A stretch of 19,463 nucleotides of DNA, from IMG/VR virus record IMGVR_UViG_3300035241_000016, positions 64,001-83,463 of that record; one strand, 5' to 3'. The notes beneath the pieces are model-generated. The model saw only the letters and a list, made by a program, of their open reading frames with translations, had not been told where the DNA came from and searched no databases. The stretch is from a virus (lineage: Duplodnaviria > Heunggongvirae > Uroviricota > Caudoviricetes). The translations under genes were made by a program, and so were the position numbers. This document shows, in pieces, positions 1 through 19,463 of the stretch (position 1 is the stretch's first letter; the number at the start of each line of letters is the position of its first letter).

Positions 1-58
1 CGTCCTTCACGGTCGGCTTAGGGGAGGCCGGCCCTTTAGGCTCCACGTCGCAGTTCAC
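1..58 (-). CDS. Possible 5' end of next gene (MNCDVEPKGPASPKPTVKD...), runs off window
   Basis: GTG immediately follows the TAG of the micro-ORF, with GAGG 8 nt upstream; frame open to the window edge. Too short to assess. Confidence 0.25.
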   Translation of the reverse strand, partial: MNCDVEPKGPASPKPTVKD

Positions 59-106
59 CTAGCAGCCTCGCTTGCCAGCCTTCTTGCCGCCGCTCTTCTT
101 GCCCAT
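59..106 (-). CDS. 15-aa Lys/Gly-rich basic micro-protein MGKKSGGKKAGKRGC
   Basis: Manual translation: ATG at 106, TAG at 61-59. Perfect SD AAGGAGG (122-116) 9 nt upstream, in the gap after the TAA of 134..517. Confidence 0.62.
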   Translation of the reverse strand: MGKKSGGKKAGKRGC

Positions 107-133
107 GCGATGCACCCTCCTTTCCGTGTTGGC

Positions 134-517
134 TTACGGTCGCTCGAGAACCGCCGTGCCTTTGACCCGCGTGTGCCCGGCGACGGCCGGGATGGAGATG
201 ACCTTCAGGGCCACCACGTCGCCCACCTTGAGGGCCCGCGCGTAAGCGGCGCCCAGGGCCAGCTCGCCCGTGGAGGCGCTGGCCAGCGTGGGCCGGTCGG
301 ACGTGCTGCTCCATATGGACGCACCGTTGATCTGCACGTCGCACACGGTGCTGCCCGCGCCCGAGCCGGCCCCGCCGGCGTCGAAGCCGATGCCGCCCAG
401 CCGCCCGGCGAAGCGCACCGTCTCCTCCCACAGCACCTGCCCGGCCGTGACGGCCGCGTTGCTGTAGCCCGAGATCATGCCCACCACCCGGGCTGGGTCC
501 GAGCGCGTGCCGGGCAT
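134..517 (-). CDS. Small beta-sandwich putative virion structural protein (127 aa)
   Basis: ATG at 517 lies 5 nt after the upstream TAG (523-525), so preferred over the overlapping 601 start. Pattern 'DVQING.SIW....RPTL...L.VGDVV.L.V' is typical of phage tail/head-associated jelly-roll domains. Confidence 0.7.
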   Translation of the reverse strand: MPGTRSDPARVVGMISGYSNAAVTAGQVLWEETVRFAGRLGGIGFDAGGAGSGAGSTVCDVQINGASIWSSTSDRPTLASASTGELALGAAYARALKVGDVVALKVISIPAVAGHTRVKGTAVLERP

Positions 518-522
518 CGCGC

Positions 523-1155
523 CTAGTCCGTGTACCCCAACGAAATGGCCACGTAGGTAAACGAGCCCGTGGTAGCGCCGGTCACCAGCTGGACATCCCA
601 AAAATCGGTCGCCGTGAGGGTATCCGTCTGATTGGTGACGGAACAGAAGGAGGAGCCAGTGTTGATGGTGCAGGTGTTGTTGCCTGCCCCGTTGTTCTTG
701 CGGAATGTCGCCACGACCGTCTGACCGGAACCACCGACGTTGGTGTTGAGCCGCACGGACATGGACGTGATGGACATCGCCTTACCAGCGAGGACCACGT
801 TGTTCTCAGAGGTTTGCGGGACGCTCTGGCCGCTGGCGATCGGCGACAGATAGTAGGTCGTGCTCTGGGCGATGGTGGCGAAGTTGCCTAGGTACAGGAC
901 GCCAGGCACGGAGCCGGTGACGGCGTTGGGTTGGGGCGTTGCCGTGGGCACCGGCGTTGGCGGCACGGGCGTGACGCACGAGAACCCGGTCCCAGCGTAG
1001 AAGATGTTGGCCGCGCACGTCGGGATCGCCGTCGGCACAGTCACCGGCGTCTGGGTGGGCAGCGGCTCGTCGACGGTCTGCGCCGAGACGCCGGGCGCCA
1101 TCAGCGCCAGGGCCAGCAGGATCAGCCCGGCTGTCCAGCGCTTACGGCGTGGCAT
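523..1155 (-). CDS. Signal-peptide-bearing protein with Pro/Thr linker and C-terminal beta-sandwich domain (210 aa)
   Basis: n-region MPRRKR, h-region WTAGLILLALALMA, c-region PGVSA/Q; PTQTP...PTATP linker; beta-rich domain 'VVATFRKNNG...TCTI...CSVTN..DTL...D'. SD GGAG 8 nt upstream; overlaps the upstream gene by 14 nt. Confidence 0.8.
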   Translation of the reverse strand: MPRRKRWTAGLILLALALMAPGVSAQTVDEPLPTQTPVTVPTAIPTCAANIFYAGTGFSCVTPVPPTPVPTATPQPNAVTGSVPGVLYLGNFATIAQSTTYYLSPIASGQSVPQTSENNVVLAGKAMSITSMSVRLNTNVGGSGQTVVATFRKNNGAGNNTCTINTGSSFCSVTNQTDTLTATDFWDVQLVTGATTGSFTYVAISLGYTD

Positions 1156-1528
1156 CGGACAACTCCATGATGTCCAGGTTCGGCGTGTTCGCCGAGGCGA
1201 TCACCCACACCGGCACTTCCGGCCCGATGGGCAGCACCGTCGTGGCGCCAGGCTTGAGCCGGAAGCCGTTCGTCGCCGACACCGTACTGGTCCCGCCGAT
1301 GAACACAGAATCTGTCGCGTCCGTGTTGAACAGCGTCACCGACACGCGGCCGGCCAGCGGGTTCTTCAGCAGGAGTTGCGCTGTCGTGGTGGTAGCCAAC
1401 TGCGCCGTCGCGATTGGGCCGTGGACCACGCCCACCCGGACGTCGATGCCCTTGACCGGCAGCGGGTGCTGCGAGGTCACCCGCTCTGTCGAGTCGTCGT
1501 CCGTATCGCGCAGATACAGCTCGCTCAT
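1142..1528 (-). CDS. Small jelly-roll virion protein, decoration-like (128 aa)
   Basis: Motif 'RVSVTLFNT...SVFIGG.STVSATNGFRLKPG..TVL......VWVIA' resembles a common small phage structural beta-sandwich; lies in the post-capsid cluster. Confidence 0.72.
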   Translation of the reverse strand: MSELYLRDTDDDSTERVTSQHPLPVKGIDVRVGVVHGPIATAQLATTTTAQLLLKNPLAGRVSVTLFNTDATDSVFIGGTSTVSATNGFRLKPGATTVLPIGPEVPVWVIASANTPNLDIMELSDATP

Positions 1529-1535
1529 GCGCGGC

Positions 1536-2213
1536 CTACTGGGTCAGGTCGGTGAGCGGGATCTCTGCCCAGCAGAACGTCCAGAACCACGTCGGCCCGG
1601 TCGTCCCGGCGTAGGTGTAGACGTTCAGGCTGGCTCCGATGGCGGCCGTCGGCATGAGGTAGATCGGCGCCAGCGGTGTCCACAGATACTCGTTCCGGGC
1701 ACCTTCCGCCGAAGACACGTCCGGACCCAAGGTAATGCCTGCGACGCGCACGCCGTAGCCGGCCGTCCCTGTCGGGTTGGAATACAGGATGACGTTGGTG
1801 TCGTGTGCCACCCCAAGGCTGTCGGTGCGGCTGGACAGCACGGTCTCGGAGGTTCCGCCGGAGGCCCGCTTGGCGATGTTGTCGATCTCGGTGATGATGT
1901 CGATGGCGGCGCCGGCCACAGAGCCGGTCTGGGCCAACTGGTAGTACAGCGGCACCACGGCCACCGGCGCGCCCGCGGCCACCTGCAACGAGAAGGTCGG
2001 CGTGGTGTCGGCGAAGGATGTTTGGCCCGTCACCAGGTCGTTCTCGTCGCCGTCCGAGGCAAAGAACACACGCCCTTCACGTGCCCAGTGATCGATGAGC
2101 GGCGCGGTGAAGATCGCGCCCTCGGGCGTCCCCGACACCTTGCGGGAGCGATTGGCGCCGACGCGTTCGACGGAGCCCGCCACGTTCATGCGAGTGAGTA
2201 GCAGTTCGCTCAT
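1536..2213 (-). CDS. Putative virion structural protein, beta-rich (225 aa)
   Basis: Thr/Gly/Ala-rich beta-strand pattern ending 'WFWTFCWAEIP'; strong SD AGGAAAGGGG upstream; position downstream of the capsid gene. Confidence 0.7.
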   Translation of the reverse strand: MSELLLTRMNVAGSVERVGANRSRKVSGTPEGAIFTAPLIDHWAREGRVFFASDGDENDLVTGQTSFADTTPTFSLQVAAGAPVAVVPLYYQLAQTGSVAGAAIDIITEIDNIAKRASGGTSETVLSSRTDSLGVAHDTNVILYSNPTGTAGYGVRVAGITLGPDVSSAEGARNEYLWTPLAPIYLMPTAAIGASLNVYTYAGTTGPTWFWTFCWAEIPLTDLTQ

Positions 2214-2240
2214 GTCAGTTCCCCTTTCCTCAGGCTCGGC

Positions 2241-3020
2241 CTAGGCCCGGTTGGCCCAATACGCGATGTAGTCGATGTCGATGTTTCGGTCAGTGGTGTC
2301 GCTGGACTTGGACAGCAGGCCCAGGATGAGCCCGTCGCCGCCCTCGATGCCGGAAGCTTTCGAGGCCATGAGCTTGCCGTCGACGAACAGGTAGACGTCG
2401 TCGGCGATGATCTGGATCCGCACCGTCATCCAGGTGTCCGCCGCCAGACCCGAGGTGATGGCCTGCTTCGCCGCCGTCTGGCCGTTGTTGCCCTTGGTGT
2501 ACAGGCCCTGGGTCGTGGTGGAGCCGGTGTGGTCGTACAGGAACGCCGCGACATCAACGGCCGTGTTGAACGTGGGCGTGGTCAGGTTGTTGCCCAGGTT
2601 GGTGTTGGCCGCCGGCTTGGCGTCGAAGAACCCGATCTCCAGCCGCCCCTCCGTGATGACCGAGTCTCGGAACCGAATCTGCATGCCGCAGTCGTTGTCG
2701 CCGTAGAAGAACTTGGCCGGCGTCACGATCTGCAGGCCCGAGGTGGCCGCCGTGGTGCCGGCAACGCCGCGGATAATGGTCGGCGCGGTCGCGTCCGGCG
2801 AGGCCACGGCCCAGGTAGTGGCGGTGGCGCCAGCGCCCACGGTCCACTGGTTGGTGGTGTCCAGTGCCTTGACGCCGAAGTCAAAGCGATCGAAGTGACG
2901 GTCGGCCAGCGCGTAGTGCTCCAGGAAGGTGAAGAGCGAGCTGTCTTTGCCCATCTCCTTCTTGAGCTCGTTCAGGCTCAGCGCGTGGCCACTGCGGGGC
3001 GTGATGCGGGCTCCAGCCAT
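2241..3020 (-). CDS. Concanavalin A/LamG-like beta-sandwich virion protein (259 aa)
   Basis: C-terminal 'WMTVRIQI..DDVYLFVDGKLMA...IDIDYIAYW' matches the ConA-like lectin fold pattern; TGATG coupling with the upstream gene; SD GGAG. Confidence 0.72.
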   Translation of the reverse strand: MAGARITPRSGHALSLNELKKEMGKDSSLFTFLEHYALADRHFDRFDFGVKALDTTNQWTVGAGATATTWAVASPDATAPTIIRGVAGTTAATSGLQIVTPAKFFYGDNDCGMQIRFRDSVITEGRLEIGFFDAKPAANTNLGNNLTTPTFNTAVDVAAFLYDHTGSTTTQGLYTKGNNGQTAAKQAITSGLAADTWMTVRIQIIADDVYLFVDGKLMASKASGIEGGDGLILGLLSKSSDTTDRNIDIDYIAYWANRA

Positions 3021-3508
3021 CAGTTACTCCTTCCGCCCACATGGGTGGGCTCCAACAATTCGGGGGGCAGCTCGATGCGCACCACCCCAGGTTTCCGGCA
3101 GACGAACCAGGCCCGCACGATGCACTCGCGCATGTCCAGCAGCGGCAGCCCGCTCAGCAGGTCCACCGCCGGGTACATGCCCGGCTGCACCTGGATGCGC
3201 TGCCCGCCGTACAGGTCGTAGCCTCGGCGGTTCATCTGCTCGATGTACTTCTTGACGGCCGCGTCCCGCAGCTGCTCGTAGGTGCTCATCCGCACGCCCA
3301 CCGGGATGCGGAAGGTGCCCTCGAATACCCGCGGGGCATGGCCGGTCTCGGGCCCGTAGGCCGCCTGCAGCGCGGCTACGTCCAGCCCTGGAATGGTGAC
3401 GGGCTCCGCTGCCGCTTCCTGGTGCCAGGCCGCCAGCCGCTTGTGGCCGGTCGGAACCGGGTCCACGAACGGCGAGACGACCTCGCTTGAATCCAGCAGC
3501 GCGGGCAT
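3020..3508 (-). CDS. Hypothetical phage protein (162 aa)
   Basis: Coupled at both ends (TGA-C-ATG at 3512-3506; TGATG at 3022-3018); protein-like composition; no motif recognised. Confidence 0.7.
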   Translation of the reverse strand: MPALLDSSEVVSPFVDPVPTGHKRLAAWHQEAAAEPVTIPGLDVAALQAAYGPETGHAPRVFEGTFRIPVGVRMSTYEQLRDAAVKKYIEQMNRRGYDLYGGQRIQVQPGMYPAVDLLSGLPLLDMRECIVRAWFVCRKPGVVRIELPPELLEPTHVGGRSN

Positions 3509-3509
3509 G

Positions 3510-4154
3510 TCAGGCCGCCGACAGCTCCGAATCGACGAAGGCCATGCCCTGCATGGTGGTCAGGCCCGGCACCCGAACCTTGTACAGCCACTCGCCGTTG
3601 TGGTTCAGGAAGTAGACCTTCATCACCTTGGGCCCCTCACCGCACACGTTGCAGTCCTCGCCCACGTGGTACGAGCCAGGGCAGGGTTGGCCGTCGAGGC
3701 GGTTCTGGCAGTGCAGGTCGCCCAGACCGTCCATGATCTCGCCCCAGCTGCGCTCGCCCTTCATGCCGGGCCGCACGACGTCGCGGTTGAGGCGCACCCG
3801 GCTGCCGGCTTGAAAGCGCCGCACGTACTGACGGATGATGTGCGGCGGCAGCACGTGGCTGTGCTCGCCCACGGGCAGACTTCGTTCGCCGCTGCGCTCC
3901 TCGCCAGCGCGCATACCCTGCGTGGCCCGGCGCGTTTCACCGGTGGCCTGCAGCAGCACGTCCATTGGCCGGAAGGTGGTCGAGCCCTGCTTCAGCCCCT
4001 CCAGCTCCGCCCGCAGCGGCGCCACCACCGCCTCCACCGTGCTGGCCACGGCATCCTGGATCAGCCCGGCCAGGTCCAGCCCTTCGGGCAGGCCGGCCTC
4101 CGCCGTCCCAGCCTCTGGCTCGGCCACAGCAGCCGTGCCGCGTTTTGCCGGCAT
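3510..4154 (-). CDS. Hypothetical protein: N-terminal coiled coil, C-terminal SH3-like barrel with 4-Cys insertion (214 aa)
   Basis: Starts 1 nt after the capsid stop. 'RFQAGSRVRL...KVMKVYFLNHNGEWLYKVRVPG...FVDSEL' pattern; C149, C158, C168, C171. Confidence 0.72.
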   Translation of the reverse strand: MPAKRGTAAVAEPEAGTAEAGLPEGLDLAGLIQDAVASTVEAVVAPLRAELEGLKQGSTTFRPMDVLLQATGETRRATQGMRAGEERSGERSLPVGEHSHVLPPHIIRQYVRRFQAGSRVRLNRDVVRPGMKGERSWGEIMDGLGDLHCQNRLDGQPCPGSYHVGEDCNVCGEGPKVMKVYFLNHNGEWLYKVRVPGLTTMQGMAFVDSELSAA

Positions 4155-4155
4155 G

Positions 4156-5019
4156 CTAGGCGCCCTTGAGGTTGACGCCGTGGTCGTTGCGCATGATGGC
4201 CTGGCCGCGGAGCTGCTCCACCGCCACCTTCTTGGCGAAGTAGTCGATGTCGTCGAAGTAGCGGGTGTGGGGCTTCATCTGCACCACCAGCGCCATGCAC
4301 TCCTTCTGGAACAGCAGGTTGTCGTGGCCGGCCGCGTTGGAGCCGTTCACGTTCGTGCTGAACGACACCGGGATGCCCATCCAGGTGCCCAGCACCGACT
4401 CCTTGGCCGCCTTGTTGGCATTGGCGCCCAGGCTGGAGTAGTCGCCGTTCACGAAGTGGTCCAGCTTCATCAGGCCGGCCTTCTGCGCTGGCGAGATGTC
4501 CAGGTACCGGTCGCTCTGGGGCGCGTTGGCGTCGTCCAGGTACTGCACGCCGCGCAAGATGTCCTCGTAGGTCAGATCGGCGGCGTAGGTGCCCACGGAG
4601 TTGGACAGCGAGGTTGCCAGCGCGGTGAGGGCGTCGTCGATCGACAGCGCCAGGGCGTAGCCCTGCTTGGGTGCGTAGGACTTCAGCAGGTCGCGGTTCA
4701 CCTGCGTCTCAGTCGCCGACTCCACGGCGATGGCCGAGTACTCCCAGGTGTTGACCGTCAGGGTGGTGTTGGTCTCGGTGATGGTTTCGTAGATGGTGGC
4801 CGCGTTGGCCGACAGGTTCTTGGTCTGCACCGAAAGATTCGAGATGCCGGGGACGTTCAGGGTTTGCCCCATGACCATCTCCTTCTCGAACTGGCGGTTG
4901 ACCTGGTTGGCCAGCAGCAGCGCCTGCTCGCGCGCCACGATGGCGCTCTTGCTGTAGATGGTGGGGATGAAGACCGCCGCCGTGGTGGCGTCGATGAGCT
5001 CGGTGGTTCCGGTTGCCAC
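4156..5019 (-). CDS. Major capsid protein, HK97 fold (P22/T7-like podovirus coat type; 287 aa)
   Basis: Hallmarks 'FIPTIYS', 'GQTLNVP', 'GYALA..IDD.L', 'LDDANAPQSDRY..ISP', 'GTWMGIPV..STNV'; SD GGAGG before GTG; follows the scaffold; strongly GC3-biased codons. Confidence 0.93.
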   Translation of the reverse strand: MATGTTELIDATTAAVFIPTIYSKSAIVAREQALLLANQVNRQFEKEMVMGQTLNVPGISNLSVQTKNLSANAATIYETITETNTTLTVNTWEYSAIAVESATETQVNRDLLKSYAPKQGYALALSIDDALTALATSLSNSVGTYAADLTYEDILRGVQYLDDANAPQSDRYLDISPAQKAGLMKLDHFVNGDYSSLGANANKAAKESVLGTWMGIPVSFSTNVNGSNAAGHDNLLFQKECMALVVQMKPHTRYFDDIDYFAKKVAVEQLRGQAIMRNDHGVNLKGA

Positions 5020-5036
5020 TTAGTTGATTCCTCCGT

Positions 5037-6395
5037 TCACGAAAGTGCCCCGGTGAAGAGCCCGTCGAGGATCTCGTCCTCTTTCTTCTCGAACTCCTCC
5101 CAGGGCATGTCCTCGATGTCTTTGAGGCTGAACTTCCTCGGCGCGGCTGATCCGCGCGGACCGCTGCCTACGGCGGGGCTCGGCTCGTCACCGTTCAGCT
5201 CGCCCAGCAGCTCCTTACGCAGGGCCTCGCGTTCGTCAGCCTCCCAGGCCGACCGGTCGGCGGCGGCACGAGCTTGCGCCAGCGCATCCACCATGCTGAC
5301 CAGCACGTCGGGATCGATGGTTTTGCCCTCGAATACGGCGCGATATGAGCCGGCCTCCTCTTCGGGTAAGTCATCGGCCAGTCCGGCTAGCCGGTCATGA
5401 AGATCACGCAGCGCGGCCTCTCGGACGCCATTCGTGCGATGCGCAGCGATTGCCCCGAGGGCGTCGCCGGCCCAGGATCCGAACGAGCGTACATAGTCGC
5501 CGTCGTACTGTTTGCCGGTGATGGCCGCTGAGTAGGCGTCCTGTTCCTCTTGAGGCAAAGTCTGAAGCCAGGACTCGAGCGCGGTCTTCGCTTCGGTTCT
5601 CCCGCGGTCGATGCCGGCACCATGACCTTCCTGCCGCAGGGCATTTTCATACGCCTTGCGTCGGGCTTCCTCACGCTGCTGCAGGTGGTCCTGCGACAGC
5701 GGGTGCTCGGGGTCCGCCTCGGCCATCGCGTCGAGCTGCCGCAAGCGTGCCTGCTCGGCAAGCTCGCGCTTCGCATCTTCCCGAGCCGACTGCGCCTCGT
5801 CCTGTAGCTGCCGCCTGAGCTCGTCCACCTGGTTCTTGAGGTCCCGCAGCTCTTTGCGTTCGGCCGCCATGCCTTTGTCGACCATCTCGCCAACTACGGC
5901 ATTGATCCGTGGGTGCTGCCGAAGTTCGTCGAGATCGGCTTTCGCCAAGCCTTCGCGCCAATCCGTTGCCGGTGGTTGGCCGTCTGCACCCTGGCCCTTG
6001 TCACCACCAGTGCTGGCGTCGGCCTTATCGGTGCCCTTCTTGGAGGCCCCCGCCTTCGCTGCCGCCTTGCCCTGTGGCGTCTCGGTTGAGGATGCGTCGC
6101 TTGCCGTGCCCGCCTTGCCCTTGCCATCCTGCTTCGAAGACGCGGTGTCGTCGGAGCCCTTCGCCACGTCGGCCGTTGCCTTCTGCGCTTTCGCGCCGGC
6201 GTCGGCTGCCGCTGATGCCTCGGGTTCGTTGGAGGTGGCGTCGTCGGTGTTGGACTGCTCAGGATCCGCGGTCGCGGCGTCTGCCTGAACCGGCTCCATC
6301 TCGGCTATCGCTTCCAGTACCGCCGCGGGGATCCCCGTGAGCTCGTCGGGTCGCGAGTCGGCCGATGATTCTGGCTTGTGCGCGTTGTCCGCCAT
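5037..6395 (-). CDS. Capsid scaffolding protein (452 aa)
   Basis: Acidic low-complexity N-terminus, long coiled coil, C-terminal coat-binding-type motif 'FSLKDIEDMPWEEFEKKEDEI', directly upstream of the capsid gene. ATG at 6395 preferred over the 6443 start. Confidence 0.85.
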   Translation of the reverse strand: MADNAHKPESSADSRPDELTGIPAAVLEAIAEMEPVQADAATADPEQSNTDDATSNEPEASAAADAGAKAQKATADVAKGSDDTASSKQDGKGKAGTASDASSTETPQGKAAAKAGASKKGTDKADASTGGDKGQGADGQPPATDWREGLAKADLDELRQHPRINAVVGEMVDKGMAAERKELRDLKNQVDELRRQLQDEAQSAREDAKRELAEQARLRQLDAMAEADPEHPLSQDHLQQREEARRKAYENALRQEGHGAGIDRGRTEAKTALESWLQTLPQEEQDAYSAAITGKQYDGDYVRSFGSWAGDALGAIAAHRTNGVREAALRDLHDRLAGLADDLPEEEAGSYRAVFEGKTIDPDVLVSMVDALAQARAAADRSAWEADEREALRKELLGELNGDEPSPAVGSGPRGSAAPRKFSLKDIEDMPWEEFEKKEDEILDGLFTGALS

Positions 6396-6479
6396 ACCTG
6401 CAAAACCTACAAGCCGAGGACACCGCACGCGGGCTGGTAGCACCCGCCCTGCTGGCTACATCACGGAACGAGCGCCAGC

Positions 6480-6508
6480 GTGACCAGCAACGTGAACCTC
6501 GCCATACT
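6480..6508 (+). promoter_or_regulatory. Candidate sigma70-type promoter GTGACC-N17-CATACT giving a leaderless transcript
   Basis: -35 at 6480-6485 and -10 at 6503-6508 with a 17-nt spacer; expected +1 coincides with the GTG at 6515. Confidence 0.4.
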
Positions 6509-6514
6509 CGGTGA

Positions 6515-6724
6515 GTGACACACGTCATCGAGCGCAAGGGCCACCAAGTACGAACCTGCGACGCCGGCTGGGTGTGCGAGTCTCACCCTGACCGACCCTG
6601 GCCGCACGACGTGTGCGCCGGTCCCGGGATGCCTTGCTCCAACGTCAACCGCACCTGTCCTTATTGGCCGGTGACGCCTGCGCGTGATAAATCATCTGCG
6701 CGACCGCCTGACACGCCATTGTGA
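6515..6724 (+). CDS. Small Cys/His-rich putative metal-binding protein (69 aa)
   Basis: 'CDAGWVCESHPDRPW..VCAGPGMPC' resembles a small hypothetical family recalled from other bacteria (not verified); candidate leaderless promoter; overlaps the 3' end of the DUF1828 gene by 80 nt. Confidence 0.55.
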   Translation: MTHVIERKGHQVRTCDAGWVCESHPDRPWPHDVCAGPGMPCSNVNRTCPYWPVTPARDKSSARPPDTPL

Positions 6725-6983
6725 CAGCGTGCAACGTCTTTCCGATGTCGGATGGCTTGCATCTGGCTCGCAAACTGCCACGGTACAACTCAACGTGGTA
6801 CTGAACCAGGATGTCATCGATAATCGCCTGCGAATGCGTCTTAGTTCGCGGATCGTAGCCGAGAGTAACCAAATGCCTCAGTGTTTCCCCTCGGTCGGAG
6901 ATAACGATCTCGCCCTCTAGGTCTCTTACCTCCACCTCGATGAGGTCACCATCCGGGTGAGCAAACGGGGTGATGATCGACAC
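6645..6983 (-). CDS. DUF1828-domain protein, stand-alone (no DUF1829 C-terminal domain); 112 aa from GTG
   Basis: 'IITPFAHPDGDLIEVEV...IVISDRGETL..L...G' is the DUF1828 signature; ~55% GC by hand count over 6721-6960. True start uncertain (no clear SD; frame open to 7043). Confidence 0.8.
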   Translation of the reverse strand: MSIITPFAHPDGDLIEVEVRDLEGEIVISDRGETLRHLVTLGYDPRTKTHSQAIIDDILVQYHVELYRGSLRARCKPSDIGKTLHAVTMACQAVAQMIYHAQASPANKDRCG

Positions 6984-7043
6984 CCAGCCGTCAGGCCGGA
7001 CTTCACCAGCACTCCGTTGACTCGCGCTTACCGTCGTCCAGCG

Positions 7044-7253
7044 TCAGCTCAGCGGCTCCATCAGATCGGCTGGCTTGACCCCGAGCGCCTTTGCGAGCTT
7101 TCGAATGGTGGTAACGGTGGCGCTGTCGCCGGCTTCAAGCCGAATTACCGTCTGGCGAGTCACGCCAGCCTTGGAGGCCAATTCCTCTTGAAGTAGCCCG
7201 GCTCGCCCTCTGGCGTCTTTGAGGTGCGGAATTGGGAATGTACTAGCCGGCAC
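7044..7253 (-). CDS. XRE/Cro-C1 family helix-turn-helix regulator (69 aa)
   Basis: 'LKDARGRAGLLQEELASKAGVTRQTVIRLEAG...TIRKLAKALGV....L' is a canonical HTH_3 pattern. Confidence 0.93.
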   Translation of the reverse strand: MPASTFPIPHLKDARGRAGLLQEELASKAGVTRQTVIRLEAGDSATVTTIRKLAKALGVKPADLMEPLS

Positions 7254-7262
7254 TCTGGCGTC

Positions 7263-7271
7263 AGTCTAGCA
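7263..7271 (-). promoter_or_regulatory. Candidate extended -10 promoter (TGCTAGACT) for the HTH gene
   Basis: Matches TGnTAnnnT, 9 nt upstream of the GTG at 7253 (near-leaderless); no good -35. Confidence 0.45.
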
Positions 7272-7275
7272 CAAG

Positions 7276-7330
7276 ATGTTACATGGGGTTGACATGCTCG
7301 TTACTTTGATGTAAGCTGCATGTAACAACA
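7276..7330. repeat. Five phased 11-bp degenerate repeats (consensus ATGTWACATGC), with a perfect 9-bp inverted repeat TGTTACATG/CATGTAACA; probable operator array
   Basis: Units: ATGTTACATGG, GGTTGACATGC, TCGTTACTTTG, ATGTAAGCTGC, ATGTAACAACA at 7276, 7287, 7298, 7309, 7320; inverted repeat at 7277-7285 and 7319-7327. Confidence 0.7.
7289..7317 (+). promoter_or_regulatory. Sigma70-type promoter TTGACA-N17-TAAGCT driving the DUF2958 operon
   Basis: Perfect -35 at 7289-7294, 17-nt spacer, TAnnnT -10 at 7312-7317, in the AT-richest intergenic stretch of the window. Confidence 0.8.
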
Positions 7331-7347
7331 TGAGCGTGAGGAGCCCG

Positions 7348-7641
7348 ATGCAACTACTGACCGCCGACGACATCACTCGCCTGCCGGCGCTGTACTCCCA
7401 GGAAACCGAGCCCGACCCAATGGTGCCGGTGAAGTTCTTCACGCCTGACTCTTGCTGGACCTGGTACGCCACAGAGTTCGACGGCGAAGACACCTTCTTC
7501 GGCTACGTCGACGGCCAGTTCGCAGAGCTCGGCTACTTCAGCCTGAGTGAGCTGGCCAGCGCCCGTGGGCCGCTGGGGCTGCCGATCGAACGCGACCTGC
7601 ACTGGAATCCCACGACCCGGCTCTCCACGGTGATGGCATGA
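7348..7641 (+). CDS. DUF2958 family protein (97 aa)
   Basis: 'LPALYSQE...VPVKFFTPDSCWTWYATEFDGEDTFFGYV.G...ELGYFSLSEL...RGPLGLPIERDLHW' is the DUF2958 signature; SD GAGGAG at 7338-7343 favours ATG 7348 over 7330. Confidence 0.9.
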   Translation: MQLLTADDITRLPALYSQETEPDPMVPVKFFTPDSCWTWYATEFDGEDTFFGYVDGQFAELGYFSLSELASARGPLGLPIERDLHWNPTTRLSTVMA

Positions 7642-7832
7642 GCCGAGAGGAAGCCGAGCGCCTCCAGCGCCGCTTCGCCGAACTCAATCGCGAGCGAGCG
7701 GTGGAGGACTGCCAGCACCTTATCCCCTGCCGAACGCACGACGACCACGAGCGGCTTGTCCGCTACGAGCAGCGCCACGCGCGAGGAGGCGCACCACTCA
7801 GCAAAGGAGGTTCCCGTCCAGTCAGCGATTAA
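7638..7832 (+). CDS. Small hypothetical protein with helical N-terminus and C-x-H-x2-x-C-x2-H-x2-H cluster (64 aa)
   Basis: ATGA overlap with the DUF2958 stop; 'CQHLIPCRTHDDH' motif. Confidence 0.6.
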   Translation: MSREEAERLQRRFAELNRERAVEDCQHLIPCRTHDDHERLVRYEQRHARGGAPLSKGGSRPVSD

Positions 7833-7890
7833 CCGCTGAGGCAGCCAAGCAGGGTGCGTCACCACCCGGCCGGCGATCAATGCCTCAGCG
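7822..7890 (+). other. Competing inverted repeats (putative RNA structure) upstream of the SWIM gene
   Basis: CGCTGAGGCA (7834-7843) pairs perfectly with TGCCTCAGCG (7881-7890) and encloses GGGTG-N6-CACCC (7852-7867); TCAGCG (7822-7827) can alternatively pair with CGCTGA (7834-7839). Confidence 0.5.
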
Positions 7891-7909
7891 AGACACAGGA
7901 GGTCTCGCA

Positions 7910-8383
7910 ATGCCAACCCTAACAGCGCCCCGACGGCACGCTGACGTTCACCTGGTCGCGCAGCGCAGCCTCACCCGCGCGAGCGTCCAGCATGTTCAGG
8001 TCCGGTTCGTCGAGCCCGGCCTGTACCGCTCCCATTCGAAGAGCGGCCCCGGCTGGTATGGCGTCACGGCCACCAGGTTCGGCCGCGACATCATCATTAG
8101 GTGCTCCTGCAAGGGCGGGATCTACTTTCGCGACGAGCTCGGGTCGAGCGCCTGTAAGCACGCTGTCGGCCTGGCGAAGCGGCTCGTCCGGCGACGGGAT
8201 GAGGTCAAGCTGCTGAGTCAGGCCGCGGGCGAGGAATACAACGCCTGGCTTGATGGTCAGCGCGACGCCATGATCGCTGAGGACGGGCTGCAGCCAGCTG
8301 CAGATCACCGGCCTGAGCGTGGCCGATCGGTCTCTATCTGCCGACGACGTTCCGAGATCGGGGCGGGCGCCTTATCCCGATGA
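7910..8383 (+). CDS. SWIM-type zinc finger protein (157 aa)
   Basis: 'SHSKSGPGWYGVT...IRCSCKG...ACKHAVG' is the CxC...CxH SWIM pattern with its preceding beta-hairpin; SD AGGAGG at 7897-7902 before ATG 7910. Confidence 0.85.
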   Translation: MPTLTAPRRHADVHLVAQRSLTRASVQHVQVRFVEPGLYRSHSKSGPGWYGVTATRFGRDIIIRCSCKGGIYFRDELGSSACKHAVGLAKRLVRRRDEVKLLSQAAGEEYNAWLDGQRDAMIAEDGLQPAADHRPERGRSVSICRRRSEIGAGALSR

Positions 8384-8426
8384 CACGGGCTCGACCTGCC
8401 TGCATGGGCGCCCTACACGGACTGAG

Positions 8427-11400
8427 CTACTTGCCCAGGAAGAGCCCCATCGGCCCCGCGTTCGCCGCATCCTTCTTCTCGATGGCCGATTGGATGCGGC
8501 TGGTCCTGGTCGCATCTGAGTGGGCTGGGTTGACCGCCATAGCAGAGGAGTAGAGCGACCCAATCTTCATCATGTCCGGATTCGGTTGCAATTTCGCGGC
8601 CGCGTCTTTGTTCCCTGCGCGCACTGCCGCCTGCCAGAGTCGATAGGCCGCGACGGCTTTGCTGATCTCCTGCTCACGCTCTGGATCGGTAACGAACCTG
8701 CCGTATTTCTGGGCATCCTCTTTGGCCAAGGCTCTGAACTTCGGCGGGAGCGCGGTGTGGCCGAAGTTCTCCTTCTCCTCTATGCCGGCCAGGTTCATGG
8801 CGAGCGCCTGGCCCAGCGGCAGGTGGCCGATGCCAGGGATGTACGGCATCTTATCCATAACCATCTCGCGCGGCGTGATGGCCTGGCTCGACCCCAGATA
8901 GGGGTGCAGCTTGCGATCGTACAGACTAGCCAGCAAGTTGGCGTCTTCAAGGATTCCGCCCGATACTCGCGCGGTTCCGAAGCGCACCAGGCTGCTCCCG
9001 AGCTGGGCGGCTCGCTCGCCCGGTGACAGGTCCTTCTCCTGACCCCGCATCAGCGCGTGCGGAATGGCGTGCACTTCCTCGAAGTTCCGGTTGGCGAGGT
9101 AAATCGGACGGCCTTCCGGGTCGCGCTGGCCGGAGTCGATATCCAACGCATGGCCGCTTTTGATTTGCTCGGCCGTGGGCAGGAAGTGGCCCGCGAGGAC
9201 CTGTTGCAGTGCCCCGGTCTCGATCATGTAGCCGGCTACCTTGGTCGCCTCCGCCCGCCGCACGGTGTTGATCACCATGCGCTGCTCCTCCGGGGTCAAG
9301 CCCTTCAGGTAGGCGCCCTTGTCGCCCAGACCTGGCAGTGCCGTCTTGACGAGCGTGATACGGCTCGTCGACCAGCTCGACGTGCTGGCGACATGTGACC
9401 TGACCCAGTTGGTGATAGGCCCGAAATCCGCATTCGCCAGCTGGCCGGACAGGAGATTGGCGACCTTCGCCGCGGCCTCGCCACTCATGCCCTTCGCCTT
9501 GAGCCCGCTGTACACCGCCATCTGCATATCCTGGGCGAAGGTCGCCATCGTCAGGCGGTGATTCCAATCCGACAGCCGGCCCAACGTGGCATCCAGAACG
9601 GCGTGCCCGGTCTTCAGGATGGGGATGTCGGTGCTCTCCTCCAAGGCCTGCGCCAGCTTCCCCGCCACCTCCCGGCCGGTGGAGAAGTGCAGCCCATCGC
9701 GTGCCGCGTCCATGCGCGCCGATGCGCTGGCGGTCATGGCCTTCATGTCCGCGAGGCCGCCGATGGTGGCGTCCGGGAGCGAAAGCGCCTCATGGACCAG
9801 CCGGCTGATGTGGACAAACGGGTTCATGGTGAATATCTGCATGAACAGGGTCTTGGGCTTGTCGAACGCTGCGGTTAGGACGGCTGCCACCTTCGGATGG
9901 TCCTGGGCCACCCCCCAACCAACGTCGCGTCCGCTGTAGCGCAGGATGGCGTCCTTGGCTTCTGGTGTCGCCCAGACAGCGGAATCCGCTTCGCCCGTGA
10001 GCGCCCGCGCCAACCCACGCGACACGTTCGGCACCTGGACGAGTCCCGGCGCCTTGCTACTGGAAACAGCCACCTCGCCGGCATCACTAACTAACTTCTT
10101 GAGGCGCTGGGCGAACTGCAGATCGTTCATAGGCGTCATCGCGGAGCTGACGTACTTGGCGGCGATCACTCCCGGATCCGTCACGACCGACACGCCCTTC
10201 AGGCCGCGCTCCTGGATGAACTGCTGCAGCTCCTTGGGGCTGATAACGGTAGGCCGGCTGCCTGTGGTCATCTCGTGCCAATCCTGGATGTCCCGCAGGA
10301 GCTTGGCCGAGGGAACGCCTCCGGGCCCGCGCACATCCTCAGCGGCGTTCTTGCTCACCTTCAGCAGCGCGGGGATCGCGTCCTCATTGATCCCCTGCAT
10401 GGTCGTCCGCAGCTCACCCAAACCGCCGGCCGAAAACCGCTCGGCGATGTTGTTGACCACCTGCCGCACTGCGTCCACCTTGTTCGCCGCAGCGAATGCC
10501 GCGTCCGAGGCACCTCGAGCACTGCGGCCGGCCAGGATCTCGCCAGCATCCGCAGCGTCCTTCGCCGACACCCCGGCCAGGCTTTCGAGGATCCCGCCCT
10601 GGGCCTCCCGGAGGGATTCCTTCGAGGCAGCCGCTTTGAGTGCCAGCCGGCTGGGGTCGGTGATGTCCTCGTAGCGGGTCAGGTAGTTGTCCTGCAGGTT
10701 CTTCAGGACGTCGTCGAGCTTGCCATCACCGGTGCTGGGGCGGCCGATGCCAATGTCCGATGGAGCCGCCGTCCCCGGGCCCATCGACGAACCTACAGGC
10801 TCAGGCGCAATGTCCGGCTTTACACCTGGTGTAATGACAGCAGATTCGCTAGTAGGTCCAAATGCAACGCCGCGACGCGCCAATTCCTTGCGAGCTGCTG
10901 CCGTTACTATGGCGTCTCTTGACAGTTCATCTACTGGCCGTCCCGCAATCTCCCTAAGCACGCTTTCGTCGACCTGTTCAAATGCTTCTGGCGGAAAAAA
11001 TAGATCCCGCTCGACCTCCCTTCGCGCAGCATTCCATACAGCCTCGACTTGGGCCGGGCTGGCTGCTTTGCGCGTGGTTTCGGTTGCCTGCTGAGCAGGC
11101 GACGCACCTACCGGCTCAGGCTCGAGGGCTGGGGCTTTCGTCGTCTTCCACTTGTCCACGACGTCACGCAGCGCTTGCTGACGTGCTGCAGGGTCGGTGA
11201 TGTCCGCTGCTCGTTGCGCCTCGGAAAGCACCAGGTCAAACGTTGGGCGGTCAAGCCCTGGACCAATGCGCTGGGCTACTTGGAGTAACGCGTCTTCAGC
11301 CCCCGCACTCTTCGTGCTACCTCGCAAGTAACTGTCGTACAGGCTTCGGTGTAGGTTTTCGGCGATAGCGTTCCCCATTTCGCCCACACGACTAAGGTCA

Positions 11401-14400
11401 CCTGAATCGACAGGCGCCACTCCCGCCGCCGGCGCCTCGGCCGCGCGTGCACCGGCCCCCTCCATGACGTCCCCGACGCGCTGCGCGACGGATGGCGCGC
11501 CCTGCATCTTGGCCTCAACCGCCGCCTTCCAGGCCAACTGCTGGTCCTCAGGCAGGCTCGCGACCATGCGCTGAATCACCCGCAGCTGGCTCTCATTCGT
11601 GGCGAGAACCGCCCTGGAGGCGAGGCGTTGGACGGTGTCCTCAGCCAGTTGCGCAGCGGCCTCTGCTGGTGCCTGGCCGAGCGCTGCGGCCAGTTTGGCG
11701 CCGACCTCCGGCGCGCCTGCCGTGGCAGCCGCTTTGGTGGCGGCTTGCGTCGCCTCTGCCGCTACCTCCCTCGCGGCTACACCAGGCAGGCCGGAGGCCG
11801 CTTCTTCAGCCGCTCGACCTGTCGCGGCCGCCCGGGCAGCGCCAGCAGCCGCACCTGGAAATATGAATGCCCGTGGATCGGTTAGGGCGTTGATGGCTCC
11901 GCCGACAACCGGCAACTTCGAAATTTCGGACTCCGTGTAGGGCTTTCCTGACGTTGCTTCGGCCACGACTTCAGCGACCGAATGCGTCGGCGGGAGTTGC
12001 GCTGGCTTGGTAGCAAATGCGCCAAGGCCACCGAACTGGAATGGACCGCCAGCCGGATACCCCGTCACTGGAGAAAGACCAGCTTCCTCCATGTCCTTCC
12101 GATACTTTTCGTAGTCCTCTGGCGTCCACTGGACGGCGCCAGGACGCTCGCCACTCGAAAACACCTTTCCCAGAGCGTCGATGACGCCGCCGATGACCGG
12201 CACCTTGGACGGGCCTGACTCTGCACCGGACGACACCGTCGGATTGGGAATAGTTCCGTCTGGATTCAGGCCACGCGCGACGTTATCGGCACGGGAGACG
12301 GCCTCGAACGCGGCCAGGTTTTCGGGCGTCGGGTTGGCGAGGTATGCCTCGCCCGCCGCAATCACCGCACTCGACGTGCTACTCATGGTGGCTTGACCAG
12401 CGGCCGGAGGGTGAGATGGCATAGATGGCTGCAGCGGCACGCCAACATCAGGAGACGTAAAGCCGTGGGTCGCCGCCTCGTTGGCGTTGTAGGTCGCCTC
12501 CTGCTCTGATGTCGGTTGCGCGGCTGGCTGGATGTCAAAGTTTCCGGCGGCGTTCTTCGTGACCTGCCGGAAAGTGCCGAGCCCGCCGGGCGTGCGCTCG
12601 TTGTATTGGACCACCGGCTGAGCGGCGGCCGTAGCCGCGGCGATCGTGTCCTGGGTGTCAGCCCCTCCGATAGGCCGTGGCTGCTCTGCCTGGGCCTCCA
12701 GGGCGGAGAAGTCGGCCACTGACCCCGTAGGTGGCGCCGGTGGACCAAGCATGACTGGCGGCTCTGCTGCCTGGGTTGCCTGGGGCATAGCAGCGGGTGC
12801 CGGCAGACCAGGTGCGCTTGTAGGCTCCGTCGCTTGCGCGGGAGCAGGAGTTGGCTGCGGAGCTGGCGGTGGCGTGTTAGCCGTCGCCACAGTGGGCGGG
12901 TAGGTGTTCGCGATTACACGAGACAGCGGGTTGGTGTTGGCGATAGCCGGCGACCCACCCTTGGACGGATCCCACTTCGGCTGTGGGGTTGCTTGGCTCT
13001 CCAAGGCTGCGAAGTCAGCGACCGAACCCTGAGGCTGCGGCGGCTCAGCGCCAGCGGCTACCCCCTGGTCGGCAGTGTCAGTCGCCCTGAGGCCACCGTC
13101 GACGGCGCGGCTGAATGCGTCGTAGGAGTACGGGCGTGGCTCAGGGGTAGTGACTCCTAGAAGATTCATGGCATTTTGCACGGCCGCATCAGGCGCCACC
13201 ACTGATGTATCGTCGAGCTCCCCACCCATCTGCTGCTCAGGGGACGACGCTGAAGACTTACCCACACCTACCTGACGCTTGCTTAGGCTCGGCTCAGGGG
13301 TCAGTGGATGATCGACATATAGGGCACCGTTGACGCCATCGCCCACTTCATCGATCTGCTGCGGACTCATCCACGGCGTGCCGCCAAAGCGCGCAACCGC
13401 GACCCCACTGTTGCCGACATGGTACCGGTCAGTATTTGGGTCGTAGCCATCGACGACGAAGTAATGGCGATTGGTGGATACAGCAACCGGGTTCCCATTC
13501 AGCGCATCATGCCGAATGTTCGTCCAGTTCGGAGCCTCCTCCATCTGGTTCGGCACGCCCATCTTGTCGAGCAGTGCCTTCTGGTTATCGATGCCATTCA
13601 TGCCGCCCTTCGGCGTCCAGCCCACCTGCTTGGCGATCTGAAGCGCTTCGCGCAGGCTCGGGTTCCGGCCATTCGCTCGAGCGAAGGCCACAGCCGCGGC
13701 GGGCCCGCAGGCGGCGTTGGCCTCAGCCGCATTCAACCCCTCACCAGCGTCGTACTGGAACGGCACTAGGCCGTTCCAGTCGACCCCTGCGGTTGGAACG
13801 GCTGGCGACACCGCCTGCTCGCCACCCATCTGGCCCTGGTCTTCGGTGGTACTCGGTCCTTGAGCCAGTGGATGGTCGATGAACAGCGCGCCATTCACGC
13901 CACGGCCCAGGCGGGCGATGTCATCGGCCGTCATCCATTCGGAGCCGCCACGGAGCGCGGTCCCGCTCTTCCCGACGTGGTACTGCCCGCTCGCGGTGTC
14001 ATAGCCGTCAGCAACGAAGTAGTGCTGCGGCGTCGATATTGTGACCGGCTTCCCGGACCCAGCGTCCGCAGCGATCGCTCCCCAATCGGGGGCCGTCTCC
14101 AGGCGCGAGGGCACGCCTAGTCTGTCCAGCAGCAGCTTTTGGCTTGCCGGGCCTGCCATACCGGCCTGCGGCGTCCAGCCCACCTTCTTGGCTAGGTCCG
14201 TCGCCTCGCGCAGAGTCGGGTTGCGGCCGTTGGCTCGGGCGAATGCCACTGCAGCGGCCGGCCCGCACGCCGCGTATGCCTCATCTGCGCTCAACCTGGC
14301 GTCGCCGTACTGGTCCGGCACCAGGCCGTCATCCGCGGTGCCGCCCGATCGTCGTTGCGTGGCGCCCTGCCCTGAGCTACCGCCGACTGGCGCTCCGGCA

Positions 14401-14747
14401 ACGACCGGCTGTTGGCCTGCCTTCGTCAGCCGCTCCTGGAGCTGCTTGGAGAACCCCTCGAAACTGAACGGAGACACCTCGTCCGACATCGGCATAAGCC
14501 CTGATGTCGAGAGGGCGTCGTTTGGTTCCGACGTCGCCGCCGATGTGGTTGCGTCCTTCAACGCGCTGTCCACACTGTCACTGAACGACCGATACAGCGC
14601 CTGCTGCTGGACGTCGGCTACGCCAGCATTGATCCCGCTATCCAGAGCGCGGTAGGCGTCGCTGTTCTCCTGCTGCTTGAGCTGCGTCTGACGTGCGGCG
14701 TCAGCCTGCAGGTCGCTGTTCGGAACGATGCTGAGCAGCTTGGGCAT
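8427..14747 (-). CDS. Giant internal virion/ejection protein (2106 aa) with two N-terminal C39-like papain-fold peptidase domains, a Pro/Ala-rich linker and a helical C-terminal core
   Basis: Uninterrupted 6.3 kb ORF, last and largest of three coupled Ala/Gln-rich helical ORFs; two copies of Q...ACGPAA...HYFV.DGYD; C-terminal half resembles large podovirus ejection/polyvalent proteins (inference). Confidence 0.85.
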   Translation of the reverse strand: MPKLLSIVPNSDLQADAARQTQLKQQENSDAYRALDSGINAGVADVQQQALYRSFSDSVDSALKDATTSAATSEPNDALSTSGLMPMSDEVSPFSFEGFSKQLQERLTKAGQQPVVAGAPVGGSSGQGATQRRSGGTADDGLVPDQYGDARLSADEAYAACGPAAAVAFARANGRNPTLREATDLAKKVGWTPQAGMAGPASQKLLLDRLGVPSRLETAPDWGAIAADAGSGKPVTISTPQHYFVADGYDTASGQYHVGKSGTALRGGSEWMTADDIARLGRGVNGALFIDHPLAQGPSTTEDQGQMGGEQAVSPAVPTAGVDWNGLVPFQYDAGEGLNAAEANAACGPAAAVAFARANGRNPSLREALQIAKQVGWTPKGGMNGIDNQKALLDKMGVPNQMEEAPNWTNIRHDALNGNPVAVSTNRHYFVVDGYDPNTDRYHVGNSGVAVARFGGTPWMSPQQIDEVGDGVNGALYVDHPLTPEPSLSKRQVGVGKSSASSPEQQMGGELDDTSVVAPDAAVQNAMNLLGVTTPEPRPYSYDAFSRAVDGGLRATDTADQGVAAGAEPPQPQGSVADFAALESQATPQPKWDPSKGGSPAIANTNPLSRVIANTYPPTVATANTPPPAPQPTPAPAQATEPTSAPGLPAPAAMPQATQAAEPPVMLGPPAPPTGSVADFSALEAQAEQPRPIGGADTQDTIAAATAAAQPVVQYNERTPGGLGTFRQVTKNAAGNFDIQPAAQPTSEQEATYNANEAATHGFTSPDVGVPLQPSMPSHPPAAGQATMSSTSSAVIAAGEAYLANPTPENLAAFEAVSRADNVARGLNPDGTIPNPTVSSGAESGPSKVPVIGGVIDALGKVFSSGERPGAVQWTPEDYEKYRKDMEEAGLSPVTGYPAGGPFQFGGLGAFATKPAQLPPTHSVAEVVAEATSGKPYTESEISKLPVVGGAINALTDPRAFIFPGAAAGAARAAATGRAAEEAASGLPGVAAREVAAEATQAATKAAATAGAPEVGAKLAAALGQAPAEAAAQLAEDTVQRLASRAVLATNESQLRVIQRMVASLPEDQQLAWKAAVEAKMQGAPSVAQRVGDVMEGAGARAAEAPAAGVAPVDSGDLSRVGEMGNAIAENLHRSLYDSYLRGSTKSAGAEDALLQVAQRIGPGLDRPTFDLVLSEAQRAADITDPAARQQALRDVVDKWKTTKAPALEPEPVGASPAQQATETTRKAASPAQVEAVWNAARREVERDLFFPPEAFEQVDESVLREIAGRPVDELSRDAIVTAAARKELARRGVAFGPTSESAVITPGVKPDIAPEPVGSSMGPGTAAPSDIGIGRPSTGDGKLDDVLKNLQDNYLTRYEDITDPSRLALKAAASKESLREAQGGILESLAGVSAKDAADAGEILAGRSARGASDAAFAAANKVDAVRQVVNNIAERFSAGGLGELRTTMQGINEDAIPALLKVSKNAAEDVRGPGGVPSAKLLRDIQDWHEMTTGSRPTVISPKELQQFIQERGLKGVSVVTDPGVIAAKYVSSAMTPMNDLQFAQRLKKLVSDAGEVAVSSSKAPGLVQVPNVSRGLARALTGEADSAVWATPEAKDAILRYSGRDVGWGVAQDHPKVAAVLTAAFDKPKTLFMQIFTMNPFVHISRLVHEALSLPDATIGGLADMKAMTASASARMDAARDGLHFSTGREVAGKLAQALEESTDIPILKTGHAVLDATLGRLSDWNHRLTMATFAQDMQMAVYSGLKAKGMSGEAAAKVANLLSGQLANADFGPITNWVRSHVASTSSWSTSRITLVKTALPGLGDKGAYLKGLTPEEQRMVINTVRRAEATKVAGYMIETGALQQVLAGHFLPTAEQIKSGHALDIDSGQRDPEGRPIYLANRNFEEVHAIPHALMRGQEKDLSPGERAAQLGSSLVRFGTARVSGGILEDANLLASLYDRKLHPYLGSSQAITPREMVMDKMPYIPGIGHLPLGQALAMNLAGIEEKENFGHTALPPKFRALAKEDAQKYGRFVTDPEREQEISKAVAAYRLWQAAVRAGNKDAAAKLQPNPDMMKIGSLYSSAMAVNPAHSDATRTSRIQSAIEKKDAANAGPMGLFLGK
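13293..14327 (-). repeat. Tandem intragenic duplication of a ~160-aa peptidase domain (aa 141-300 and 326-485)
   Basis: Colinear alignment throughout, with 19 identical residues AACGPAAAVAFARANGRNP; both copies are followed by a QMGGE motif. Confidence 0.93.
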
Positions 14748-14757
14748 AGCTCAGCCC

Positions 14758-16212
14758 TCAGGCAGCGATACGGCCGGCGCGCGGTGCCTGAAACCCCGGC
14801 AGCGTCTTCTTGACCGCATCCAGCACGTCGTTGGCGCTGTAGCCCTTGTCCTCGTAAGTGCCGAGCAGGAACTGTTGGGTGTCGGGGTCGAGATCCAGCC
14901 AGTTGCGCGCCACGATCTTGTTCGGCGTCGGCAACGCCTGCATGTAGTCCTGCTTCGTGGCCGTTGCCACCTTGACCGGACCACCGTTGACGGCCTGCTG
15001 ACCGGCCGAGTCGGTACCCGTTACTGCAGGAGCGGAGAATTGCTGAACCGCCGGTGCTGGCGTGGGCGCTGGAGGCGGCGCCAGCGGCTGGGCCGTGAAG
15101 GGCATGTTCTGCTGAATGCGCTGGCCCGCAGCTGATCGCGCTCCGGTGTTATAGCGGGCGCTCTCGCTTGTCTCGAAGCGGCCCTTATTGGCGTCGTACC
15201 AGGCGTCGAAGTCGGCGCCATCGAACTGGTTGTGCGTCCTGGCGTACTCGGCTGCCATCTCGGGCGACACCCAATCGCCGCGAGGGCTCGATGGCCCCCG
15301 ACCAGAGAGGGCGGTCGTGTAGATGGCGTTCCGATCGACGTAGTCGGTATTGGCCGGCAACCAGTTGCGGGCGTCGGTCTCGGCGCCACCGCCGGGATGT
15401 GCCGCCGCGTAGGCGTTGGCCTGCTCAGGCGTGGCCCCCACGTTGAGGGCTGCCTGACGCGACTGCGCCGAATAGTCGGGTGCAGGTGTCGGTGCGCCGG
15501 CCCAGCTGACCTTCGGCTGTTCCGCGGCGGCTGTGCCTCCAGACCCAGTTCCGCTGATATCCTCAGCCAGGCTGCCCAGCGTGAGCGGCTCTACCTTGGC
15601 CTGCGGAGCCTGGAAGCCCGCGAGCTCCTTGCGGCCGGCGATGGCATCCACAGCGTTGCTCAGGCCCATCTCGTTCAGCCCATGCAGCACCGCCTGTTGG
15701 GCGAGGGCATCACGCGGGCCCTTCAGTGATGCCGCCAGTTGCAGCGCGCCCAGTCCCTGGTTGAACTGCTGCTGTTGGGCCTGCATTGTGGGCTGGCCCT
15801 GGTACACACCAGTGAGCGCGGCCTCGCTGAGCGGGAGGCTCATGGCAAACTGCTTGGCCGCCTGCGTGGGCTGGCCGTTGTACTCGCCGGTAGTCCCCGC
15901 CACACTGAGACCGAATTGCAAATCCCACCGACGCTTCAGCTCGTCGAACTGCTTGTCCGACATGTTGCCGATAGCCTGGAGGCCTGCGTTGATCCTGGCC
16001 TCATCGTCAGCACTCATGGGGACGCCGTTGGTAGGAGCCGTCAACGCTTTCAGCGGGGTAGGCGCCGGTGGAGCCGCGGATAACCCGTTGATCTGGTTGT
16101 ACTTCTTCTGTGCCTCTTCCTGGGACGTGTACGTGCCGTACCGGCCGCCGGTCAGGTTATCGATAACCCAGCCATCACCTGGCACGTAGAACGGGTAGGT
16201 CGTTGTCGCCAC
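14758..16212 (-). CDS. Putative internal virion/ejection protein (484 aa)
   Basis: Strong SD GAGGAGG, TAGTG overlap; Ala/Gln/Gly-rich; 26-aa repeats TG.Y.GQPT..A..QF. Confidence 0.75.
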   Translation of the reverse strand: MATTTYPFYVPGDGWVIDNLTGGRYGTYTSQEEAQKKYNQINGLSAAPPAPTPLKALTAPTNGVPMSADDEARINAGLQAIGNMSDKQFDELKRRWDLQFGLSVAGTTGEYNGQPTQAAKQFAMSLPLSEAALTGVYQGQPTMQAQQQQFNQGLGALQLAASLKGPRDALAQQAVLHGLNEMGLSNAVDAIAGRKELAGFQAPQAKVEPLTLGSLAEDISGTGSGGTAAAEQPKVSWAGAPTPAPDYSAQSRQAALNVGATPEQANAYAAAHPGGGAETDARNWLPANTDYVDRNAIYTTALSGRGPSSPRGDWVSPEMAAEYARTHNQFDGADFDAWYDANKGRFETSESARYNTGARSAAGQRIQQNMPFTAQPLAPPPAPTPAPAVQQFSAPAVTGTDSAGQQAVNGGPVKVATATKQDYMQALPTPNKIVARNWLDLDPDTQQFLLGTYEDKGYSANDVLDAVKKTLPGFQAPRAGRIAA

Positions 16213-17957
16213 TACATCCTCCTCACTGTCAGCTTCTGCAGCGTAGGAACCGGAAACGGCGTGTCAGCGCCCGCACTGCCATACCTCGTCGGACCGCCTG
16301 GAACAATCACTGCGACTCCAGGCCGCCGATAGGTGTTCTCCATATCCGCCAGCGTCTCGGGATCCGGTGTGTGCTCACCAAACCAGCGTCCGTCCGGGTC
16401 CACGCCCAGCCGCCAGGCGTACTGCTCCTCCTGGCTTGGCACGTAGGCGGTGCCGACCTGGAACCCTGCATGCGGGTATTTCGGCGTCATATCCTCTGGC
16501 GCGAAGTCCCCAGGCCTCGCCTCCTCTGGATCGAAGGGGACGGGCCTCCTGTCGCGCATGATGGCGTCGCCGCGGTAAACCATTGGCACGACGAATCCTC
16601 TGCCTCCTCGGCCTGGACCAAGGTCGCGTTGGACGTCCACCCGGTGCGTCGGCAGCACGGTCTCGCCGCCATGAACCACGGCCAGCACCGGCTCGCCAGG
16701 GCGCCCGGGCACGACGCCGCCGTCGTCGAACGAAGGCAACCAGCCAGGCTTGCCAGGATCGGTCGATGCGGCCGCGGCCTGCGCCTGGGTTGCTGCGTCG
16801 AATATCCCACCGGTGGGTGAAGGCACTACCATCTGCGCCGGACTGGTGTCCATTGCTGGGGCAGCATGGAGTGACCCAAGATCACCGACACTGGGGCCTG
16901 CCAGTCCAGGGGCGGTGAAACCGGTGGACTCCTGCACCGTGCCGGCGAGCGCTCGAGCCGCGGCGCCGAACGGTACGCCCTTCTGGTCAGAGAGAGCCGC
17001 GATCATGGTCAGCGCCTGCGACTGTTTCGGCGACAGCGGTGCACCTCCCATCGCGGCCTGGAACCGTGGCGCCATGTTCAGCAGCGCCGTGAACGCCGGT
17101 CCGGCCGCGGCTCCACCTTCTCGCCCGGCCTCGGCAATCTTGCCTGCCATCGTAAGCGCGTTCCCGAAGGTGCTCGACGCGACGGTAGCCCGATTGTTGC
17201 CCTGCGTCATCTGGGCCTCGTCAAGGTCCTTGAGGGTCGTGACCAGGTTCTGGTCAGCCGTCGTGCGCTGTGCCGCGGTCAGTCCGGTGACGGTCGACGC
17301 GATGGCGTCGTCGATGACGCCCTTTTTGGCGGCATCCCTCTGGTCAGCTGTCAGCGTGCCGTCGTCGAACTGCTTGTCTATAGCGTCGAGCTTTGGCTGC
17401 ACTCCCGCCCAGGCGGTCTGTTTCATGGCATCGATACGCGCCTGTGTCAGATCGGCCTGCGCGTCGTTCTTCTTGTTCGTGCTGGCCGATGTTGCGGTCG
17501 GTGCGGATCGGTCGACCGCGGGCTTGGCTACCTTGGGCACGACGAGCTCGCCCAGCGTGCCGTCGTCGTTCACGTTGTGCAGTCCATCGGGCGCGTTCTT
17601 TAACCGCTGCCCTGGGGACAGCGTCTTCCCAGGCAGCGGCGAGAGGACGTCGGGGTGGACCGTTACCACACCCGTGGGTGACGTCTCCACGACATGCCAG
17701 CCATCGCTCAGCTTTTCGACCCTCGAGGCGGAGAGGTCTTTCGGCTTCGGCGCTGTTGACGCGGTTGCCCTGAGGGCGGCGGTGTACGCGCTGCTGTACT
17801 GCTCGACCGCCTTCTCGTAATCTGCCGACGCCCGCGGGTCGCCTTGCGCATAGTTGGCCTGGAATTCTGCCTTACCCTCGGGGGACTTCAGGTAGTCGAG
17901 CTTCTTCTTTACCTCGTTCGCGTTCGCCTGGAGTTGGTCCGCAAGTGCGTCGGCCAT
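16212..17957 (-). CDS. Putative internal virion/pilot protein (581 aa) with tape-measure-type C-terminal motif
   Basis: ATG at 17957 (TGATG overlap, SD AGGAG); helical Ala-rich core; 'LPSFDDGGVVPG..GEPVLAVVHGGETVLP'. Confidence 0.75.
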   Translation of the reverse strand: MADALADQLQANANEVKKKLDYLKSPEGKAEFQANYAQGDPRASADYEKAVEQYSSAYTAALRATASTAPKPKDLSASRVEKLSDGWHVVETSPTGVVTVHPDVLSPLPGKTLSPGQRLKNAPDGLHNVNDDGTLGELVVPKVAKPAVDRSAPTATSASTNKKNDAQADLTQARIDAMKQTAWAGVQPKLDAIDKQFDDGTLTADQRDAAKKGVIDDAIASTVTGLTAAQRTTADQNLVTTLKDLDEAQMTQGNNRATVASSTFGNALTMAGKIAEAGREGGAAAGPAFTALLNMAPRFQAAMGGAPLSPKQSQALTMIAALSDQKGVPFGAAARALAGTVQESTGFTAPGLAGPSVGDLGSLHAAPAMDTSPAQMVVPSPTGGIFDAATQAQAAAASTDPGKPGWLPSFDDGGVVPGRPGEPVLAVVHGGETVLPTHRVDVQRDLGPGRGGRGFVVPMVYRGDAIMRDRRPVPFDPEEARPGDFAPEDMTPKYPHAGFQVGTAYVPSQEEQYAWRLGVDPDGRWFGEHTPDPETLADMENTYRRPGVAVIVPGGPTRYGSAGADTPFPVPTLQKLTVRRM

Positions 17958-18328
17958 CAAGCTTCTCCTGCTGCAGGGGATTCGTCGGCATGGGCTATGC
18001 CCGCTTCCGCTGGCTGAGCGCTCGCGGGATTCTCTCTCAAGGCTGGACCAGACAGCGCCGCTGAAGCCTGGTCTTCCACTTCCGGCGCCACCAGCCGGGC
18101 CACCTTCAAGAACTCCTCGGCCCCTAGGCGCTGACGCAGGCCCTGGCGAAAGCCCGGGTCGGCCCAGTTGCGGCGGACGTAGGCCTGGTACTCGCGCTGC
18201 GACAACTCCCGCGCGTCGTCCGGCACGCCGTCGAACAGTTGTCGCGCGTTCTGGGCGGCATCAGACTGAATCTCTCCCCATAGGCGATTGGCCATCGATT
18301 GGACCTCGTCCTTCGGTTTGGCCGTCAT
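17957..18328 (-). CDS. Small hypothetical protein (123 aa; alternative start 18295 with SD GAGGT gives 112 aa)
   Basis: Fills the gap between the portal stop and the next gene, coupled by TGATG; the 18439 start overlaps the portal and is unlikely. Confidence 0.7.
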   Translation of the reverse strand: MTAKPKDEVQSMANRLWGEIQSDAAQNARQLFDGVPDDARELSQREYQAYVRRNWADPGFRQGLRQRLGAEEFLKVARLVAPEVEDQASAALSGPALRENPASAQPAEAGIAHADESPAAGEA

Positions 18329-18341
18329 GAACACTGGCCGC

Positions 18342-19463
18342 TCATTGCAGGCTTGCCAGGGGCGCGGCGCTCGCCTCTGGCACCACGGCGCCGGGGCCAC
18401 CGCCGGGCACGCTGCCGTTGGCCGGGCCCTGGCCACCACCGCCAGGAGTCAGGGCCAGCTTTCCGACGTCGGGAATCTCCCGCGAACCTATGCTGGGTGG
18501 TGCCGCGGCCGCTGGGAACTTGCCGGTTTGGGCCACCTGGTCGGCCAGCGCCTCCTGGTCGAGCAGGTGGCCGTAGCCCATCTTCTGGGCGGTCACCTGG
18601 TCCTGCCAGCGCACGTACCAGCGCGACTGGCGCATGCGATCGAGCGCCCGGCTGCGGCGCACCTCGTCGGGGTTGCGGCCCTGCGCCTCGATGGCCTGAT
18701 CCAGGCTCTCGAAGCCGGCGTCCACCTGCTCCTTGTGGTAGCGGCCCTCGATGAGCTGGCCGGTGGGCCGCTCGGGATCGATCTCCCAGCGCAGGCCCAC
18801 GCCATCCTTCAGGTCGTCGGGGCCCAGCACCAGGAACTTCGCGCCCTTGCCGCTGCCGGCCTGCACCCACACCGGCTCCTTCACCTTGTCGGCCACCAGC
18901 CGCCACAGGAAGCGCGTGGCCTCCTCGAGCATGGTCGCCAGGTGCACGCAGAAGGGGTTGTCCTGGATCTTCGCCTCGGCGATGACCTGCGCGATGGCGA
19001 AGCCCGCGCCCTCCATGCCGGCGCCGAGCTGGTTGGGCAGCCGCGGGCTGGAAAGCTGCTCGATGAGGCGGCTGACCAGCTCGATCTCCCGCGCCAGCGA
19101 TTGCGGATCCGGCCGCACGGGGAAGGGCTTCATCTGGTGGCCGGGCTGCATGTACAGGATCTGCCGCAGCTTCCAGTCCTCGGATTTCTTGGGCTTGCCG
19201 TCCATGCCCAGCACCGGCGCGGCGGTGTCCAGCGCCTCGTCCACCACGGGGGCGAAGGCATCGATGGCCACGATGTTGGCGTGCACCGTGAGCAGGTAGG
19301 AGCGGTACTCGACCAGCCAGCGCTTCATTTCGGCCACGCCCCAGCCCACCTTGCGGTTGGTCCAGTAGCCGAACATCAGGCCGGGCGCCTGGAAGTAGGG
19401 CACCTGCTTGTAGCCGTGCTGCCACTGGGCCACCTGCTGGGCCGCGTTGCCGACGCCGCTTAT
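18342..19463 (-). CDS. Portal (head-tail connector) protein, C-terminal part; 5' end outside window
   Basis: Frame open to the window edge (373 aa visible); 'VPYFQAPG...GWGVAE...L..Y..YLLT...N......P' pattern, a helical crown and a Gly/Pro tail as in podovirus portals. Confidence 0.8.
   Translation of the reverse strand: MSGVGNAAQQVAQWQHGYKQVPYFQAPGLMFGYWTNRKVGWGVAEMKRWLVEYRSYLLTVHANIVAIDAFAPVVDEALDTAAPVLGMDGKPKKSEDWKLRQILYMQPGHQMKPFPVRPDPQSLAREIELVSRLIEQLSSPRLPNQLGAGMEGAGFAIAQVIAEAKIQDNPFCVHLATMLEEATRFLWRLVADKVKEPVWVQAGSGKGAKFLVLGPDDLKDGVGLRWEIDPERPTGQLIEGRYHKEQVDAGFESLDQAIEAQGRNPDEVRRSRALDRMRQSRWYVRWQDQVTAQKMGYGHLLDQEALADQVAQTGKFPAAAAPPSIGSREIPDVGKLALTPGGGGQGPANGSVPGGGPGAVVPEASAAPLASLQ

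What the first reader, a model, noticed from the sequence alone, without database searches (positions are those of the whole stretch)
6450..8420. Self-regulated ~2 kb island of six small genes inserted in the middle of the late operon
Seen: between the giant ejection gene and the scaffold gene sit four plus-strand ORFs (opposite to all structural genes), an XRE HTH and DUF1828. They are organised around a divergent promoter with a repeat array, and part of the DNA is ~55% GC against ~68% (hand counts) in the portal gene. No integrase or convincing flanking repeats. Established: morons and defence/anti-defence hotspots occur between late genes, and an XRE gene divergent from an operon is a classic autoregulated switch. 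Inference: this combination (XRE + solo DUF1828 versus DUF2958 + Cys/His protein + SWIM finger) may be an undescribed early-acting anti-defence/host-takeover cassette or an accessory defence module. Its rightward transcript also runs head-on into the late mRNA and could act as antisense control separating ejection-protein from capsid expression. This is the best candidate for a novel system in the window.
Basis: partly seen in the sequence, partly recalled or inferred. Interest (0 to 1): 0.8.

Follow-up and report, generated by a model that had tools for sequence, protein, structure and literature searches.

The report
Patchwork accessory island in phage late genes
The 2 kb stretch is real foreign DNA wedged between two structural genes of a temperate phage, but it is a patchwork of unrelated small genes and gene stubs grouped round one small repressor-controlled operon, not a new six-gene system.

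Summary
The ORFs, the domain calls (XRE HTH, DUF1828, DUF2958, SWIM-like motif), the divergent promoter with phased repeats and the GC dip are all in the sequence. The six ORFs do not behave as one system.

- **DUF2958:** it occurs in 22 other viral contigs, 183 plasmids and 10 isolated phages without any other island gene.
- **"Solo DUF1828":** it is an internal stub of a DUF1828/DUF1829 gene, the B gene of the untested PADLOC candidate PDC-M24. It has lost its start and its C-terminal half, and the A gene is absent from the genome.
- **SWIM-like gene:** it lacks the C-terminal domain of its only close relative.
- **The 64-aa ORF:** it is an orphan.
- **The fourth plus-strand ORF:** it belongs to a separate family of about 60-aa Cys/His proteins.
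- **The only conserved linkage:** XRE divergent from the SWIM-like gene recurs on one metagenome contig without DUF2958 or the 64-aa ORF between them.

In most distant relatives the big internal-protein gene runs straight into the scaffold gene. A few carry other small, opposite-strand ORFs in that slot, which marks it as an insertion hotspot.

Most likely reading: a moron-type mosaic whose live part is an XRE-repressed rightward operon. An anti-defence role for DUF2958 is a lead only. Other windows of this scan have already noted PDC-M24 pairs and DUF2958 on other DNA. Interest is low to moderate.

The parts
6515..6724 (+). 69-aa Cys/His ORF. The conserved core is residues 14-45 (6554-6649, motif GWVCE.H..P.PHD.C.GPGMPC). 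The tail is not conserved and overlaps the DUF1828 stub. It is divergent from the scaffold gene.
   Evidence: The core is 72-76% identical to small ORFs in two other viral contigs, L041 and L042. In L042 the ORF is 65 aa and lies just upstream of a 750-aa ORF. Atlas feature hits of 0.94-0.95 go to clusters of 61-63-aa hypothetical proteins. GC3 is 0.84 in the core and 0.69 overall. There is no good ribosome-binding site, and no homologue of similar length was found by word index.
6645..7022 (-). Internal stub of a DUF1828/DUF1829 (PDC-M24B-type) gene. The ORF from GTG 6983 gives 112 aa. Homology runs on to 7022 with no start codon, and the C-terminal half is missing.
   Evidence: Pfam DUF1828 scores 4e-13. 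PADLOC PDC-M24B scores 3.6e-16 but covers only profile positions 27-122 of 256. Of 175 relatives the modal length is about 257 aa, and their matches start near residue 28-32. P0004 residues 16-127 align to window 7022-6687. No DUF1829 or DUF6978 is found in the genome. GC3 is 0.67.
7044..7253 (-). Intact 69-aa XRE-family HTH regulator, probably translated from a leaderless mRNA.
   Evidence: HTH_3 scores 2.5e-15. It aligns over its full length with three relatives that are 54-58% identical and share an invariant C-terminal TIRKLAKALGVKPADLM. Two of these relatives sit next to large serine recombinases and one is divergent from the SWIM-like homologue.
7254..7347 (.). Divergent control region. 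Rightward promoter: -35 TTGACA (7289-7294), 17-nt spacer, -10 TAAGCT (7312-7317). Leftward promoter: extended -10 TGCTAGACT on the minus strand (7271-7263). Candidate operators: 9-bp inverted repeat TGTTACATG / CATGTAACA (7277-7285, 7319-7327). Pentamers repeat every 11 bp. GAGGAG (7338-7343) lies ahead of ATG 7348.
   Evidence: Read directly. Each repeat arm occurs once in 83,463 bp, against 0.09 expected per strand. The generic sigma-70 scan did not score the promoter because its -10 matches only TANNNT.
7348..7641 (+). Intact DUF2958 gene of 97 aa from ATG 7348. The ORF is also open from 7330.
   Evidence: PF11171 scores 68.6 bits against a cut-off of 21. All 11 invariant columns of a 15-sequence alignment are kept. 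The AF2 model has pLDDT 92.9 and is a small SH3/Sm-like barrel with no solved relative: Foldseek finds none at E<=0.001 and VIA gives Z<=4.5. GC3 is 0.85.
7638..7832 (+). 64-aa orphan ORF with a C.H....C..H..H motif. Its ATG overlaps the DUF2958 stop (ATGA). Whether it codes is uncertain.
   Evidence: The overlap is seen. There is no family hit, no viral relative and no Atlas feature hit. GC by codon position is 0.78/0.48/0.71, which does not separate it from the antisense ORF 7533-7916.
7835..7906 (+). Conserved structured leader of the SWIM-like gene: a long hairpin (7835-7889) followed by a short hairpin (7890-7906) that carries the AGGAGG ribosome-binding site in its loop.
   Evidence: DNA homology with L043 starts at 7837, just after the stop of the 64-aa ORF. 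Both copies fold alike, at -37 and -38.9 kcal/mol with z -3.45 and -4.2. The short hairpin has different stem sequences in the two copies.
7910..8383 (+). SWIM-like gene of 157 aa from ATG 7910. Residues 1-129 are conserved. The last 28 or so codons (8297-8383) replace the C-terminal Cys-rich domain of its only relative.
   Evidence: It is 76% identical over 129 aa to P0002 (233 aa). The motif is C-x-C-x14-C-x-H. Pfam SWIM scores E=0.072, below its cut-off. Atlas leads point to small SWIM proteins at scores of 0.85-0.87. GC3 is 0.82 in the conserved part and 0.55 in the tail.

Best explanation
The island is a moron-type mosaic that has built up in a variable slot between the large internal-virion-protein gene and the scaffold gene of a temperate, high-GC phage.

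**The live part.** It is one small transcription unit borrowed from the switch region of another mobile element.
- The XRE protein (7044-7253) is made from a weak leftward promoter, probably as a leaderless mRNA.
- XRE binds the private 9-bp inverted repeat that brackets the rightward promoter (TTGACA-17 nt-TAAGCT). This shuts off the rightward operon DUF2958, 64-aa ORF, structured leader and SWIM-like gene, and limits XRE's own synthesis.
- On entry into a cell without XRE the operon would fire from host RNA polymerase and then be turned down.

**History.** DUF2958 and the 64-aa ORF were inserted between the promoter and the conserved leader of the SWIM-like gene, or were lost from the one relative.

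**The remaining pieces.** These are debris or independent passengers.
- The DUF1828 ORF is a dead stub of a PDC-M24B-type gene that once lay behind the regulator.
- The 69-aa Cys/His ORF is a separate small phage gene with a scrambled tail.

**Shown:** the anatomy, the truncations, the lack of co-occurrence and the XRE/SWIM linkage.
**Inferred:** promoter activity, XRE binding to the repeats, the timing of expression and any function of DUF2958 or the SWIM-like protein.
For: **Not a unit**
- None of the 22 viral loci with DUF2958 relatives holds another island protein.
- Five whole phage records with the closest DUF2958 relatives have no SWIM domain. Only one has an HTH_3, about 70 kb from its DUF2958 gene.
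- DUF2958 is also on 183 plasmids, 125 of them conjugative, and in 10 isolated phages.

**Truncations**
- DUF1828 homology covers only residues 16-127 of a 257-aa relative and runs upstream of the only start codon. DUF1829 and DUF6978 are absent from the genome.
- The SWIM-like gene lacks residues 145-233 of P0002, and its tail has GC3 of 0.55.

**Conserved core**
- On L043 an XRE 60% identical to the window's is divergent from the SWIM-like homologue (75-76% identical) with nothing between them.
- DNA homology resumes at 7837, right after the 64-aa ORF.

**Switch-type origin**
- The other two XRE relatives abut large serine recombinases.
- This phage has its own serine recombinase. It also has a separate 209-aa HTH_3 gene divergent from an Xis-like gene about 24 kb upstream of the island.

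**Private operator**
- Each arm of the inverted repeat is unique in the genome.

**Insertion**
- In L055, L058, L068, L077, L003, L004 and L066 the large gene is followed by same-strand scaffold-like genes.
- L002/L051, L039, L009 and L069 carry different small opposite-strand ORFs in that slot.

**Composition**
- The XRE and DUF1828 part has GC of 0.57-0.61 and GC3 of 0.64-0.67, against 0.74-0.96 in the flanking genes.
Against: - No close relative of this phage exists in the collections searched; the best capsid-protein identity is 63%. The "empty site" therefore rests on gene order in distant relatives, not on a true before-and-after pair.
- The XRE/SWIM linkage rests on a single independent contig.
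- Promoters and operators are read from sequence only, and the generic promoter scan did not score them.
- A few short DUF1828 proteins without the N-terminal extension exist among the relatives (P0020, P0107), so a working short form cannot be ruled out.
- Rare, fast-evolving partners could escape the similarity thresholds used.
Confidence: 0.6

Rival explanations
1. Relic of a second immunity region. The XRE, its operators and the rightward genes are what is left of another temperate element's repressor and early-gene switch. The prophage keeps them because XRE represses incoming phages or elements that carry the same operator, giving heteroimmunity or exclusion. The rightward genes would be incidental.
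For: XRE relatives lie in lysogeny-type settings next to large serine recombinases. In L049 the relative is divergent from a 17-gene early operon. XRE is intact while its neighbours are decayed. The phage already has another candidate main switch.
Against: The operator is unique in this genome and no target phage is known. DUF2958 is intact, has a strong ribosome-binding site and host-like GC3 of 0.85, which suggests the rightward operon is still under selection.
Confidence: 0.2
2. Early anti-defence burst cassette, a narrowed form of the first reader's idea. The XRE-gated operon gives a short pulse of DUF2958, perhaps with the SWIM-like protein, at DNA entry to neutralise a host defence. This would parallel the establishment genes of conjugative plasmids.
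For: DUF2958 is common on conjugative plasmids (125 of 183 hits). In pCHQ1 it sits beside a zincin-like metallopeptidase-domain gene, the annotation that ArdC-type anti-restriction proteins usually carry (my reading), and near a large ParB-family gene. It is a small, confidently folded single-domain protein. A repressor-gated promoter that is open in a naive cell fits pulse expression.
Against: No function is known for DUF2958; only 2 papers mention it, in passing. It has no PADLOC match and no structural relative. It travels alone, so nothing ties its role to the other island genes.
Confidence: 0.12
3. Coherent six-gene defence or anti-defence system, as first proposed, possibly with antisense control of late mRNA.
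For: The ORFs are compactly arranged round one regulator. The DUF1828 ORF matches a PADLOC defence candidate. The rightward transcript is convergent with the giant gene, and no terminator stands out.
Against: The set does not co-occur elsewhere. The PADLOC match is to a stub whose partner gene is absent. Two further ORFs are truncated or orphan.
Confidence: 0.04
4. Assembly chimera: the island was joined to the phage contig by mis-assembly.
For: The core has lower GC and several abrupt homology breakpoints.
Against: The record is one 83,463-bp contig with 127-bp terminal repeats, rated complete. DUF2958 and the SWIM-like gene have phage-like GC3. A chimera would need two joints that restore the structural gene order.
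Confidence: 0.03

Closest known systems
Phage morons and accessory-gene hotspots inside late operons (for example the lambdoid morons described by Juhala/Hendrix; cited from my own knowledge)
   Same: It is extra DNA between two conserved structural genes and is missing from most relatives. Part of it has atypical composition, and it has its own promoter and regulator, independent of late transcription.
   Different: It is not a single gene with a promoter and terminator. It is a 2-kb patchwork of six ORFs on both strands, two of them truncated, with no recognisable terminator.
PADLOC phage-defence candidate PDC-M24 (a DUF6978 gene followed by a DUF1828/DUF1829 gene; candidate set of Payne et al. 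2024, bioRxiv 10.1101/2024.01.29.577857)
   Same: The 6645-7022 stretch matches the B-gene models (E 3.6e-16). It lies directly behind a repressor-like gene, a position that another window of this scan reports for intact pairs.
   Different: Only positions 27-122 of 256 are present. There is no start codon at the true N-terminus, no DUF1829 half and no A gene anywhere in the genome. It is a relic, not a member.
CI/Cro-type divergent switch regions of temperate phages and C-protein-type autoregulated operons
   Same: A small XRE protein is divergent from an operon, and inverted repeats bracket the promoter.
   Different: No second (Cro-like) regulator is present. It lies far from the integrase and from the phage's other candidate switch, and it governs three small accessory ORFs rather than the lytic programme.
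DUF2958 (PF11171) genes of conjugative plasmids, integrative elements and phages
   Same: It is a clear family member with all conserved residues and is a small stand-alone protein.
   Different: Here it sits under an XRE-controlled promoter inside a phage structural block. Elsewhere it lies among plasmid establishment genes or phage early genes.

Membership tests
PDC-M24 (PADLOC candidate defence pair) | An A gene (DUF6978) immediately upstream of, and overlapping, the B gene | tested here: not met
   PF22398 gives no match in the whole 83-kb genome at E<=1. In relatives L045 and L046 the DUF6978 gene overlaps the DUF1828 gene by 4 nt.
PDC-M24 (PADLOC candidate defence pair) | A full-length B protein of about 256 aa with both DUF1828 and DUF1829 halves | tested here: not met
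   The match covers profile positions 27-122 of 256. There is no DUF1829 in the genome. Homology to P0004 stops at its residue 127 and starts at residue 16, upstream of any start codon.
DUF2958 (PF11171) | Profile score above the curated cut-off and conserved core residues | tested here: met
   The score is 68.6 bits against a cut-off of 21. F31, E43, D45, F51, G52, G56, L66, E68, E81, R82 and D83 are all kept.
XRE / HTH_3 (PF01381) regulators | A complete helix-turn-helix domain above the cut-off | tested here: met
   The score is 56.7 bits against a cut-off of 23, covering residues 11-64. It aligns over its full length with three relatives.
SWIM zinc finger (PF04434) | The CxCxnCxH signature | tested here: met
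   C65, C67, C82 and H84 (numbered from ATG 7910) are kept in P0002.
SWIM zinc finger (PF04434) | Profile score above the curated cut-off, or a confident SWIM fold | tested here: inconclusive
   The score is 13.1 bits against a cut-off of 19.6. The AF2 model has pLDDT of only 56.7. Atlas leads to SWIM clusters score 0.85-0.87, below the level that counts as evidence.
Moron (independent accessory transcription unit in a phage late region) | Absent from the same position in related phages | tested here: met
   Seven distant relatives have the large gene followed directly by same-strand scaffold-like genes. Four have other small ORFs there. Only synteny in distant relatives was available (39-63% capsid-protein identity).
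Moron (independent accessory transcription unit in a phage late region) | Own promoter and own terminator | tested here: inconclusive
   A promoter-like TTGACA-17 nt-TAAGCT is seen by eye but not scored by the scan. No terminator-like hairpin stands above shuffles. There are no expression data.
Type II toxin-antitoxin pair with an XRE antitoxin | An intact downstream toxin gene co-transcribed with the XRE gene | tested here: not met
   The only downstream ORF is the truncated DUF1828 stub. NCBIfam antitoxin models score far below their cut-offs.

The most novel reading that the evidence does not exclude
The XRE-gated promoter gives a brief burst of DUF2958, possibly with the SWIM-like protein, when the phage DNA enters a cell. 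DUF2958 would then be a widespread, so far unrecognised establishment or anti-defence protein shared by phages and conjugative plasmids.
Probability: 0.12. Interest if true: 0.55.

Novelty: new member of a known kind. Interest (0 to 1): 0.22.

Why it matters
It shows in detail how an accessory slot inside a phage structural operon fills up. A regulator-plus-gene module was captured from another element, a second cassette was inserted exactly between its promoter and its leader, and a defence-candidate gene was left to decay behind the regulator.

It removes a false lead for a new six-gene system. The testable pieces that remain are the XRE with its unique operator, and DUF2958, a very common plasmid and phage protein with a confident but unmatched fold and no known role.

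Tried and rejected
- **SWIM-like gene:** no relatives in viral contigs, in the metagenome scan or in 401 sampled genomes of the phylum of a distant host candidate. Only P0002 was found.
- **The 64-aa ORF:** no relatives.
- **The 69-aa ORF:** the word-index search found nothing of similar length.
- **Solved structures:** none match DUF2958, DUF1828 or P0002 by sequence. The DUF2958 model gives only weak small-barrel resemblances.
- **SWIM-like model:** its confidence is too low to search with.
- **Rfam:** no credible RNA family. There are no tRNAs.
- **Flanking direct repeats:** only a 15-nt pair at 80% identity, which is chance level.
- **Terminators at the convergent junctions:** nothing above shuffles.
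- **Small ORFs in the same slot of relatives:** PHROGs and Pfam give nothing informative.
- **A true empty site:** none could be found, because no relative closer than 63% capsid-protein identity exists in the three collections.
- **Literature:** DUF2958 and DUF1828 are mentioned only in passing, and PDC-M24 is not found by name.
Full report
**Setting.** The window is the last 19.5 kb of an 83,463-bp viral record with 127-bp terminal repeats, rated complete. The genome is about 65% GC and almost every gene lies on the minus strand. It encodes a 545-aa large serine recombinase. A 209-aa HTH_3 protein divergent from an Xis-like HTH gene lies about 24 kb upstream of the island. The phage is therefore temperate and has a candidate main switch elsewhere. 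In the window the minus strand carries an HK97-type major head protein (4156-5019; PHROG 267, 2.5e-28). It also carries an acidic, Ala-rich scaffold-like gene (5037-6443, probably starting near 6395) and a 2106-aa gene (8427-14747).

**Checking the observation.** The six ORFs are present at the stated places.
- Pfam confirms DUF1828 (4e-13), HTH_3 (2.5e-15) and DUF2958 (7e-19). SWIM scores only E=0.072, although the CxC-x14-CxH signature is there.
- The control region holds TTGACA, a 17-nt spacer and TAAGCT. It also holds five GTWAC-like pentamers spaced exactly 11 bp apart.
- A perfect 9-bp inverted repeat brackets the promoter. Each arm occurs once in the whole genome, against 0.09 expected.
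- GC drops to 0.57-0.61 between about 6600 and 7500.
- No integrase lies in the island and there are no meaningful flanking repeats.

**What each piece is.**
- *DUF2958.*
  - The likely start is ATG 7348, behind GAGGAG, which matches the MKLLT-type starts of relatives.
  - All invariant residues are kept and GC3 is 0.85.
  - With 15 sequences it folds at pLDDT 92.9 into a small SH3/Sm-like barrel. No solved relative was found.
- *The 64-aa ORF.*
  - It overlaps the DUF2958 stop in an ATGA.
  - It has no relative anywhere.
  - Its codon-position GC does not separate it from an antisense ORF.
- *The SWIM-like gene.*
  - It most likely starts at ATG 7910, seven nucleotides after AGGAGG.
  - Its only relative, P0002 (233 aa), starts at the same MPTLTAPRR and is 76% identical over 129 residues.
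  - P0002 then continues into a Cys-rich domain of about 90 residues that the window lacks.
  - The window's last codons have GC3 of 0.55, against 0.82 in the conserved part.
- *The DUF1828 ORF.*
  - It is a stub. Among 175 relatives the modal length is about 257 aa, and the matches begin near their residue 28-32.
  - The best relative aligns by its residues 16-127 to window 7022-6687. That is 13 codons beyond the only available start codon, and it ends well short of the C-terminal half.
  - PADLOC assigns the stub to PDC-M24B over profile positions 27-122 of 256.
  - Full-length relatives follow an overlapping DUF6978 gene; in L045 and L046 the pair lies beside an OLD-family ATPase/TOPRIM gene and a UvrD-type helicase gene. 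My reading is that this is a Gabija-like pair.
  - This genome has neither DUF6978 nor DUF1829.
- *The 69-aa Cys/His ORF.*
  - It has a conserved core (residues 14-45) shared with small ORFs in two unrelated viral contigs.
  - Atlas features link it to clusters of about 60-aa hypothetical proteins.
  - Its tail is not conserved and overlaps the DUF1828 stub.
- *XRE.*
  - It is intact and aligns end to end with three relatives.

**Do the genes travel together?** Mostly they do not.
- The 22 viral loci with DUF2958 relatives contain none of the other five proteins.
- In five whole phage records with the closest DUF2958 relatives no SWIM domain is found. Only one has an HTH_3, about 70 kb from its DUF2958 gene.
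- DUF2958 is also found on 183 plasmids, 125 of them conjugative, and in 10 isolated phages.
  - In pCHQ1 it lies beside a zincin-like metallopeptidase-domain gene (ArdC-like, in my reading) and near a ParB-family gene.
- The one conserved linkage is XRE with the SWIM-like gene.
  - On the 5.2-kb metagenome contig L043 an XRE 60% identical to the window's is divergent from the SWIM-like homologue, with only a promoter region between them.
  - DNA homology to L043 resumes at window 7837, five bases after the stop of the 64-aa ORF. It covers a structured leader that folds alike in both copies.
- DUF2958 and the 64-aa ORF therefore lie between the promoter and the leader of an older XRE/SWIM module, or they were lost from L043.
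- The two other XRE relatives abut large serine recombinases. One is divergent from a long early operon. This points to a switch-region origin.

**Is it an insertion?**
- No close relative of the phage was found. The best capsid-protein identity is 63% in viral, genome and metagenome collections, and other proteins barely align.
- Gene order is nevertheless conserved: portal-sized gene, medium gene, large gene, scaffold-like gene, capsid gene.
- In L055, L058, L068, L077, L003, L004 and L066 the large gene is followed by same-strand scaffold-like genes.
- In L002/L051, L039, L009 and L069 the slot holds other small opposite-strand ORFs of unknown function.
- The slot is thus usually empty and sometimes filled with different cargo, which is how an accessory hotspot behaves.

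**How it most likely works.**
- Host RNA polymerase uses the rightward promoter to transcribe DUF2958, the 64-aa ORF, the leader and the SWIM-like gene.
- XRE is made from an extended -10 promoter whose start falls at or next to its GTG. It binds the repeat arms at 7277-7285 and 7319-7327.
- One arm lies next to the -35 box and the other over the expected transcription start, so binding represses the operon and probably limits XRE's own synthesis.
- All of this is inference from anatomy.

**Comparison with what is known, and verdict.**
- The island fits the known pattern of morons and accessory hotspots in phage late regions.
- It fails the membership tests for PDC-M24.
- It contains ordinary members of the XRE and DUF2958 families.
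- As a six-gene system it is not supported.
- As a worked example of mosaic accretion it is modestly instructive: a captured regulator module, a nested insertion and a decayed defence-candidate gene.
- The only lead with wider reach is DUF2958. Its frequent presence on conjugative plasmids and in phages, together with a confident orphan fold, makes an establishment or anti-defence role worth testing. Nothing here shows such a role.

Noticed in passing
window 7835-7906 and L043 1549-1617: The leader of the SWIM-like gene forms a long hairpin, then a short hairpin that shows the ribosome-binding site in its loop. The short stem differs in sequence between the two copies (GAGAC/GUCUC against GCGGAA/UUCCGC) yet pairs in both. 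With only two sequences this is weak covariation evidence.
   Followed up: partly
window 7044-7046 and 6983-7043: The XRE stop codon is in the same reading frame as the DUF1828 stub, 20 codons upstream of its GTG. A single read-through would fuse the two. This is probably chance (one in three) or a trace of the deletion that removed the intervening DNA.
   Followed up: no
L002/L051 8639-8908; L039 7764-9035; L009 9014-9855; L069 2362-3038: Distant relatives carry different small opposite-strand ORFs in the same slot between the large internal-protein gene and the scaffold or capsid gene. None has an informative family match.
   Followed up: partly
L049 1-8704: A temperate-phage contig with a 61%-identical XRE. 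That XRE is divergent from an early operon of 17 small genes that includes an Acb2/Tad1-hairpin-domain protein and RecT, and it lies next to a 590-aa serine recombinase.
   Followed up: no
own genome 46901-47530 (L033 1468-2097), outside the window: A 209-aa HTH_3 protein on the plus strand, divergent from a 66-aa Xis-like HTH gene. It is the phage's likely main lysogeny switch and is separate from the island's XRE.
   Followed up: partly
L043 2322-3253: The ORFs downstream of the SWIM-like homologue end in similar Cys motifs (CDCPE, CGCPEFA, CGCPEVE). This suggests a small paralogous family of unknown function.
   Followed up: no
window 7047-7253 and relatives P0154, P0155, L043 1300-1485: The four XRE proteins share an invariant C-terminal stretch, TIRKLAKALGVKPADLM, while the predicted recognition helix varies. 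This fits a conserved scaffold with different operator specificities.
   Followed up: partly
window 6396-6514: If the scaffold gene starts at the internal ATG near 6395, it is divergent from the 69-aa Cys/His ORF across about 120 bp. That would be a second divergent intergenic region in the island and could hold a promoter for the scaffold and capsid genes.
   Followed up: no

Follow-up and report, generated by a model that had tools for sequence, protein, structure and literature searches.

Tandem papain-fold cysteine peptidase domains on a giant protein of an uncultivated tailed phage

The locus described here raises the question of why a phage would carry two similar cysteine peptidase domains, one directly behind the other, on a single giant protein, and what these domains would cut. 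The window (19,463 nucleotides, positions 64,001 to 83,463 of IMG/VR record IMGVR_UViG_3300035241_000016) contains a minus-strand gene for a protein of 2106 amino acids in which enzymatic domains of a single kind are recognisable, twice. The original prediction, made from the DNA sequence alone, had placed tandem C39-like peptidases at 13293-14327, a span equal to amino acids 141-485, and had assigned a Gln, a Cys and a His to each copy. All of these residues are located as claimed, as are the Lys of copy 1 (in GKSG) and the Asn of copy 2 (in GNSG) that it had set against each other. The gene, the two domains and the codons in question are as follows:

8427..14747, minus strand: giant open reading frame of 2106 amino acids (P0001), with a stop-free translation and a GC3 of 0.74
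13851..14330, minus strand: peptidase copy 1, amino acids 140-299 (Q146, C161, H242, K260)
14265..14267, minus strand: codon of Cys161, predicted nucleophile of copy 1
14022..14024, minus strand: codon of His242, predicted general base of copy 1
13968..13970, minus strand: codon of Lys260 in copy 1, in a hypervariable column of the family alignment
13287..13775, minus strand: peptidase copy 2, amino acids 325-487 (Q331, C347, H428, N446)
13707..13709, minus strand: codon of Cys347 in copy 2
13464..13466, minus strand: codon of His428 in copy 2
13410..13412, minus strand: codon of Asn446 in copy 2, in the same hypervariable column as Lys260

The two copies are clearly related to each other. A BLASTP comparison of the two halves recovered 96 identities over 163 positions (59%, E 4e-55), and at the DNA level a 215-nt segment recurs 558 nt away with 72% identity. 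Across 160 aligned codons, 56 are identical, 40 differ synonymously and 64 non-synonymously, which yields NG86 estimates of 0.33 for dN, 1.25 for dS and 0.26 for dN/dS. Since dS is near saturation, the duplication must be old and without recent gene conversion. The stretch AACGPAAAVAFARANGRNP, which is identical at amino acids 159-177 and 345-363, had been offered as evidence of purifying selection because 10 of its 19 codons differ synonymously. The count is right but the argument is circular: these residues were picked for their identity, so all 10 differences are synonymous by construction. A quick maximum-likelihood tree of the family splits the copies, grouping copy 2 with the single-copy relative P0003 and with P0005 (SH-aLRT 97), but an AU test fails to reject sisterhood of the copies (p 0.52), the constrained tree being 2.08 lnL units better. 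The two domains are best explained as old tandem paralogs from a subfamily of papain-fold cysteine peptidases that is widespread but has not yet been given a name.

By sequence score, this subfamily sits at the edge of the Pfam Peptidase_C39_2 model (PF13529). The whole protein scores 30.9 bits against a gathering cut-off of 24, covering model positions 11-137 of 143, and copy 2 on its own scores 24.5 bits; only these two clear it. Copy 1 by itself (18.5 bits) and nine relatives (17.9-23.4 bits together with copy 1) fall under it, so that assignment of the 2106-residue protein to PF13529 is borderline. The subfamily has strongly conserved motifs of its own, among them an invariant Gln 15-16 residues ahead of the Cys. 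Searches of the PDB by sequence, with phmmer and with profiles, returned nothing meaningful.

Modelled with AF2, copy 2 (pLDDT 90.8, pTM 0.86) adopts a papain-like alpha+beta fold of clan CA, in which Cys347 (model residue 28) heads a long helix (28-39) and His428 (model residue 109) directly precedes a strand (110-113). The same placement, with the Cys on a helix N-terminus and the His before a strand, is found in the putative C39-like peptidase of Bacillus anthracis that belongs to PF13529 (PDB 3erv; Z 12.3 over 148 aligned residues). Foldseek against the PDB retrieved the C39 domain of ComA (E 3e-4, TM 0.55/0.67), Alr0975 and a papain-like toxin, and all 26 VIA-align matches at Z of at least 8 are papain-like enzymes. 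The papain-like, C39-like fold proposed originally is thus borne out by the PF13529 score and by these matches to the copy 2 model. The best of them, PeiR (Z 12.9), ComA (Z 12.7) and 3erv, are all tied, and because the tie spans a wall enzyme (PeiR) and protein-processing peptidases (C39, SpeB, staphopain, UfSP), the fold leaves the substrate unfixed. The top match belongs to the pseudomurein endoisopeptidases PeiW, PeiP and PeiR of methanogen viruses and proviruses (PDB 8z4h, 139 aligned residues), which are alike in being virus-linked cysteine peptidases that cleave wall peptide cross-links. PeiR differs, however, in sharing 14% identity, in acting on another wall substrate, and in being a lysis enzyme, not a giant particle protein. 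The BFVD neighbors of the model carry annotations such as phi29-type wall hydrolases, phage lysozymes, a tape measure protein, endolysins and LysA.

The conservation of the family suggests that both copies are probably active. At least 264 giant metagenomic proteins (E<=0.001) and at least 167 IMG/VR contigs carry the domain, and over 235 distinct members the Gln is present in 230/230, the Cys in 232/233 and the His in 235/235. Both copies retain this set and every invariant family residue (18 of 18 columns), which is what argues for activity, and each keeps 42 of the 43 columns conserved at 95% or more. At columns conserved at 90% or more, copy 1 is nearer the consensus, keeping 56/59, with N233K among its three departures, and copy 2 is more derived, keeping 52/59, with E458P among its seven. 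It is conceivable that a single copy does the cutting, the other being a pseudo-enzyme that has lost catalysis or has a regulatory role, such as binding the substrate or inhibiting its partner. Such a role would fit these departures and the long branches of the two copies (0.92 and 0.88, where the median is 0.23). We consider it improbable nevertheless, because the Gln, Cys, His and invariant columns stand in both copies, dN/dS between them is 0.26, and there are single-copy relatives with up to 12 departures.

The contrast between Asn446 and Lys260, which had been read as a difference in the third catalytic residue and hence as sub-functionalisation, finds no support in the family. The column can be equated with papain Asn175 by spacing, but among the 235 distinct members it is occupied by Arg in 106, Gln in 45, Ala in 33, Ser in 19, Lys in 14, Thr in 9, Asn in 8 and Glu in one. 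A column this variable, whose commonest residue is an Arg that cannot fill the role of Asn, argues against a catalytic switch, and both Lys and Asn occur as minority states in single-copy members. Other polar columns past the His are conserved, namely D433 (Asp in 207), D436 (Asp in 178, Asn in 53), which is probably an Asx-Pro turn, and H443 (His in 209, Tyr in 9, Asn in 6, Asp in 5).

What the domain cuts is best approached through the company it keeps. Close beside the peptidase, at a distance of 13-59 amino acids (median 36), an SLT domain is found in 54 and a glucosaminidase in 16 of 119 giant relatives, 70 in total; the other 49 showed no recognisable glycosidase at its side. NlpC/P60 comes straight after the domain in P0035 and has been noted in P0112 as well, SH3_3 (SH3b) accompanies the peptidase in P0167, and some relatives also have zeta-toxin or GNAT domains. 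The adjacency of SLT or glucosaminidase, with NlpC/P60 or SH3b in others, leads us to infer a peptidoglycan peptidase acting at genome delivery, and, together with the lysin-type BFVD neighbors, makes a wall-peptidase role the best-supported function, one that the original prediction had included among its options. This argument from domain neighbors is weakest for the protein studied here, because it and its closest relatives, P0003 and P0005, have neither a glycosidase nor the LPD38 domain common elsewhere in the family.

The peptidase is present in one copy in all 119 giant relatives and in all 80 IMG/VR loci examined, and among these the tandem duplication is so far unique. Four relatives that at first appeared to have two copies (P0097, P0107, P0110 and P0112, with about 70% query cover) have single domains, the alignments overrunning into low-complexity linkers. 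Copy 2 fills the slot that is held by SLT or glucosaminidase in relatives with the peptidase first. No glycosidase domain was found in the 2106-residue protein with Pfam and no SLT with profiles built from the relatives either, in agreement with the earlier suggestion that a second peptidase stands in place of a transglycosylase. NlpC/P60 (PF00877) and CHAP (PF05257) gave no match in the protein at E<=1, and beyond the peptidases the rest of it is without a match in PHROGs, NCBIfam and Pfam; a tblastn search of 50,697 phage records with the full-length protein returned zero matches.

The setting of the gene is consistent with a role in the particle. Its neighbors are:

18342..19463, minus strand: portal candidate by position, the 3' part of an open reading frame of about 645 amino acids that crosses the contig junction; 36% identical over full length to the 654-residue product of the gene after the terminase in locus L005
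16212..17960, minus strand: gene of 582 amino acids, with a 398-residue homolog in the closest related locus, L004, and no family match
14758..16212, minus strand: gene of 484 amino acids just upstream of the giant gene, with a 329-residue homolog in the same place in L004
4156..5019, minus strand: major capsid protein (phrog_267, E 2.5e-28)

Here as in the relatives, the order is terminase, portal candidate, a few genes, the giant gene and the capsid gene. The portal families PF04860 and PF16510 gave no match in the genome; PF12236 gave none either, and is uninformative as it matched no control genome. The neighboring proteins of 582, 484, 468 and 363 residues are without matches in PHROGs, NCBIfam and Pfam, and ESM Atlas look-ups for the first two were uninformative. 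From the gene order it is plausible that the giant protein is an ejection protein packed in the virion.

Phages open the cell wall locally for DNA delivery. T7 gp16 carries an N-terminal SLT domain for which there is a counterpart in many of the relatives, and the peptidase of phi29 gp13 belongs to class M23. Relatives of the giant protein share with phi29 gp13, T7 gp16 and the DarB-like giant protein of JC1/Bcep22 a layout of N-terminal SLT or glucosaminidase plus peptidase. In contrast to these systems, the protein described here is without a glycosidase and without LPD38, its peptidase is papain-like, and its gene stands between the portal candidate and the capsid gene, whereas the gene for T7 gp16 follows the tail genes. 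Mass spectrometry of purified JC1 virions detected the giant gp69, which has an N-terminal transglycosylase and a C-terminal LPD38 (PMC9144972).

The explanation that we favor, and hold to be somewhat more probable than improbable, is an ordinary wall-breaching module that has been doubled in this phage. The subfamily is a standard module at the N-terminus of giant proteins whose genes lie between the packaging/portal and capsid genes of uncultivated phages, and these proteins would probably be packed in the particle and released along with the DNA. The module most likely cleaves the peptide part of peptidoglycan, and would act with the glycan-cutting SLT or glucosaminidase to open the wall locally at genome delivery. 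The phage described here has no such partner on the protein, and its peptidase is duplicated.

Alternatively, the domains might be injected effector proteases that cleave host proteins, such as defence or envelope proteins, and not peptidoglycan, after ejection. Papain-like toxins and effectors do occur among the structural neighbors of copy 2 (9l5u, the CdiA-CT toxin 8ssk and E. coli cysteine protease effector 1), and the zeta-toxin and GNAT domains of some relatives point the same way. The constant near neighbors of the peptidase are nonetheless wall enzymes, whereas effectors typically come with nucleic-acid or anti-restriction domains. Moreover, 18 invariant columns across phages of evidently different hosts are more easily explained by a substrate found everywhere, such as peptidoglycan, than by host defence proteins, which evolve fast. 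We therefore give the effector reading a low probability. Effectors are frequent on giant phage proteins of the polyvalent kind (PMC5512222), which resemble this one as giant multidomain proteins of the late region; the peptidases in the survey of that group fall into four superfamilies (zincin-like, assemblin-like, DD and LonC), none of them papain-like (Iyer et al. 2017, PMC5512222).

Many of the relatives are themselves labelled LPD38 or 'large polyvalent protein', and in about 98 of the 119 that bear the peptidase, the C-terminal region fits a profile seeded with LPD38. For the protein studied here a language model had pointed to LPD38 with a score of 0.96, LPD38 being present in 15 of the 100 nearest clusters (in the listed one, in 28% of members). 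Sequence comparisons gave no support for LPD38 (PF18857) in this protein: Pfam gave nothing at E<=1, the profile of 98 relatives gave nothing, and the hhalign probability was below 1%. Its C-terminal half has a helical core that is shared more narrowly:

9039..9881, minus strand: conserved helical C-terminal core, amino acids ~1623-1903, common to P0003, P0005 and 13 other representatives

The C-terminal half had no close relatives in viral_contigs or in a word-indexed search, and an exhaustive search found just 14 representatives. The AF2 model of the core is of moderate quality (pLDDT 64.9) and had no match in the PDB. Two proteins with the same core bear an N-terminal NlpC/P60/CHAP domain instead of the C39-like peptidase.

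Behind each peptidase copy stands a short motif that invites a different reading:

13818..13832, minus strand: QMGGE after copy 1, amino acids 306-310
13218..13232, minus strand: QMGGE after copy 2, amino acids 506-510

These are the only two QMGGE motifs in the genome. C39 peptidases cleave after Gly-Gly, and the bacteriocin-processing C39 domains of ComA, PCAT1 and LahT (PF03412) resemble the copy 2 model in fold (Z 12.0-12.7, rmsd 2.8-3.3 A) and in the arrangement of Gln, Cys and His. It is possible that the C39-like domains process the giant protein itself at QMGG|E, at assembly or after ejection, and so detach the N-terminal modules from the long C-terminal portion. The closest relative, P0003, has HQMGGEL in the same position after its single copy and P0005 has VGGQE, the surrounding linkers having diverged. 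Two loci, L005 and L006, encode the peptidase on its own, in a gene of about 285 amino acids shortly upstream of the large one (with a 103-residue gene intervening in L005), so the peptidase can function as a free polypeptide. An autoprocessing role has also been proposed for polyvalent-protein metallopeptidases (PMC5512222).

Several observations nevertheless make self-processing unlikely. The motif is limited to a small clade, most relatives having a DQxxNPxxFLDRxK tail in its place, and a GG within 30 amino acids past the domain is not enriched family-wide (40/119 against 31.7 expected). Self-processing would leave the tight pairing with SLT and glucosaminidase unexplained. True C39 (PF03412) had no match at E<=0.001 across the whole phage genome, although control genomes matched. 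There are further differences from the bacteriocin-processing enzymes: scans of the giant protein and of neighbor proteins turned up no ABC transporter domain, the position equivalent to the C39 catalytic Asp is not conserved in this family, and the Gln lies at Cys-15/16. In C39 it lies at Cys-6 (Q11 and C17 in ComA). A complex prediction of copy 2 with the linker containing QMGGE (amino acids 490-530) gave a score of 0.00 and a mark of 0.32, which is evidence neither way. Were cuts at QMGG|E to occur, the giant protein would be delivered as a polyprotein and, once within the host envelope, would fall apart into its long helical C-terminal part and two free-standing peptidases, an outcome we regard as quite unlikely. 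If true, double-glycine processing would have been borrowed from bacteriocin export and reused for phage genome delivery.

In summary, a large cysteine peptidase module on giant phage particle proteins can be defined, with hundreds of members that Pfam barely recognises. Enzymes with which phages open the wall are sought as antibacterials. A paired glycan cutter accompanies the module in 70 of 119 relatives; here alone so far is the glycan cutter missing and the peptidase doubled. If the doubled wall-breaching module is the right reading, the doubling hints that the host wall is better attacked via its peptides, or that two peptide bonds are targeted. Moreover, a naturally diverged pair of paralogs on one protein provides material for probing specificity in this family of enzymes.

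The giant protein of this virus, P0001, carries its peptidase domain twice.

8427-14747, minus strand: giant ORF encoding 2106 amino acids, the longest ORF of the window

Residues 140-299 (copy 1) and 325-487 (copy 2) align as tandem paralogs, with 96 of 163 positions identical (59%, E 4e-55), which bears out the duplication in the original prediction; the eight residues named there (Gln146, Cys161, His242 and Lys260; Gln331, Cys347, His428 and Asn446) are all in place in the translation. At the nucleotide level the copies are 65% identical across 160 aligned codons, and the gene holds a 215-nt DNA repeat (72% identity, spacing 558 nt). Selection on both copies had been argued from a run of 19 residues about the Cys that the copies share, where 10 codons differ between them. 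That count is right, but the argument is circular, because identical residues can differ only synonymously. Across the whole domain, NG86 values (dN 0.33, dS 1.25, dN/dS 0.26) instead indicate an old duplication, constrained overall and without homogenisation by gene conversion.

The doubled peptidase is unique so far: the domain occurs once in each of 119 giant relatives and once in each of 80 IMG/VR loci covered by a six-frame scan. Four matches that could be read as two-copy are single domains whose alignments run on into linkers. The closest syntenic relative, contig L004, also has a single copy; its genes run terminase, 115 aa, 398 aa, 329 aa, 79 aa and a 1744-aa giant, and the 582-aa, 484-aa and giant proteins of the window have their homologs there in the 398-aa, 329-aa and giant products. 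A quick maximum-likelihood tree groups copy 2 with the closest giant relatives, P0003 and P0005, and copy 1 falls at another point of the same 21-member clade; sisterhood of the copies is not rejected by an AU test (p 0.52). The branches of both are long, at 0.92 and 0.88 where the median is 0.23. Copy 1 is nearer the family consensus, matching 56 of the 59 columns with at least 90% conservation (copy 2, 52 of 59) and showing 61-67% similarity to relatives (copy 2, 49-56%). It departs from consensus at N233K and G282R, and copy 2 at G334A, I423V, A432V, E458P, T461S and G470D.

The proposed papain-like, C39-like fold is borne out by modelling and profile searches. Pfam Peptidase_C39_2, with a cut-off of 24 bits, scores 30.9 bits on the whole protein, 24.5 on copy 2 alone and 18.5 on copy 1 alone. 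In the AlphaFold2 model of copy 2 (pLDDT 90.8, pTM 0.86, from an input alignment of 52 sequences), a long helix is predicted to begin at Cys347 and His428 to lie just ahead of a beta-strand, and a Cys at a helix start with a His before a strand are the canonical papain-like positions. With Foldseek, the model's PDB matches include the C39 peptidase domain of ComA (E 3e-4), Alr0975, which resembles phytochelatin synthase, and a toxin of papain-like type; Swiss-Prot model matches agree. An exhaustive VIA-align search returns a tied top group of the pseudomurein endoisopeptidase PeiR (Z 12.9), ComA (12.7), the B. anthracis C39-like peptidase 3erv (12.3), PCAT1 and LahT (12.0-12.2) and Alr0975 (11.9), with staphopain and SpeB next.

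The difference between Lys260 and Asn446 had been taken as a sign of sub-functionalisation. Hairpin register and the Ser-Gly that comes next do allow this position to be matched to papain Asn175, as first proposed, but we find no evidence for a catalytic divergence, because the column is hypervariable (Arg 106, Gln 45, Ala 33, Ser 19, Lys 14, Thr 9, Asn 8, Glu 1), Lys and Asn are both ordinary among single-copy members, and Arg, whose side chain accepts no hydrogen bond from His, is commonest. The family may work with a Cys-His dyad or draw on another residue. Other conserved polar columns are alike in both copies (D247/D433, D250/D436, H257/H443): the second (Asp 178, Asn 53, then Pro) is probably a turn, and the third is His in 209, the remainder being Tyr, Asn, Asp, Arg and Phe. 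The real departures of the copies from consensus lie outside column 260/446.

The fold by itself does not give the substrate. Among the 119 relatives, in which Pfam matches were extended by local profiles, the peptidase adjoins an SLT domain in 54 and a glucosaminidase in 16, at a gap of 13-59 aa (median 36), with the glycosidase ahead of the peptidase in 65 and behind it in 5. P0035 has an NlpC/P60 domain directly C-terminal of the peptidase, NlpC/P60 is also recorded in P0112, and a 295-aa relative joins the peptidase to an SH3_3 wall-binding domain. Structural neighbours in BFVD are annotated as a phi29-type wall hydrolase, cyanophage lysozymes, a tape measure protein, a Gordonia endolysin and mycobacteriophage LysA. 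No glycosidase was found anywhere in P0001 with Pfam or profiles built from relatives; copy 2 occupies the slot held by SLT or glucosaminidase in peptidase-first relatives such as P0014, P0012 and P0039.

The C-terminal half of the protein gives a further link to the cell wall.

9039-9881, minus strand: conserved helical core (residues ~1623-1903), common to 14 representatives

An exhaustive search of 1.84 billion proteins with the C-terminal half of P0001 recovered these 14 representatives, sharing residues ~1620-1905 with motifs such as NPxIH, NHxLF...GQRxQ, W...N.AFAG.W and LSGxWPWQN..GR.LDI.TG; the core has no match in the PDB. Two of the 14 carry NlpC/P60/CHAP at the N-terminus, a swap of wall peptidases on the same chassis. 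Because the wall-enzyme neighbours, BFVD matches and this swap point the same way, a peptidoglycan peptidase is the best-supported reading of the domain, in line with the wall role first suggested.

It is conceivable that the copies cut their own protein, because C39 enzymes cleave after Gly-Gly and QMGGE follows each copy (residues 306-310 and 506-510), with no further occurrence in the genome. In favour, the motif is kept while the flanking linkers diverged; the counterpart site reads HQMGGEL in P0003 and VGGQE in P0005. Also in favour, two loci, L005 and L006, carry the peptidase as a separate gene of ~285 aa just upstream of a large gene. Against self-cleavage, however, Gly-Gly after the domain is not enriched family-wide (40 observed, 31.7 expected). 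The split gene lies at L005:8001-8852, followed by a 103-aa and a 968-aa gene, and at L006:8001-8870, where a 1373-aa gene comes directly next; the late-gene neighbourhood is the same for both.

Other repeats lie in the giant protein. GSVADF[AS]ALE[SA]QA (13 residues) occurs twice, ~100 residues apart (12687-12725 and 12990-13028; residues 574-586 and 675-687), in an Ala/Pro/Thr-rich linker (residues ~520-760). PV[IV]GG.I.AL also occurs twice (11883-11912 and 12171-12200; residues 850-859 and 946-955), and relatives keep a similar vPVvGGvK inside their C-terminal core (alignment A2). A 33-nt direct repeat (10785-10817 and 11100-11132; 79% identity, spacing 315 nt) has one copy overlapping the EPEPVG coding sequence (residues 1209-1216).

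Among context genes, family models identify only the large terminase and the major capsid protein (phrog_267). An ORF of ~645 aa crossing the junction of the circularised sequence is a portal candidate because of its full-length homology (36% identity) to the 654-aa gene after terminase in L005. The exact 127-bp terminal direct repeat (19337-19463 and genome 1-127) has the length of a typical assembler k-mer overlap, and the genome is probably a circular assembly without true terminal repeats. Here, as in relatives, the giant gene stands between portal candidate and capsid gene, a position of head-internal or MuF-type proteins, unlike that of T7 gp16. An analogue is JC1 gp69, with an N-terminal transglycosylase and C-terminal LPD38, detected in purified virions (PMC9144972). 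P0001 differs in that no LPD38 was found by Pfam, a profile from relatives or hhalign; its C-terminal core occupies the LPD38 position of other giants. Packaging and ejection of P0001, as originally proposed, are plausible inferences. Between giant gene and capsid module, on the opposite strand, lie DUF2958 (E 7e-19) and a weak SWIM-finger ORF (7330-8383, plus strand), and DUF1828 lies at 6645-6983 (minus strand).

The domain is far from rare, with at least 264 relatives of 1158-3686 aa in a word-indexed search (E<=0.001) and others encoded on 167 IMG/VR contigs. Across 235 distinct sequences, Gln331 is kept in 230/230, Cys347 in 232/233 and His428 in 235/235, and 18 columns are invariant among the 119 giant relatives. 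Outside the peptidase domain P0001 does not align to most relatives; this domain alone is shared, which makes it a mobile module. The peptidases catalogued in a survey of polyvalent proteins of phages are zincin-like, assemblin-like, DD and LonC, with papain-like ones absent from the list (PMC5512222). Many contigs that encode a giant protein with one copy of the domain measure 38-45 kb (loci L007-L086 and giant-protein search contigs), which suggests a large group of uncultivated soil phages with genomes of ~42 kb, more than 10% of which is devoted to the giant protein. The domain probably belongs to a known kind, the virion-associated wall hydrolase module, in a large, essentially undescribed peptidase subfamily; what is new is the doubled arrangement, so far the one case.
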